Shown in pieces: positions 1 to 64,000 of a stretch of 64,000 nucleotides of DNA. A model generated the notes under the pieces. That model ran no database searches. It was not told the origin of the DNA and worked only from the letters and a program-made list of their open reading frames with translations. The DNA is from Coprobacillus sp. CAG:698 (GTDB taxonomy: Bacteria; Bacillota_I; Bacilli_A; ML615J-28; CAG-698). The stretch lies in contig HF988734.1 of assembly GCA_000431235.1 (NCBI GenBank), positions 72,647-136,646 on the forward strand, read 5' to 3'. A program made the translations under genes and the position numbers. Every line of letters starts with the position of its first letter. The first letter of the stretch is position 1.

Positions 1-1323
1 AAACCAGAAGAAAAGATATATCAAAATTATATTTTGAAGAAATGTTTAACACTTCAAGAAATAAAAGATGAAGTGTTTAGCAAAGTAATAGATAATGAAT
101 TAGAATACTTAATGTTTGTTGAGATGAACTTATCCCAAGTTTTATCAAAGATGGAATATGATGGACTAAAAGTGGATTTAAACAAATTAGAAAAGATAGG
201 CAAAGATTTTACTGAAAAAGCTTTACAAAAAGAAGAAAGAATCTATGAACTTGCTCATGAAAAATTTAATCTTAATTCCCCAAAACAACTGGGAGAAGTA
301 TTATTTGATAAATTACAAATACCTTATGTGAAGGGAAAGAAAAAAGGGCATAACGGATATAGCACTAGTGCCGATATATTAGAAAAACTAAGTAAAGATT
401 ATGAAATTGTTCAAGAAATATTAGATTATAGAGCCTTAGCAAAACTTAATAACACTTATGTTAATGGCTTAAAAGATGTATGTGTAAACACTTATATCCA
501 TCCATTATATAAACAAGCCCTTACCAATACAGGAAGGCTTTCAAGTATAGAACCAAATATTCAAAATATGCCTATAAGAACAGAATTAGGACAAGTTATT
601 CGTGAAGTGTTTGTTTCAAGATTTACTGAAGGAATAATTTTAAGTGCAGACTATTCACAAATAGAATTAAGAATTCTTGCACATATGTCTAGAGATAAAA
701 AAATGATAAGTGCATTTAATAGTCATACAGATTTTCATACGCAAACAGCTAGTCAAATTTATGATATTGATGTGAAAGATGTAACAAAAGAAATGCGCCG
801 AACAGCAAAAGCTATAAACTTTGGTATAATATATGGTATGAGTCCTTGGGGATTAAGCGAGAGCTTAGGAATAACTCCTATGGAAGCTAATATATTTATA
901 AATAAGTATTTTTATAATTATCCATATGCGAAAAACTGCTTAGATGATTTCATTAAATATGCCAAAGAAAATGGATATTCAAAAACTTTATATGGACGAA
1001 GAAGATATATTCAAGAATTAAGCAGTTCAAATAACAACTTAAGACAGTTCGGAGAAAGAACAGCAATGAATTCACCTATTCAAGGAACGGCAGCTGACAT
1101 TATAAAGATCGCTATGAATAAAGTTAGTGAAGCTATAAAGCGTAAAAACTTGAAATCAATAATGATAGCTCAGGTACATGATGAATTAGTTTTTGATTGC
1201 CCAAAAGAAGAAATCGAAATAATGAAACAATTAGTCAAAGAAGAAATGGAAAATGCTGTGAAACTAGAAGTCCCACTTGAAGTGGGAATAGCATCTGGAA
1301 AGAACTGGTTTGAAGCAAAATAA
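1..1323 (+). CDS. polA: DNA polymerase I, C-terminal polymerase (family A) domain; 5' end lies outside the window
   Basis: ORF open from base 1 in this frame. Motifs of the Pol I palm and fingers are present (LSADYSQIELRILAHMS, RRTAKAINFGIIYG, QVHDELVF). Ends with TAA at 1323. Confidence 0.9.
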   Translation, partial: KPEEKIYQNYILKKCLTLQEIKDEVFSKVIDNELEYLMFVEMNLSQVLSKMEYDGLKVDLNKLEKIGKDFTEKALQKEERIYELAHEKFNLNSPKQLGEVLFDKLQIPYVKGKKKGHNGYSTSADILEKLSKDYEIVQEILDYRALAKLNNTYVNGLKDVCVNTYIHPLYKQALTNTGRLSSIEPNIQNMPIRTELGQVIREVFVSRFTEGIILSADYSQIELRILAHMSRDKKMISAFNSHTDFHTQTASQIYDIDVKDVTKEMRRTAKAINFGIIYGMSPWGLSESLGITPMEANIFINKYFYNYPYAKNCLDDFIKYAKENGYSKTLYGRRRYIQELSSSNNNLRQFGERTAMNSPIQGTAADIIKIAMNKVSEAIKRKNLKSIMIAQVHDELVFDCPKEEIEIMKQLVKEEMENAVKLEVPLEVGIASGKNWFEAK

Positions 1324-1335
1324 AGGAGAATAATT

Positions 1336-2718
1336 ATGCCTGAATTACCAGAAGTCGAAACCGTAAAAAATAGTTTAAAAGATTTAATTATAGGCGAAGA
1401 AATAAAAGACGTTAAAGTATATTATGATAAAATACTTAAGAACATTTCTAAAGATGATTTTGAAAACTCTCTCAAAGGTGAGCACTTTCTTGACATTCAG
1501 AGAAAAGGTAAATTTTTAATATTTATACTAGATCATTATATTATGGTTTCCCACTTGCGAATGGAAGGTAAATACCTTCTTCATAAAGATGAACCAATAA
1601 ATAAACATGAACATATCATATATGCTTTCAAAGATGGAAAAACCTTAAGATATGTAGACACAAGAAAATTCGGAGTTGTTTATTTGTTTAAAGAAACAAA
1701 CGTTGAAAAGGTCAAAGAAATGTACCCATTAAATACCCTAGGAATCGAACCTATTAGTAATTTGCTAACAGCTCAATACTTACAAAGCAAGATGGGGAAA
1801 AGTAACAAACCAATAAAAACCTTACTTCTTGATCAAACAATAATATCAGGTCTAGGTAACATTTACGCTGATGAAGTATGTTTTATGTGTAAATTAAACC
1901 CTCATGAAATTGGTAAAAACTTAAGTACGATTGATTTTGAAAATATTTGTGTAAATTCAAAAATAGTTTTAGAGAAAGCAATTAAACTTGGGGGAACAAC
2001 AATAAGAAGCTTTATGTCAAGCCATGAAATTACAGGTAAGTTTCAAAATGAACTCTTGGTGCATACTAAAACTAATTGCCCAATTTGCCAAAGCAAGATA
2101 AAAAAAGTATATATTGGTGGCCGTGGAACATACTATTGCCCAAACTGTCAAAAAGTTAAAAGGATGCTTATTGGCATAACAGGAGGCATAGCTTGTGGGA
2201 AAAGTGAGGTCATGAAGTATTTAAATGATAATAAATATAAAACATTTAATTGTGATGAATATTCTCATAGTTTACTTTTAGAAAGTAAAGTAAAGAATGA
2301 AATAGTAAAGACTTTTGGAGAAGAAGTTTTAGAAGGAAATGTTATAAATCGTCACAAATTAGCAGACCTAATATTTAATAATAATGCTAATAAACAAAAA
2401 CTAGAAGCAATAATACATCCTTTAGTAATTAATAAAATAAAAGAACTTAATGGACTAGTATTTGTGGAAGTACCTTTACTTTTTGAAGCCAACATGGTAA
2501 AGATATTTCAAAAAATAATATGTATTTCTTCTAGTAGAAATGTTGAAATAGATAGACTTATGAAAAGAAATAACCTTTCTCTTACAGAAGCTGAAAAAAG
2601 AATAAATGCGCAAATGGACCTTTTAGAAAAGGAAAAGAGATCGGATTATGTAATAAATAATAATACAGATATAGTGAGTTTATATAAACAAATTGAAGAT
2701 TTCCTAAAAACAATTTAA
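1336..2718 (+). CDS. mutM-coaE: Formamidopyrimidine-DNA glycosylase (Fpg/MutM) fused in-frame to dephospho-CoA kinase (CoaE)
   Basis: N-terminus is MPELPEVETV (catalytic Pro2/Glu3). It has a C4 zinc finger CPICQ...YYCPNCQK typical of the Fpg C-terminus. The frame then continues without a stop into MLIGITGGIACGKSEV, a CoaE P-loop. An internal ATG at 2173 is preceded by AAAGGA. Confidence 0.8.
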   Translation: MPELPEVETVKNSLKDLIIGEEIKDVKVYYDKILKNISKDDFENSLKGEHFLDIQRKGKFLIFILDHYIMVSHLRMEGKYLLHKDEPINKHEHIIYAFKDGKTLRYVDTRKFGVVYLFKETNVEKVKEMYPLNTLGIEPISNLLTAQYLQSKMGKSNKPIKTLLLDQTIISGLGNIYADEVCFMCKLNPHEIGKNLSTIDFENICVNSKIVLEKAIKLGGTTIRSFMSSHEITGKFQNELLVHTKTNCPICQSKIKKVYIGGRGTYYCPNCQKVKRMLIGITGGIACGKSEVMKYLNDNKYKTFNCDEYSHSLLLESKVKNEIVKTFGEEVLEGNVINRHKLADLIFNNNANKQKLEAIIHPLVINKIKELNGLVFVEVPLLFEANMVKIFQKIICISSSRNVEIDRLMKRNNLSLTEAEKRINAQMDLLEKEKRSDYVINNNTDIVSLYKQIEDFLKTI

Positions 2719-2725
2719 AATAAAA

Positions 2726-2755
2726 ATTGTAAATATACTATTATTGTAGTATAAT
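2726..2755 (+). promoter_or_regulatory. Sigma-A-like promoter (TTGTAA-N17-TATAAT) for the 121-aa gene
   Basis: ttgtaa atatactattattgtag tataat, followed by a strong RBS AAAGGAGG. Confidence 0.4.
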
Positions 2756-2790
2756 TAAACAAAAGTTAAAAAAACTAAAGGAGGATTAGT

Positions 2791-3156
2791 ATGAAGTTTT
2801 CAGATTATTTTTCAAACAACTTTGAAACTAAAGAAGATCATATGTATGAAACATTGAGAACACATTATTATCGTGCTCGTCTTGAAGAAGCTAAAAAAGA
2901 AGTGTTAGATCTAATTGAACGAGAAAAAGGTAAAATAATTGATGATAATGAAAAATATTCAGAAATTTATTATGAAACTCCAAGTTATAATTGTACAGTA
3001 ACACTTATTGCTACAACGCCAGTTGAAATTGCTATTGATTTTCGCGTTACAACGTATAATTTTATTTCATTTGGGAAAGGGAAAAAAGTGATTGAAAACC
3101 TTTATAAAGATTTAGACAGTAAATTATCTTATAAAGGGATATCACTTTACAAATAG
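2791..3156 (+). CDS. Hypothetical protein (121 aa)
   Basis: Strong RBS AAAGGAGG 7 nt upstream and its own promoter. No family recognised. It sits where nrdR or other genes lie in B. subtilis but is not NrdR-like. Confidence 0.5.
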   Translation: MKFSDYFSNNFETKEDHMYETLRTHYYRARLEEAKKEVLDLIEREKGKIIDDNEKYSEIYYETPSYNCTVTLIATTPVEIAIDFRVTTYNFISFGKGKKVIENLYKDLDSKLSYKGISLYK

Positions 3157-3158
3157 TA

Positions 3159-4382
3159 ATGATTACAATAAATGATAAAATACAAGTAAGAAAAATCCAA
3201 ATTGGTGGCGAAGATCTATTTGTTCTTACAAATTTATATATGCCAATAATGGGAATCGATAGCTTTGGATTATATATTTTCTTAAATAACTCAGAAGAAG
3301 AAATATATGTTCGAACGATATTAGATTTTCTTCATTTTGAAAATGTTGGAGTTTTGGAATACTCTTTAAACAAGTTAGAAGCTTTAGGGTTAGTTAATAA
3401 ATATCAAAGCAAAACAAAAGGATATTTGTATAGTTTCATAAGACCTGTAAGCAAAGAATCATTTAAGAATAATTCATTACTTGCTAATATGTTGATTTCA
3501 AATATTGGTGAAGTAGCCTTTACAAATCTTGTGAAAGAGGATAACTTAAAAGGATATAATTTAGAAACTAAAAGATTTGATGAAGTCTTTAAAAATAAAG
3601 GAACCATAAATAAAGTATTTGAAGCTAATGTTCCTAAAGAAATTAAAGATAATATAATTGTCAAGAATGAAAAATTTGATTATGTTGTTTTTAAAATGCT
3701 ATTTGACGATAATGAAATTGACAAAGATTTATTAAATGATTCAAATTTTGAAAAAGAAATATTAAAAATAAGTTATCAATATTCTTTAAACGAAGAAGAA
3801 ATGAAAGATGCTGTCATTAAGTCAATCAAACAAAATCATGATTTAAGATTTGAAGATATTAGGCAAAGAGCTGGATACATATATCAAAGCAAAGCCCCTG
3901 AGGCAGTACTATTCAAGGAGAAAAAGCCAGAAGAATATATTGTTGATCTAACAAGTGATGAAAATCAAATTTTAAAATGGGCGACAACGAAATCGATAAG
4001 TGATATGCTAGCAATGTTTAGTGGCGGCAAGGGATCACTTGCTGATATTCGTGACTTCACAAAGTTATGTGATGTAACTGGTCTACCTGTGGAAGTTATA
4101 AATGTATTAATTTTTCATTTGTGCGGAATAAAAGGTGGCGAAGGACTTTCGTTTAATTATCTAGAAAAAGTTGCTCGTAACTGGATTAAAGCTGGTATAA
4201 TAACTGCTAAAGATGCTCTTATCTTTATAAGAGAAAAGAAAGAAACAAAAGAAGAAGTCAAAAAAGGACGTAAATCTGTCGCTGCTGTTCCAGATTGGAT
4301 GAAAGAAAAGAAAGAAGTTAAAGAAGAAAAGAACTTCACAGACGATGAAGCAAAAGAACTTTTAAAGAAGGTGTTTGGATAA
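3159..4382 (+). CDS. dnaB: Replication initiation/membrane attachment protein DnaB-like (DnaD-domain protein)
   Basis: Lies immediately upstream of and overlapping dnaI, as in Bacilli. Has a Lys/Glu-rich C-terminus. Called by synteny plus weak DnaD-like similarity. Confidence 0.55.
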   Translation: MITINDKIQVRKIQIGGEDLFVLTNLYMPIMGIDSFGLYIFLNNSEEEIYVRTILDFLHFENVGVLEYSLNKLEALGLVNKYQSKTKGYLYSFIRPVSKESFKNNSLLANMLISNIGEVAFTNLVKEDNLKGYNLETKRFDEVFKNKGTINKVFEANVPKEIKDNIIVKNEKFDYVVFKMLFDDNEIDKDLLNDSNFEKEILKISYQYSLNEEEMKDAVIKSIKQNHDLRFEDIRQRAGYIYQSKAPEAVLFKEKKPEEYIVDLTSDENQILKWATTKSISDMLAMFSGGKGSLADIRDFTKLCDVTGLPVEVINVLIFHLCGIKGGEGLSFNYLEKVARNWIKAGIITAKDALIFIREKKETKEEVKKGRKSVAAVPDWMKEKKEVKEEKNFTDDEAKELLKKVFG

Positions 4383-4383
4383 T

Positions 4384-5217
4384 ATGAATGATAATATTAT
4401 AAATTATTTATATAGCTGTCAAGAGATAAAAGATTTCTGTAAGAAATATAAGCTTTCTAAAGAAGTAGTGTTAAGTAATTTTGCACAGTTTTCATCATAT
4501 AAAGATAGCGTTGAAGCTTGCAAGAAGTGTGATGGTAAAAAATGCTTATCGAAAACTAAAAATACTAAGATTGAACTTGAATATAAAAATGGGAAAGTAA
4601 TCAGTAATTTGTATAATTGCCCAATAATTGCTAGTGTTAATGCAAATAATTTTGAAGTTCTAAATTATACACAAAAAGATATAGAATTAGAAATGACGAC
4701 ACCAAGATATAATCTATTAACTTTCTTAAATAAGTTTATGGATGATTATTTCTCAAATAAAAATCCTAAAGGAATTTATCTATGGGGACCTTGTGGGAGT
4801 GGAAAAAGTTTTCTACTATATAAGTTCTCACAAACATTAGTAGGTAAAGGAGCTAAAGTTCTTTTTGCTTACTACCCAGATCTCGTTCGTGAATTGCAAT
4901 CTTCGTTTGGAACAACTTATCAGGAAAAACTTATTCTTCGTTTAAAACAAACTGATATTGTTGTTATCGATGACATAGGTCGCGAAGCAAACACACAATA
5001 CATAAGAGATGAAGTTTTAGGACCTATTTTACAATATCGTGTTGATAATAATTTACCAATGTTTATGTCTTCAAATAGAAACTTTGAAATGATTGAAAAG
5101 CATTTAAGCGAAACCAATACGACTATTGACTTGGTAAAAGCTCGTGCACTTGTTGAGAGGTTAAAATTCTTAATGAAAGAATATGAACTAAATGACAAAG
5201 ATTTTCGAAATAATTAG
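4384..5217 (+). CDS. dnaI: Primosomal helicase loader DnaI
   Basis: N-terminal Cys cluster (CKKCDGKKC) forms the zinc-binding domain. AAA+ Walker A is GPCGSGKSF and Walker B is IVVIDDIG. The start overlaps the dnaB stop. Confidence 0.8.
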   Translation: MNDNIINYLYSCQEIKDFCKKYKLSKEVVLSNFAQFSSYKDSVEACKKCDGKKCLSKTKNTKIELEYKNGKVISNLYNCPIIASVNANNFEVLNYTQKDIELEMTTPRYNLLTFLNKFMDDYFSNKNPKGIYLWGPCGSGKSFLLYKFSQTLVGKGAKVLFAYYPDLVRELQSSFGTTYQEKLILRLKQTDIVVIDDIGREANTQYIRDEVLGPILQYRVDNNLPMFMSSNRNFEMIEKHLSETNTTIDLVKARALVERLKFLMKEYELNDKDFRNN

Positions 5218-5236
5218 TTAAAAATCAATTTAAGTC

Positions 5237-5265
5237 TTTGCATTTTTATAATAAAGGTGTATAAT
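5237..5265 (+). promoter_or_regulatory. Sigma-A-like promoter (TTTGCA-N17-TATAAT) driving the T-box leader
   Basis: tttgca tttttataataaaggtg tataat. Confidence 0.4.
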
Positions 5266-5271
5266 AATACT

Positions 5272-5525
5272 ATCTGAAAATGTTGATAATGAATATGATT
5301 ACTAGATGGTAATATATAGAGATGTACTGATGGTGGAAATGTACAAATTATATTTAGTAGTTACTCTCATTGGAATGGCTTTAATAGAGCCCGCTTGGAG
5401 CGTTATAACTATGAAGATGCATTCATAAAGTTTTATGAATGAATAAAGGTGGTACCGCGGTAATTTCGTCCTTTTGTTAGTTAGAATCAATTTGATACTA
5501 ATTTACAAAGGACTTTTATTTTGCT
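5272..5525 (+). ncRNA. T-box leader (tRNA-sensing riboswitch) with terminator/antiterminator, upstream of NUDIX-thrS
   Basis: Conserved T-box sequence AAUAAAGGUGGUACCGCGG at about 5444-5462. AGAGA (stem I) motif at about 5317. Terminator stem GTCCTTT...AAAGGAC followed by TTTTATTTT at about 5468-5521. Confidence 0.6.
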
Positions 5526-5548
5526 CCCCTAATAAAGGAAGGTAAAAC

Positions 5549-6040
5549 ATGGAGATAATAAAAATAATTGGTGAGAACTATTTAGGTTCTTGGCATAAAC
5601 AGAGAACAAGCTGTCGAACCTTAGTTATTAAGGATGGGAAAGTATTACTAACATTTGAAAAGAATATTTGTCAGTATATGATTCCCGGAGGAGGAAAAGA
5701 ATCTGATGAAAGCGATACTGAGTGCGCCGAAAGAGAAGTTTCTGAAGAAACAGGATACATTGTAAAAACATCAGAATGTGTGCTTGAGATTGATGAATAT
5801 TATGAGGATAGTAAATATTTTAATAAATATTATCTAGGCACAGTAGTTGGGCAAACGTCTACACATCTAACTCAAAGAGAAAAAGAAAATGGAGCTGAAC
5901 CTGTCTGGGTAGATATTGATACAGCAATAAACATTTTTTCGGAGTACGAAAAATATGAAGATTCTAATGAAATGAAGCGTGGCTTATATTTAAGAGAATA
6001 TACAGCCCTTTGTAAAATATTAAAAAATAATAAAATATAA
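5549..6040 (+). CDS. NUDIX hydrolase
   Basis: Nudix box GG(x5)E(x7)REVSEETG is present. RBS AAAGGAAGG. Confidence 0.75.
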   Translation: MEIIKIIGENYLGSWHKQRTSCRTLVIKDGKVLLTFEKNICQYMIPGGGKESDESDTECAEREVSEETGYIVKTSECVLEIDEYYEDSKYFNKYYLGTVVGQTSTHLTQREKENGAEPVWVDIDTAINIFSEYEKYEDSNEMKRGLYLREYTALCKILKNNKI

Positions 6041-6065
6041 ATAAATTATAGGAAGGTACATTATT

Positions 6066-7979
6066 ATGAAAATTAAATTTTTAGACGGAAGCGTAAAAGA
6101 ATTTGAAAATGGAATGAGTGCAGGGAAAATAGCAATGGCTATTTCCCCAAGTTTAGCTAAAAAAAGTGTGGTTGCTAAAGTTAATGGAGTATTAGTTGAT
6201 TTAGATAAACCAATCAATGAAGATAGCGAATTAGAATTAGTTTTAAAAGAAAGTAGTGAAGCATATGCTGTTTTAAATCATTCATGTAGTCATTTACTTG
6301 CTTCAGCAATTCACAAATTATATCCAAAAGCAATGTTTGGAGTAGGACCTAATATTGAAGAAGGTTTCTATTATGATATAAACCCAGGCGAAGGAATTAC
6401 AATTACAGAAGCAGATTTTTCAAAAATTGAAAAAGAAATGCAAAGATTAGTAGCAGCAGATTTAAAATTTGAACGTAAAGAAGTATCAAAAGAAGAAGCT
6501 CTAAAAATGTTTGCAAACGATAAATATAAAACAGAACTAATTAATGAATTACCAGAAGGCGAAATAATCTCGGTTTATACTGATGGTGATTATAGTGATT
6601 TCTGCAGAGGTCCTCATGTTCCATCAACAAAATATTTGAAAAACTTCAAATTACTTGCTGTAAGTGGTGCATATTGGCGTGGCGATAGCAAAAATGAACA
6701 ATTACAAAGAATTTATGGTACATGTTTCTTTACACCAGAAGAATTAACTAAACATCTAGAAATTCTAAAAGAACGTGAAGCACGTGATCATCGTAAACTA
6801 GGAAAAGAATTAGAATTGTTTATGCTTTCTGAATATGGTCCTGGTTTCCCATTCTGGTTACCAAAAGGAATGATTCTTCGCCGTACTCTAGAAAACTATT
6901 GGGTAAAAATCCATTTACGTGAAGGATATCAATTAATTCAAACACCTATTATGTTAAACAAAGAATTATGGGAAATATCTGGTCACTGGGCAAATTATCG
7001 TGAAAATATGTATACTTCAACAATCGATGGTCATGAATTTGCAATCAAACCAATGAATTGTCCTGGTGGTATGCTAGTTTATAAGAACAGTTTACATTCA
7101 TATAAAAACTTCCCACTAAAAGTTGGTGAGTTAGGTCTAGTACACCGTCATGAGGCCAGTGGAGCTTTAAATGGTTTATTTAGAGTTCGTAACTTTACTC
7201 AAGATGATGCTCACATCTTTATGTGCGAAAGTCAAATCGTAACAGAAGTTGGAAAACTAATCAAACTATTTGATGAAATTTATTCAACATTTGGTTTAGA
7301 GTATAGTATTGTTCTCTCAACAAGACCTGAAAACAAGTACATAGGTAAAATTGAAACATGGAATATTGCTGAAAAAGCTCTTGCTGATGCTTGTACTTCT
7401 GTAGGCAGAGAGTTCAAAATAAATCCTGGAGATGGCGCATTCTATGGACCTAAACTAGACTTTAAATTAAGAGATTCAATGAATCGTGTATGGCAATGTG
7501 GAACAATCCAATTAGATATGCAATTACCTGAAAGATTCGATTTAACATATATCGATGAAAAAGGTGAAAAAGCTCGTCCAGTAATGCTTCATCGTGCTAT
7601 ATTTGGTTCACTAGAAAGATTTATTGGTATTATTACTGAACACTTTGGTGGAGCTTTCCCAACATGGCTTGCTCCTGTTCAAGTTAAATTAATTCCAGTT
7701 AATAACCAATATCATTTAGACTATGTTAATAAACTAAAAGATTTATTCTTTGCAGAAGATATTAGAGTTGAAGTTGATGATCGTGAAGAAAAATTAGGAT
7801 ATAAAATTCGTGAAGCTCAAACAAAGAAAATACCTTATCAATTAGTAATTGGCGACAAAGAAGTAAGTGAAGAAAGAATCACTTATCGTCGATATGGTCA
7901 AGATGCCCAAGTAAATGTATCAGTTGATGAATTCTTACAAATGATAAAAGAAGAAATTAGAACAATGAAAAGGTTATAA
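6066..7979 (+). CDS. thrS: Threonyl-tRNA synthetase
   Basis: Full-length ThrRS (637 aa): TGS domain, editing domain, class II core motifs and anticodon-binding domain. RBS AGGAAGG. Confidence 0.95.
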   Translation: MKIKFLDGSVKEFENGMSAGKIAMAISPSLAKKSVVAKVNGVLVDLDKPINEDSELELVLKESSEAYAVLNHSCSHLLASAIHKLYPKAMFGVGPNIEEGFYYDINPGEGITITEADFSKIEKEMQRLVAADLKFERKEVSKEEALKMFANDKYKTELINELPEGEIISVYTDGDYSDFCRGPHVPSTKYLKNFKLLAVSGAYWRGDSKNEQLQRIYGTCFFTPEELTKHLEILKEREARDHRKLGKELELFMLSEYGPGFPFWLPKGMILRRTLENYWVKIHLREGYQLIQTPIMLNKELWEISGHWANYRENMYTSTIDGHEFAIKPMNCPGGMLVYKNSLHSYKNFPLKVGELGLVHRHEASGALNGLFRVRNFTQDDAHIFMCESQIVTEVGKLIKLFDEIYSTFGLEYSIVLSTRPENKYIGKIETWNIAEKALADACTSVGREFKINPGDGAFYGPKLDFKLRDSMNRVWQCGTIQLDMQLPERFDLTYIDEKGEKARPVMLHRAIFGSLERFIGIITEHFGGAFPTWLAPVQVKLIPVNNQYHLDYVNKLKDLFFAEDIRVEVDDREEKLGYKIREAQTKKIPYQLVIGDKEVSEERITYRRYGQDAQVNVSVDEFLQMIKEEIRTMKRL

Positions 7980-7991
7980 GAGGGGTTATAA

Positions 7992-8828
7992 ATGGATTTA
8001 GTAAAAAGATATCGCTATTTATTCTTTCTAATAGGAGCATTAATTTTACTTGTAATTGGTTCATTATTTGGTATGTTTCCTGTATGTCTAATAGCATATA
8101 AAAAATTTGGCTATAGTTTGCAATTTACGCAAAAAATACTGGTCTTATTTTCAAACTATTATAGTACAGAAATATTTGAAAATGGTCAAACATACGCTCA
8201 GTTTGCAAGTGAGTATTTTACCCTCAATCCAGACTATTTTAATGCTGCTAAACATTTATCTGCTTTACTTCAGTTATTCTCGTATGCTCCGCTTGTTATC
8301 TTTATAGGTGTTTTCTTGTGGAAAGATCTATTAGAAGATGCCAAAAAAATGAAAAGTGAGTTTGGAAGAAACATGCTGATTGTTTTAATAGGTTTCATCT
8401 CGATGCTTGCTCTTTCATATATGGTAAATATAATTTATGCAATTCTTGGAGATAGTGGAACAAGTGTTAATGAAAGTACACTTCAATTGATGATGCAATC
8501 AACGGGTAAATGGTATTTATTAATAGCAGTTGTTATATTTGCTCCAATATGTGAAGAAATAGTATTTAGAAAACTAATAATAGATACATTTGAAAAATCA
8601 TTCAAACTAAATTCTACTATTGCTATTTGTGTTTCCGCATTTATTTTCGCTTTTATTCACGTTACTGATTGCCAAAGTTTCGTATATATCTTTCAGTATC
8701 TAGCCCTCGCCTTTCCTCTTTGTTTAGTTTATCATTTTTCAAAAAACAACATATATGTGTCAATAAGTGTTCATATGTTAAATAATTTATTAGTGGGCAT
8801 TATGTATCTAGTACAATATGGAATCTAA
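7992..8828 (+). CDS. CPBP family intramembrane glutamic endopeptidase (CAAX protease/Abi family)
   Basis: Multi-TM protein with the CPBP motifs EEIVFR, FxxxH (FAFIHV) and a distal H (HMLNN). Confidence 0.7.
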   Translation: MDLVKRYRYLFFLIGALILLVIGSLFGMFPVCLIAYKKFGYSLQFTQKILVLFSNYYSTEIFENGQTYAQFASEYFTLNPDYFNAAKHLSALLQLFSYAPLVIFIGVFLWKDLLEDAKKMKSEFGRNMLIVLIGFISMLALSYMVNIIYAILGDSGTSVNESTLQLMMQSTGKWYLLIAVVIFAPICEEIVFRKLIIDTFEKSFKLNSTIAICVSAFIFAFIHVTDCQSFVYIFQYLALAFPLCLVYHFSKNNIYVSISVHMLNNLLVGIMYLVQYGI

Positions 8829-9738
8829 CGAATATAATAAGTTAATAAAAAAAGCACAAGAGTACGCTGAAAAAGAAGATTACTTAGAAGCAATTGCTAT
8901 ATATAAAATGGCATTTAAATATGAAATACATTCAAATGATTATGCTGATTTAATATATTATTATTTAAGAGCTGATAAGTTAGAAGAAGCTTTAGTGACT
9001 ATAAAGGACTATCTTAAGTTAACTCATGGTGAATATTTAGGATATTACTATTATGGTGAATACTATGCTAAACAAAATGATTATAAAAATGCAATAAAGA
9101 AGTATAAAATAGCTTTACGCAAAGGCTTATGGGAAGTAAACTATAGAATAGGATTTTGTTATCAAGAACTTAGTGAAAATAACCAAAAGTATTTAAACAA
9201 AGCTCTTAAGTATTATAAGAATGTTATAAAAAGAAGTGGCTATGACTATGATACTTATTTCAATATATCTTTAGTTTATGAGCGAAAGAAAAAAATAAAA
9301 AAGGCTTTATCATATGCTTTAACAGCATATTCAAATAATAAAGAATATCCAGATATTGCTTTTAATATTGGAAATCTATATGCAAGACTTAAAGAATATG
9401 AAAATATGGAAAAGTATTACTTATTAGAAATTGCTAATGCTAATCCTAACTATAGAGCCTTTTATAACTTAGCTCTTTATTACAAAGAAATAAAAGAATA
9501 TGAGAAAGCTCAAGAATATTACATCAAAGGATTAGGCTACTGTAAAGATGATTATCGTATATGGTATAATCTTGGATGTTTATATTCAATTATGGAAAAA
9601 TATAAAAAAGCATCTGATTGTTTTTATAGTTCATATTTATTGAATGATAAAACTATTGACTATATAATAGCAGATGATGAAACACAAGAGTTTATTAAAT
9701 CTTCAGAGTTTGAAGACTTGAAACATAAAACAAAATAA
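8818..9738 (+). CDS. Tetratricopeptide (TPR) repeat protein
   Basis: Repeated A/Y-rich ~34-aa TPR-like units (YYxxGxYYxKQxxYxxAIKxY...). Overlaps the upstream gene by 11 nt. Confidence 0.55.
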   Translation: MESNEYNKLIKKAQEYAEKEDYLEAIAIYKMAFKYEIHSNDYADLIYYYLRADKLEEALVTIKDYLKLTHGEYLGYYYYGEYYAKQNDYKNAIKKYKIALRKGLWEVNYRIGFCYQELSENNQKYLNKALKYYKNVIKRSGYDYDTYFNISLVYERKKKIKKALSYALTAYSNNKEYPDIAFNIGNLYARLKEYENMEKYYLLEIANANPNYRAFYNLALYYKEIKEYEKAQEYYIKGLGYCKDDYRIWYNLGCLYSIMEKYKKASDCFYSSYLLNDKTIDYIIADDETQEFIKSSEFEDLKHKTK

Positions 9739-9762
9739 AGGCGTTATCAGCGCCTTTTTAGT
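9736..9762. terminator. Bidirectional intrinsic terminator between convergent genes
   Basis: AAGGCG-ttatcag-CGCCTT followed by TTTT. Confidence 0.5.
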
Positions 9763-9801
9763 TTGTATATATAGTTAATTGGTAGTCGTTATTTAAAGGT
9801 G

Positions 9802-11100
9802 TTATTTTTCAATACAAAAAATAGCATATAGAGGAATGGATTTAATTCCATTTTCAAAGCCAAAGTTCTTTAAAGATAATCTTAAAGAATATTTTGGTAA
9901 GTATTTGTTTATATAGACTGATAAACTCCTTGAACGTGTATTATCAGATGCTTTTACTTCAATAGGAATTATATCATCTTTTATTCTGGAAATGAAATCA
10001 ACTTCTGCTTGATTTCCACTTGTCCAGTAATATAAACTTAACCCATTACTTGTTAGCTGATTATAAACATAGTTTTCTGTTAACCCACCCTTAAAGTTTG
10101 ATAGTAAAATATTATCTCTTTGAATATCATCAAAGTGAATATCTTGACTTGCAGAGCACAATCCAACATCATTCATGTAGAATTTGAAATCTGTTAGGGA
10201 TCTATAAGCATTAAGAGGTAAGTTTATTTGCTCAACACGATATAATCTGCTCGCAATACCAGACAAACATAACCATTCAATAGCTCCTTCGAATTCAGAT
10301 GCCCTTCCTCCAGATTTCACATATTTATATTGAAACTTTTTATTTTCTTTTGCAAGTTGCGTACTGATATTTTTATAAACAATTTTTGTTTTAGGAATCT
10401 CTGATTGTTTATTATATTTACTCATATCATTTTGATAAGCTTCTAAAACAGACATTTGAGCAATTCTTACCATCTCAACATTTTTATTTTTAATGTAATT
10501 TTCAACGACTTCAGGCATTCCACCGACATACAAATATTCTTTGTAGTATTCAATTGCTCGTTCATGGAATAGATTATCTAGAGGTAAGTCTTTGTTAAAT
10601 GATTCTTTAATTTGTTCCATTAAATAATTTTCATTGCAAGCAAGTAAGTATTCTTCAAAGTCCATTGGATACATATTTAAAAACTGTACTTTTCCGACTG
10701 GAAAAGAAAAATTGCTGCGGTTTACGCTAACACCTAGTAAAGAACCAAGGGCAATTATGTGATATTCATTTGCTTCTTCATTGAAATACTTTAAGGATGT
10801 AATGGCTTTAGGACACGCTTGAATTTCATCAAATATAATTAAGGTATTTTTGGGTAGAATCTCTTTACGTTTATAGTTTTCTAGTTTATGAATAATGTTT
10901 GTTGGATTTAAATTATTAAAAAAGTCTTCTAAATCTTTTTCTTTTTCAAAATTACAATAAACATAATTAACATATTCTCTTCCAGCAAATAAGTTAACAA
11001 TATAAGTTTTACCTACTTGTCTAGCTCCTTGTAATATTAATGGTTTTCTGAAGTCACTATTTTTCCATTCAAGTAACTTTTGATAAATTTTACGTTCCAT
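9802..11100 (-). CDS. AAA family ATPase (AAA_14 + DUF4143 type)
   Basis: Walker A GARQVGKTY and Walker B IIFDEIQ. The C-terminal region is typical of DUF4143 ATPases. Confidence 0.7.
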   Translation of the reverse strand: MERKIYQKLLEWKNSDFRKPLILQGARQVGKTYIVNLFAGREYVNYVYCNFEKEKDLEDFFNNLNPTNIIHKLENYKRKEILPKNTLIIFDEIQACPKAITSLKYFNEEANEYHIIALGSLLGVSVNRSNFSFPVGKVQFLNMYPMDFEEYLLACNENYLMEQIKESFNKDLPLDNLFHERAIEYYKEYLYVGGMPEVVENYIKNKNVEMVRIAQMSVLEAYQNDMSKYNKQSEIPKTKIVYKNISTQLAKENKKFQYKYVKSGGRASEFEGAIEWLCLSGIASRLYRVEQINLPLNAYRSLTDFKFYMNDVGLCSASQDIHFDDIQRDNILLSNFKGGLTENYVYNQLTSNGLSLYYWTSGNQAEVDFISRIKDDIIPIEVKASDNTRSRSLSVYINKYLPKYSLRLSLKNFGFENGIKSIPLYAIFCIEK

Positions 11101-11209
11101 AGTAAACCTCCTTACAGTATTATTATATCATATTAGTGTATTAAAGTCAAAGAATATTACATTTTTTAATAGATAATTTCTAGCATTTTTTACATTTTTC
11201 TACACTTAA

Positions 11210-13102
11210 CTAATTTGTATAAAGGTATACATAATTATCTTGTATAATTCTTTCTCCTTGTTTAGGTATTTGATTTATGATTTTATCACCTTTACCGATT
11301 ATTTTTATTTTATAAAATGGATGAGGCAAAACTTCTTTTACATTTTTGTTTATATAATCTTCCACAGTATAATAGAACGAATCAACATACCATCTTGAAT
11401 CAATAGATATTCCTCCACTTTGTTTTTCGATGTTCATAATTGAAAAACTTTGAGTTAATACTTCTTTTACAAGAGGAGCAACAACTACACCTCCATATTG
11501 GACATAAGTTTTAGGAGCTTTGATAGCAATATAACAAGTAATTTGAGGGTTATTCATTGGCGCAATTCCCAAAAAGGAAAGAATATATGTGTTGTCAAGA
11601 TATACGCCATTTACAGGTATTTGGGCTGTACCAGTTTTTCCGCCAACTCGATATCCTTCAATATAAGCTGAACGCGCAGTTCCTAGGGAAACAACACGTT
11701 CTAAAGCAGTACAAACCACATCACTAGTTTCTTTAGAAATAACTCTTCTAACATTTTCTACGCTTTTATAAAATACCTTACTATTTTCGATGCCAATTCC
11801 TTTTACAATATAAGGTTTATTCAGCATACCGCCATTAACAGCAGCGCAAGAAGCATTAACGAGTTGGATAGCTGTTCCAGAGTTTCCTTGACCAAAACTA
11901 GATGTAGCAAGTTCAACGTTACCCACACGATCTAAATCAAATAATATACCTTTAGCTTCTCCCAGTAAATCAACGTTAGTCTTCTCTCCAAAACCATAGT
12001 TTTTAATGTATTTAAAAAGTTTTTCTTTTCCTAAGCGCAGGCCAATTTCCATAAATCCAGGGTTACACGAATTTTGCATTACTTCGAAAAATGTTTCATT
12101 ACCATGACCACCGGCCTTCCAGTCTCTTATTCTTGTTCCATCAACTATTCGATATCCACAACAATTAAAATGCTCGTTTGTATTAAATACTTTTTCTTCT
12201 AAACCTGCAGTATAAGTAACAAATTTAAATGTTGAACCATATTCATAAGTCATCCAAATTGGCAAATTACGATTGTATGTTTCTTGAGGATAATTTTGAT
12301 AATTAATGATATCAAAAGTAGGTCTACTAGCGATAGCAATAATTTCTGATGTCTGAGGATTCATCATAAGTCCTAGTGACTCTTCACTATCATATAACGA
12401 TACTGCATTATCTAAAACAGTTTCTAAGGCAATTTGCACGTCAATATTAATTGTTAGATATATATCTATTCCATTACCGCTTTTTGTGAAAGTGTCACTT
12501 AAATTATCAATCTTTTTTCCATGAGCATCAGTAAAAATATTTAAACTCCCTTTTTCACCTCTTAAAAGGCTGTCGTAAACAAATTCAAGGCCAGTTAGAC
12601 CTTGATTATCACTGCCAACAATCCCTAAAACGTGAGCTAAAGTATTGTTATATGGATAATACCTAACAACATCACCAGTAATATAAATACCTTCTATCCC
12701 AGAACTGATAATTGTTTTGGCTTTTTTAATGTCAATATTTTTACCTTCGGGTTTTATCATTTCTACGGAAACATTTTTTTCAAAGTGTTTACTAATTTTT
12801 TCTTTAGGAACATTTAAAACTGTTGATAAATAATTTATAGCATATTCCTTGTCTTTAATTTGCTTAGGAATAATTGATATTGACGGAGACAACGTATTTC
12901 CAACAATTAATTTTCCATTTGCATCAAATATACGACCTCTTTTATAGCTAACAGGAATGTTTCTAGTCCAAAGATCATAAGCTCTTTCGATATAATCTTC
13001 ACCTTTACTGAAGACAACAAGACCAACTTTTCCAAGAAGAGCGATAAAAAGAGCTAAAAATATAAATACGATTATAAATAATCTTTTATGAATTGTTTTC
13101 AT
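11210..13102 (-). CDS. Class B penicillin-binding protein (transpeptidase)
   Basis: SxxK (STFK), SxN (SCN) and KTG (KTGTA) motifs with an N-terminal TM anchor. I place the start at the internal ATG 13100-13102 (MKTIHK), which has RBS GGTGAT. The upstream 55 codons of the ORF look spurious. Confidence 0.85.
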   Translation of the reverse strand: MKTIHKRLFIIVFIFLALFIALLGKVGLVVFSKGEDYIERAYDLWTRNIPVSYKRGRIFDANGKLIVGNTLSPSISIIPKQIKDKEYAINYLSTVLNVPKEKISKHFEKNVSVEMIKPEGKNIDIKKAKTIISSGIEGIYITGDVVRYYPYNNTLAHVLGIVGSDNQGLTGLEFVYDSLLRGEKGSLNIFTDAHGKKIDNLSDTFTKSGNGIDIYLTINIDVQIALETVLDNAVSLYDSEESLGLMMNPQTSEIIAIASRPTFDIINYQNYPQETYNRNLPIWMTYEYGSTFKFVTYTAGLEEKVFNTNEHFNCCGYRIVDGTRIRDWKAGGHGNETFFEVMQNSCNPGFMEIGLRLGKEKLFKYIKNYGFGEKTNVDLLGEAKGILFDLDRVGNVELATSSFGQGNSGTAIQLVNASCAAVNGGMLNKPYIVKGIGIENSKVFYKSVENVRRVISKETSDVVCTALERVVSLGTARSAYIEGYRVGGKTGTAQIPVNGVYLDNTYILSFLGIAPMNNPQITCYIAIKAPKTYVQYGGVVVAPLVKEVLTQSFSIMNIEKQSGGISIDSRWYVDSFYYTVEDYINKNVKEVLPHPFYKIKIIGKGDKIINQIPKQGERIIQDNYVYLYTN

Positions 13103-13240
13103 GTAATCACCATTATATAATATTAACATACATGCTACTTTATAATTAAAAGAATAAAAAACATATAAACTTGAAAAAATAAATTGAAATAAAATGAAGT
13201 AAGTGATATAATAATATAAATTAAAATGAGGTGAATAATT

Positions 13241-13669
13241 ATGAAAATTGCCATTGGAAGCGATCATGGAGGATATTTACTAAAAGAAGATGTCAAGAAA
13301 TATTTAGAAGAAAAACAAATAGAAACTATTGATTTGGGTTGTAATTCTTTAGAAAGTGTTGATTACCCATTATATGCTCAAAAAGTATGCAAATTAGTAT
13401 CTAATGGCGAAGTATCAGTTGGAATTTTAGTGTGCACTACAGGAGTAGGAATGTGCATTGCCTCAAATAAAGTAAAAGGAGTACGAGCTGTACTAGTTAA
13501 TAATGAAGATATGTGCAGATTAAGTCGTGAGCATAACAACTGTAATGTGTTATGCTTAGGCAGCAAATATACAACGAAAGCTATGGCTGAGAAATATATA
13601 GATATATTTTTAAGCACACCTTTTGCAGGTGGACGCCATGAACGTCGTGTTAATATGATTGAACAATAA
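13241..13669 (+). CDS. rpiB: Ribose-5-phosphate isomerase B
   Basis: [11 protein letters not shown]...[13 protein letters not shown] is the RpiB/LacAB family signature. 142 aa. Confidence 0.85.
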
Positions 13670-13682
13670 AAGGAGGAACAAA

Positions 13683-14309
13683 ATGGGCAAATTAGTTGTT
13701 TTTAATCATCCACTTATTCATCACAAACTCGCACTAATAAGAGATGAAAAAACAGGAACAAAAGATTTTAGTCAAACTGTCGAAGAAATCGGTATGCTTA
13801 TGGCATATGAGGTAACAAGAGATTTTCCTACTGAAGAATGTGAAACAAAAACTCCATGTGGAATAGCAAAAACAAAGAAAATTGCAAAACAAGTAGTAAT
13901 TGTTCCAATTTTAAGAGCTGGCCTAGGAATGGTTGATGGAATTAGAAATCTTATCCCTACAGCAAAGATAGGACATATTGGTTTATATCGTGATGAAGAA
14001 ACATTAGAACCACATGAATACTACGTTAAGTTTCCTCAAAACATGGAAAACTCACTAGTACTAGTTGTTGATCCTATGCTTGCAACTGGTGGAAGTGTTT
14101 GCCACGCATTAGACATCGTTAAAAAAACAGGTGCAAAAGATGTACGTTATGTTGGTTTAGTTGGAGCTCCTGAAGGTGTAAAGAAAGTACAAGAATTACA
14201 TCCAGATATTGATATCTATCTTGCTTCATTAGATGAAAAGTTAAACGAAAATGGATATATTATTCCTGGATTAGGAGATTGCGGAGATAGATTATTTGGT
14301 ACAAAATAA
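13683..14309 (+). CDS. upp: Uracil phosphoribosyltransferase
   Basis: UPRTase motifs ([24 protein letters not shown]). RBS AAGGAGG with ATG at 13683. Confidence 0.9.
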
Positions 14310-14530
14310 TGGATAAACATATTATTTATATATTAATATGGGAAGTATTAGTTTTTGTTACTATATTCTCATTAATGTTTTACGCTTTGCAAGCATTAGA
14401 TTTCTCAAAGATATTTAAACAAAATAGCACTACACAAATTAAAATTGTTATTATGGCAGTATCAGCTTCAGTAGCTTTTGGTATTGCAAGCGGAATTGGA
14501 GAAATATTAAAATTAATTATTGAAATATAA
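14309..14530 (+). CDS. Small membrane protein (2 TM; DUF1146/YwzB-like)
   Basis: 73 aa, two hydrophobic helices. The start overlaps the upp stop (TAATG). Confidence 0.4.
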   Translation: MDKHIIYILIWEVLVFVTIFSLMFYALQALDFSKIFKQNSTTQIKIVIMAVSASVAFGIASGIGEILKLIIEI

Positions 14531-14597
14531 AATAAATATTTATAAATAAATGTATATTATTTTTATCATCGTAAATAATACATTTGAGGTGATAAAA

Positions 14598-15242
14598 ATG
14601 AAAAAGATATTAAATGCATTTAGTAAAGAAAAAGTTCAAAAATTACTTTTTCTTGCGATGATTGTTTTAGTGTTTGGTGTTTTTATGTTTTCAATTTTTA
14701 AAAGCAATAATACTGATAAACCTAACCCAGATGATCCAGATATAAATAATCCTGATAATCCAACTCCTGATAATCCAACTCCTGATAAACCAGAACCTGA
14801 AAAATACAAGGCTCCATGCGATAATTTATCATGTAGCATAATTAGGCATTTCTATTCTCTTGAAGATGATGCTGCAACTCAAGAAATGTCACTAATTCAA
14901 ATAGGCTCTAAATATCAAATGAGCAGAGGTATTACCTACAAGAAAGAAGATGATTCTTCATTTGACGTATGTGCAACATTAAGTGGTACAGTAACAAATG
15001 TTCAAGAATCTCCACTTTATGGAAATGTAATCACAATAGATCATGGGAATAATATAAAATCTGAGTATTTAGGTGTATCAAAAGTGCTTGTGAAAACTGG
15101 AGATACTGTAAAACAAGGTCAAACAATCGCATCAAGTGGTCAAGCTGAATATGATAAAGTTGCATCAAACCATGTTCATTTCCGCGTATCAATTGATGGA
15201 AAATTTGTTGACCCAGAGGATATTCTTGGAAAAGAAAAATAA
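14598..15242 (+). CDS. Membrane-anchored degenerate M23/LytM-domain protein with Pro-rich repeat linker (SpoIIQ-like)
   Basis: RBS GAGGTGA. N-terminal TM helix followed by a PDNPT tandem repeat. The C-terminal LytM fold has HxH (HVHFRV) but lacks the first HxxxD histidine (SSFDV). Confidence 0.6.
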   Translation: MKKILNAFSKEKVQKLLFLAMIVLVFGVFMFSIFKSNNTDKPNPDDPDINNPDNPTPDNPTPDKPEPEKYKAPCDNLSCSIIRHFYSLEDDAATQEMSLIQIGSKYQMSRGITYKKEDDSSFDVCATLSGTVTNVQESPLYGNVITIDHGNNIKSEYLGVSKVLVKTGDTVKQGQTIASSGQAEYDKVASNHVHFRVSIDGKFVDPEDILGKEK

Positions 15243-15247
15243 AAAAT

Positions 15248-15276
15248 AAGAGGCTATTTTGTGTAGCCCTTTTTTT
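15248..15276. terminator. Bidirectional intrinsic terminator
   Basis: AGGCTA-ttttgtg-TAGCCT followed by TTTTTTT. Confidence 0.5.
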
Positions 15277-15278
15277 GG

Positions 15279-16160
15279 TTAGAATAGTTCAACTTTTGCA
15301 TCACGATGATCTTTAAGAGTTGTTAGGAAAACAAATAATTTTTCTATAGATATATCTGTGATGTCGATTAAGTATTTTTGGAATTTTCGGCGTTCATCCT
15401 TTGATAAGTTTTTGTATATGCAAACTGATAAAGTGCCGTTTCTTTCTTCTTTACCAATAATTTTAATGTCATTAAGAAGTGGTAAAAGAACTTCAGTTTT
15501 TCCTGTTAATAGTTTGAAGTCTTCAAAGTCAGGTAGATTAAAGAAATCAATTAATTTACCTTTATCTAGAAATAATACACGATCTAAAAGAAAACTTATA
15601 TCATCAACTTTTTCAGTTGATAAAATTATAGTTCGTGGATATCTTTCTTTATGCAAATACAATTGATTGTAAAAGTCGTAGCGTATTTTCATATCTGCGT
15701 CAAATACAGGATCATCGATAATAGTAATATTTGCTCTTGAAGCTAAAGCACATATACCAATTATAAGATGCCTTTTATAAGGAGGCATTTGTTTCCAGGT
15801 TTTGCTATAGTCAATATTAAAAAATTTACAAAGATTATAAGCATAATAATTATCCCACTTAGGGAAAGTTCTATTCATATATTTAAATAGATTCTTAATA
15901 AGCAAATTGCTTGGATAAGATGTGTTTTTGTTTATGTAGCATATTTTATTTTTACACTCTCTTCTTTTAGATAGTTTATTACCATCTAAATAGACATTAC
16001 CAGAGTTATAAGAAGTATTAGCAGCTAAGATGTCAAGGAGCACATCTTTCCCAGAGTCACTTTTGCCAAGAATAGCATATGTTTTCTTATCTAAGAAGTT
16101 AAAAGAAAAATTATATAATTTTTTGTTTTTAGAAACATTTTCACATAAAATTACTGACAT
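15279..16160 (-). CDS. ABC-transporter ATPase-like protein with degenerate motifs
   Basis: Walker A-like GKSDSGKD and Walker B-like ITIIDDP. The signature LSGGQ is not conserved. Confidence 0.45.
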   Translation of the reverse strand: MSVILCENVSKNKKLYNFSFNFLDKKTYAILGKSDSGKDVLLDILAANTSYNSGNVYLDGNKLSKRRECKNKICYINKNTSYPSNLLIKNLFKYMNRTFPKWDNYYAYNLCKFFNIDYSKTWKQMPPYKRHLIIGICALASRANITIIDDPVFDADMKIRYDFYNQLYLHKERYPRTIILSTEKVDDISFLLDRVLFLDKGKLIDFFNLPDFEDFKLLTGKTEVLLPLLNDIKIIGKEERNGTLSVCIYKNLSKDERRKFQKYLIDITDISIEKLFVFLTTLKDHRDAKVELF

Positions 16161-16184
16161 AATTGTATCTCCTTTTAAAATAGT

Positions 16185-16793
16185 CTATAGGAATAGTGAT
16201 ATAGGTTCTGAAAAAGTGATTGAAATTTGGCCTTTTGTGAGTTCAATAAGTTTTTTATTTAAAGTTTCTTTTTCAGAAAAAGGAATTAAATATTTTAAAT
16301 AAATATCATCATTAAATGACTTATTTTGCTCGCTATATTCTAAGAGTAATCTAGATATTTTATTAAAATTATTATAACTTACATTTAATTCCATATATAC
16401 ACAAGTAGTTAAATGAAGAGGGACTATTGTTTTAACACATAGGGCGGTAGTAGAAGAGTATGCTCTTACTAAACCTGATGCTCCTAATTTAATTCCTCCA
16501 AAGTAACGGGTAACAACAGCTAAAACGTTTGTTAAATTGTTTTTCTTTAAACAATCAAGAATAACTACGCCTGCTGTTTGACTAGGTTCACCATCATCAC
16601 TAAATCTGACATTCTCGCCGTCGTAGCCGTAGATATAAGCATAACAGTTATGAGTAGCATCATAATATTTTTTTCTAATTTCGGAAAGTTTTATGCTCGC
16701 GTCATTACTATCTGTGATAGGTATAAGTGTACATATAAATTCACTTTTATTTATGATTTGTTTTTCTACGTATTCTTTATTAATTGTAATCAT
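16185..16793 (-). CDS. yigZ: YigZ/IMPACT family protein (UPF0029)
   Basis: Family motifs HNCYAY...DDGEPxxTAG...VVTRYFGGIKLGASGLVRAY are present. Confidence 0.8.
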   Translation of the reverse strand: MITINKEYVEKQIINKSEFICTLIPITDSNDASIKLSEIRKKYYDATHNCYAYIYGYDGENVRFSDDGEPSQTAGVVILDCLKKNNLTNVLAVVTRYFGGIKLGASGLVRAYSSTTALCVKTIVPLHLTTCVYMELNVSYNNFNKISRLLLEYSEQNKSFNDDIYLKYLIPFSEKETLNKKLIELTKGQISITFSEPISLFL

Positions 16794-16929
16794 TTATTTC
16801 ACCAAGATAATTATAAACTAAAAGTTAAAAAAATAAAAGAATAATTTGACGAAAAAATATGGAAAAAAAGAAAAAAATAATATATAATAAATGTATAAGT
16901 AAAAACGAAGAGAAAAGTGTGGTGAAAAC

Positions 16930-18432
16930 ATGGATAATCGAAGTCAAGAATTTCTAGCCAAAGCTAAAGATATTCTAAAAAAAATAACTTTCTCTGGTGG
17001 TGAAGGGTATATTATTGGTTCAAGCGTACTAAAAATCATTAATGAAGAAAATCTTGATAAAATAACCATTTACATAAATCTTGAGGAAAGATTAATGTAT
17101 GAGTTATTCAAAGATTATAATATTATTAAAATAAACGAAGGCATTTATCAACTTGGTTATCTTGGTTTCACATATGATATACTAACTGACAAGAGTTTAC
17201 AAGAGAATAAAATAAAAACATTAGAGTGTAAAAAACATTACTCAAAATTACTTTCTCAAAAAATGAAAGAAATAGATTATACTATTTATGCACTTGCTTT
17301 AAATCAAAACAATGTTGTATTTGATTTCTATTATGGAAAGAAGGATATAGAGAAAGGAATTGTTCGCTCTATATATTATGGCGTAAAAGCTTACTTTGAT
17401 CTTAAGCCAATTAAAATGCTAGACGCTATAAAAGTAGTTAGCCAAACAGGTTATAAGCTAGATACAAGATTATTTCAAGCGATTAAATCAAAGCGAAAGA
17501 AAATAAAAAAAGTTCCGCTTAACGAAGTAGCTACAATAATGTATGAGATTTATAGAGGAAAATATTTCAAAAAAGCTCTTAAAATACTTGTTAAGACTAA
17601 ACTATATAAGAATCTAGAATGGTATAAAGATGTTATTTTCCGTTTATATAAAAGATATCGTAAAGAGACAGATAAATTCTTTTTAGGATATGAAATGGTA
17701 AAAAGGAAAAAGTATGAACCAGTAATAGGAAATACAGCTGATAACGAATATGAACTACAAATGTTTGTTAACCTTGCAATTACAAATCCTACTGGTAAAT
17801 ATGATAAACTTACTCTTTACACATATGGTGTGCAAAATTGTGTTCTTGCTAATAGAATTAATTTTTTGTTAGGAAAAGCCAAAAAGCAATATAAAAAAAT
17901 ACGTGATGAATATAATAAATTACCTATCAAAAAAACATGTGATTTAGCATTTAAAGGCGAAGACATAATGTCTTTAGGAAATTATTCACCAGAACGCATT
18001 AATGAAATATTAGACGAAGTAATTGATTTAATATTAAATGAAAAAATAAAAAATGAAAAAGAAATCCTTAAAGACTTTATTTTAAATAAGTTGAATGGAT
18101 ATGATAACAGTAATGAAGTATATGCGAATGGTGAAAAAATCATTAAGCAAATAAACGATAACGAAAGCATTGATGTAATAACTTTTAAGAGATTACAAAA
18201 GCAACAAGAAGAATTTCATAAAAGATTATTAGAACTAGAAGTAAAAGATTTAGAGCGAGAAATAGATTACGAAGTGCGAAAAAAAATTGATGAAGGGAAG
18301 ATATTAGAAAATGTAATCCCTGAGCAAAGAAAGGATACGTACGACTCACTTTATAATTCTTATTATGAGTTTTTATTAAAAACAGAAAAATATAGTAAAT
18401 TAAAACAATACAAAAGTGATAAAAAGGAGTGA
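16930..18432 (+). CDS. CCA-tRNA nucleotidyltransferase/poly(A) polymerase-like protein with degenerate catalytic motif and coiled-coil C-terminal extension
   Basis: The head domain has pol-beta-NTase-like GGEGYIIGSSV in place of GGxVRDxLLG...DxD, and a RRDFTINA-like EIDYTIYALA. The DxD carboxylates are not evident. 500 aa. Confidence 0.45.
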   Translation: MDNRSQEFLAKAKDILKKITFSGGEGYIIGSSVLKIINEENLDKITIYINLEERLMYELFKDYNIIKINEGIYQLGYLGFTYDILTDKSLQENKIKTLECKKHYSKLLSQKMKEIDYTIYALALNQNNVVFDFYYGKKDIEKGIVRSIYYGVKAYFDLKPIKMLDAIKVVSQTGYKLDTRLFQAIKSKRKKIKKVPLNEVATIMYEIYRGKYFKKALKILVKTKLYKNLEWYKDVIFRLYKRYRKETDKFFLGYEMVKRKKYEPVIGNTADNEYELQMFVNLAITNPTGKYDKLTLYTYGVQNCVLANRINFLLGKAKKQYKKIRDEYNKLPIKKTCDLAFKGEDIMSLGNYSPERINEILDEVIDLILNEKIKNEKEILKDFILNKLNGYDNSNEVYANGEKIIKQINDNESIDVITFKRLQKQQEEFHKRLLELEVKDLEREIDYEVRKKIDEGKILENVIPEQRKDTYDSLYNSYYEFLLKTEKYSKLKQYKSDKKE

Positions 18433-18438
18433 CTGTAA

Positions 18439-19380
18439 ATGAAAATCAGTGAGTGTGAAATAGGTAAACCTGTAGAAATGATATTGAAGTTTACGAAAAT
18501 TCAATACTTTCCCCAAAACAGACAAGATTCTCAAGAATATGCGAGTATAACAGGATTAGATTGTGATAAGAGAACAATAGATGTAAGGATCTGGAAAGTT
18601 ACAGATGAAATTAAGAAACGTATTACTGAAAATGGTATATATTTATGCAAAGGTAAAATTAAACTATTTAATGATAAGAAACAGTTTATGATAGATAACG
18701 ATGGAATAACAGAAGCTAACGTTAATCCAGATGATTATTTAATAAAATGCCCTTTAGAAATCAATGAATTACAAATTGAAATCTCAAGATACATTCGAAA
18801 GATACAAAATGATAACTTGAGAAATATTGTTACTAAAGCCATAATGAAAATACAAAATGAATATTTTTCTTATCCAGCTGCCGTGTCAATTCACCACAAT
18901 TATTTAGGTGGTATTGCCTATCATGTTTATTCTATGTTAACTTTATCAGAGGTATATTTAAAACAATACAAGTACTTTAATTCTGATTTGGTATATGCAG
19001 GAATAATTATTCACGATATGGGTAAAGTAAAAGAATTAAGTGGTGTTGATAAAACAGCCTATACAGCAGAAGGTAATTTACTAGGTCATATAACAATTGG
19101 CGTAAATATGCTTCATGACGTGTGTAAAGAACTATCTTTAGAAAATACCGAGGAAGCTTTAGCACTAGAACATATAATTTTATCTCATCATGGTAAACAA
19201 GAATATGGATCACCAATAATACCTAAGATACCAGAAGCAGCTTTAATATTTATTTTAGATTATTCTGATTCACGTTTTGCTTCTTTATCAGAAATTATGA
19301 AACAAGTAAAGCCAGGAGAATATACTGAACCAGTGTTTGCTTTTGATAAGAGAATATTTTATATTCCTGACATAAAATAA
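18439..19380 (+). CDS. yhaM: 3'-5' exoribonuclease YhaM-like (OB-fold + HD domain)
   Basis: HD-domain motifs HHNYLGGIAYH, IIHDMGK and LSHHG. Starts 6 nt downstream of the previous gene. Confidence 0.75.
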   Translation: MKISECEIGKPVEMILKFTKIQYFPQNRQDSQEYASITGLDCDKRTIDVRIWKVTDEIKKRITENGIYLCKGKIKLFNDKKQFMIDNDGITEANVNPDDYLIKCPLEINELQIEISRYIRKIQNDNLRNIVTKAIMKIQNEYFSYPAAVSIHHNYLGGIAYHVYSMLTLSEVYLKQYKYFNSDLVYAGIIIHDMGKVKELSGVDKTAYTAEGNLLGHITIGVNMLHDVCKELSLENTEEALALEHIILSHHGKQEYGSPIIPKIPEAALIFILDYSDSRFASLSEIMKQVKPGEYTEPVFAFDKRIFYIPDIK

Positions 19381-19425
19381 CAAAAAAGGCTTTACAAAGA
19401 AAATAAAATGTAGTAAAATAAAATA

Positions 19426-19548
19426 GTCCTGTTAAGGACGTCATATGATATCGTCTACTAAACCCTTAGTTAGTAGACCCTCTCTTTCTTATTTCCTACT
19501 ATTATCAAGGCAAAAGGCTTCTAACAGTATTAGAGGTCTTTTGTTTTT
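19426..19548 (+). ncRNA. Candidate small RNA, copy 1 (promoter TTTACA-N17-TAAAAT at 19391-19419)
   Basis: Transcript-start hairpin GTCCTgttaAGGAC. Perfect 9-bp hairpin GTCTACTAA/TTAGTAGAC. CU-rich tract CCCUCUCUUUCUUAUUUCCU. Terminator GGCTTCTAA-cagta-TTAGAGGTC followed by TTTTGTTTTT. Confidence 0.4.
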
Positions 19549-19612
19549 AAAAAAATAAAAAAATTTTTAAAAAACTCTTTACAAAAAAAACCTAATGGTA
19601 TATAATATTAGT

Positions 19613-19740
19613 GTCCTATTAATTAGGACATCATATGATATCGTCTACTAAACCCCTAGTTAGTAGACCCTCTCTTTCTTATTTCCTACTATTATCAAAG
19701 CAAAGTGCTCTTAACTCTGTTGAGGGCATTTTGTTTTTTT
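19613..19740 (+). ncRNA. Candidate small RNA, copy 2 (promoter TTTACA-N17-TATAAT at 19578-19606)
   Basis: About 95% identical to copy 1 over the core (one C/T change in the hairpin loop, one A/G change). The terminator stem has a different sequence but the same structure: GCTCTTAAC/GTTGAGGGC followed by TTTTGTTTTTTT. Confidence 0.4.
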
Positions 19741-20058
19741 ACTCGCTTTTTTGGTTCATTTTCATCTCAAAAATATCAAAATTATTATTTTTTGGCTGAT
19801 TTATTTTTAGACATTACCATGACATAAAATAAAATAAATAACAAAATAAGACACTATTTTGATGGTATTTATGAAAAAAACTGAATAAAAAGAATAAAAT
19901 ATGACAAAATAATGGAAAAGTTACCATTGAATTAAAAAAAATGTTTACTTTTTACTAGAAAAGTAGTATAATACTAATGTTACATTAAAAAAGTGTACAT
20001 ACACACATATTATTAAAACAAAAGATGAAAAATAATAGTTTTAAGGAGAATGATTTTT

Positions 20059-23000
20059 ATGAATGGTTCATCTATTTTCAAAAAAGTATTTCCAGTAGTT
20101 CTAGTAATTGCAATGATATGCTTAATTACATTAGTAACAACATGTGCTAAAACTGGAAAAACAAACAAACCTGAGATTTCAAATCCTAATGGTGAGTACA
20201 TTTCAATAAAAGAAACTATTAACGGAAAAGAGTACAAGTACGTTATTTCTCGTAGTGAAATGTATGAAGAATTAAAGAGTGGAATCGGACTTAGCACACT
20301 CATTACTGAAGCTAACAAGAAAGTATTAGCTGAAGAAATGAAATCTGTTTCTGAAGAAGATATCGAAAAGGAAATCAAAAAGGCTACATATGGTGAAGAT
20401 GTAGACCCTGAAGATTTAACTGAAGAAAACAGAAATAAAAAGAAAAAAGAATTTGAAGAGTCAATGTTACAAGGCTATGGCTATGAAAACGAAGACGAAA
20501 TCAAAGATCATTATCGTTTAGTTCTTGCAAAAAAAGCTTATACGAATAAAAAACTTTATGAAGAAGCTAAAGATGCAAAAGATGGTGATGATTTATATAT
20601 CGCTGATACAAAAATTGATGATTATTATAAAGACAATTATAATAAATCATATTATGCAATTATCGTTCCATTTGCTTCAAGTGAAAGCATTAAGAGTGCA
20701 TTATTACAACTTGGTGTTGTAAGAAGTGGTGATAAATGGTATCATGCAGAATTGAAAGAAATCAAAGTTGGTTCTGGAATTTATGAAGTAGATCGTAAAG
20801 AAGAATTAACAGTTAATGAAATAATCGAAACTATTCTTAAACTTAATGAAATGGTTTATGGTTATCAAAAAGATTACGGATATAAAGTTGAAAATGCAAT
20901 ATTTGATTCTGAAAAGAAGACATATAGAGTTCCTGAAGGATGTGACTATGCAGTTGTAAGTTGTGCTGATAAATTAGCAGAACTAAAAGCATTAGCTACT
21001 GAGCTTACTCCTTTAGTGACTCCTGCAGATGGAAGTAAATTAACAGATGAAGAAAAACAAGCTGCTTTAGCTAAAGTTACTGAAATCCAAGCTAAATTAG
21101 ATGAAATTTCTGAAATGTTAGTTTATACAACAGAAGTTAAGAAAATTCAAAACATTATTACTTCACTTACTGATTCTCTAAATTATGAGACTAAAGAAGA
21201 CGATAAAAACGAAACTCCTGAAGACCCAACTATAGTAACACAAACATTAAATAAGTTTATTAGCGAATTTGATGGTGTGGCTTATATCTTTAATACAAAC
21301 AATGAAGAAAGCAAATTCTTCTATTCATATAGTGATTTAAAAGCTTACGATAGCAATTTACCAAGTGAATTCAAAAACAATTATATTGAATACATTCCTT
21401 ATGGTGAAGGTGATAAATCAGCAAGTAAGAACGGCGAAAAATGGTTCTCTGCTTCTTATGTTTCAAGTGGAAATATGTATTACATAATTCTAAAAATCAA
21501 AGAAAAAGATGCTGAACAACTTGCAGATGTTAAGGAAGAAATCAAAAACAAATTGTTAGAAGAAAAATTAACTTCTTCATACATTGAGAAAAAAATGGCT
21601 GAGTTAAGAAACGATAAAGGTTTCAAAGTTTATGATACTGATTTAGAAAAAGAATACATTAATACAATCTCTTCTTACAAAATTAAATATAAACAAAGCA
21701 AGAAAGATGGAAGCAATGTTGTAGGTGAAATTGATGGAACTAAATTCACTTCTGATGATTTATTCAAAGCAATGGATAAGACTTCAGGTGCTGCTTCAGT
21801 AGTAAGTGAATTATCATATCGTAGAATGGTTAACAATACACTATTCAACAAATATTATGATTATACAACTGGTAAATGGATTGGCAAAGAAGGAAAAGAT
21901 AAACGTGATGAAATCACAACATCTATTGAAAATCAAAGATTATACTATTTATCAGGTGCTTATTCATCTTATGGATATGATCCAAGCTCAATGAGTTGGT
22001 CTGAATTCCTTAAGAATGTAAATGGTGCTAAAGATGAAAAAGATTTAGCATTCCTTAACCTTTATAGTCAAGTAATTTCTGATTATATCAAAAAAGCATT
22101 TAACACAATCACTGTAACAGGTGAAGGCAAAGATACTAAATTTGAAGATACATACGCAGAAGCTTTAACTTCTAAAGTATGGAAATTAATCGAAGAAAGA
22201 ATGAAGAAAGCTCAAGAAGAAGAATTTACTGTTAATGGTGTTCATTTATTAGTTTCTGCTTATAAAACTGTTAATGACGCTGTAGCATCAAAGAACTCTT
22301 CATCTTCGTCTTCGTCTTCATCTAAAGTTTCTGCTTTAGATCCAAAAGATTGGACTGAAGAACAAGTTAAACTTGCAAAAGAACTCATTGAAAAAGTAAG
22401 TTTATACTTAGAAAGTGCTGAAGGAACATATGAAAGCAAATTAGAAGCAGTTGTATCTGCATTCGATAGTGCTCCATATGCATATGTTGATCCAACAACA
22501 AACGAATATGTAAAAATCATCAACGATAGTGGTGAAGAATATAAGTATTATTTAGAATGCGCTGAATGTAAAATTGATTTAGCAAAATATAAATCTGCTG
22601 GTTTAACACTAACTTATCAAAACTTAGGATCTTTCACAAACGGAAAGATGGTTAAAGAATTTGAAGAAGCTGCAAGATCTATTTGGAAAAAAGATTATGC
22701 AGATAAAGAATTTAATAGAGTTACAGTATATGGAGAACCAATCAAAACTGAATTTGGATACCATTTATATGTAAATCTAAGTAGTTCAGACTATACAGAA
22801 TATGATAGCATTAAAGTAGATGCTAATGGAAATCCAGTTTATACAAATGATGTTCTTGAAAAATTTAAATCTGTTCTTCCAAGCTTATACGAAGTAAGAT
22901 TAGGTTTATTACTAACTGCTTTAGAAGCAATTGATCAAACTAAATTAAGTAAAGAAGATGCTAAAGTTGTTCAAGAAAAAATTGATGAATTAAAACCATT

Positions 23001-23271
23001 GTATACAACAGAAATTAAGACAGCTGTAGAAAAATATGCAACTCCAATTATTACAAATCTAAATAGTTCATATTATTCATCATTAGTTCAACAAGCTGAA
23101 GTATTATCATTAATGGAAGGCGTTACAATTGATTCACCAAGTGGAATCAATCTTGCAAAGATTAAGAAGTTAATGGATATTAGCAGAGCTTCAATATTTA
23201 AAAGTAATCTAGCAAACTTAGAAGAAGGCGATCAAGACATCGTTAAAGCTTCTGATGTTTATGGAAAGTAA
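20059..23271 (+). CDS. Large lipoprotein with split parvulin-type PPIase domain (PrsA-like foldase family, expanded)
   Basis: RBS AAGGAGA with ATG at 20059. Signal peptide plus lipobox LVTTC. C-terminal parvulin motifs VHLLVS ... GKMVKEFEEAA ... FGYHLY. A poly-Ser run is present. 1070 aa. Confidence 0.6.
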   Translation: MNGSSIFKKVFPVVLVIAMICLITLVTTCAKTGKTNKPEISNPNGEYISIKETINGKEYKYVISRSEMYEELKSGIGLSTLITEANKKVLAEEMKSVSEEDIEKEIKKATYGEDVDPEDLTEENRNKKKKEFEESMLQGYGYENEDEIKDHYRLVLAKKAYTNKKLYEEAKDAKDGDDLYIADTKIDDYYKDNYNKSYYAIIVPFASSESIKSALLQLGVVRSGDKWYHAELKEIKVGSGIYEVDRKEELTVNEIIETILKLNEMVYGYQKDYGYKVENAIFDSEKKTYRVPEGCDYAVVSCADKLAELKALATELTPLVTPADGSKLTDEEKQAALAKVTEIQAKLDEISEMLVYTTEVKKIQNIITSLTDSLNYETKEDDKNETPEDPTIVTQTLNKFISEFDGVAYIFNTNNEESKFFYSYSDLKAYDSNLPSEFKNNYIEYIPYGEGDKSASKNGEKWFSASYVSSGNMYYIILKIKEKDAEQLADVKEEIKNKLLEEKLTSSYIEKKMAELRNDKGFKVYDTDLEKEYINTISSYKIKYKQSKKDGSNVVGEIDGTKFTSDDLFKAMDKTSGAASVVSELSYRRMVNNTLFNKYYDYTTGKWIGKEGKDKRDEITTSIENQRLYYLSGAYSSYGYDPSSMSWSEFLKNVNGAKDEKDLAFLNLYSQVISDYIKKAFNTITVTGEGKDTKFEDTYAEALTSKVWKLIEERMKKAQEEEFTVNGVHLLVSAYKTVNDAVASKNSSSSSSSSSKVSALDPKDWTEEQVKLAKELIEKVSLYLESAEGTYESKLEAVVSAFDSAPYAYVDPTTNEYVKIINDSGEEYKYYLECAECKIDLAKYKSAGLTLTYQNLGSFTNGKMVKEFEEAARSIWKKDYADKEFNRVTVYGEPIKTEFGYHLYVNLSSSDYTEYDSIKVDANGNPVYTNDVLEKFKSVLPSLYEVRLGLLLTALEAIDQTKLSKEDAKVVQEKIDELKPLYTTEIKTAVEKYATPIITNLNSSYYSSLVQQAEVLSLMEGVTIDSPSGINLAKIKKLMDISRASIFKSNLANLEEGDQDIVKASDVYGK

Positions 23272-23284
23272 GGAGGTTAATAAA

Positions 23285-25921
23285 ATGAAAAAAATAATTG
23301 CGATATTATTAACACTCGTATTAACAGTATCTTTAGTAGGTTGTACTAAAAACGATAAAAAGAATCCTCAACTTACAAATGGTGCTCAAGAACTTAGCTC
23401 AATCACTGAAAATGGCGTTAAATATGTAGTTACAAACCAAGAAGCATATAATGCTTTAAAGGCACAATATGGTAGCACTATTCTAATTGATTTAATCGAT
23501 ACAAAATTAATGAGTACTCTTAAAAACAAAGATGGAAAAACATTCTTTGATGCAGTTTTAGATGAAGACATCGTTAAAGAAATCGATAAAGTTATGTATG
23601 GTGAAGATGAATTAACTGATAAAGAAAAAGATGAAAAGAAAAAAGATTTTCTTGAAAATTTATTCATTGGTAGCGGTATTATTACTGAAGATCCTTATGC
23701 AACAGAAGTAAAAGATAAATATCGTTTAGTTCTTGCTGAAAGAGCTTATGCTAAAGAATTATTAGCAAAAGATGTTAAGGAAAACGATGCTAAATACGAA
23801 GAATACGCTAAGTTAACAAAAGAAGAACAAGAACAAAAATTAAAAGATGAACCAAAAACTCCAACTGATTATTATTTTGCTGATTCAAAAATCCAAGCTA
23901 AATATGCAAAAGATGTTTATAGTAAATTTGAAGCAATAATTGTTCCATTTACTTCAAAACGTCAAGCTGAAATAGCATTAACACAAATTAACGTAACTGT
24001 TAAAGATGGTGTTTGGACTGATGGAACAAATGCATTATCAGCTCTTCAAGTTTTTGAAAAATTCATTGAACTTTATAAAGTTGTTTACGGATACAAAGTT
24101 ACTGGTGAGTTAAATAAAGATAGTGAAGAATTCAAATTTAACGAAGGCGATTTAAATAGTAATATTCTAAAAGTCGTTAAAGATAAATTAGAAACATATA
24201 CAGAAGATAGCAAGAATGAAGCACCTAAATGGTACACACCTAACGCAATCGAAATTGGTTCAGGTAATGAAGCTATTTATGTATTAAAATTAAATGAAGA
24301 GTTAGCTACATCTTATGAAGATTTAGACGAAGCTGGCAAAAAAGCTCAAAGAGAAAAATATACTGATGCTTTAATTGATGAAACAGTTACATCTAATTAT
24401 GTACTTGTAAAAATGGGTTTATTAAGAAAAGAACAAAATATAGTTATCTATGATAGCGTTGTTGAAAACTTATATAGTAATGCAATGTCTAAGTTATCTG
24501 TAACATATGATAAAACAAAATTAGAAAGTGCTGAGTATGTTGCTGAAACAACTGATATTAAAGTAACACCAAAAGATTTATATGATGCTATGCTTAAATA
24601 TCAAGGTGCTGCTATTGTTATGGATAAACTTGTTGAAAAGAGAGCTTTATATAATAAGAACTTCAATAAGTATTATGATATGAGCACTAACAAATGGTTA
24701 AATAATAATAAGAAAACTGAAATAACTGATTTAATTGAAGCTGAAAAGAAAAACTTCAAAAATGGAAACTATAAAGATTATGGATATGATCCTAGTCAAA
24801 TGAGTTGGACATTATTTATTAAATCATTATATACAGTTGAAAACGAAGATGAATTAGTTCTTTCATTCTTAGCTGAATCTATTACAAAAGAATATGCTAA
24901 GAATATCAATAGATTTGCTGAACTAAACGATAAAGGCGAATTCGTACTTTCTAACGATGCTGCACTAACTGATAACTATTGGCGTTTAATAAGCAATCAA
25001 ATGGAAGCTGAAGCAAAGAAAAAATTCAGCGTTGAAGGAATTCATTTATTAGTATCACACTATGATACAGTTGAAGATTATATCAGCGGAAGCAATATTG
25101 TTGATCCAGAAAAGTGGACAGAAGAACAAAGAGTAGCTGCTGAAAAATTAGTTAACGAAGTTATTGCTTTCGTTAAAGATTCAAAGGGCTCATATGCTTC
25201 TCGTTTAGAAAGAATTGCAGAAGCTTTCAAATATGCTCCTGTTAAAAATGCTGATGCAACATATGCTAATAACAAAGTTGCAAGAACAATCGTTAGTGAT
25301 GGCGGTGCTGTTACAATTAACTTAAGTGAATATAAAGAAAAAGGTTTATATGTAAAATATGAATCATTAGGTGTTTTCGCTCAAGGTAAGATGGTTGAAT
25401 CTTTCAATGATGCTGTTAAGAAAATTTGGGATGCAGATGCAGATAAAGACGTATTCAATGACAAAGATCTTAATGATGTAGATAAAGTAACAGTTTTAGA
25501 AACTCCAATTAAGACTTCATTTGGATATCATGCATATATTAATATTGAAAGTAAAGAATTAAGTTCTTATATCAAAGTTATCACAGATTCTGTAGATGGT
25601 AAAACATTCCATAAATATCAATACGTACCAACTATGGATGAAGTTCGTAAGTATGTTAAGAATACAAATACTACTGAAATAACTGAAAAAGTTAAAAATG
25701 CTATTAAGACATATTATACTCCAATAGCAGATGAATTAAGTGGTGATGCATTCTCATACATTATGATGGTTAATGCTTTAGAACAAGTTATAAGTTCTTA
25801 TTCATCAACTGATAACGGAGTATCTCAAGATGCTTTAAAGAAATATATTGAATGTTATAAAGATTATACATTTAGTGATTTATTAAGTAATGTTACAGTT
25901 GATTATTTATATGTAAAATAA
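23285..25921 (+). CDS. Large lipoprotein, paralog of the upstream gene (PrsA-like split parvulin domain)
   Basis: RBS AAGGAGG. Lipobox LVGC. Many blocks are collinear with the upstream protein (DKYRLVLAE..., GYDPSQMSW, IHLLVSHYD, GKMVESFNDA, FGYHAYIN). 878 aa. Confidence 0.6.
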   Translation: MKKIIAILLTLVLTVSLVGCTKNDKKNPQLTNGAQELSSITENGVKYVVTNQEAYNALKAQYGSTILIDLIDTKLMSTLKNKDGKTFFDAVLDEDIVKEIDKVMYGEDELTDKEKDEKKKDFLENLFIGSGIITEDPYATEVKDKYRLVLAERAYAKELLAKDVKENDAKYEEYAKLTKEEQEQKLKDEPKTPTDYYFADSKIQAKYAKDVYSKFEAIIVPFTSKRQAEIALTQINVTVKDGVWTDGTNALSALQVFEKFIELYKVVYGYKVTGELNKDSEEFKFNEGDLNSNILKVVKDKLETYTEDSKNEAPKWYTPNAIEIGSGNEAIYVLKLNEELATSYEDLDEAGKKAQREKYTDALIDETVTSNYVLVKMGLLRKEQNIVIYDSVVENLYSNAMSKLSVTYDKTKLESAEYVAETTDIKVTPKDLYDAMLKYQGAAIVMDKLVEKRALYNKNFNKYYDMSTNKWLNNNKKTEITDLIEAEKKNFKNGNYKDYGYDPSQMSWTLFIKSLYTVENEDELVLSFLAESITKEYAKNINRFAELNDKGEFVLSNDAALTDNYWRLISNQMEAEAKKKFSVEGIHLLVSHYDTVEDYISGSNIVDPEKWTEEQRVAAEKLVNEVIAFVKDSKGSYASRLERIAEAFKYAPVKNADATYANNKVARTIVSDGGAVTINLSEYKEKGLYVKYESLGVFAQGKMVESFNDAVKKIWDADADKDVFNDKDLNDVDKVTVLETPIKTSFGYHAYINIESKELSSYIKVITDSVDGKTFHKYQYVPTMDEVRKYVKNTNTTEITEKVKNAIKTYYTPIADELSGDAFSYIMMVNALEQVISSYSSTDNGVSQDALKKYIECYKDYTFSDLLSNVTVDYLYVK

Positions 25922-25930
25922 AAGTAAATA

Positions 25931-25968
25931 GTTGTTACATAGCTTTATAGTTATGTGACAACTTTTTT
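25931..25968 (+). terminator. Intrinsic terminator after the lipoprotein pair
   Basis: GTTGTTACATA-(10 nt)-TATGTGACAAC followed by TTTTTT. Confidence 0.5.
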
Positions 25969-26182
25969 CATTAAATCATTTGCATCTGATTGTAATAATG
26001 AATTAATTGAATTTGTACCTGATGACCCTGAAAGAGAAGGATACACTTTTAAAGGATGGTACAAAGAAGCAGAGTGCACAAGCAAATGGGATTTTGAAAT
26101 TGACATTGTTCCTAAAAAAGATAATGCAGAAGAATTTATAGAAACTAAATTATATGCTAAGTGGGATAAAGTGAAAGATTAG
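25955..26182 (+). pseudogene. Orphan fragment encoding a Listeria-Bacteroides (InlB B-repeat-like) repeat; likely a gene remnant
   Basis: Motif GYTFKGWY...W.F...LYAKW. It has only a GTG start, which lies inside the preceding terminator hairpin, and no RBS or promoter. Confidence 0.3.
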
Positions 26183-26346
26183 AAATGTGAAAATTACAAA
26201 GTAATATATAAATATAGATAATATAAACAACATCCTTGTATATAAGTCAATTAGTACTCAGATAATTTGGATATTCATTGACTTTTTTTATGTTGATAAA
26301 AGGATATATTTGTTGTATAATATTTATATTAGGAGAAAAAAAGTTT

Positions 26347-27114
26347 ATGAAAGTATGTGTTTTATCTAGCGGTTCAAAAGGTAATATGACTTATGTAGAA
26401 GGTGGGAATACTCGTTTATTGATTGATGCGGGGATTACCTTGACTAATGCATGTAGAAGGAATCCTAATTTACCATTAGACAAAGTTACAGATATTATTG
26501 TTACTCATGAACATGGGGATCATGTAGGATACTTAGATACTATATCAAAGAAAACAAAGGCTAATATTTATATTTCTAAAAAAAGCTTTTTAGGTTTAAA
26601 ACCAGCATTTAGAGATAAGTTCGTTGGAAAAAAGATATGTTTCATAGAACCAGAAGCAAAGTATAAAATAGGTGATTTGGATGTTTATACATTTAAACTA
26701 AATCATGATTGCATGGAAGTGTTAGGATATGTAATTTCATATGAAGGAAAAAGCGTAGGGTACTTTACTGATACTGGAATTATGCCTGACAAATATTTGC
26801 CATATTTAAGTGGTTTAGATGTTCTTATCATTGAAGCTAACCATAATGTTGAAAAGTTACTTAATAGTAATCGTGACTATAGTTTGATTAATCGTATATT
26901 AAGTACTGAAGGACATATTTCTAATCAAAAATGTTATGAAATATTAAAATCTGTTTTAAACGAAAAGAATAAATATGTTATTTTAGCTCATATAAGTGAA
27001 GATTGTAACTCTGAACAATGCTTATATGAAGAAATTATAAACAAATTATACAATTTTAAAGGTACTATTCTTATTGCAAGCCAATATGAAGCTAGTGAGG
27101 TAATAGAACTATGA
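26347..27114 (+). CDS. MBL-fold metallo-hydrolase (YycJ/WalJ-like)
   Basis: Motif HEHGDH. Promoter TTGATA-N17-TATAAT upstream. ATG at 26347 follows GGAGAAAAAAAG. Confidence 0.7.
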   Translation: MKVCVLSSGSKGNMTYVEGGNTRLLIDAGITLTNACRRNPNLPLDKVTDIIVTHEHGDHVGYLDTISKKTKANIYISKKSFLGLKPAFRDKFVGKKICFIEPEAKYKIGDLDVYTFKLNHDCMEVLGYVISYEGKSVGYFTDTGIMPDKYLPYLSGLDVLIIEANHNVEKLLNSNRDYSLINRILSTEGHISNQKCYEILKSVLNEKNKYVILAHISEDCNSEQCLYEEIINKLYNFKGTILIASQYEASEVIEL

Positions 27115-27575
27115 TTTCTTTAGATCTTGTTTGTGTTGGTAAAATTAAAGAAAAGTATTTAGATGATGCAATAATCGAATATTTGAAAAGAATTAAGCCT
27201 TATTGCAATTTCAAAATAACAGAAATCAAAGAGATAAATACACCTGATATGAATAAAAATTTGCTTGAAGAAGGAAAAAATATTCTTCAGTGTATAAGTG
27301 ATAATGATTATGTAATAACTTTAGAAATAGATGGCAAGATGCTAGATAGTGTAGCTTATTCAAAACTAATAGAAAATCATTACACATATGATAATCGTAA
27401 GATTATTTTTGTTATCGGAAGTAGTGACGGATTATCAAAGGATGTTAAAGAAAGAAGTAATTATAAGCTAAGCTTTTCAAAGATGACTTTCCCTCACCAG
27501 TTAATGAGAGTTATCTTTTTAGAACAAACATATCGAGCTTTTGCGATAATGAATAATATAAAGTATCATAAATAG
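27111..27575 (+). CDS. rlmH: 23S rRNA (pseudouridine1915-N3)-methyltransferase RlmH (SPOUT)
   Basis: 154-aa protein of the YbeA/RlmH family ([14 protein letters not shown]...). Overlaps the upstream gene by 4 nt. Confidence 0.85.
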
Positions 27576-27586
27576 GTGGTGAAAAT

Positions 27587-29557
27587 ATGCCTTTTGAATT
27601 AGTTAGTAAATATAGTGGTGCTGGAGATCAAGTACAAGCAATCGAAAAGTTAACCGAAGGAATTAATGATGGATTGCATGCAATGACACTTTTGGGTGCT
27701 ACAGGAACAGGTAAGACGTTTACTATTGCTAATGTAATAAAAAACACAGGTAAGAAAACAATTGTACTAGCTCATAATAAGACATTAGCTGGGCAACTAT
27801 ATAGTGAACTAAAAGCTTTTTTTCCAAATAACCATGTTGAATATTTTATTTCTTATTATGATTACTATCAACCAGAAGCTTACGTTGCCAGCAAGGATTT
27901 ATATATTGAAAAAGATTCAAGTATCAATGATGATATTGACCAAATGCGTCATAGTGCTGTAAGTAGTTTACTCACGTATGATGATGTCATTGTTGTTGCG
28001 AGCGTTTCTTGCATCTATGATATAGGTGACCCTAATGACTATCGTGAGAATATGTTAGTTTTAAAAGAAGGAATGAGTTATCCTTTAAAGGAACTCTTTG
28101 AAAAACTAATATCGATGCAATATGTTCGTAATGATTATGATATTTCTAGAGGAACATTTAGAGTTCGTGGTGATACAGTTGATATCTTTCCAACATATGA
28201 AAAAAATCAAGGAATTCGTTTAGAGTTCTTTGATGATGAACTTGAGAAAATTAAAATTATTGAAAGTGTTTCTGGAAAGGTGCTTTCCTCAAAAAAAGTT
28301 ATTACTATAAATCCAGCAACATTATTTTCTGTTAATAATGATAAATTAAAAGAAGCAATTAGAAGAATAAAAGAAGAAATGGAAGAGCAAGTAAAATTCT
28401 TCGAAGATAGAAAACTTTTACTTGAGGCTGAACGAATTAGAAAACGTACAATGTATGATATAGAAATGCTTGAAGAGATAGGATATTGTACGGGAATAGA
28501 AAATTACTCAAGACATTTAAGTTTACGTGCTGAGGGAGAAAAACCTTATACGTTACTAGATTTCTTTGGTGATGATTATTTAATGGTAATTGATGAGTCT
28601 CATGTAACATTGCCTCAGGTTAGAGCTATGTATAATGGTGACAGATCACGAATAATGAGTCTTGTTGAGAATGGTTTCAGATTACCTTCTGCCCTTGATA
28701 ATCGTCCTCTAACGTTTGATGAGTTTGAACAGCTAATTAGACAGGTAATCTTTGTAAGTGCAACACCGGGCGAATATGAGCGTGAAAATGGGGAAATTGT
28801 CGAACAAATCATTAGACCAACAGGGCTATTAGATCCTCTTATTGAAATAAGACCAATAAACGGACAAATTGATGATTTAATAAGAGAAATTCGCACTCGA
28901 AAGGCAAAAAATGAAAGAACTCTTATTCTAACACTTACGATTCAAATGAGTGAAGACTTAACAAATTATTTGAAAGATTTAAACATTAAAGTGGCTTATT
29001 TGCATTCTGAAGTAAAATCATTAGAAAGATTAGAAGTAATTAGAAAACTAAGGCAAGGAGTATACGATTGCTTAGTTGGCATTAATCTTTTAAGAGAAGG
29101 ATTAGACATTCCGGAAGTTTCATTAATAGCAATTTTAGATGCTGATAAAGAAGGATTCTTAAGAAGCACAACTTCCTTAATTCAAATTATAGGTAGAGCT
29201 GCTAGAAATGCAAATGGTAAAGTTATTATGTATGCTGATAAAATTACCGATTCAATGCAATATGCTATTACAGAAACTAATCGAAGAAGAGAAATTCAAG
29301 ATGAATACAATAAAAAACATAATATCATCCCGAAGACAATATATAAAGACATATCTGATTCAATTGTTATAACGCAAACAGAAGCGATAGATAAAGTAGA
29401 TGTTGATTTAAATGATATGTCTAATATGAGCGCTTTAGAAAAAAAGAATTTAATAACAAAATTAGAAAAACAAATGAAAGATGCTGCTAAGGAATTAAAT
29501 TTTGAGGAAGCTATGGCATTAAGAGATTTAATTCTAGAAATAAAGAGCACATTATAG
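27587..29557 (+). CDS. uvrB: Excinuclease ABC subunit B
   Basis: Walker [10 protein letters not shown], helicase motifs and the C-terminal UVR domain ([10 protein letters not shown]). Confidence 0.95.
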
Positions 29558-29564
29558 GTGTAAT

Positions 29565-30677
29565 ATGAAGAAAAAAGTAGTTGTTGGATTAAGTGGTGGA
29601 GTTGATTCCGCAGTAGCTGTAATTATCCTTCAAAAAGCCGGTTATGAGGTTGAAGGTATGTTTATGAGAAACTGGGATTCTCTACTTAATAATGATGTTT
29701 TAGGTAATCCTCATACCTTAGATTCAGTTTGTCCTCAAGAAGTTGATTATATGGATGCTGTAAGAGTTTCAGAAAAGCTGGGAATTAAACTTCACCGAGT
29801 TGATTTTGTTATGGAATATTGGGATCGTGTATTCACATATTTTCTTGATGAATACAAAAATTATCGTACACCAAATCCTGATATCCTATGTAATAAAGAA
29901 ATCAAATTTAAGGCATTTCTTGAGAAAGCTATGGAAATGGGCTATGATTACATTGCAATGGGACATTATGCAAGAATAACTCATGATCCTTTAAAAATAT
30001 ATAAAGGTTTAGATAGTAATAAAGATCAAACATATTTCCTTTCACAACTTTCGAAAGAACAATTAGATAAAGCTTTATTTCCAATTGGCGATTTAACAAA
30101 AAAAGAAGTGCGTGAAATTGCCAAAGAATATGGATTAGAAGTTGCTACAAAGAAAGACTCAACTGGAGTGTGCTTTATAGGTGAAAGAAATTTCAAGCAA
30201 TTTTTAGAAAATTATTTGCCAGCGCAAAAAGGAAATATGGAAACACTAGATGGTGAAGTTGTTGGCACACATGATGGAATAATGTACTATACAATAGGAC
30301 AACGCCACGGATTAGGCCTTGGTGGTGAAGGTGATCCATGGTTTGTCCTTGGTAAAGACGTAAAGAGAAACGTCTTATATGTGGGTAGAGGTGCAAACAA
30401 TGATTATTTGTATTCAAATAGATGCATTGTAAGCAAAATTAATTGGCTTGGAGAGCCATTCACAGAAAGAAAAATCAATGTAAAATTTAGATATCGTAGT
30501 AAAGATATTGAAGCTACACTAAGAAATTTAGGTGATGGTAGATTCGAAATATTATACCCACAAATGTTTAAAGCAGTAACCCCAGGACAAGCAGCAGTCT
30601 TCTATGATGGAGATGAAATGTTAGGTGGTTCAACAATTGATGAAGTATATATGAATAATGAAAGAAGAAAATATTAA
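29565..30677 (+). CDS. mnmA: tRNA-specific 2-thiouridylase MnmA
   Basis: PP-loop SGGVDSAV with conserved catalytic Cys residues. 370 aa. Confidence 0.9.
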   Translation: MKKKVVVGLSGGVDSAVAVIILQKAGYEVEGMFMRNWDSLLNNDVLGNPHTLDSVCPQEVDYMDAVRVSEKLGIKLHRVDFVMEYWDRVFTYFLDEYKNYRTPNPDILCNKEIKFKAFLEKAMEMGYDYIAMGHYARITHDPLKIYKGLDSNKDQTYFLSQLSKEQLDKALFPIGDLTKKEVREIAKEYGLEVATKKDSTGVCFIGERNFKQFLENYLPAQKGNMETLDGEVVGTHDGIMYYTIGQRHGLGLGGEGDPWFVLGKDVKRNVLYVGRGANNDYLYSNRCIVSKINWLGEPFTERKINVKFRYRSKDIEATLRNLGDGRFEILYPQMFKAVTPGQAAVFYDGDEMLGGSTIDEVYMNNERRKY

Positions 30678-30679
30678 AA

Positions 30680-32920
30680 ATGGAAAAATTAGAAGGAACT
30701 ATTGAAAAAATATTATTCAAAAACGAAGAAAATGGTTATGCTGTGTTAAGGATCAAATTAGATTATACTAAGAAAAAAATGGCAAAGTATAAAGATATTT
30801 TATATACTAATCTCTTAACAGTTACATCATTTTTTGATCGCTTTCCCGTAATAGGAGAACAATTAGAATTTCAAGGTGACTTCGAAGAAAGTAAATATGG
30901 GATTCAGTTTAAAGCCCAATCATACTCACGAATAAATGAGGATACTCTTGAAACAGTAATAGCATACCTTTCGAGTGACTATTTTCCGGGAATTGGTAAA
31001 AAAATTGCCGCAAAGATATTTGAAGTAATCGGAAAAAATTGTTTAGAAAAAATCAGAAAAGATAAAAATATCTTAGATAAAGTAGATGGTTTAACGCTAA
31101 TTCAAAAGGATACTATCTATAAAGGACTTATCGATAATAAAAAGAAAGAAAAAGATACGCTTGATTATATAAACATGGGTTTTACTATCCAAATGGCCCA
31201 AAGAATATTAACTGAACTAACAAAAGAAGAAATAGAAGTAGCCAAAGAAAATCCTTACCTGTTAATAGATAAAGTTGAAGGCATTGGGTTTTTAAAAGCT
31301 GATAAAATAGCTTTAGCAATGGGCATAAGCGAACACGATCCTCTAAGAATAAAAGCATGTCTTAAATTTATTATCGATAGAATGACCTTTGAAACTGGGA
31401 ATTGCTATTTAGAAAAAGATAAACTTCTAATTACTGTAAATAAATATATAAAGTTAGACAGTGAAGATTACGAAAAATATTTAAATATTCTTGAAACCGA
31501 TGGAAAAATTTATATTGATGAATCTAACGTTTATGAATATTCTTTATATGAATCTGAAGGAAAATTAGCTGCAATTATAGCTTCTTTAATAATACATAAT
31601 CACGAAAGCCTAAATAAAGAAGTTATTATTGATAAACTTGAAAAAGTAAAAAAAGAATTAAAAATCGAATATAGTCCCAAACAAGAAGAAGCCATTATCA
31701 ATGCCTTTATAGAAAAAATAATGGTTATAACTGGTGGACCAGGTACTGGAAAAACAACAATCGTGGAAGGGATTATAGACTTATACAAAAAACTATACCC
31801 ATCACCAAATTTAACGGAAGAAGTATATCTACTAGCACCAACTGGTAGAGCCAGTAAAAGATTAGCTGAAGTAACAAAAATGCCTGCACAAACAATTCAT
31901 AAGTTTTTAGCATATGATGGCAAAACATTTCATAATAATGAAAATAATCCCATTAATGCTAAACTTGTCATAATTGATGAAATGTCAATGGTAGATGTTG
32001 TGCTAGCATGTAAATTATTTTCGGCCTTAACAAATGAAACTAGAATTATAATTGTTGGAGACGTTGATCAAATTCCTTCTGTCTCACCAGGTAATGTTCT
32101 TGAAGATATAATTAAAACCGGAAAAATAAAAACTATAAAATTAGATAAAATTCATAGACAAGCCCAAGATTCATCAATCATACGCCTTGCTCATGAAGTC
32201 AATCACGGAATAATACCTTTAGATTTATTTGAGAAACAAAAAGATCGAAATTTTATTAATATAGATGATGAAAATATTATTATAAATAGTTTAAAGAAAA
32301 TAATACACAAAGCTATAGAACAAAATATGAGTATCTTTAAAGATATACAAGTATTAATCCCAATGTATAAACGTCCTTTAGGAATTGATAATATTAATAA
32401 CATTCTTCAAGAAGAATTTAATCCATTAAATGATGCTAATAATGAAATAGTTTTTGGTAAACAAAAATTTCGAATTAATGATAAAGTTATTCAGTTAGTA
32501 AACAGGAATGATGATAATATTATGAATGGTGATATAGGAATAGTAGAATCATTTATATATGATGAAAATAAAATAATTGGGATGTTTGTGAAATTCGATA
32601 ATGGTCTTGTTGAATACACAAAAGATAATTATGAAGAATTAAAATTAGCATATGCAATTTCAATACATAAATCGCAAGGTAGTGAATTCAATACGACTAT
32701 CATACCTTTTTCTAAAAGCTATTCAATAATGCTTAAAAGAAGACTATATTACACAGCAATTACACGAGCTAAGAAATTCTTAATAATGATAGGAAGCTTC
32801 GAAGCTTTTAAAATGGCAGTTAGTAATACGGATTATTCACGAAATACGAAATTAAAAGAAAAAATTTTAGAAGCAATTAATAACTATGAACAAGAAATAA
32901 AACACCTCAAAAAAGAATAA
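30680..32920 (+). CDS. recD2: RecD2-type ATP-dependent DNA helicase (RecD/TraA family)
   Basis: N-terminal HhH domains, Walker A GGPGTGKTT and SF1 helicase motifs. 746 aa. Lies after mnmA as in B. subtilis (yrrC). Confidence 0.85.
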   Translation: MEKLEGTIEKILFKNEENGYAVLRIKLDYTKKKMAKYKDILYTNLLTVTSFFDRFPVIGEQLEFQGDFEESKYGIQFKAQSYSRINEDTLETVIAYLSSDYFPGIGKKIAAKIFEVIGKNCLEKIRKDKNILDKVDGLTLIQKDTIYKGLIDNKKKEKDTLDYINMGFTIQMAQRILTELTKEEIEVAKENPYLLIDKVEGIGFLKADKIALAMGISEHDPLRIKACLKFIIDRMTFETGNCYLEKDKLLITVNKYIKLDSEDYEKYLNILETDGKIYIDESNVYEYSLYESEGKLAAIIASLIIHNHESLNKEVIIDKLEKVKKELKIEYSPKQEEAIINAFIEKIMVITGGPGTGKTTIVEGIIDLYKKLYPSPNLTEEVYLLAPTGRASKRLAEVTKMPAQTIHKFLAYDGKTFHNNENNPINAKLVIIDEMSMVDVVLACKLFSALTNETRIIIVGDVDQIPSVSPGNVLEDIIKTGKIKTIKLDKIHRQAQDSSIIRLAHEVNHGIIPLDLFEKQKDRNFINIDDENIIINSLKKIIHKAIEQNMSIFKDIQVLIPMYKRPLGIDNINNILQEEFNPLNDANNEIVFGKQKFRINDKVIQLVNRNDDNIMNGDIGIVESFIYDENKIIGMFVKFDNGLVEYTKDNYEELKLAYAISIHKSQGSEFNTTIIPFSKSYSIMLKRRLYYTAITRAKKFLIMIGSFEAFKMAVSNTDYSRNTKLKEKILEAINNYEQEIKHLKKE

Positions 32921-32979
32921 AAATTATATTTTTGGAAATAATAATATTAAAGTAGAAAATTAGTGAGGTGAAAATAGTT

Positions 32980-33132
32980 ATGAAAAAAGCTATCGCATAT
33001 ATGATGATTGGTGCAGCAACTTATGGAGTCATAAGTATGATGGTTTGTAAGAAAAATTCTATCGAAAAAAAGTTAAAAAAATTAAAGAAAAATGGTATGG
33101 ATGCATACAATAAAGTAAAAACAATTCTCTGA
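32980..33132 (+). CDS. Small membrane protein (50 aa), hypothetical
   Basis: RBS GAGGTGA 6 nt upstream. One TM helix plus a Lys-rich tail. A terminator follows. Confidence 0.3.
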   Translation: MKKAIAYMMIGAATYGVISMMVCKKNSIEKKLKKLKKNGMDAYNKVKTIL

Positions 33133-33163
33133 ATGTCTATCGCTTATGATAGGCATTTTTTTA
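33133..33163 (+). terminator. Intrinsic terminator
   Basis: ATGTCTATC-gcttat-GATAGGCAT followed by TTTTTTT. Confidence 0.45.
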
Positions 33164-33211
33164 AAGCAAAAAAACTAATAAACAGTTAATATGTAAGTGG
33201 AAGGTGATAAA

Positions 33212-33727
33212 ATGAAAATTATTAAATTAGTAAAGAAAATTAAAATTAAATACTTAATCGTTGGGGGAGTAAGTTTAATATTACTACTTTTTGGATTCAT
33301 TTTAAATGCTAGTGATAAAGTAGAATTAGTCACTTCAAATAAGAATAGTGTTTTAGTAAGTGTACAAGGAGAAGTACGCTACCCAGGAACATATGCTATG
33401 ACAGATAAAGATCGAATACTTGATGCTATACGAAAGGCAGGAGGTGTAACCTTTTTAGGTAATCAAAGTAAACTAAATCTTGCTGACAAAGTGTCTGATG
33501 GAATGATAATAATAGTACCTAAAAATACAGAAGAAGGACTAATAAATTTAAATACATGTGAGGAAAAAGATTTTGATAGATTTAAGTATTTAGGTTTAAC
33601 GGATACGTCAATAAAAACAATTGTTAAGTATTCTAAAAATAATGGCTTTACAAGAAAAGAAGAATTACTTGAAATAGGCATAAAAGAAAATGTTTATAAC
33701 AAAATTAAAGAATACATTATTCTATAG
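33212..33727 (+). CDS. comEA: Competence protein ComEA (SLBB + helix-hairpin-helix DNA-binding)
   Basis: TM anchor and a C-terminal HhH pair (VNLNTCEEKDFDRFKYLGL...GFTRKEELLEI). RBS GGAAGGTGA. Confidence 0.75.
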   Translation: MKIIKLVKKIKIKYLIVGGVSLILLLFGFILNASDKVELVTSNKNSVLVSVQGEVRYPGTYAMTDKDRILDAIRKAGGVTFLGNQSKLNLADKVSDGMIIIVPKNTEEGLINLNTCEEKDFDRFKYLGLTDTSIKTIVKYSKNNGFTRKEELLEIGIKENVYNKIKEYIIL

Positions 33728-35819
33728 GACTTTAATTAATAATTTTATATATGTTTCATTTAGCATAATTCTTATCGCAGTTATTATAAATAATCATTAT
33801 ATGTTTTTTCTTTACATAATATATCTTATATATATTTACAAAAGAAATAAAATTATTTGTAAAAGTATTATAATAATAAACATTATATTTATTATTATCT
33901 ATATAATTTATTCTTTTGCAATCAAAGACTATGGTTTGACAGAATTTGAAGGTATAGTAACATGTATAGAGAAAAAAGATAAAAGTAATAAAATTGAAAT
34001 TACAAACTACTTTAAGAAAGTAATAATATATGATAAAAATTACACGCCTATAGAGATTGGTGATAAAGTAATTGTTACAGGTATAAACCGAAAAATAAGT
34101 GCTAATCACAATCAATATGCATTTGACTACCAAAAATATTGTTTTAGTAAAAGGATAGTATCAATAATCAATGCTGAAGTAATTGAAACAAAGAAAAGTG
34201 TAAATGTTTATATAGTAAAAAAATATATATATAAATACTTAGATCATTTCTTTAATCAATCAATATGCAAAAGTTATATTTTAGGTTTTATTTTTGGTGA
34301 TACATCGCTTTTAAGTACTGAAATAGAAGAAAGCATAAAAGTAAATAGCATTTCCCATTTGTTTGCAATATCAGGACTTCATGTAGGGATTATTATAAGT
34401 ATAATTGAAAAACTATTGGGAAAAGTAATAAGAAATAGTAAAACAAGAGAAAATGTGATATGTGTAGTAATTGGTATTTATCTATTTGTTAATTACTTTC
34501 AAGTATCAATTTCGAGAGCTGTTGTCATGTATTATTTAAAAATAATAAATAAAAGAAAAGATTTAAAATTATCATCTTTAGATAATGTAAGTATTGTATT
34601 TATTATTTTTTTATTCGTTAATCCATTTCTTATCTATAATATAAGTTTTAAACTTAGCTTTCTTGCAAGTTTTGCAATTATTATATATTCTGAGAGTATA
34701 AAAAATACAAAAATTGAATCAATAAATCCAATTTTAAATAATTTGTTAATGACAATATTTGTTCAGTTAATAACTTTACCAATTGTAATAAATATGAATA
34801 ATTCTTTTAATATCATTTCCCCATTTGTAAATGTTATATTTATAGCTTTAGTATCATATATTATATTACCGATAACATTTTTATCTCTTTTTTTCCCAGT
34901 AGTTAGTAGTATATACTTCTATATTTTAGAAACATTTGAATATGCCAACATTTTATTTAAAAATCTTAATATAAGTTTTGTTATCCCGTCACTAAATATT
35001 ATAGAAATAGTTATATTTTATATAATTATCTTTTTATTTACAAAGTATTATAAAAAGACTTGGATTTATGTTGCTAGTATTATATTAGTGTTTATATTTA
35101 TGAATAAGGTTAGTTTTAACTTGCTAGGAAAAACATCTTTTATGTCTTTGCCTGAAGGAGATGCTATAATAATTGATTTGCCCTTAAATAAAGGGGTTAT
35201 TATGATTGACACTGGAAAAAGGGAAACTGATGATGTTATAAATTATTTAAAAAGTTCAGGAATTAGAAAAATTGATTATTTAATTCTAACTCATAATCAT
35301 GATGATCATAATGGAAAAGCAAGTGAAATAATTAATGAATTCAAAGTAACAAATATTGTTGTTAGTGAATATGATAATAGTAAATATAGCAAAACAAACA
35401 AAACAATAAAAGTAAAAAAAGGTGATAAAATAAATGTAAATGGTTACGTAATAGATGTTCTTTCCCCAAAACAAAAAAGTAATGATGAGAATGACAATAG
35501 TATAGTTCTTACAATAAAATTAGGAAATTTAAAATATTTATTCTTAGGCGATGCTACTAAGAACGTAGAAAGAGAGATAGAAATAAGTAAAGTAGATGTC
35601 GTCAAAGCTGGTCATCATGGTTCAAATACGAGCTCAGATAGATCATTTTATGAAAAGGTTAATCCCAAATATATTATAATAACTTCAGGTTACAATAATA
35701 AATATGGTTTTCCTCATCAAGAAGCACTGGAAAATATTGGTGATAGAGAAGTTCATCGTACTGATCTTGAAGACCAAATTATCATTTATTTCACACATTT
35801 ATTTAGTATAATAACATAG
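33690..35819 (+). CDS. comEC: DNA internalisation competence protein ComEC/Rec2
   Basis: Polytopic membrane domain with the competence motif ISHLFAISGLHVG. C-terminal MBL domain ILTHNHDDHNG. The exact start is uncertain. Confidence 0.8.
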   Translation: MFITKLKNTLFYRTLINNFIYVSFSIILIAVIINNHYMFFLYIIYLIYIYKRNKIICKSIIIINIIFIIIYIIYSFAIKDYGLTEFEGIVTCIEKKDKSNKIEITNYFKKVIIYDKNYTPIEIGDKVIVTGINRKISANHNQYAFDYQKYCFSKRIVSIINAEVIETKKSVNVYIVKKYIYKYLDHFFNQSICKSYILGFIFGDTSLLSTEIEESIKVNSISHLFAISGLHVGIIISIIEKLLGKVIRNSKTRENVICVVIGIYLFVNYFQVSISRAVVMYYLKIINKRKDLKLSSLDNVSIVFIIFLFVNPFLIYNISFKLSFLASFAIIIYSESIKNTKIESINPILNNLLMTIFVQLITLPIVINMNNSFNIISPFVNVIFIALVSYIILPITFLSLFFPVVSSIYFYILETFEYANILFKNLNISFVIPSLNIIEIVIFYIIIFLFTKYYKKTWIYVASIILVFIFMNKVSFNLLGKTSFMSLPEGDAIIIDLPLNKGVIMIDTGKRETDDVINYLKSSGIRKIDYLILTHNHDDHNGKASEIINEFKVTNIVVSEYDNSKYSKTNKTIKVKKGDKINVNGYVIDVLSPKQKSNDENDNSIVLTIKLGNLKYLFLGDATKNVEREIEISKVDVVKAGHHGSNTSSDRSFYEKVNPKYIIITSGYNNKYGFPHQEALENIGDREVHRTDLEDQIIIYFTHLFSIIT

Positions 35820-35902
35820 ATTTAGTAAATAATAATTTTGTCCATTAAAGAGTTTTTAATTACTGAAAAGTAATTAATTCCTCTTTTAATGTATATATAT
35901 AT

Positions 35903-35932
35903 GAAGATCTTTTTAGATCTTCCTCTTTTTTT
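35903..35932 (+). terminator. Intrinsic terminator after comEC
   Basis: GAAGATCT-tttt-AGATCTTC followed by CTCTTTTTTT. Confidence 0.5.
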
Positions 35933-35996
35933 AGTTTGTTATTTTCTTTTTATAAAAGTTATGATATAATTTATATAAAGGTAAAGGTGAATTCTA

Positions 35997-36959
35997 ATGG
36001 CAAATAGAGTATATTTATATAAAGGCGATGAAAAATATCTAACGAATGCAAAAATTCAACGTATCATAAAAGAAAGTAAAGCTGATGAAATAAATATTAC
36101 TACATATGATTGTTCTGAGGTGAATCTTGAAAAAGCTATTTTTGATGCTTTAACTCCTGCTTTTCTTGGTGGGAATAAAGTAGTTATAATAACTAATCCT
36201 ATTTTCTTATCATCTGAAAAGAACTCAAACATGCATAATACAAAAATACTTTTAAGTTACCTTGATAAACCATCTGAGACAACTTATTTAATCATAAATG
36301 CAAGTGGTTTTAAAGTTAATGAAAAATTAGAAATAACTAAAGCATTACTTCATAAAGCTAATGTCGTTACTACAAATGGTATTAGCGAAGTTGAATTTCG
36401 TGGTTGGTTAGAACGTGAGTGTTCAATTCAAAATGTAAGAATTGAAAAAAATGCTTTATCACTAATGTATAAAGCTTTTGGTTCTAATCTTGAAGAGACT
36501 AAAAATGAAGTTGATAAGTTAACAAGTTATGTTGGCTCTGGTGGGGTAATTACAGAAATAACTTTAAAGGAACTAATGAGTAAAGGTAATAATGGAGATG
36601 TTTATGAGCTAGTTAATGCATTATATAAAGGTGAAAAAGAAAAAGCTATAAAACTATATTTAGAGTTAAGTAAGTATCAAAAGGATGCAAGTTTCTTTAT
36701 AAATGTTATTTCTAAGTCTTTTAAAGATAATTATCTTGTAAAAAAAATGATGGAGATGAAATATAATCAAAGTGAAATTAGTTCAAAACTTAATCTAAAC
36801 TCTAATAGAGTTTATTATATGATGAAAGATGTAAGTAATATCACAACCGAAAAAATGGAAAAATATATTATAAAACTCGCTGACCTTGATTTACGAATTA
36901 AAACAGGTTTAATCGACAAAAAAATAGGTTTTGAAGAATTTTTATATGGAATTGAGTAA
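35997..36959 (+). CDS. holA: DNA polymerase III delta subunit
   Basis: 320 aa, delta-subunit-like N-terminus (MANRVYLYKGDE). Synteny comEC-holA. Extended -10 TGATATAAT lies upstream. Confidence 0.75.
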   Translation: MANRVYLYKGDEKYLTNAKIQRIIKESKADEINITTYDCSEVNLEKAIFDALTPAFLGGNKVVIITNPIFLSSEKNSNMHNTKILLSYLDKPSETTYLIINASGFKVNEKLEITKALLHKANVVTTNGISEVEFRGWLERECSIQNVRIEKNALSLMYKAFGSNLEETKNEVDKLTSYVGSGGVITEITLKELMSKGNNGDVYELVNALYKGEKEKAIKLYLELSKYQKDASFFINVISKSFKDNYLVKKMMEMKYNQSEISSKLNLNSNRVYYMMKDVSNITTEKMEKYIIKLADLDLRIKTGLIDKKIGFEEFLYGIE

Positions 36960-36961
36960 AC

Positions 36962-36992
36962 AAAAAACATCTGATTGACAGATGTTTTTTAT
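36962..36992. terminator. Bidirectional terminator between holA (+) and rpsT (-)
   Basis: AACATCTG-attga-CAGATGTT flanked by A-run and T-run. Confidence 0.5.
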
Positions 36993-37255
36993 TTACCAAT
37001 GTTATTAACAGTTAAAGATAAACGTGATTTGTTACGAGCAACAAAGTTTTTATGGAAAATACCTTTTGCTAAACCTTTATCAAGTTTCTTTGATGCTAGG
37101 TTATAAGCTTTTACAGCACCATCTTTATCACCTGCTGCAGCTTTTGCAAGTACAGCTTTAATAGCAGTTTTTACAGAAGATTTAAAAGAAGCGTTTTGTA
37201 ATTTTTTCTTTTCACTAGTTTTGATACGTTTAACTTGTTGTTTAATGTTTGCCAT
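36989..37255 (-). CDS. rpsT: 30S ribosomal protein S20
   Basis: MANIKQQVKRIKTSEKKKLQN... matches S20. I take the start as the ATG preceded by GGAGGTG, not the longer upstream ORF. Confidence 0.9.
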   Translation of the reverse strand: MANIKQQVKRIKTSEKKKLQNASFKSSVKTAIKAVLAKAAAGDKDGAVKAYNLASKKLDKGLAKGIFHKNFVARNKSRLSLTVNNIGK

Positions 37256-37396
37256 TGATTTCACCTCCACATTAAATACTAGTTTAATATATACTTATAT
37301 ATTATACAAGAAAACTTGAAAAAAATCAAGATAATTTTTAAGTTTTATCTCATAAAAGTAAGATATTTTGTTAATAATAAAATATGAGGTGATAAA

Positions 37397-38392
37397 ATGG
37401 ATAAATATTCTGTTAGAACAGACTTAGCTTCAGAAGCGATAAAAGATTTTCAAATACCTGAAGAAGAGAAAAATATTAATGGAATTGAATTAAAAAGAGT
37501 TTTTGTTGATGAAGAAAATAGTGGCCGAATCGGAAAAAAACCAGGTGTTTATTATACAATAGATACGAGGGCAATTGAAACTCATGACAATGATGACATA
37601 GTGAATTGTGAAAATGTTCTTGCAAATGTCATAAAAGAAGTTATGGAGTTTGAAAACATAAAAAACGAAGATAAAGGATTGATAGTAGGATTAGGTAATA
37701 TCAATGTTACCCCAGATTCACTAGGACCATTAGTTGTAGATAATGTAATAGTTACTAGGCATATGTTTATGATTAATCCAAGCAAAGTAAGTCCAGGAAT
37801 CAGAGAAGTTAGTGCAATTGCTCCAGGAGTAATGGGTACTACAGGTATAGAAACTTTTGATATTATAGAAGCTGTTAAGAGTAAAATAGATGTGGATTAT
37901 ATGATAGTAGTTGATGCTTTAGCATCAAGATCAATAGATCGAGTTAATAAAACTATTCAAATTACAAATACGGGAATAAGCCCTGGCTCAGGAGTTGGAA
38001 ATAGAAGAAAGGAATTAAGCAAGGAAACAATTGGCATCGCTGTGATAGCTATAGGGGTACCAACAGTTGTAGACGCGGTAACAATTACAAGTGATACAAT
38101 AGACATTATTATGAAATATATGAATAATCTTCACCGAAACAAGCCTGAAGAAATAGATATTGAAAATACTCCAAGGCCAAACAAAGAATATCGTGAAGAG
38201 TTATTTGGTAATGTTGGAGCCTTAAGTGAAGAAGAGAAAAGGCAATTAATAGATGAGATTTTAACGCCAACTGGCTTTAATATGATGGTAACACCAAAAG
38301 AAGTTGATTTAGACATATCTGACCTTACACAAATAATAAGTAAAGCAATAGATCAAGCGTTACATCCAATTGTAGGTCCGTATGAAGCCTAG
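37397..38392 (+). CDS. gpr: Germination protease GPR (spore endopeptidase)
   Basis: 331 aa. N-terminal MDKYSVRTDLASEA and GLGNxNVTPDSLGP match the GPR family. Same position as B. subtilis gpr, next to rpsT. Confidence 0.85.
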   Translation: MDKYSVRTDLASEAIKDFQIPEEEKNINGIELKRVFVDEENSGRIGKKPGVYYTIDTRAIETHDNDDIVNCENVLANVIKEVMEFENIKNEDKGLIVGLGNINVTPDSLGPLVVDNVIVTRHMFMINPSKVSPGIREVSAIAPGVMGTTGIETFDIIEAVKSKIDVDYMIVVDALASRSIDRVNKTIQITNTGISPGSGVGNRRKELSKETIGIAVIAIGVPTVVDAVTITSDTIDIIMKYMNNLHRNKPEEIDIENTPRPNKEYREELFGNVGALSEEEKRQLIDEILTPTGFNMMVTPKEVDLDISDLTQIISKAIDQALHPIVGPYEA

Positions 38393-38657
38393 GCATGTAA
38401 TATTTTTAATTTTCTTGTTCTTTTTCTTTGGATATGTAATGAATGTTCCAAACGATGAAACAAGTGGAAGAATATCAAATGAAAAATTAAAAGAATTCGA
38501 GGGAAAAATCTCTACAAAAGATAATACATACAAACCATCAGAAAATGTTGTTGAAGAAAATATTTTTAATAAAGGTGGAAAAAAGGTAGAAGGGATTATT
38601 GACTCTGGTTTTGATATTTTATTTGATATTGTAAAAGGATTCATTGATGAAAAATAA
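38382..38657 (+). CDS. Hypothetical small membrane-anchored protein (91 aa)
   Basis: N-terminal TM helix. Overlaps the gpr 3' end by 11 nt. No family recognised. Confidence 0.35.
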   Translation: MKPRHVIFLIFLFFFFGYVMNVPNDETSGRISNEKLKEFEGKISTKDNTYKPSENVVEENIFNKGGKKVEGIIDSGFDILFDIVKGFIDEK

Positions 38658-38737
38658 AGAACTTAACAAAAAGTTATTGATATTAATTATTGCTTATATG
38701 GTATTCTTTTTCATAATAAGGTTTATTAATAAAAAAT

Positions 38738-38760
38738 AGAGGGAAGGTCCCTCTTTTTAA
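38738..38760 (+). terminator. Intrinsic terminator
   Basis: AGAGGG-aaggt-CCCTCT followed by TTTTT. Confidence 0.5.
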
Positions 38761-38829
38761 ATTAAGAATTGCAATAATTAAATAATTAATATATAATATA
38801 CTAAGAAGTAAATAAAATAGGTGATAAAA

Positions 38830-39930
38830 ATGCATGTGTGTATAATTGGTGGTGGTGCTTCCGGTGTTTTTGCAGGAATAACAATAAAACATTTAGATAG
38901 TACTATTGATGTTACAATAATTGAACAAAATAATAAACTATTAAAAAAAGTATCTAAAACAGGTAGTGGTAAATGCAATATAATGAATAAAAACATAAGT
39001 AAAGAATTCTATAATGATTTTTCACTTATTGAAAAGAATATGACAAAAGTTGAAATTGATAAAATGCTAACAGCTTATGGAATTCTATTACGTGAAGGAA
39101 CAGAAGGTAGACTATATCCTTACAGTTTACAAGCTAAAACTGTGTGCGATGTTCTCACTTTTGATTTACAAGAGTTAAAAGTGAATGTCTTACTGAATAC
39201 GAAAGTAACTTCTGTAAAAAAGGTTAAAACTGGATACAAAATAAATGATAGTATAAATTGCGATTATCTTGTTTTTGCTACAGGATCAAAAGCCCAAGCA
39301 GAAACTAACTGCTATGAACTACTTTCAAGTTTAGGACATAAAATTACACCTATTGAACCAGGATTAGTTCCAATTATCACAAAAGAGAAAACTAATCAAC
39401 TTTATGGTATAAGATGGAAAGTAAAGATAAACTTTAAAAACGAAAGTAGAACAGGAGAATTACAATTCCGTGATAATGGATTATCGGGTATTTGTATAAT
39501 GGATGCATCTAATGTACTTAAGGAAAATGATGTTATTAATATAGATCTAATGCCTGAGTATAGTATTAATGATTTAAAACAATTAGTCAGCGAAAGAAAA
39601 CTAAAGTTTTTAGAAAATGTCTTTCCTAAGAATCTATGGAATGAAATAGTTTCAAGAAGTGATAAAAGTACTATCTCCATTTTGAAAACGATAAAAAATC
39701 TAAAGTATACAGTGCTAGCAAAGAGGGATTTCAATGAGGCTCAAATAGCTCTAGGTGGAGTCAGTATCCAAGAAATTACAAATTCTTTTGAAAGTAAATT
39801 AAATAATAATTTATATATACTTGGGGAAACGATTGATGTTGCAGGAGCAACTGGTGGATACAATTTGTATTTTGCATGGCTTAGCGGATATATATGTGCA
39901 GAGAATATCGTAAATAAAAAAGGCTCGTAA
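38830..39930 (+). CDS. FAD-dependent flavoprotein, HI0933/YhiN (aminoacetone-oxidase-like) family
   Basis: GxGxxG dinucleotide fold at the N-terminus (MHVCIIGGGASG). RBS AGGTGA with ATG at 38830. Confidence 0.75.
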   Translation: MHVCIIGGGASGVFAGITIKHLDSTIDVTIIEQNNKLLKKVSKTGSGKCNIMNKNISKEFYNDFSLIEKNMTKVEIDKMLTAYGILLREGTEGRLYPYSLQAKTVCDVLTFDLQELKVNVLLNTKVTSVKKVKTGYKINDSINCDYLVFATGSKAQAETNCYELLSSLGHKITPIEPGLVPIITKEKTNQLYGIRWKVKINFKNESRTGELQFRDNGLSGICIMDASNVLKENDVINIDLMPEYSINDLKQLVSERKLKFLENVFPKNLWNEIVSRSDKSTISILKTIKNLKYTVLAKRDFNEAQIALGGVSIQEITNSFESKLNNNLYILGETIDVAGATGGYNLYFAWLSGYICAENIVNKKGS

Positions 39931-39937
39931 GGGCCTT

Positions 39938-40213
39938 TTATTCTTCGTCATTTAAAAGTTGTTCGTAAATTTTAAATACGCCATCTAAAATTTCATCGTC
40001 ATCAATAAATTCATATTCAGCATCTCCATCTTCGTATTCAGTGCACTTAAAGACGAAAGCTTCATCTTCTGGGGCATTAGGAATACTAGTAGGTAAAAGA
40101 ATCAAATAGAAATCATCTTTGTAGTTAATACCTGCGATTACGTCAAATTCGACTTCTTCTCCTTCATCATTCACAAGAGTTAATTTGTTTTCAAATTCAT
40201 CATTAGTATTCAT
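39938..40213 (-). CDS. DUF1292 (UPF0473) family protein
   Basis: Acidic ~91-aa protein (LVNDEGEEVEFDV...). I take the start as MNTNDEF, preceded by GGAGGA, not the longer ORF. Confidence 0.55.
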   Translation of the reverse strand: MNTNDEFENKLTLVNDEGEEVEFDVIAGINYKDDFYLILLPTSIPNAPEDEAFVFKCTEYEDGDAEYEFIDDDEILDGVFKIYEQLLNDEE

Positions 40214-40311
40214 ATAACTTTCCTCCGAATATATATAGTTTACCATATATTTGTGTTTTCTTCAATAAATGAATTGAAAAAAAATAAAAAATGATATATA
40301 ATAAGTCGGAC

Positions 40312-40400
40312 AATTTAAATGGGAGCTTCGGCTGAGAGGTTACGAAAGTAACGACCATCTAACCTGATCTAGGTAATGCTAGCGTAGGAATTTAAATTTC
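40312..40400 (+). ncRNA. TPP (thiamine pyrophosphate) riboswitch
   Basis: Conserved THI-box elements GGCTGAGAG ... AACCTGATCTAGGTAATGCTAGCGTAGGAA. Promoter TTGAAA-N17-TATAAT at 40282-40310. A T-tract terminator-like platform precedes thiT. Confidence 0.8.
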
Positions 40401-40453
40401 TATACACATATAGCATTCCAAAAACTATTTTTTGTTTTGGGAGGTTATTAATT

Positions 40454-41053
40454 ATGAAGAAAAAAGTAGTTTTTAATATCACTTTTACAGCGGTGATGAT
40501 AGGTTTAGCTGTAGCCTTTGATTTTGTAGCAGGATTAATTCCATTTTTGAAATTTCCTTATGGAGGATGCATTTCTTTTGCAATGCTTCCATTAGTGTTA
40601 ATTTCTATTATGTGTGGACCTGTTTATGGCATCATTGGTGGAAGTCTTTTTGGCTTAATAAATTATTTTATTGATGGATATGGATTTAATATAATTTCAT
40701 TTCTATTAGATTATATTGTTGCTTTTGCCACACTAGCAATTATTTCTGTTTTTAGAAAGAAAATTCTTGAAGGAAAAAAAGGATACTTTGTGTTAGGCTT
40801 TGCACTAGGATTAATTTTAAGATGGATTTCAAGTAGTATAAGTGGTGTCTTGAATGCAGCGTCTTTTGGAATTGATGGTCCATTTTTAGAAAGTATTTTT
40901 GGAAATGGTAAAACTTCATTATTGTATATATGCATATATTCATTTATTTTGTATAATATGCCTTATATTTTCGCTTCTGGTGTACTTTGCATAGTTTTAG
41001 GTCTAATTATGTATAACAGTGTTATAATGAGAAAAAATGGTGAAAATGAATAA
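40454..41053 (+). CDS. thiT: ECF transporter S component for thiamine (ThiT-like)
   Basis: Six-TM protein of about 200 aa directly downstream of the TPP riboswitch. RBS GGGAGG. Confidence 0.7.
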   Translation: MKKKVVFNITFTAVMIGLAVAFDFVAGLIPFLKFPYGGCISFAMLPLVLISIMCGPVYGIIGGSLFGLINYFIDGYGFNIISFLLDYIVAFATLAIISVFRKKILEGKKGYFVLGFALGLILRWISSSISGVLNAASFGIDGPFLESIFGNGKTSLLYICIYSFILYNMPYIFASGVLCIVLGLIMYNSVIMRKNGENE

Positions 41054-41164
41054 ATAATTATAATCTGTAACTATTTTTGAAAATTAATAGTATTTACTAT
41101 TAATAAGAAATATGGTATAATGAATATAGTAAAATATAGTTTTAGCACGAAAGGAAAATAAAAA

Positions 41165-41776
41165 ATGAATTTACCTAATAAATTAACAATAGCAAGAATG
41201 TGTGCGATTCCAGTAGTAATTGTTGTATCATTACTATCTGTACTTCAAAATGTGTCAAGAGTTGTAAATGTGCAATTGTTGATCTTACTAGTAGTTTTTG
41301 CTTTAGCATCAATTACTGATTTCCTTGATGGAAAGATTGCTCGAAAATACAATTTAGTTACTAACTTTGGAAAGTTTATGGATCCTCTTGCTGATAAACT
41401 ATTAGTTATGGCAACAATGATAGCAATGCTTGAATTAGGAATATTTAAAGCATTCAATATTAGTTTTGGATTTGTAATTACAATTATTCTTGCAAGAGAG
41501 TTTGCGGTTACAGGTTTACGTACTTTAGCAGCTGATAATGGTGTTGTTATTGCGGCAAGTAAGTTAGGAAAATCAAAAACAGTAACGCAGATGGCTATGA
41601 TCATTTATGTATTAGCAATTAATATGGTAGATATAAATAATAATATTGGAATAGCTAAGGACATTATAACATTGGTATTAGTTTCTCTTGCTACAATTAT
41701 GACAATTGTGTCTGGAATTGACTATTTTGTAAAAAATGTTAATGTTTTAAAAGAGAAGAATAATAAGGAGAACTAG
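41165..41776 (+). CDS. pgsA: CDP-diacylglycerol--glycerol-3-phosphate 3-phosphatidyltransferase
   Basis: CDP-alcohol phosphatidyltransferase motif [27 protein letters not shown]. Confidence 0.85.
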
Positions 41777-41777
41777 A

Positions 41778-42815
41778 ATGGCTGAAGATAAGATTCAAAA
41801 AGAAGAATTAGAAAAAGCAAAAGCAATGGAAGAAAAAAATAAGGCCCTAAATGATGCTTTCAAATCTATAGAAAAACAATTTGGAAAAGGCTCTATTATG
41901 AGACTTGGAGATAAAGTGAATGAACAATATGAAGTTGTTCCAACTGGATCAATTGCCTTGGATATGGCTTTGGGTGTAGGTGGTTACCCTAAAGGCAGAA
42001 TCATAGAAATATATGGACCTGAAAGTAGTGGTAAAACAACTTTTGCTTTACATGCAATTGCTGAAGCGCAAAAACAAGGAGGCATTGCGGCATTTATTGA
42101 TGCTGAACATGCTTTAGATCCTCGCTACGCATTTAGTTTAGGTGTAGATGTTGATAATCTAATTGTGTCTCAACCAGATACTGGAGAGCAAGCATTAGAG
42201 ATATGTGATTATTTAATAAGAAGTGGAGCAGTATCAATTATTGTTGTTGACTCAGTTGCTGCTTTAGTTCCAAAAGTTGAAATAGATGGTGATATGGGTG
42301 ATTCTCATATAGGATTACAAGCACGTTTGATGTCACAAGCAATGCGTAAGTTGAGTGGAGCAATTAGCAAAACTAATTGTGTTGCGATATTTATAAATCA
42401 AATTAGAGAAAAAGTTGGCGTTATGTTCGGTAGCCCAGAAACAACTTCTGGAGGAAGAGCGTTAAAGTTCTATGCGACTATTAGATTAGACATTAGAAGA
42501 GTAGAACAAATTAAACAAGGAGATACGGCAATAGGTTCTATAACTAGAGTAAAGGTAGTTAAGAACAAAGTGGCTCCTCCATTTAAGACATGCGATGTTG
42601 ATTTAATCTATGGTAAAGGTATCTCTAAAGAAGCTGAAATAATTGATTTAGGTGTTAAATATGATATAATTGAAAAGAGTGGTTCATGGTTTGCCTATAA
42701 TGATGAAAAATTAGGTCAAGGCCGTGAAAATGTAAAAGAGTATTTAAGACAAAATCCAAATTTATCAGAAGAAATACTTACAAAGATTAAAAATAAGTAT
42801 TTTAATATAGAATAA
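41778..42815 (+). CDS. recA: Recombinase RecA
   Basis: Walker [10 protein letters not shown] plus the L1/L2 loops. Very conserved. 345 aa. Confidence 0.97.
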
Positions 42816-42819
42816 AATG

Positions 42820-42849
42820 ATGGTTAGTTTGACTAACCATTTTCTTTTT
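42820..42849 (+). terminator. Intrinsic terminator after recA
   Basis: ATGGTTAG-tttga-CTAACCAT followed by TTTCTTTTT. Confidence 0.6.
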
Positions 42850-42891
42850 AAAAAACTAATATCAAAAATAAATAAATCAACTATAAATTGT

Positions 42892-42920
42892 CATTGACTA
42901 TAGACTAAAAAAGTAGTATA
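42892..42920 (+). promoter_or_regulatory. Sigma-A promoter for rny (TTGACT-N17-TATAAT)
   Basis: ttgact atagactaaaaaagtag tataat. Confidence 0.5.
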
Positions 42921-43006
42921 ATATAAAAGTATGAAATATAGTATTATTTTAAATTCATTTTATAATTGTATTAGATTTTGTAATATATTTTTGAAAATTG
43001 GAGGTT

Positions 43007-44617
43007 ATGATGAACACATTAGTTTATTTAGGAATTAGTGTTGGAATCTTCGTACCTGTTATTGTTGTTGCATTAGCACTAGGTGTTGCTGGTGGATATT
43101 TAGTACTAAGATATATTTTAATGAAATCTGGAAAAGATGCCAAAAAAATAATTGAGGAAGCTAAAAAAACTGCAGAGACACATCGTAGAGAAGCTGTTAT
43201 GGAGTTAAAACAAGAACTTCGTAACATGAGACAAGAAAGTGATAAAGAAAATCAAGCTAAAAAAATTGCTGCTGAACGTGAAATTGATGAGAAAAAGAAA
43301 GCAGCTAATGAGTTAGAACAAAAATTATTACAACGTGAAGAACGTTTGGATAATCGTAGTAATAACCTTGATAAGCGTGAAGAAATCTTAAATGTCAAAG
43401 AGCAAAAAATCGATCAAGTAAAAGCTGATCTTGATGGACAATTTGCGAAAGCTAATGAACTAATTGAAGAACAGAACAAGAAACTAATTGAAATTTCTGG
43501 ATTAAAAGTTGAAGATGCAAAGAAGATAATTCTTGAAAGTATTGAAAATGAAATGGCCGATGAAGTAGCAGTTGTTGTTAAAGAGGCCGAAGACAGAGCA
43601 AAAGTTGAAAGTAACAAGAAATCCCAAATGATTCTTGCTAATGCCATTCAACAATATGCTGGTGATGCAGTAAGTGAAAAAACTGTTTCAGTTGTTCCAC
43701 TACCAAATGATGATATGAAGGGTCGTATCATTGGACGTGAAGGCCGTAATATACGTGCTATAGAAGCTTCTACAGGAGTTGATTTAATAATTGATGATAC
43801 CCCAGAAGCAGTAGTAATTTCATGCTTTGATCCTATTAGAAGAGAAATCGCTAAAAGAACGTTAGAGGCATTAATTTCTGATGGTCGTATTCAACCATCA
43901 AGAATTGAAGAATTAGTAGCCAAATTTAAAAAGGAATTAGATAACGAAATTCGTGAAGCAGGTGAAAAAGCAATCTATGAAGTTGGTGTTGGTAAGATGC
44001 ATCCTGAACTAATCAAACTTGTTGGTAGATTAAAATTCCGTACAAGTTATGGTCAAAATGCTTTATCACATTCAAAGGAAGTTGCTTTCTTAACTGGTAA
44101 ACTTGCTGCCGAAATCGGATTAAATGAAACTTTAGCTCGTCGTGCTGGTTTATTACATGATATTGGAAAAGCTGCAGACCATGAAATGGAAGGAAGCCAC
44201 GTTGATATAGGGGTTGAATTAGCAACAAGATATCGCGAAAATCCTGTTGTTATAAATGCAATTGCCTCTCACCATGGAGATAAAGAAGCAACAGATATGA
44301 TTTCTTTATTGGTTGCTGCTGCAGATACAATTTCAGCTGCAAGACCTGGTGCTAGAAGTGAATCAATTGAAAATTACATTAAGAGATTAACACAACTTGA
44401 AGAAATATGTAATGAATTTAAAGGTGTTGATAAATCATATGCTTTACAAGCAGGTCGTGAAATACGTGTAATGGTTAAACCAACTGAAATTGATGATACA
44501 CTAGCATACAAATTAGCTAGAGATATTCGCATTAAAATTGAAAATACGCTTACTTATCCTGGTACTATCAAAGTAACTGTTATTAGAGAAACAAGAGTTC
44601 AAGAAACAGCTAAATAA
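43007..44617 (+). CDS. rny: Ribonuclease Y
   Basis: N-terminal TM helix, coiled coil, KH domain ([12 protein letters not shown]) and HD domain (HSKEVA...LLHDIGK). The start could be ATG 43007 or 43010. Confidence 0.9.
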
Positions 44618-44649
44618 TACTTTTGATGATTTGGATTAGTAACAGAATA

Positions 44650-44682
44650 AATGTTTCTAAGTCATCCTTAGAAACATTTTTA
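44650..44682 (+). terminator. Intrinsic terminator/attenuator between rny and ymdB
   Basis: AATGTTTCTAAG-tcatc-CTTAGAAACATT followed by TTT. Confidence 0.5.
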
Positions 44683-44695
44683 AAAAGGAGTATAT

Positions 44696-45472
44696 ATGAA
44701 AATATTATTTGTTGGTGATGTCTTTTCTAAACTTGGAAGAAAAGCCTTAGAAACAAACATAAAGAGAATTAAAGAATCACAAAAAATTAATTTTGTTATT
44801 GTAAATGGGGAAAATATTTCCCATGGTAAAGGTATCAATGAAGGACATTATTTATGGCTTTTAGAACAAGGTGTAAATGTTGTAACTCTAGGAAATCATT
44901 CTTTCCAACAAAGTAGTATTATGAATATAATTGATAATGCCAAATGTTTAGTTAGACCATATAATTATCTTGACGATAAACCGGGTAAAGGATATCTTGA
45001 GGTAAATTACAATGGCATAAAAATTGTTATCATCCAAATGCTTGGTCAAGTATTTATGAATGAAGAAGTTAAAAATCCATTTCAAGAAACAAAGAAATTA
45101 CTTGAACAATTAACATATGACATATGCATAATCGATTTTCACGCAGAAAGTACAAGCGAAAAAATTGCTTTTGGGTATGCGTTTGATGGACTAGCAACGG
45201 CTATCATTGGAACTCATACTCATGTGCAAACTGCTGACGAGAGAATCCTAACGAAAGGTACAGCTTTTATAACTGATGTAGGAATGACTGGACCACTTGA
45301 CGGTGTCATAGGAGTTAAAAAAGAAATAATTATTGATAGATATTTGAATGATGGTTGGCACAGATTTGATCCTCAAGATGATGGATTAATGCAATTTAGT
45401 GCAGTTATTTTAGAAATAAATGAATTAACGCACAAAGTGACACGTATCGACAGAGTACATGTGATAGAATAA
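44696..45472 (+). CDS. ymdB: YmdB-family metallophosphoesterase (2',3'-cyclic-nucleotide phosphodiesterase)
   Basis: MKILFVGDVFSKLGR...NGEN...GNH matches the calcineurin-like YmdB family (TIGR00282). Lies after rny as in B. subtilis. Confidence 0.85.
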   Translation: MKILFVGDVFSKLGRKALETNIKRIKESQKINFVIVNGENISHGKGINEGHYLWLLEQGVNVVTLGNHSFQQSSIMNIIDNAKCLVRPYNYLDDKPGKGYLEVNYNGIKIVIIQMLGQVFMNEEVKNPFQETKKLLEQLTYDICIIDFHAESTSEKIAFGYAFDGLATAIIGTHTHVQTADERILTKGTAFITDVGMTGPLDGVIGVKKEIIIDRYLNDGWHRFDPQDDGLMQFSAVILEINELTHKVTRIDRVHVIE

Positions 45473-45543
45473 TTCCTGTAAAGGCATAAAATCATAAACT
45501 AGCGAATATAATTTTATGACCAAACTTAACAGGAGGAAAAACA

Positions 45544-45807
45544 ATGGATATTTTAAAAGTTTCATCAAAATCAAAACCAGCTTCAGTAGCAGGTGCTCTA
45601 GCTAATGCCTTTAGGACTCAGGAATCGATTGAAATTCAAGCGATTGGAGCCGGTGCATTAAATCAAGCTATTAAATCAGTTGCAATTGCTCGTGGGTATG
45701 TTGCCCCAACAGGAAAAGATTTAATCTGCATACCAGCATTTAGTGATATTCAAATTGAAGGCGAAGAAAGAACAGCAATTAAGTTAATTGTTGAAAAGAG
45801 AAAATAG
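45544..45807 (+). CDS. spoVS: Stage V sporulation protein S
   Basis: 87 aa (MDILKVSSKSKP...AIGAGALNQAIKS...) with high identity to SpoVS. RBS AGGAGG. Confidence 0.85.
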   Translation: MDILKVSSKSKPASVAGALANAFRTQESIEIQAIGAGALNQAIKSVAIARGYVAPTGKDLICIPAFSDIQIEGEERTAIKLIVEKRK

Positions 45808-45816
45808 TTAAAACTC

Positions 45817-45856
45817 AAGGACTTACAAGTTTTATTACTTGAGTCCTTTTTTAAAT
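45817..45856 (+). terminator. Intrinsic terminator after spoVS
   Basis: Imperfect hairpin AAGGACTTACAAGT...ACTTGAGTCCTT followed by TTTTTT. Confidence 0.45.
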
Positions 45857-45980
45857 TATGTAAAAAGAGTTTAGAACTATTTATGTTTATTATTTAAAAG
45901 ATATTGAAAAAAAACACAAAATGTATTAAAATAATAACAAAAAAGTCATTAAATAAATATAATGAAAATGGGACGATAAA

Positions 45981-46559
45981 ATGATAAATAATTTACCAAT
46001 CTTAGAAACTCAAAGATTAATTTTAAGGGAAATATGTGAAAAGGATGCTAAGGACATGAATGAGTATGCTAAAATACCTTATGTTGGTCCAGAAGCAGGA
46101 TGGGAACCGCACACAACACTCTCATATACAAAAAATGTAATAAGAATGTTTAATAGAAAAAAATATTATGGACAATTAGGTGTATTTGCAATTATTTTAC
46201 GTGAAAATAATAAAATGATTGGGACTGTTGAACTTCATACTTATACACCATCTTTTAAAGCAGAACTCGGATATACAGTTAGTCCATATTATTGGGGCTT
46301 TGGATATGCTGTTGAAGCAAGTAAGGAAGTTATAAAATATGGATTTGAAGAATTAAACTTAAAAAGAATTGAATGCATGTGTTTTCCAGAAAACGCACAA
46401 TCAAAAAGAGTATGCGAAAAGCTATTATTTCCTTATGAAGGAGTGAGACGAAAGGGGTACCAATTATATAATGGAAGAATTAGTGATCTAATTTCTTTTG
46501 CTATGACTGATGACGATTATTATAAAATAAAGGAAGAAAAATTATGGGAAAAGAAATAG
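45981..46559 (+). CDS. GNAT family N-acetyltransferase (RimJ/RimL-like)
   Basis: 192 aa with acetyl-CoA binding motifs characteristic of GNATs of the RimL/YdaF class. Confidence 0.65.
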   Translation: MINNLPILETQRLILREICEKDAKDMNEYAKIPYVGPEAGWEPHTTLSYTKNVIRMFNRKKYYGQLGVFAIILRENNKMIGTVELHTYTPSFKAELGYTVSPYYWGFGYAVEASKEVIKYGFEELNLKRIECMCFPENAQSKRVCEKLLFPYEGVRRKGYQLYNGRISDLISFAMTDDDYYKIKEEKLWEKK

Positions 46560-47533
46560 TATCTTATGTAAAAAGACATTTATCAAAATATCCGAAAATG
46601 GAAACTATAGATATTTTCAAACTTCTTTATCAAGAAGTTTTTCTAACAGGACATATAATAAATGAAAATTCTCTAAAATACTTATTAGAGGAAGCAAAAG
46701 AAGTGAAGGAAAACGATAATTTATTATATGAATACATAGCCAATGGGCAAGTTAGAATAAATCTTTATCCATACTTAAAATATTATAGTATAGATAATCT
46801 TTATGAAAAAATGCTTCTTTCAAGTAAAGAAGAAATTAATAAAGATATCTTTTATGAGGTTGATTATATTAAAGGAGCTAGTATATGTGAGAATCGAATA
46901 CTTGCAAGTCTTCTTTATATAAATGTATATAATAATTTACTTCCATCACATAGTAAAATATATAAAAATTATTACGAGCCTCATTATCGTTTACTATCTT
47001 CAAAATATTTAGATTGTGATGTTCGTAAAAGAAAACTTCAGAGTTTCATCGAAAAAGTAAAAAAACCAAATGAGAAAATAATAATAGCATGTGAGGGAAG
47101 ATGTGCATCAGGTAAAACAACAATAACAAATATGTTAGAAGATGTTACCGTAATTCACGTTGATGATTTCTTCCCTGAAAATAAAGATGAAAGACTAGAT
47201 TTCGAAAGAATAAAAAGTGTACTCAAAGAAATCAAATCAAATGATAAAGTAACCTATATGGCAAGAAACTGCCAAACAAAAACTTATGAAAAGAAAGAAT
47301 TAGAACTAAAAGATATAGTAATTATCGAAGGTGTATATAGTTATGATGAGTGTTTACGTAACTATATAGACTATTTAGTTTTCTTTATAACAACTAAGAA
47401 TCTTCAAAAAGAAAGATTAGTTAAAAGAGAAACAACAAAGCATTTAGAAATGTTCAATAAGATCTGGATCCCTCGTGAAGAAGCTTATTATAAAACCTTT
47501 GATTTTATACAAAATAGTGATATACTAATATAA
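46544..47533 (+). CDS. Two-domain protein: unknown N-terminal domain + uridine-kinase-like P-loop NTP-binding C-terminal domain
   Basis: P-loop GRCASGKTT, VIHVDDFF and IIEGVY resemble the Udk/PRK kinase fold. Overlaps the GNAT gene by 16 nt. Confidence 0.45.
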   Translation: MGKEIVSYVKRHLSKYPKMETIDIFKLLYQEVFLTGHIINENSLKYLLEEAKEVKENDNLLYEYIANGQVRINLYPYLKYYSIDNLYEKMLLSSKEEINKDIFYEVDYIKGASICENRILASLLYINVYNNLLPSHSKIYKNYYEPHYRLLSSKYLDCDVRKRKLQSFIEKVKKPNEKIIIACEGRCASGKTTITNMLEDVTVIHVDDFFPENKDERLDFERIKSVLKEIKSNDKVTYMARNCQTKTYEKKELELKDIVIIEGVYSYDECLRNYIDYLVFFITTKNLQKERLVKRETTKHLEMFNKIWIPREEAYYKTFDFIQNSDILI

Positions 47534-47554
47534 ATTATTAAAACGGAGAAGAAT

Positions 47555-48991
47555 ATGAAAAAAGAATTTAGTCGATTTGTGATTCCAAACATTAATATGG
47601 AAAGAAAAAGAATGGCCAAAGAAACCCAAATAATACAATATAAGATTGATGATAAATGTTTAAATATAGGTAATGGTAAATATTATCATATAAAAACATA
47701 TGGTTGTCAAGGCAATCTATCTGATAGTGAAAAAATATCAGGTCTTCTTGAAAAAATGGGTTTTGTGTCTACAGATTCTGATGCTAAAGCAGATATAATA
47801 GTATTTAATACTTGTGCAATTAGAGAAAATGCTGAAAACAGAGTGTTTGGAGAATTGGGTAGAATCAAAAACTTGAAAAAAGAAAATCCTAATCTATTGA
47901 TGGTTTTATGTGGATGCATGGCCCAAGAAGAAAAAGTTGTAAAAAGGATAACTGAAAAATACCCACAAGTTGATATAGTTTTAGGAACACATAATATTCA
48001 TATGTTACCTGAGTATATTTATGAAGCTTATGACAAGAATAGCCGTGTTATAGATGTGTATTCTGAAGAAGGTGATATTGTCGAAGGCATGCCTGTTAGA
48101 CGAAGTCACAATAAAAAGGCTTGGGTTGACATTATGTATGGCTGTGATGAATTTTGTACTTATTGTATAGTTCCCTATACAAGAGGTAAAGAGCGTTCTC
48201 GTTTGCCTGAAGATATTATTAAAGAAGTAACTGACTTAGCAAAAGAAGGATATATTGAAGTTACTTTACTAGGACAAAATGTAAATGCTTATGGTAAAGA
48301 TTTTAAAGACAGAAAATATACTTTTGCTGATCTTTTAAAAGATTTGAATAAACTTGATATAAAACGTATTAGATATACAACTTCACATCCTCGTGATTTA
48401 GATGATGAAACAATTGAAGCGATGAGATATGGCGGAAATATAATGCCACACTTACACTTACCAGTACAATCTGGAAGTAATCAGATTCTAAAACGTATGA
48501 ATAGAAAGTATACAAAAGAAGAATACTTAGATAAGATTAATAAGCTAAAACAAACAGTTCCCGGTATTTCATTAACTACAGATATAATTGTTGCTTTTCC
48601 TGGAGAAACTGAAGAAGATTTTGAAGAAACATTAGATTTAGTACACAAAGCAGATTTTGAGGGAGCGTACACATTCATATATTCACCAAGAGAAGGTACA
48701 CCAGCTGCGAAGTACGAAAATCTATTAACTGAAAAAGAAAAAAAGGAAAGACTATTAAAGCTAAATAAATTAATTAATGAAGGTTATTTAAAAGGCAACA
48801 AAAGATTTGAAGGCGAAATTGTTGAAGTGTTAGTTGAAGGCTTTTCAGAGAAAAATAAAAACTATTTAACTGGTTACACTAAACACAATAAACTTGTAAA
48901 CTTTATTGGAGACGAAAGCCTAATTGGAACACTTGTTAATGTGAAAATTGAAAAAGCCTATAGTTGGCATTTAAAGGGTAAAATAGTTTAA
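47555..48991 (+). CDS. miaB: tRNA-2-methylthio-N6-dimethylallyladenosine synthase MiaB (radical SAM)
   Basis: MTTase N-terminus YGCQ(G)N, radical-SAM CxxxCxxC (CDEFCTYC) and a TRAM domain. Confidence 0.9.
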   Translation: MKKEFSRFVIPNINMERKRMAKETQIIQYKIDDKCLNIGNGKYYHIKTYGCQGNLSDSEKISGLLEKMGFVSTDSDAKADIIVFNTCAIRENAENRVFGELGRIKNLKKENPNLLMVLCGCMAQEEKVVKRITEKYPQVDIVLGTHNIHMLPEYIYEAYDKNSRVIDVYSEEGDIVEGMPVRRSHNKKAWVDIMYGCDEFCTYCIVPYTRGKERSRLPEDIIKEVTDLAKEGYIEVTLLGQNVNAYGKDFKDRKYTFADLLKDLNKLDIKRIRYTTSHPRDLDDETIEAMRYGGNIMPHLHLPVQSGSNQILKRMNRKYTKEEYLDKINKLKQTVPGISLTTDIIVAFPGETEEDFEETLDLVHKADFEGAYTFIYSPREGTPAAKYENLLTEKEKKERLLKLNKLINEGYLKGNKRFEGEIVEVLVEGFSEKNKNYLTGYTKHNKLVNFIGDESLIGTLVNVKIEKAYSWHLKGKIV

Positions 48992-49043
48992 AACTGTAGC
49001 AAACGTATTCCTCCTTGAATATATTGTATTGAGGAGGGATTTT

Positions 49044-49559
49044 ATGAATGATATAAGAGAAATAGTTACCAAGGCTGTCGTAGGCAAAGGTAAAAAGATT
49101 ATCCAACGAACTGATGAAGTTGTTGCTAGTAATGAACCTTTTAGTGTACTAGGATGTTGGGTAATTAATCATGATTTTCAAGGAACTCTTGATGATAACG
49201 TTGTAACTGTTGAAGGAACATATGAAATAAATATATGGTATTCATATGATAACAATACTAAAACAGATATTGCTAGAGGCGAAGTAAACTACTTAAAGAA
49301 AATTAATACTAAAACAATTGTTCAAGATATAAACAAAGATACTCGTGAAATAATTATTGAAACAATTCAAGAGCCTACATGCACTAATGCATCTATAAAT
49401 GGTACATCTATCTGTGTCGATGTATGTTTTGAATTATTAGCTTCAATAATTGGCGAAACAAGAGTTAGAGTAGCTATTTTAGACCAAATTGATTGTACTG
49501 ACTATACTGACGATGATTTCGAAGATGAAATTAATGAGAATTTTATAAGTGAAGAATAG
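49044..49559 (+). CDS. cotE: Spore coat morphogenetic protein CotE
   Basis: Strong similarity to B. subtilis CotE by recall (REIVTKAVVGKGKK, VLGCWVINH, YEINIWYSYDNNTKT, acidic C-terminus). RBS GAGGAGGG. Lies after miaB as in B. subtilis. Confidence 0.8.
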   Translation: MNDIREIVTKAVVGKGKKIIQRTDEVVASNEPFSVLGCWVINHDFQGTLDDNVVTVEGTYEINIWYSYDNNTKTDIARGEVNYLKKINTKTIVQDINKDTREIIIETIQEPTCTNASINGTSICVDVCFELLASIIGETRVRVAILDQIDCTDYTDDDFEDEINENFISEE

Positions 49560-49598
49560 AATCAATTGGGTATCCAATTGATTTTTTATGGAGGCATT

Positions 49599-50270
49599 AT
49601 GTACAAAGCATTACTTGTAGATTTAGATAATACATTATTAGATTTTAATAAAGCTGAAGAGAGAGCTCTTACGACTACGCTCTTAAGATATGGACTAAAT
49701 GATACAAAAGAAATAAAAGAAGAATTTAAAAAAATAAATAGTAAGTATTGGATGATATTTGAAAAAGGTGAAATATCTAAAGAAGATCTTTTAGTACAGA
49801 GATTTAAAGATTTCTTTGAAAAATATATTCCTAATCCTAAGGCAAAAGAAATAAACACTTTTTATCTCAATCAATTAGCTGAATCAGGTGATTTAGTAGT
49901 GCATGCACTTGAAACGTTAGAAACTATCAAAGATAAGGTTAAGATTTATCCAGTAACTAATGGAGTATATAACACACAAGTTAGGCGCTTAGAAAAATCT
50001 GGTTTGAATAAATTTTTTGAAAAAATATTTGTTTCTGAAAAAATAGGATATCAAAAACCAAAAAAAGAATTCTTTGATTATGTCTTCAATAATATAGAAT
50101 ATAATAAAGATGAAGTTTTATTGCTTGGTGATAGTTTAACAGCCGATATCATAGGCGGAATAAACTATGGTATTGATACATGTTGGTACAATCCTAATCA
50201 CTTAAGTAGTAATCTAAAAATAACGTATGTTATAGATGATTTATTAGATTTAATAAAACTTATAAAATAA
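49599..50270 (+). CDS. HAD-superfamily hydrolase (YjjG-like nucleotidase subfamily)
   Basis: Motif I DLDNTL and motifs III/IV (LGDSLTADIIGG). 223 aa. Confidence 0.7.
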   Translation: MYKALLVDLDNTLLDFNKAEERALTTTLLRYGLNDTKEIKEEFKKINSKYWMIFEKGEISKEDLLVQRFKDFFEKYIPNPKAKEINTFYLNQLAESGDLVVHALETLETIKDKVKIYPVTNGVYNTQVRRLEKSGLNKFFEKIFVSEKIGYQKPKKEFFDYVFNNIEYNKDEVLLLGDSLTADIIGGINYGIDTCWYNPNHLSSNLKITYVIDDLLDLIKLIK

Positions 50271-50318
50271 ATGAAAATTTCACTTGATATATATGGATAA
50301 TTATGGTAAAATGTAGGT

Positions 50319-50429
50319 GTGAGACTAAAAACTCATTCCTAAGAGATTTTAAAATCTATATATTATATATTTAGGATAAGTATTATGTAGTGAAATGTAA
50401 AACTCTCTTAGGTAAAAGGGAGTTTTTTT
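50319..50429 (+). ncRNA. Candidate small structured RNA with own promoter (TTGATA-N17-TAAAAT at 50284-50312) and intrinsic terminator
   Basis: Long-range complementarity CCTAAGAGA (50338-46) / TCTCTTAGG (50407-15). Terminator CTCTCTT-aggta-AAGGGAG followed by TTTTTTT. Confidence 0.3.
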
Positions 50430-50680
50430 GCGAGTAGACTATTTAAATATTTTGATATAAAAATTATGATTTAAAAATATTAATAGAATAACATAAAGAT
50501 TTTTGAGTGTTGTAAAAATAGATTATATTATATTTAATGCATATAATAATAATGATAAAACAGTATGAGGAGGTAGTGTATGAAAATTTATCTTGTATTA
50601 AAGAAAATCATCAAAGAGTTTGTTAGCCATGGCATACGGCTAAAAGTATGCCACTAAAAATTAATGAAAGGAGTGAAAGA

Positions 50681-51778
50681 ATGAAAAAAATAATATCTTT
50701 AATTTTAATAGTAATGTTTGCTATGTGTTTATTAAGTTGTAATAATGCCAATAACAACGAAAATACAAATCCTAAAACAACTGAAAACACAAAAGAGAAT
50801 GAAAACACAAAAGAAAACGAAAACAAAGGAAAAGAAGAAGTAAAAAACAACGAAACAAAGAATAATGAAACAGAAAAAAATGATGAAAAAGATATTTTTC
50901 CTGAAGAAAATAAGCTAACTGAACAAGAGATAAATACTATTAACAATTTATATTTAATAACTTCATCTGGTTCTTGCACATTTGGAAGTGAATATTCATT
51001 TGCAAATAATCTTTCTCTTTATAAAGAAAAAAAGAAAAATATATACTTGATAGATTATGAAGCAAGTTTTGAAAGATATCTTTGTGGATATATACCTATA
51101 GAAATTTACACAAAAATGAGTGAAGAATCATTGTTTGACCCAATGCATTGTGGAGGCTCTGATGTTTTAAATAGGTATAAAAAATATCTTAATAAGTTAG
51201 ATATTAATGGCTTTGGTACAGATGATATTATCTGGACTAGTTATATGTCTATGGATGATATTAAATTTGTATATGATGATAAGTATGTTGCTCAACTTAT
51301 TTTAGTGGAAAGCAAAGTCAAAATAATTACTGATTTATATGGTAATGAAATAAATCAAGAAGTATTAGATTTATCACCAATAGCATATAGAGTAAAAGAT
51401 AATAACTTTAGAATCTTAGGTGCAATAAATATACTAGATAGTAGCAAATATATTGTTAATACAAAATACTATGAGAGTTTTGAGAATGTACCATTCCTTG
51501 ACATTGTAGATGCATCGACAGCCTATCCACTTCCTGCATATCTAGCTAAAGCAGACGAAGATAATAATTTTATGCTACCAATTACCGAACAATATGGTTC
51601 TGAGCCCACTGATCTAGTTGAATATATCTTCAAAGAACATGCAGATAAGTTTAGAGAATGTATTGTAAAAACGGAGGATATTTCAAGAAATGTTAATGGT
51701 AAGGATGTATTTTTCAAAAGAATAGGATATTTTAACTTTGAAAAGTATAGAAATGTAATAATTTCATTAATGCAATAA
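50681..51778 (+). CDS. Lipoprotein with Asn/Glu/Thr/Lys-rich repeat linker, hypothetical
   Basis: RBS AAAGGAG. Signal peptide plus lipobox LLSC. ENTKEN tandem repeat. Lies 25 nt upstream of the metalloprotease gene. Confidence 0.6.
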   Translation: MKKIISLILIVMFAMCLLSCNNANNNENTNPKTTENTKENENTKENENKGKEEVKNNETKNNETEKNDEKDIFPEENKLTEQEINTINNLYLITSSGSCTFGSEYSFANNLSLYKEKKKNIYLIDYEASFERYLCGYIPIEIYTKMSEESLFDPMHCGGSDVLNRYKKYLNKLDINGFGTDDIIWTSYMSMDDIKFVYDDKYVAQLILVESKVKIITDLYGNEINQEVLDLSPIAYRVKDNNFRILGAINILDSSKYIVNTKYYESFENVPFLDIVDASTAYPLPAYLAKADEDNNFMLPITEQYGSEPTDLVEYIFKEHADKFRECIVKTEDISRNVNGKDVFFKRIGYFNFEKYRNVIISLMQ

Positions 51779-51803
51779 AATAAGCGTAAGGAAGGAGAAT
51801 TAA

Positions 51804-54542
51804 ATGAAGCTTTTAAGAAAAACAATTTTAACTACTATAATTATTTTATTTGTCGTCTTATCTTTTGCATCAATTAAGAATTATGTATACGCACATAACG
51901 CAGATTTAGATGTTGAATATGATATATGTGATCTTGATGAGGGAAATTTGTGGTATTATATCTCATCACAAAAATATGTATCATATCCACATGGGGAAAG
52001 AGTTTACTATAAAGATTTAACACATCTTAGTCAGGAAGTTACTACTATTTCATATTATATAAATAATAACTCAAAAGACAATGTAAATTATACGTGGACT
52101 ACAAATTTAACTGAAGAAGAAGCATTGAATGTAAAACAAACATTTGTTAATAGTATGTTAAAATGGAATGATATTTACTATTATTCTTATGATCAACAGG
52201 GTAATAGAGTAACTAATAAAGTAATTAATATCGTAGAAACATTAGAAAAAAATAATGCTGAAATTGTTATATATCCAAAATATGAAGTCAAAAATGATGA
52301 TGGGCTGTATTATGCATGCACTTCACAAGAAAGTGAACCAAATACAATTGAAGAAGATATAAAAGAAGAAGGCTCTGAAAATTACTCACATTCACATGTA
52401 TTAAAATGGGATATTGAAGTAAATTTATATATGTATAATCCACGAGAAGAAGAATTTTCCCATGTGAGTAAGGTGACTGGAGAGCATGAAATAGGTCATG
52501 TACTTGGACTTCGAGATGTTGATACAATATGTGATCATTATTTACCTCAACATTCAGAATTATTGATGGGATATGGAGGTACTTCTAATAGCCATGTAAC
52601 ATACGCAACATATAAAGATATTGCAGGTGTTAGTATTACTAGAGGGTTTCACGATGTCGACGACCATATATGGATGAAAAGGATTAATGATGATGGATCA
52701 ATAGATTTGATTTGTGCGTTGTGTAATGGCATTATGAAAAACATAACACTAGATTCTAATGGATTAACATATAATGGAAAAATGATAAACAAATATAAAG
52801 ATTGTATCCATTACGGAAAATATAATTCAAATATGCTATTGGTTGCTACTGACGGAATTAGAAACTTCTTTAAATGTTTAAACTGCAGACACATAGATAC
52901 TATTGAAATTAATAATGAATATAATTTATTAAATGAATTAACAATGATTAATGATTCATATAATATTAATGCGGGTAAAAAGAATGTTTTTAAATTGAAT
53001 ATTGATAGAACAAATTTATATGAAATACTTCTTAATTCAACATCACCAAGTGAAATTAGACTATATGATGAAAACTTTAATAAAATCACAACATTTAGTT
53101 CAGTAGATAACACTACTTTGATAACTAATAAAATTCTAAATGCAGGGACTTATTATATAGAAATAGAAAATAAAGGAACAAATAGTGCTAATTATACAAT
53201 GAAAATTATATTTGATAATTCTGTGGATTTACGTGAAGAACGCAACAATATATTATTAAATATTAATAGAGGAATTGGGAATTATCGCTATTATAATACT
53301 AATGGTGCAGGGTTTTATAAATTTTCATTATATGGTACAAAAACAGATAATTCTTTAATCACTTATCCATCAGGTTCATTGAAAATATATGATAATGCTT
53401 TAAAGAATGTATTAATGAATAAATATAATTTAGATGTTATATCAAATTATGCCCAAAGTAAATATAATGAGAATAGCATAATTGTATATTTATCAAGAAA
53501 CGATTATTTCTTTTTAAATATTGATATTCCTGCTAATGATTTATCAAGTTTATACTTAGATATTACACAATTAGAAAATCAGGAAATAAATTTGTTTAAT
53601 TATTCTGAAACGTCAGACCAAACGCAAAACATTTTAAATATAAATAGCAAAGGAGACTATTTTAAGAAAATATTAATTAAGCAAACTGGAAAATTTGTGA
53701 TTTACACAAATTTTGAAGTCCAAGGAAATAATAATATTATATTTGTCTTGCTTAAACTAGATTATGATATCTCTACCAATACATCTACAACTACAACAGT
53801 AATAGAAAAAGAACTAACAAACGAGTATGATTCATATCAAACAACAGTTTCATTAACTGATGGAACGTATTATATAGGATATTTTGATAAATATGACTTA
53901 AGTAATTTTAGGGTTTCATTTAAAAGATTGATTTCTTTATCTGGTGGAGATGCTCTAGTCACAGATCCAGATAGTGGCACTTTGTGCGGTAGTCAGATAA
54001 ATATAATCGAAATGAATAAATCTAGTAAAAGTTATAGAGAGACATATATTACTAGATATTTCACGAGAGTTATTTATCCTGATTCTAACTTGGGAATATC
54101 AAACTCAAGACTAGATTATAATTGGTATTCAAGTGATGAAACAATAGCTACAGTATCTTCATACGGAACAGTTTTTGGTAAAAATTTTGGTACAGTTAAA
54201 ATTATGGCAGTTTTAAAGAATGACCCTTCAAAGACATTTGTCAAAGAATTTTCGGTTATTGATGATATAGCAGCAAATCCTTTGACTATCATTAATACAT
54301 ATACAGTTAAATTTACAGATAGAAGAAACTTTAAAATTAATTTTGAAAAAATTAATTGCCCATATCCATGGATACAATATTATAACTGGAGCCTTGATAC
54401 AAAATGTCATAATAGCAAGATAACTGTTTCTATGGATAAATGGGGAACAATAAAAGCTGATGATAGGGGATGTTTCACATTGACTGGTTCGTATACATTG
54501 AATACAAGAATTACGATTAAAATACATGTTATAATATCATAA
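51804..54542 (+). CDS. Secreted metzincin-like zinc metalloprotease (HExxHxxGxxD, snapalysin/M7-like motif) with C-terminal Big_2 Ig-like domain
   Basis: N-terminal signal/TM. HEIGHVLGLRD motif. C-terminal Big_2-like segment (NWYSSDETIATVSSYGTVFGKNFGTVKIMAV). 912 aa. Confidence 0.6.
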   Translation: MKLLRKTILTTIIILFVVLSFASIKNYVYAHNADLDVEYDICDLDEGNLWYYISSQKYVSYPHGERVYYKDLTHLSQEVTTISYYINNNSKDNVNYTWTTNLTEEEALNVKQTFVNSMLKWNDIYYYSYDQQGNRVTNKVINIVETLEKNNAEIVIYPKYEVKNDDGLYYACTSQESEPNTIEEDIKEEGSENYSHSHVLKWDIEVNLYMYNPREEEFSHVSKVTGEHEIGHVLGLRDVDTICDHYLPQHSELLMGYGGTSNSHVTYATYKDIAGVSITRGFHDVDDHIWMKRINDDGSIDLICALCNGIMKNITLDSNGLTYNGKMINKYKDCIHYGKYNSNMLLVATDGIRNFFKCLNCRHIDTIEINNEYNLLNELTMINDSYNINAGKKNVFKLNIDRTNLYEILLNSTSPSEIRLYDENFNKITTFSSVDNTTLITNKILNAGTYYIEIENKGTNSANYTMKIIFDNSVDLREERNNILLNINRGIGNYRYYNTNGAGFYKFSLYGTKTDNSLITYPSGSLKIYDNALKNVLMNKYNLDVISNYAQSKYNENSIIVYLSRNDYFFLNIDIPANDLSSLYLDITQLENQEINLFNYSETSDQTQNILNINSKGDYFKKILIKQTGKFVIYTNFEVQGNNNIIFVLLKLDYDISTNTSTTTTVIEKELTNEYDSYQTTVSLTDGTYYIGYFDKYDLSNFRVSFKRLISLSGGDALVTDPDSGTLCGSQINIIEMNKSSKSYRETYITRYFTRVIYPDSNLGISNSRLDYNWYSSDETIATVSSYGTVFGKNFGTVKIMAVLKNDPSKTFVKEFSVIDDIAANPLTIINTYTVKFTDRRNFKINFEKINCPYPWIQYYNWSLDTKCHNSKITVSMDKWGTIKADDRGCFTLTGSYTLNTRITIKIHVIIS

Positions 54543-54602
54543 AATTTATGCTTACAACTAATATATCTATATTAAAATAGTAGTCTAACTATAAATTATA
54601 TA

Positions 54603-54643
54603 AAACTGTGAGAAATTGGTATAAACTAACTCACAGTTTTTTT
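54603..54643 (+). terminator. Intrinsic terminator after metalloprotease gene
   Basis: AAACTGTGAG-(17 nt)-CTCACAGTTT followed by TTTT. Confidence 0.55.
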
Positions 54644-55057
54644 GAGGCTGTAAAAAAATAGGTTGATAATTAAAATTAAAAATTTTAATTATTGACGATA
54701 AATCGTCCCTGTCAAGAATTAGGTTGATAAAAAAAGTCAATCAATGTTCATATTATCTGAGTGTTGGTTGGCTTTTTATTGTCATACAAAAATCATTGCT
54801 AGCTTGTTGTTTAAATAATTTTCTGTGTTTGTGAGTTCAATTTTTATAATAATGTAAATTTAAAAGTAAAATTCTAGTTCTTAGTGTGATGTAACGAAAT
54901 CAAATTTTGCTAAAGTATTATAATAGATCATAAATTGAACTTTTTGGATATTGTGTAAATTAACGTGAAATATAATAGTTGAATCACTAATATCTAATTT
55001 TAAAAATAAAAAGAATTAAATGACAAAAATAGATAATCCTAATGTTAGGTGATTAAC

Positions 55058-55471
55058 ATGTGGATTATTTTTTCTTTATTATCAGCTTTGTTTGGAGCAT
55101 TAATGACGATTTTTATAAAACTAGGATTAAAAGGTATTAATCCAATTCTTTCATTAACAATAAGATCTATAATAGTATGTCTTTTTTTACTTGTTTTTAT
55201 AGTAATAAATAATTCAATTAAAGAAATAAAAGCTATTGATAAGAACAAATGGATATGGCTATTTTTAACTGCAGTTGTAACTTTTGCAACGTGGGTTTTT
55301 TACTACTTAGCACTAAGTAAAAATGATGCATATAAAGTTGCAAGTTTAGAAAAAATCAGTATAATAATAGTTTTTATTTTATCATTTTTTGTTCTCAATG
55401 AAAAAATAACAATTTTAGGAATTTTAGGGATGATTTTAATTCTTGTAGGGAGCATTATGACATCTCTTTAA
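55058..55471 (+). CDS. EamA-domain small membrane transporter (DMT superfamily, single EamA domain)
   Basis: Four-TM protein of about 138 aa with EamA-like helices. RBS AGGTGA. Confidence 0.6.
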   Translation: MWIIFSLLSALFGALMTIFIKLGLKGINPILSLTIRSIIVCLFLLVFIVINNSIKEIKAIDKNKWIWLFLTAVVTFATWVFYYLALSKNDAYKVASLEKISIIIVFILSFFVLNEKITILGILGMILILVGSIMTSL

Positions 55472-55535
55472 AAAACGTAAAAACCTCTTTAAAAAAATAA
55501 GAATATGTGGTATAATAGTAAAAAAGGTGAATTGT

Positions 55536-56030
55536 ATGGATACTAAGTCAATTAATAAACTAAACGATCAAATAAATGTGTTGAAAAGACAATTTACTGA
55601 AGAATTAAACACTGTAAATTACTATTACTGGCCGCTTACAAGCAAAAGCAAGAAAAAGTTAGGTAATTTAAAATGGTATTTTACACTTGCATGTTGCTTA
55701 TTCTTTAGTGTTATAATCCTTTTACTTTTGCATGAAGTTACTAATCCTTATTGGATTGGAATTGGATTAGGAGTAAGTGGAGTGATTTTAATACTTACAC
55801 TTTTCTTTCTTTTAAAAGCAAGAAAAAAAGATAAGTCTTTAAATAAAGAATGGGAAAAATCACTTGAGCCTTCTAAAAAACTTCAAAAAGAATTAAATGA
55901 AAATATTGACAAGGCTATAGAAATGATGCTAACTTTTTTCGGTAGTGAAAGAGATTATATAGTAAAGAATATTGGGACATCATATGAAGATATATTAGAT
56001 TACTATTATAGTAAAACAGAAAATAATTAA
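55536..56030 (+). CDS. Hypothetical membrane protein (2 TM, coiled-coil C-terminus)
   Basis: RBS AAGGTGA and extended -10 TGTGGTATAAT upstream. Confidence 0.45.
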   Translation: MDTKSINKLNDQINVLKRQFTEELNTVNYYYWPLTSKSKKKLGNLKWYFTLACCLFFSVIILLLLHEVTNPYWIGIGLGVSGVILILTLFFLLKARKKDKSLNKEWEKSLEPSKKLQKELNENIDKAIEMMLTFFGSERDYIVKNIGTSYEDILDYYYSKTENN

Positions 56031-56053
56031 CTAGCTATATAGGAGTATTACAA

Positions 56054-56893
56054 ATGGAAAGAACATTAAAAATAGAAAATTTACATGTCAATGTTGTTGA
56101 CAAAGAAACTTCAAAAGAGATTTTGAAAGGAATCAACTTAGAAGTAAAAACCGGAGAAATCCATGCTATTATGGGACCTAATGGTAATGGTAAGAGTACT
56201 TTAGCAAATACACTAATGGGTCATTATAAATACAAAGTTACTGCCGGCGATATTCTCTTAGATGGAGAGAATATTGTAGATATGCCAGTAGATGAAAGAA
56301 GTCGCAAGGGTTTGTTTCTTGCAATGCAATATCCTAATGAGATCAGTGGTGTAACAAATTCTGATTTCATTAAACAAGCTATGCAAGCAAGACTTCCTGA
56401 AGGTGAACATATAAAGTTATATAAGTTTATCAAAGAATTAGATAAATCAGTAAAAGATTTAAAGATGAATCAAGATTTGCCTCATCGTTACTTAAATGAA
56501 GGATTTAGTGGTGGTGAGAAAAAAAGGAATGAAATATTACAAATGAAAATGTTGAAGCCAAGTTTTGCCATTCTTGATGAGATTGATTCCGGACTTGATG
56601 TTGATGCTTTGAAAATTGTTGGTGAAAACATTGATGCTATGCGTTCAAAAGATTTCGGAGCAATTATAATTACTCACTATGAAAGATTATTAGATTATGT
56701 TCATTGTGATTATGTACATATTCTAATGGATGGAAAAATCGTGAAAACCGGTGGAAAAGAATTAATTGAAAAAATAGATAATGAAGGATACGACTGGTTA
56801 AAAGCTGAATTAGGAATTGTTGATGAAATCCCTGAAAAAGTAAGAACAGTTTTAGGAACTTGTGCAGTAAAGAAAACGACTGGAGATAAATAA
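56054..56893 (+). CDS. sufC: Fe-S cluster assembly ATPase SufC
   Basis: Walker A GPNGNGKST, signature FSGGEKKR and Walker B ILDEIDSGLD. Confidence 0.95.
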   Translation: MERTLKIENLHVNVVDKETSKEILKGINLEVKTGEIHAIMGPNGNGKSTLANTLMGHYKYKVTAGDILLDGENIVDMPVDERSRKGLFLAMQYPNEISGVTNSDFIKQAMQARLPEGEHIKLYKFIKELDKSVKDLKMNQDLPHRYLNEGFSGGEKKRNEILQMKMLKPSFAILDEIDSGLDVDALKIVGENIDAMRSKDFGAIIITHYERLLDYVHCDYVHILMDGKIVKTGGKELIEKIDNEGYDWLKAELGIVDEIPEKVRTVLGTCAVKKTTGDK

Positions 56894-57738
56894 TGGATAA
56901 ACTATTAGAATTATTGAATAAGGAGAAGAAACAAATACTAGTTAATCAACCCAATATATCTATTAACGAAGATGGTTGTTATAATGTATTTCTAAATGTT
57001 ACAAGTGATGTGGAAATTAAAGTAAATATTTCTAAGGGAAAAGATGTAACTATTTATGAATATATAAACTATTGTAACAATGTTAAAGTAAATTATGATT
57101 TAAACATAGAAGAAAATAGCAAACTTACTATCATTTCTCTTTATTCTTCAAAAAATTGTAAACCAGTGATAAATGCCAAAACAAATTTATGTGAAAATGC
57201 ATATTGTAGTAGTATGAAACTATTTTTGTTTGGTAGTGAAATAGAATATACAAGCAATACACTTTTATTAGGGAAAAAGGCAAATATAAATGATTATAAT
57301 GTTGTGATTAATAACAGTGGACTTATTCAAAAGTATGTGATGAATTGTATTCATGAAAATGTTGAGACAACTTCACAAATGAGAAATTATGTAATTTGTA
57401 AAGGCTCTTCTACAATTAACATTGACACTAATGGTCATATCAAGCAAGGAATGAAAGAAAGTAATATTAGCCAAAAGACAAAAGGTATTTTGCTTTCCCT
57501 TGAAAGTGGAATTAGTGCTAATCCTTTACTTTTGATTGATGAATACGATTGCTTGGCTTCACATGGTGCCGGTATTGGGGCGATAGATGAAGAAGATTTA
57601 TTTTATCTTATGAGTCGTGGTCTAACAAGAGAAGAAAGTGAAGAACTAATAATTGGAGGCTTTGTAAATCCAATATACAAAGCATATCCAGAAGAAATAA
57701 AAGAATATATAATTGAGATAGTTTCAAAATATTTATAA
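56893..57738 (+). CDS. sufD: Fe-S cluster assembly protein SufD (short form)
   Basis: C-terminal SufBD fold ([24 protein letters not shown]). Position between sufC and sufS. 281 aa. Confidence 0.8.
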   Translation: MDKLLELLNKEKKQILVNQPNISINEDGCYNVFLNVTSDVEIKVNISKGKDVTIYEYINYCNNVKVNYDLNIEENSKLTIISLYSSKNCKPVINAKTNLCENAYCSSMKLFLFGSEIEYTSNTLLLGKKANINDYNVVINNSGLIQKYVMNCIHENVETTSQMRNYVICKGSSTINIDTNGHIKQGMKESNISQKTKGILLSLESGISANPLLLIDEYDCLASHGAGIGAIDEEDLFYLMSRGLTREESEELIIGGFVNPIYKAYPEEIKEYIIEIVSKYL

Positions 57739-57742
57739 GTGG

Positions 57743-58963
57743 GTGATAAAAGTGCTTGATGTTTTGAAAATTAGAAAAGAATTTCCAATGTTTGAAAATA
57801 ACCCTAATATGTGTTATTTAGATAACGGAGCAACATCGTTAAAACCAAAATGTGTAATTGATAAGATGAATGAATATTATATGAATTATGGTGTAAATAT
57901 TCATCGAGGAGTTTATGAACTTAGTTATAAAGCAACTGATGAGTTTGATCTTGCTAGAGAAAAGGTAGCTAAGTTTATTAATTCTAAACCAGAAGAAGTA
58001 ATTTTTGTAAGAAACGCAAGTGAGGCTTTAAACTTATGTGCTTTAACATATGGAGAAGAAAACATAAAAGAAGAAGATGAAATAGTAACAAGTGAACTAG
58101 AACATCATTCTTCGGTTCTGCCATGGATGATTCTTGCAAAACGTAAAAATGCAAAGCTTAAATATATTCCATTAGATGAAACAGGAAGAATTACTGTTGC
58201 TAATTTCTTAAAAACTATAACAGACAAAACAAAAGTAATTGCTATCACATATGTTTCCAATGTTATGGGTTATGTGACACCAATTAAAGAAATTATCAAA
58301 AATGCTCATGAAAGAGGTATCATTGTAGTTGTTGATGCCGCTCAAGCAGTTGCTCATATGAAAGTAGACGTTAAAGAACTAGATTGTGATTTCCTCGCTT
58401 TTTCTGGACATAAGATGTTAGGCCCAACTGGTGTTGGTGTCTTGTATGGCAAAAAAAGTATTTTGAAGAAATTATCTCCACTATATTATGGTGGTGATAT
58501 GAATGAGGAAGTTTACAAAGATAATGTTGATGTAAAAGATATCCCTTCGAGATTTGAAACAGGAACACCTGATATTGCATCAGTTATTGGATTAGGAGCA
58601 GCAATTGATTATCTTTCGTCTATAGGATTTGATAATATTCATGAATATACATTAAATTTATATAATTATATGATGGAAAAAATAAAAGATATTGATGGTA
58701 TTGAAGTTTATAACAAAAATCCAGAAGTACCAATAATAGCCTTCAATATAAAAGGTATTCATCCACATGATGCGGCGACTATCTTTGATGAAGGCGGAGT
58801 GTGCCTGCGTGCAGGACATCATTGTGCTCAGCTGTTAACAAAATGGCTTATGTGCAATGGTACTTTAAGAGGTTCTCTCTATATATATAATACTAAAGAA
58901 GATGTTGATAAATTTATAGAAAAGGTTAAAGAAACTGTAGATTTCTTTAAGAGAGTATGGTAA
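57743..58963 (+). CDS. sufS: Cysteine desulfurase SufS
   Basis: Class V aminotransferase fold with PLP lysine (SGHKMLGPTG) and catalytic Cys (RAGHHCAQ). GTG start at 57743 or 57752. Confidence 0.9.
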   Translation: MIKVLDVLKIRKEFPMFENNPNMCYLDNGATSLKPKCVIDKMNEYYMNYGVNIHRGVYELSYKATDEFDLAREKVAKFINSKPEEVIFVRNASEALNLCALTYGEENIKEEDEIVTSELEHHSSVLPWMILAKRKNAKLKYIPLDETGRITVANFLKTITDKTKVIAITYVSNVMGYVTPIKEIIKNAHERGIIVVVDAAQAVAHMKVDVKELDCDFLAFSGHKMLGPTGVGVLYGKKSILKKLSPLYYGGDMNEEVYKDNVDVKDIPSRFETGTPDIASVIGLGAAIDYLSSIGFDNIHEYTLNLYNYMMEKIKDIDGIEVYNKNPEVPIIAFNIKGIHPHDAATIFDEGGVCLRAGHHCAQLLTKWLMCNGTLRGSLYIYNTKEDVDKFIEKVKETVDFFKRVW

Positions 58964-59391
58964 CTATGAATGATTTAGAAAATCTATATAAACAAGTGAT
59001 ATTTGATCATTATAAAAATCCTCGTAATAAAGGATTAAAGGGCTATGATCATGTTCATCTACGCAATCCTTCATGTGGTGATGATATAACTGTAGAAATA
59101 AAAATTAAAGATGGTGTAATTGAAGAAATAAATCATGCTGGAAGTGGATGTTCTATTTGTTGTTCTTCAGCTTCAGTTCTATCAGAAACATTAAAAGGGA
59201 AAACTGTTGATGAAGCAAAACATCTAATCCAAGAATTTTATGATATGATGATAGGCAAAGATGATCCTGATGAAGAATTAGAAGAAGCTTTGGTTTATCA
59301 AGGCGTTTCAAAGTTCCCTGCTCGAATAAAGTGTGCTACACTTTCTTGGAAAGCTTTAGAAAAGCTTTTAAATGGTGAAAAAGATGAATAA
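58957..59391 (+). CDS. sufU: SUF-system zinc-dependent sulfur transfer protein SufU (NifU/IscU-like)
   Basis: [17 protein letters not shown] and KCATLSW are the conserved Cys ligands. The start may instead be 58966. Confidence 0.85.
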
Positions 59392-60790
59392 TAATGAGAA
59401 AATTAATGAGATAATTGGCGATTATAAATATGACTTTAAAACCGAAACTGATAATGTATTTAATACAGGTAAAGGCCTAACAAGAGATATTGTAAAAGCT
59501 ATTTCTAAGTACAAAGAAGAACCAGAGTGGATGCTTGAGATACGATTGAAAGCATATGATTCCTTTGTAAAATTAAAGAATCCAACTTATGGACCTGATT
59601 TAAGCTTTATTGATTTTGATGATTACACATATTATCGTAAAGACAATAAAAAAGTTGAAAAGAAATGGGAAGATGTTCCTGAGAACATTAAAAATACTTT
59701 CGATAAACTAGGTATTCCTGAAGCTGAAAGAGATTTCTTAGGTGGAGTTACAACCCAATTCGAATCTGAAGTAGTATATCATAGTACATTAGTTGAACTT
59801 GAAAAACAAGGAGTACTATTCTGTGATACTGATACAGCAGTAAAAAAATATCCAGAAATAGTTAAAGAGTACTTTAGTAAAGTTATACCATATAATGATA
59901 ATAAATATGCAGCTCTAAATACAGCTGTTTGGAGTGGTGGTTCATTTATTTACATTCCTAAAGGTGTTAAAATTGATAAACCATTGCAATCATATTTTAG
60001 AATCAATTCTGAAAGAATGGGTCAATTTGAAAGAACATTAATAATTGTGGAAGAAGATGCAAGTTTATATTATGTGGAAGGATGTACAGCTCCTATCTAT
60101 TCAAAAGATTCACTTCACGCCGGTGTTGTAGAGATATACATAAAAGATGGTGGATATTGCCGTTATTCAGCAATTCAGAATTGGTCAAATAATATTTTGA
60201 ACTTAGTAACAAAAAGAGCAATATGTTATAAAAATGCTCATATGGAATGGATTGATGGTAACATAGGTTCTATGGCAAACATGAAATACCCAGCTTGTAT
60301 TTTGGCTGGTGATGGTGCAAAAGGAACAACTATTTCGATAGCTTTCGCAGGCACAGGACAATACCAAGACACTGGTGCTAAGATGATACATTTAGCTCCT
60401 AATACAACAAGTACAATAATTTCTAAATCGATTTGTCGAGGTGGAGGAATTGTTAACTATCGTGGAACAGTAAAACATGGTAAAAACGCATATAACGCTA
60501 AAAGCCATGTTGAATGTGATACAATTATTTTAGATGGTATTTCTAAGAGTGATACAATTCCAACTAATATTGTCTTAAATAATACAGCTAGAATTGAACA
60601 TGAGGCTACTGTTTCTAAAGTAAGTGAAGAGCAAATGTTCTATCTTATGAGTAGAGGTTTAACCGAAGCTCAAGCGCTAGAAATGATAATCATGGGATTT
60701 ATTGAACCATTCTCTCGAGAACTTCCTATGGAATATGCAGTTGAATTAAATCAATTAATTAAACTTGAAATGAATGGAGCAATCGGATAA
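59372..60790 (+). CDS. sufB: Fe-S cluster assembly protein SufB
   Basis: 472 aa, conserved SufB C-terminal half ([22 protein letters not shown]). Confidence 0.95.
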
Positions 60791-60792
60791 AT

Positions 60793-60820
60793 AAAATGAG
60801 GAGCTAATCCTCATTTTTAT
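60793..60820 (+). terminator. Intrinsic terminator after suf operon
   Basis: AAAATGAGGA-gcta-ATCCTCATTTT. Confidence 0.6.
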
Positions 60821-60874
60821 TTTGCTTTTAAAATAAATGTATGATATAATTATAAAAGAAAAAGGAGACAAATT

Positions 60875-61696
60875 ATGAGATATAACTATGCCAAACCATT
60901 TCCTAAAATTTTAGTAACCATTTTTTTACTAATAGTAACTGTTGTAATTTTTTATTTAGTAAGAAGTAACCTGTATATATTTGATACTATTACCTATAAA
61001 GAACAAATCGAAAAAGCCATAAATATAATAATAAATTATGGTAAATATTTTGCACTTGCAATAATCATTCTAAATGTGATTGAACTAATTGATTATATTG
61101 TAAATGCTAAAAGAGATGAAGTAATCAATGCTAACTTAGAATATATGAATAATAATATAGGTATAAGGGTGTTCTTTAAAAACTACTTTGCCCCTTTATT
61201 TACTAAAGAGCCTTATATGTTTGCTTCTCAAGAAAAAGCAATCGGTCAAAGAAGAAGATTTATCAATACAATAATAAGTATAATTAAATATATTTATTGG
61301 GTTGTCTTTGGTTGTTTGCTATTAATTTGTTTTTATTATAAAGGCCAAGATTCTCAAAAACAAAGTTTATATATTAATGTAGCAATTATTTTTGCTTGCA
61401 TAAATTGCAATGTTTTTGTCTATGCACTATATAGAATTTTACCATTATATGAAGCACAAAGCTATGATTTAATAACTTATTATAGCGATGGAACAAGCAG
61501 TTCTAGACAAGAAACACATAGTAATTTTATTGCCATAATTCTTGTGGGAGGCTTTGTTTATATTTACTATAGCATCTTTTATATCTCATGTTTTGCTAAT
61601 AGATTAGTTAGAGGCATTGAAACAAAAAGATTTAAAAAGTTTATAAAAAAATGTGATACAGATCAAAGTATTTTAAGCTTCTATCGATATAAATAG
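60875..61696 (+). CDS. Hypothetical polytopic membrane protein
   Basis: RBS AAAGGAGA. Extended -10 TGATATAAT upstream. Multiple TM helices. Confidence 0.4.
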   Translation: MRYNYAKPFPKILVTIFLLIVTVVIFYLVRSNLYIFDTITYKEQIEKAINIIINYGKYFALAIIILNVIELIDYIVNAKRDEVINANLEYMNNNIGIRVFFKNYFAPLFTKEPYMFASQEKAIGQRRRFINTIISIIKYIYWVVFGCLLLICFYYKGQDSQKQSLYINVAIIFACINCNVFVYALYRILPLYEAQSYDLITYYSDGTSSSRQETHSNFIAIILVGGFVYIYYSIFYISCFANRLVRGIETKRFKKFIKKCDTDQSILSFYRYK

Positions 61697-61741
61697 CATA
61701 TAAATACTTTTACAAACTCTTATGAAATAGGAGGAATAATA

Positions 61742-62551
61742 GTGTACTTAGAATTTAAAGAATATATACTTGGAAAATATGATATCAATTTAGAATTAGA
61801 AAACAAGACTATATATTTAGTTTTCTCAAGAAACAAAGAATATACATCTCGTTTTATCACTTCCATTTCTGGAATAAATTATCATAGTGGCAAATGCTTG
61901 TATAATGAAAATGATATATTTGATAATAAAGATTATTTCCAAAAGAGACTACTTATAGATTTTAATAAAAAATATATTAAAACTTTAAACTGGAAAATTG
62001 TTAGTGACTCGTTTAGCACATTTTCATATATAAAGTTTAATAGTGATACATTTAAAAAGTCAATTAATGAAGTTGACTTAAGGAGAGAAGTATTAATAAA
62101 AGATGAGTATAATTTTTCTGATTTAGGAATTAAATTATGTGCTTATTGCCTAATTAAAAGCTTAAACTATGAAAATTTATTAGTACTAAATCCATACACA
62201 AAAGGTAAACGTGAAGTAATCACTAAAGTCATAAGTGAAATAACTGATAGAAGTAAATATAATACTTCTATAATTGAGAATAATAACTTATCCATTCTGT
62301 CACAATATGTTGATAAAATAATTGTCTTAACAGACTATAATGATGCGAAAGTGATATCAAGAAATGATTCTTTTTTGATATGCAATGATAACATCTATTT
62401 ACGAAATAAAATATTTAGAGAAGATAGTATTGTAGTATCTATAAATGATTATACAAAAGAAGAACTTAAGAACTTAAATAAATGTAAACTTAAGTTTAAA
62501 ATAATAACTTTTAAAGAACTAATAGAATATTTAGGTGACAAATATGACTAA
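61742..62551 (+). CDS. Hypothetical protein, possibly a degenerate ABC-ATPase-like fold
   Basis: RBS AGGAGG. Faint resemblance to an ABC ATPase lacking Walker A (LLVLNPYT resembles a Walker B). Overlaps the next gene. Confidence 0.35.
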   Translation: MYLEFKEYILGKYDINLELENKTIYLVFSRNKEYTSRFITSISGINYHSGKCLYNENDIFDNKDYFQKRLLIDFNKKYIKTLNWKIVSDSFSTFSYIKFNSDTFKKSINEVDLRREVLIKDEYNFSDLGIKLCAYCLIKSLNYENLLVLNPYTKGKREVITKVISEITDRSKYNTSIIENNNLSILSQYVDKIIVLTDYNDAKVISRNDSFLICNDNIYLRNKIFREDSIVVSINDYTKEELKNLNKCKLKFKIITFKELIEYLGDKYD

Positions 62552-63104
62552 AAAGAAAATGCTTTATATTGGCATATATTTACTATTAATCATTCTCTCT
62601 ACAGCTTTATTGGGATCAAAAAAACTATTAGAAAATAAAATGTCATTAATACTTTTTTATGTAATGTCATTAGGTCTTATAATATATATTAATTCGTACA
62701 CAGAAAAGTTTGAAGTATATCTTGCTTTTGGGCAAACACGAAAAGAAATATTTAAGAACATATACACTAATATACTCATAATGATACTCTTTGCATTTCT
62801 AGGAGTAGTGATTAATGTTATTACAAAAGCCATATTATTTAAAAATGTTAATATAGTAGACGAATTAATTAGGTTTTATGAAAATGGTTCATTGTATCTA
62901 TTTTCTGTATCTATTAGCTTCTTAGTAATGATTTTATTTAAAAACAAATATATAAACCTAGTAATTGTAGCTATTACATTTGTTATGTTTCTTTGCAATA
63001 TAATGAGCTTATTTATTTTCTTAGGCTTTATTCTTATTGTATTATCAGTGATACTCTTATTCCTTAATAAATACTATATAATGAAAATAAAAGTTAAACA
63101 ATAA
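62535..63104 (+). CDS. Hypothetical membrane protein (about 6 TM)
   Basis: Overlaps the upstream gene by 17 nt, suggesting translational coupling. Confidence 0.4.
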   Translation: MTNMTKKKMLYIGIYLLLIILSTALLGSKKLLENKMSLILFYVMSLGLIIYINSYTEKFEVYLAFGQTRKEIFKNIYTNILIMILFAFLGVVINVITKAILFKNVNIVDELIRFYENGSLYLFSVSISFLVMILFKNKYINLVIVAITFVMFLCNIMSLFIFLGFILIVLSVILLFLNKYYIMKIKVKQ

Positions 63105-63131
63105 AAAAGTGGTGATTAGGCCACTTTTTAT
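63105..63131 (+). terminator. Intrinsic terminator
   Basis: AAGTGG-tgattagg-CCACTT followed by TTTTTT. Confidence 0.5.
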
Positions 63132-63237
63132 TATCTATTATTTTATCTTTAAATAGACAAAAAAATGAAAATTTATATTTTTTGACTATTTAAATTGATT
63201 TTATAACTACTTAGTGTTATAATTATGTTATGTATAG

Positions 63238-63471
63238 GAGTGGTTTTATGATTTTATATTAAGAGATGATCATTTAAATTATTCATATTTACAAATTGCT
63301 TACACGATTTTAGATAGTATTAAAACTGAAGACAGAGAATATGCTCCACATGAATTAATCAAAGATAATTATCCAAAGTATGTTCTAACAACAGACTTTC
63401 TAATCCAAAAAAGAAATGGAATTATTCATGCTAATATAGCTAATTTCATTGAAGATAATCTAAAATTTTAA
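63238..63471 (+). pseudogene. Start-less 78-codon reading frame; probable 3' remnant of an AAA_14/DUF4143-type ATPase gene
   Basis: The frame opens directly after a TAG and has no Met. The tail YVLTTDFLIQKRNGIIHANIANFI resembles DUF4143 ATPase C-termini. Confidence 0.25.
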
Positions 63472-63577
63472 TTATAAAAATAGCTGTGAAAAAAAGTTAT
63501 GTGACTATATTCACAGCCTTTTATTTTGGAAATATACAATTAAACATAAATTCACTTAAATAATCATAATATTAAGT

Positions 63578-64000
63578 ATGAGAAAAGAGACAGTAAAAAC
63601 AAATTATGGTAATATGAAGTTATTAATTTCTGATAATTTCAAAGATAAAAAGACAATTGTATTATTACATGGATGGGGAATGAATAAAGAAACCTTTCTA
63701 AAAATCTGTAATCGGTTAAAAGGGTTTAACTATATTATCTGTGATTTCTTAGGATTTGGTTCAAGTGATGATCCCATCAAGCCCTTAACAATAAATGATT
63801 ACGTGGAAACTGTAAAGAGGATAGTTGATAAATATCCTTCGAAGAAATATCTTTATTTGCTTGGTCACTCATTTGGAGGAAGAGTTGCCATTGCCTATGC
63901 TAGTAAGTATGAAGTTCGTAAAGTATTTTTAGTAAATGCAAAAGCTTTTAAAAATAGAAAAATAAAACATAAGGTAAAGATATTGAAATATAAATTAGTA
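63578..64000 (+). CDS. Alpha/beta hydrolase (partial, 3' end beyond window)
   Basis: HGWGM oxyanion region and nucleophile elbow GHSFGG. The frame is open to the window end. Confidence 0.6.
   Translation, partial: MRKETVKTNYGNMKLLISDNFKDKKTIVLLHGWGMNKETFLKICNRLKGFNYIICDFLGFGSSDDPIKPLTINDYVETVKRIVDKYPSKKYLYLLGHSFGGRVAIAYASKYEVRKVFLVNAKAFKNRKIKHKVKILKYKLV

Follow-up and report, generated by a model that had tools for sequence, protein, structure and literature searches.

Upstream of the lipoprotein and metzincin genes of Coprobacillus sp. CAG:698 lies a small promoter-to-terminator unit followed by a very short open reading frame (micro-ORF), which raises the question of what these two elements do. 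The initial annotation of the window (the whole stretch of 64,000 nucleotides analyzed here; all coordinates refer to it and, unless stated otherwise, to its forward strand) offered two answers: a small RNA plus a leader peptide that control the downstream protease operon, or a small toxin-like peptide. Both proposals were examined using the cassette itself and homologous modules from other gut bacteria and phages.

The lipoprotein/metzincin cassette and its genomic setting

The first gene of the cassette encodes a lipoprotein of 365 amino acids (50681–51778). Its true start is the ATG at 50681, which together with the ribosome-binding site AAAGGAG (50667–50673) occupies positions 50667–50683, and not the ATG at 50648 given in the list of open reading frames. 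The protein contains MKKIISLILIVMFAMCLLSC with an L-x-x-C lipobox (LLSC), as required for a bacterial lipoprotein, and the equivalent cysteine is invariant in nine positional homologues. The gene is the fast-evolving positional counterpart of the lipoproteins of 148–294 amino acids found in the other modules, and a homologue search recovered only two clusters, at 93% identity.

The adjacent gene (51804–54542) encodes a metzincin-like, predicted secreted protein of 912 amino acids with a Big_2 domain. Residues 228–238 (HEIGHVLGLRD) agree with the metzincin signature HEXXHXXGXX(H/D), which is accompanied by a Met-turn, an assignment at the motif level only. All 17 homologues compared retain H228, E229, G231, H232, G235, D238 and M255-G256-Y257. 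No Pfam peptidase domain was detected in the 912-residue protein and no PDB sequence matched it. A terminator-like hairpin, AAAACUGUGAG...CUCACAGUUUU followed by UUU, closes the cassette at 54602–54643.

Among the strains of Coprobacillus sp. CAG:698 (L001–L008 and L097) the island that carries the cassette is a strain-variable insertion and the most variable part of the region. The genes flanking it are 99.7–100% identical; consequently, identity of the RNA within the species is uninformative. Sister species lack the island and have EamA directly after the HAD gene; relatives with 83, 65 and 56% HAD identity have no island at all. A contig scan for the RNA 3' of HAD in relatives gave best matches of no more than 46% identity. 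The homologous modules described below lie in differing contexts: near two tRNA genes (L103), near a serine integrase (L109) and, in L108, ahead of genes for phage portal and capsid proteins. Two IMG/VR contigs with the module carry integrase, portal and capsid genes; the window genome holds a bare island. Neither the metzincin nor the leader was found in GenBank phages. Most likely, the region controls a lipoprotein/metzincin cassette that was acquired horizontally and is of the prophage or moron type.

Promoter and leader RNA

The predicted sigma-A-type promoter occupies positions 50284–50312. It consists of the -35 element TTGATA (50284–50289), a 17-nt spacer and the -10 element TAAAAT (50307–50312), which is extended by a TG at 50304–50305. 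The site scores 10 of 12. A 3-kb region contained 24 promoter-like sites, compared with 23.6 expected from shuffled sequences, so the window promoter alone is not significant. An equivalent promoter is found at the same position in seven of eight homologous modules, with TTGAC[TA], TTGATA or TTGCAT, a spacer of 17–18 nt and [TG]gTA[TA]AAT. This architecture is kept in L099, L103, L105, L107, L109a and L109b; in L106 the module lacks one.

The promoter is followed by a leader RNA (50313–50432) of about 115 nt, counted from a presumed start near 50319. The fold of the 114-nt RNA has a predicted energy of -27.3 kcal/mol (z = -3.8), which none of 200 shuffled sequences equalled. It begins with a 5' hairpin, P0 (50314–50341), in which GUGAG (50319–50323) pairs with CUCAU (50332–50336), with a UAGG/CCUA extension. 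A central hairpin, the P2 region, follows at 50356–50390 and has a conserved apical sequence UAUUUAGGAU. The RNA ends with an intrinsic terminator (50398–50429) with the arms AAAACUCUCUU and AAGGGAGUUUU. Positions 50399–50429 read AAAACUCUCUU-AGGUAA-AAGGGAGUUUU followed by UUU, the U-run ending at 50429, and fold with -11.1 kcal/mol (z = -3.6). A simple scanner did not report this terminator in the region, probably because the U-run lies partly inside the stem.

Promoter, terminator and internal complementarity had all been pointed out in the initial annotation, and all were recovered. The complementarity is a perfect 9-bp match between CCUAAGAGA (50338–50346) and UCUCUUAGG (50404–50412). When the leader was folded after truncation before the 3' arm of the terminator, the conserved 5' box CCUAAGAGAUUUUA (50338–50351) paired with 50398–50412. 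This pairing, helix P1, uses as its 3' strand the very segment that forms the 5' arm of the terminator. In our model CCUAAGAGA/UCUCUUAGG is thus more than plain internal complementarity, namely a putative antiterminator helix competing with the terminator. The strain allele L008 lacks 11 nt of the central hairpin and has a GA-to-AG change, which together alter this hairpin; P1 is kept there only through a register shift.

Homologues of the 912-residue protein (25–52% identity) led to the same module in at least five other contigs of gut Bacilli or phages. It comprises a sigma-A promoter with an extended -10 element, a leader of about 110–120 nt with a 5' hairpin, a terminator, a strong Shine-Dalgarno sequence and a micro-ORF. 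In the long-range helix a CUAAGA box pairs with UCUUAG, whose strand is also the 5' arm of the intrinsic terminator. Homologous leaders were recovered by nhmmer and a covariance model. The leader occurs in the window species, L099/L100, L103/L104, L105, L106, L107 and, twice, in L109, and the order promoter, leader, terminator and Shine-Dalgarno sequence is kept in eight modules. A pattern search of metagenomes additionally recovered one strain variant, L097, as well as L098. The organism behind L098 translates TGA as glycine; this sequence scored 31 bits with the covariance model and was excluded, since it had been selected by the pattern itself and is not independent.

P1 formed in seven of nine leaders when these were folded without the 3' arm of the terminator. 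In A7, an alignment made with the covariance model, the antiterminator fold was 88.5% paired compared with 36–48% when slid, and 13 pairs had changed on both sides, a number reached by none of 500 shuffles. The outermost, closing pair of P1 is C-G in four sequences and U-A in four. Helix P0 (helix 1 of A7) was 91.5% paired with both-side changes in two pairs. With about six independent lineages and an alignment fitted to the structure, these covariation statistics are suggestive and not of R-scape grade. For the terminator fold 93.9% of the cells were paired across nine sequences; the changes were one-sided and pair-preserving (U-A to U-G). The energy gap between the two folds is at most 2.5 kcal/mol in five of the nine leaders. 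In L107 the terminator fold is favored by 11 kcal/mol, and support for P1 is poor. The arrangement is that of an attenuation leader: an intrinsic terminator lies within the 5' leader, 3' of the promoter and 5' of the presumably regulated genes, and an alternative helix that covaries, within few lineages and on a model-fitted alignment, would sequester one terminator arm.

These observations also bear on a constitutive module without sensing. Here the hairpin and U-run, as a fixed, partly leaky terminator and 5'-end stabilizer, would hold the cargo at a low basal level, the micro-ORF would be a ribosome-loading or coupling device, and the apparent conservation would stem from recent horizontal spread and recombination of a convenient promoter-leader cassette. 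Leaders that are 95–97% identical precede lipoproteins that are only 26–28% identical, which fits a shuffling of cassettes. Furthermore, the nested fold still ends in a stem beside the U-run in the window, L103 and L109a. An outer helix of AAACUC with GAGUUU, possible in the window and some other leaders, can bring a stem there even in the 'read-through' fold, so that termination could be constitutive. No ligand-like conserved internal loops were found in the leaders, and the homologous cassette L101/L102, which has neither leader nor micro-ORF, is preceded by a plain promoter. On the other hand, a plain terminator needs neither the C-G/U-A compensation nor the 13 both-side changes of the antiterminator fold, and the two structures are nearly isoenergetic. 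The 5' arm of the terminator is invariant and its 3' arm variable, as expected for a strand under a double constraint. Moreover, the leaders of the window species and of L107 have clearly diverged from those of the modules with a type A micro-ORF (see below) and retain the same boxes. Between the window and the other leaders identity is 74–88% over aligned positions, compared with 21–28% for the lipoproteins and 27–44% for the metzincins. We regard a purely constitutive module as rather improbable.

The region downstream of the terminator and the micro-ORF

In type A modules and L109a the next Shine-Dalgarno sequence lies 10–45 nt 3' of the terminator, and no -35/-10 pair was recognizable by eye between the two. 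Downstream genes should thus depend on read-through. Because this spacing without a recognizable promoter is found in most homologues, the RNA is better read, on sequence grounds, as a cis-acting 5' leader or attenuator than as a free-standing trans-acting sRNA.

The window differs by an AT-rich spacer of 134 nt (50433–50566), found only in the window-type allele. Its 3' part (50538–50561, TGCATATAATAATAATGATAAAAC) is kept in L107 and resembles the post-terminator box of type A modules. A promoter-like site, TTGAGT-N17-TATTAT (50503–50531), scores 9 of 12, occurs in the window only and could drive the micro-ORF independently; comparison of the window with L107 revealed no conserved promoter in the spacer. 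This site, the clean promoter-to-terminator unit with its stable fold and the prophage precedent IsrK of Gifsy-1 (PMC4825925) speak for an independent trans-acting sRNA. Such an RNA might act alone or in a dual role, with targets elsewhere or in its own read-through mRNA as with IsrK, and micro-ORF and lipoprotein gene of the window would be expressed from the second promoter. Against this, terminator and Shine-Dalgarno sequence lie too close together in L007-type alleles, type A modules and L109a to accommodate a second promoter. Duplexes of the leader with the downstream mRNA were no better than those of shuffled sequences in the window (-12.8 versus -13.9 and -11.4 versus -11.2), and in seven modules 4 to 36 of 40 shuffles were equally good, with no consistent interaction site. 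The 64-kb window yielded neither a further copy of the leader nor a target-like complementary sequence. An independent sRNA is accordingly considered unlikely. The first proposal of the initial annotation is supported in substance by the presence of RNA and small ORF in front of homologous cassettes in other organisms, by the compensatory changes in the RNA helices and by the retained reading frame; its free-standing sRNA is what needs correction.

Two further candidate pairings, an 8-bp match UCAUUCCU:AGGAGUGA involving the lipoprotein Shine-Dalgarno sequence and a match of the 5' box with the upstream ORF, did not exceed chance. Inspection by eye for UAG or GAG repeats with HutP/TRAP-type spacing, CsrA-type GGA loops and T-box features gave results that were inconsistent across the homologues.

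The micro-ORF of the window has 25 codons (50580–50657, MKIYLVLKKIIKEFVSHGIRLKVCH) and its ATG at 50580 follows the Shine-Dalgarno sequence GAGGAGG (50567–50573) at a distance of 6 nt, exactly as first described. Among 35 GGAGG motifs in the 64-kb window it alone precedes, by 3–11 nt, the ATG of an intergenic ORF of only 25 codons. All homologues possess an equivalent Shine-Dalgarno sequence, which reads GGGAGGUG, AGGAGGUG or GGGGAGG. The conservation of the peptide in relatives, proposed earlier as a check, was confirmed, and two types can be distinguished.

Type B, to which the window belongs, has orthologues in L107 ((M)TYLVLKRIIKELIGHSIRPEVY) and L108 (MLIYLVLKRIIKELVGHSIRPEVY), a length of 23–25 amino acids and the consensus MxIYLVLK[KR]IIKE..H.IR. 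These ORFs end 23–35 nt 5' of the lipoprotein ATG. A hypothetical read-through of the stop codon TAA at 50655 would extend the frame of the window to the TGA at 50682, overlapping the lipoprotein start as ATGA. Type A peptides are 28–31 amino acids long (MIKIYLxNMVIIFEN...), and the stop codon overlaps the lipoprotein ATG in just this way; translation of the type A micro-ORF is consequently predicted to be coupled to that of the lipoprotein gene. In L106 the overlap is retained despite a 9-nt in-frame length difference. At least 14 unnamed variants of type A occur in public metagenomes. The block TGAAAGGAGTGA is shared by every allele; type A modules contain it as well, there as part of the micro-ORF.

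The peptides of both types share KIYLxxx[VK]II[FK]E. Over codons 1–14 the window and L107 differ by four synonymous and four non-synonymous codon changes. The DNA homology between the peptide regions of the window and of L007 did not exceed that of shuffles, so this link rests on peptide motif and position. Shine-Dalgarno sequence, start spacing and reading frame are all kept among diverged homologues, as expected for a translated upstream ORF.

Two overlapping helices were found at the 3' end of the window micro-ORF (50623–50653). In H1, UUAGCC (50623–50628) pairs with GGCUAA (50638–50643), and in H2, UGGCAUAC (50630–50637) pairs with GUAUGCCA (50646–50653). In the window, L107 and L108 they are 100% paired with three compensatory pairs, compared with 21–41% pairing in slid controls. 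A simultaneous formation as an H-type pseudoknot is sterically unlikely by geometric reasoning (loops of 1, 0 and 2 nt), and the two are treated as alternative helices.

The second proposal, a toxin, would make the 25-residue peptide the effector, either as part of a type I toxin-antitoxin-like pair with the RNA as antitoxin or as a stand-alone cationic, bacteriocin-like peptide. The peptide is indeed cationic (+5) and partly amphipathic, and its small ORF with a very strong Shine-Dalgarno sequence lies beside a structured RNA. A type I pair combines an antisense RNA with an intact hydrophobic, membrane-spanning peptide, and neither was found. The RNA is encoded upstream on the same strand without overlap and its complementarity to the peptide mRNA does not exceed chance. 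The longest uncharged stretch of the peptide spans 5–6 residues, too short for a transmembrane segment. Some alleles of the species are only 14 codons long and vary at residues 12–13. Type A peptides, whose ORF is coupled to the lipoprotein gene, have acidic or polar C-termini, and the peptide has no Pfam match. A toxin is therefore highly improbable, and the second proposal is not supported. The minus-strand ORF of 118 amino acids (50623–50979) and the other small ORFs of the region were also without a Pfam match.

Relation to known regulatory systems and proposed function

A search of 50200–50750 against the 4227 families of Rfam 15 (E-values up to 10), which covered the scan of the RNA suggested at the outset, returned only a chance snoRNA match of 18.7 bits. 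At the gathering threshold the whole window gave only a TPP riboswitch at 40309–40407, and the homologous leaders of L109 and L103 had no match. Judged by these searches, leader RNA and micro-ORF belong to no described Rfam 15 or Pfam family.

Terminator/antiterminator attenuation leaders of Firmicutes include ON-type riboswitches (pbuE adenine) and the protein-dependent antitermination of the LicT/SacY RAT type. By analogy, the leader described here appears to share with them its promoter-proximal position, a size of roughly 115 nt, a closing helix that overlaps the terminator (the 3' strand of the one being the 5' arm of the other), and two near-isoenergetic, mutually exclusive folds with compensatory changes. 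Unlike these leaders, it matches no Rfam family and contains no RAT-like or T-box sequence.

The IsrK-orf45-anrP locus of the Salmonella prophage Gifsy-1 yields a short RNA by termination and an mRNA by read-through; the stop codon of its upstream ORF overlaps the next start as AUGA, which couples translation, and alternative RNA structures are formed (PMC4825925). The modules resemble it in the prophage or island site, the promoter-proximal terminator, the AUGA-coupled upstream ORF and the alternative structures. There is no sequence relation, and the host here is Gram-positive. The middle part of IsrK base-pairs over about 30 nt with orf45 (PMC4825925), whereas pairing of the leader with its own upstream ORF region was not above chance, 4 to 36 of 40 shuffles being as good. 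While orf45 is conserved at the nucleotide and not at the amino acid level (PMC4825925), the N-terminus of the peptide is conserved here across types that have diverged in DNA sequence, and in the window allele the ATGA overlap is no longer present.

With the ermC, cat and vmlR leader peptides the micro-ORF shares the short length, a strong Shine-Dalgarno sequence of its own and the position 5' of a gene; type B modules also have conserved exclusive helices within or after the leader ORF. For vmlR a transcription terminator combined with an upstream ORF is reported (PMC9226507), and to that extent vmlR is similar. In contrast to all three, the micro-ORF is located 3' and not 5' of the terminator and the cargo consists of a lipoprotein and a protease instead of resistance genes. 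Being downstream, the micro-ORF cannot control the leader terminator. Nor do H1 and H2 pair with the lipoprotein Shine-Dalgarno sequence as in erm/cat-type control; in predicted folds AAAGGAG is unpaired or engaged in weak long-range pairs. Phage morons (PMC3594210) have their own promoter and terminator, lie at prophage edges, are exchanged horizontally and are defined by context and not by a conserved structured leader. The independent transcription unit agrees with that description, whereas a specific leader RNA and micro-ORF here travel with variable cargo.

All parts of the module are conserved, compensatory changes occur in its two folds, the micro-ORF keeps its coding frame and the context is mobile or prophage-like. 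With moderate confidence we propose a transcription-attenuation leader and a predicted translated upstream ORF that together gate the cargo genes of prophages or islands. A constitutive-looking sigma-A promoter would start a leader of about 115 nt with two mutually exclusive folds. In the first, the 5' box (C/U)CUAAGA... would pair with ...UCUUAG(G/A) as P1, close the central hairpin and occupy the terminator 5' arm, allowing read-through. In the second, the 5' hairpin, local hairpins and the terminator would form, and transcription would stop with release of a short RNA. Termination would thus be conditional, and we infer a factor, be it a small ligand, a protein or another RNA, that shifts the balance. 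The read-through mRNA would carry the strong Shine-Dalgarno sequence and the micro-ORF, which in type A would be coupled to the lipoprotein gene via ATGA and in type B, including the window, would end within competing helices shortly before the lipoprotein ATG. Conceivably, the 14 N-terminal residues of the peptide have their effect within the ribosome or form a small partner protein. A more far-reaching version, which we consider doubtful, is a new riboswitch-like or factor-dependent class of antitermination. Temperate phages and mobile islands of gut Bacilli would use it to switch on lysogenic-conversion cargo, namely a surface lipoprotein and a secreted metzincin, upon a signal from the host or gut, with the micro-ORF as a second layer acting through a nascent peptide or microprotein.

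The carriers of the module are uncultured organisms, and annotation at its site is blank. The 25-codon ORF was missed by gene callers in this genome and belongs to a conserved peptide family. With a promoter, a 115-nt leader and an ORF of 25–31 codons the module is compact and portable across cargo. If the proposed reading is true, an undescribed structured leader RNA and an undescribed micro-ORF family would join the few known regulators of prophage cargo in Gram-positive gut bacteria.

Elements of the locus and homologous modules

The host of the window is a low-GC (28%), spore-forming gut bacterium; the MiaB and the 912-aa protein encoded there are identical to CCY08156.1 and CCY08160.1, respectively (both Coprobacillus sp. 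CAG:698). The locus is bounded by a HAD hydrolase gene (end at 50270) and a lipoprotein gene with its true start at ATG 50681. All elements proposed by the initial annotation were recovered in between: a promoter TTGATA-N17-TAAAAT preceded by a TG (50284-50312), an intrinsic terminator with the stem AAAACUCUCUU/AAGGGAGUUUU and a U-run (50399-50429; -11.1 kcal/mol, z = -3.6), a 9-bp internal complementarity CCUAAGAGA/UCUCUUAGG, and a 25-codon ORF behind GAGGAGG-N6-ATG (50580-50657). Taken by itself, the promoter match is no better than chance in such AT-rich DNA (24 sites found, 23.6 expected). The 114-nt RNA folded far better than its shuffles (-27.3 kcal/mol, z = -3.8). Among the 35 GGAGG sequences of the 64-kb window, only that of the micro-ORF precedes an ATG at SD spacing with a short, intergenic ORF. 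A TPP riboswitch (RF00059, 40309-40407, + strand, 60.8 bits) is the only element of the window to exceed an Rfam gathering score.

The 912-aa protein is metzincin-like at the motif level, since HEIGHVLGLRD and a downstream M-G-Y are invariant across 17 homologues. Other uncultured gut Bacilli encode homologues with 25-52% identity, and the same module is present at these loci. The contigs L099/L100, L103/L104 and L105 and the second copy in the viral contig L109 share one layout (type A). Here, a promoter TTGAC[TA], N17-18, TGgTATAAT precedes a leader which starts with GGUGUGGGAAAAACUCAUACUCUAAGAUAG and ends with AGACUCUCUUAGAAAUAAGAGAGUUUUUUGCA. About 30 nt 3' of the leader follow GGGAGGUG and a 31-codon ORF, M[IF]KIYL[ILM]NMVIIFE[NK]..., whose stop overlaps the lipoprotein ATG (ATGA); the metzincin gene comes next. 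In L106 the leader lacks its own promoter and the ORF has 28 codons; the difference of 9 nt maintains both the reading frame and the ATGA overlap. The window's version (type B) is found in L107 and the IMG/VR contig L108, each having GGGGAGG as SD. The encoded peptides read (M)TYLVLKRIIKELIGHSIRPEVY in L107 and MLIYLVLKRIIKELVGHSIRPEVY in L108, compared to MKIYLVLKKIIKEFVSHGIRLKVCH in the window. L101/L102 have a simple promoter in front of the lipoprotein and metzincin genes and lack both leader and ORF.

A fully conserved AU-rich dyad box, UUUAUAACAUAUAAUAUAAAUAA, lies between terminator and micro-ORF SD in type A modules (L099 3003-3030, L103 3017-3044, L105 1858-1885, L109 8870-8897). The related spacer box TGCATATAATAATA[AT]TGATAAAAC is located at 50538-50561 in the window and was also found in L107; L108 begins too late to show it. 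Such a box may serve as a protein-binding site or as a weak promoter that has only a -10 element.

A leader RNA with two predicted alternative folds

Each of nine leaders was folded after truncation just before the 3' arm of the terminator. Seven of them showed a common architecture of a 5' hairpin (P0), a long-range antiterminator helix (P1) and central hairpins. P1 pairs the 5' box [C/U]CUAAGA.UAGU with GACU.CUCUUAG[G/A] and encloses the central hairpins, whose apical UAUUUAGRAU is conserved; the 3' strand of P1 is the 5' arm of the terminator. A covariance model built on five type A leaders with the P0/P1 structure recovered the leaders of the window, L107 and the same-species contigs L008 and L097 (E values of 1e-5 to 4e-3). 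In this alignment, which was fitted to the model and comprises few independent lineages, 88.5% of the cells were paired in the antiterminator fold versus 36-48% with partners slid, and 13 pairs were changed on both sides, which none of 500 shuffles matched. P1 is closed by C-G in four sequences and by U-A in another four. For the terminator fold 93.9% of the cells were paired. All changes in its 3' arm preserve pairing (U-A to U-G) and its 5' arm is essentially invariant, as expected if this arm serves two helices. The JGI contig L098 contains the arrangement CCUAAGAG...CUCUCUUAGG...GGGAGUUUU (2164-2258; 31 bits with the covariance model R1), and its host reads TGA as Gly, with in-frame TGA at conserved Gly positions of leuA. 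This match may be due to chance or convergence, since the contig was found by that very pattern.

The energies of the two folds differed by at most 2.5 kcal/mol in five leaders; three further leaders preferred the terminator fold by 4.6-5.3 kcal/mol, and L107 did so by 11 kcal/mol. In some leaders the U-run is still flanked by a closed outer helix, AAACUC/GAGUUU. In type A modules, alleles of the L007 type and the first copy in L109, the next SD follows the terminator after 10-45 nt, and by eye no usable promoter was seen in between. Therefore, the downstream genes should be reached by read-through. A constitutive cassette, with the leader as a leaky terminator or stabiliser, would be a rather unlikely explanation. 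With moderate confidence we favour a conditional transcription attenuator followed by an upstream ORF translationally linked to the lipoprotein gene. P1 and terminator would compete in the nascent leader, and we infer that a factor, responding to some signal, biases the choice. The read-through transcript would then express the conserved upstream ORF, with its translation coupled to lipoprotein translation. The sequences show these parts and their conservation; conditional termination, a signal and any role of the peptide belong to the model.

The closest architectural analogue is the IsrK locus of the Gifsy-1 prophage, which produces a short terminated RNA and a read-through mRNA with an AUGA-coupled upstream ORF (PMC4825925). 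The predicted transcripts of the present modules share these features, the AUGA coupling in type A, and the modules have a comparable prophage or island setting. In contrast, their leader-to-ORF pairing was not above chance; we consider an IsrK-like RNA, free or with a dual function, quite improbable.

The upstream micro-ORF

Every module has a very strong micro-ORF SD at a spacing of 6-9 nt. Conservation in relatives, proposed as a check on the peptide ORF, was indeed observed: the frame is kept, the indel is in frame, and type A retains the ATGA overlap. Both types share the motif KIYLxxx[VK]II[FK]E, while their DNA is no longer alignable above chance. Codons 1-14 of window and L107 differ by four synonymous and four non-synonymous changes, one of the latter being the start codon (ATG to TTG). 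Public metagenomes contain at least 14 unnamed type A variants. Taken together, SD, frame, ATGA, motif, codon changes and variants suggest that the micro-ORF is translated and selected. The small toxin-like peptide considered initially did not hold up; the defining features of a toxin or type I TA system were not found, and we regard this reading as highly improbable.

In some public gene predictions the type A micro-ORF is lengthened to 35-36 aa, with the TGA of ATGA translated as Trp (P0271, P0275, P0278, P0279; L100 3040-3150). Genetic code 4 was thus used to annotate some of these contigs.

If the window's frame continued past its TAA at 50655, the next stop would be TGA 50682, giving precisely the overlap with the lipoprotein ATG that type A has. 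L107 and L108 share the type B stop, which is thus a derived but conserved state. The last 11 type B codons differ by non-synonymous changes only, and these are compensatory in the RNA. Two helices, H1 (50623-50628 with 50638-50643) and H2 (50630-50637 with 50646-50653), were 100% paired in all three sequences (window, L107, L108) with three double changes; slid controls reached 21-41%. The helices overlap and hence probably alternate, and the lipoprotein SD is masked by neither of them.

A mobile, strain-variable cassette

The contigs L007, L008 and L097 (the last from a pattern scan) belong to the window's species, since their miaB, cotE and HAD genes are 99.7-100% identical. Conservation inside the species says little. 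Promoter and leader are nearly identical among all four; L008 lacks 11 nt, has GA changed to AG and contains one additional A. Between terminator and lipoprotein RBS the three strains diverge completely from the window. Their intergenic region is about 140 nt shorter, GGAGGAG-N7-ATG starts a 14-codon ORF (MQKYLLFKVII[FL][EK]F), and the 912-aa gene is absent. In the window-type strain contig L001 the metzincin-like gene is called with 829 aa instead of 912 aa (4124-6613). This call and the strains lacking the gene suggest a cargo that is decaying or variable within the species. Lipoprotein homologues formed only two clusters (93% identity). On the minus strand of the L097 locus the lipoprotein SD is TGAG where others have GGAG (9000-9100) and an A-run of the gene is one base shorter (about 8850); this lipoprotein gene is probably a pseudogene, or else an assembly error.

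In sister species (HAD identity 83, 65 and 56%) EamA and suf genes come 38-50 nt after HAD. Just 5' of EamA, positions 55005-55019 retain aataaaaagaattaa, a remnant of the ancestral HAD 3' end. Consequently, an island that varies among strains has been inserted here (about 50266 to 55004). The 8-nt sequence AAAATAAA at each junction (about 50264-50271 and 55002-55019), which is of low complexity, could be a target duplication or att core. At its right end the island has 460 nt of non-coding DNA with a palindrome ttgataattaaaattaaaaattttaattattgac and a repeated TAGGTTGATAA (54650-54760), which may be an operator or mobile-element remnant.

Elsewhere, in unrelated genomic surroundings, the module directly follows two tRNA genes (L103 2479-2628), lies 3' of a large serine integrase (L109), or lies 5' of ParB-methylase, portal and major-capsid genes (viral contig L108). 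By eye, L103 and L109 (5860-5950) share a tRNA-3'-end-like stretch (gggatttgaa...gggacttgaacc) immediately 5' of the promoter; such a stretch would point to prophage attachment at a tRNA. The first leader copy in L109 is 97% identical to that of L103 and stands directly 5' of a different lipoprotein gene with no micro-ORF. Leaders with 95-97% identity precede lipoproteins with just 26-28% identity; thus, promoter and leader, with or without the ORF, form a portable cassette. These modules behave like phage morons, and that of the window is a bare island. Their distribution is narrow, comprising uncultured gut Bacilli and their phages; GenBank phages contained neither leader nor metzincin.

Prophage morons with a terminator/antiterminator leader and an upstream ORF are of a kind already known. 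The Rfam scan proposed initially gave no Rfam 15 family at leader or micro-ORF even at E = 10, apart from a chance snoRNA match of 18.7 bits, the micro-ORF has no Pfam family, and a full-text literature search found no description of leader RNA or peptide family. Together, leader RNA and micro-ORF are a solid and testable candidate for a new regulatory module.
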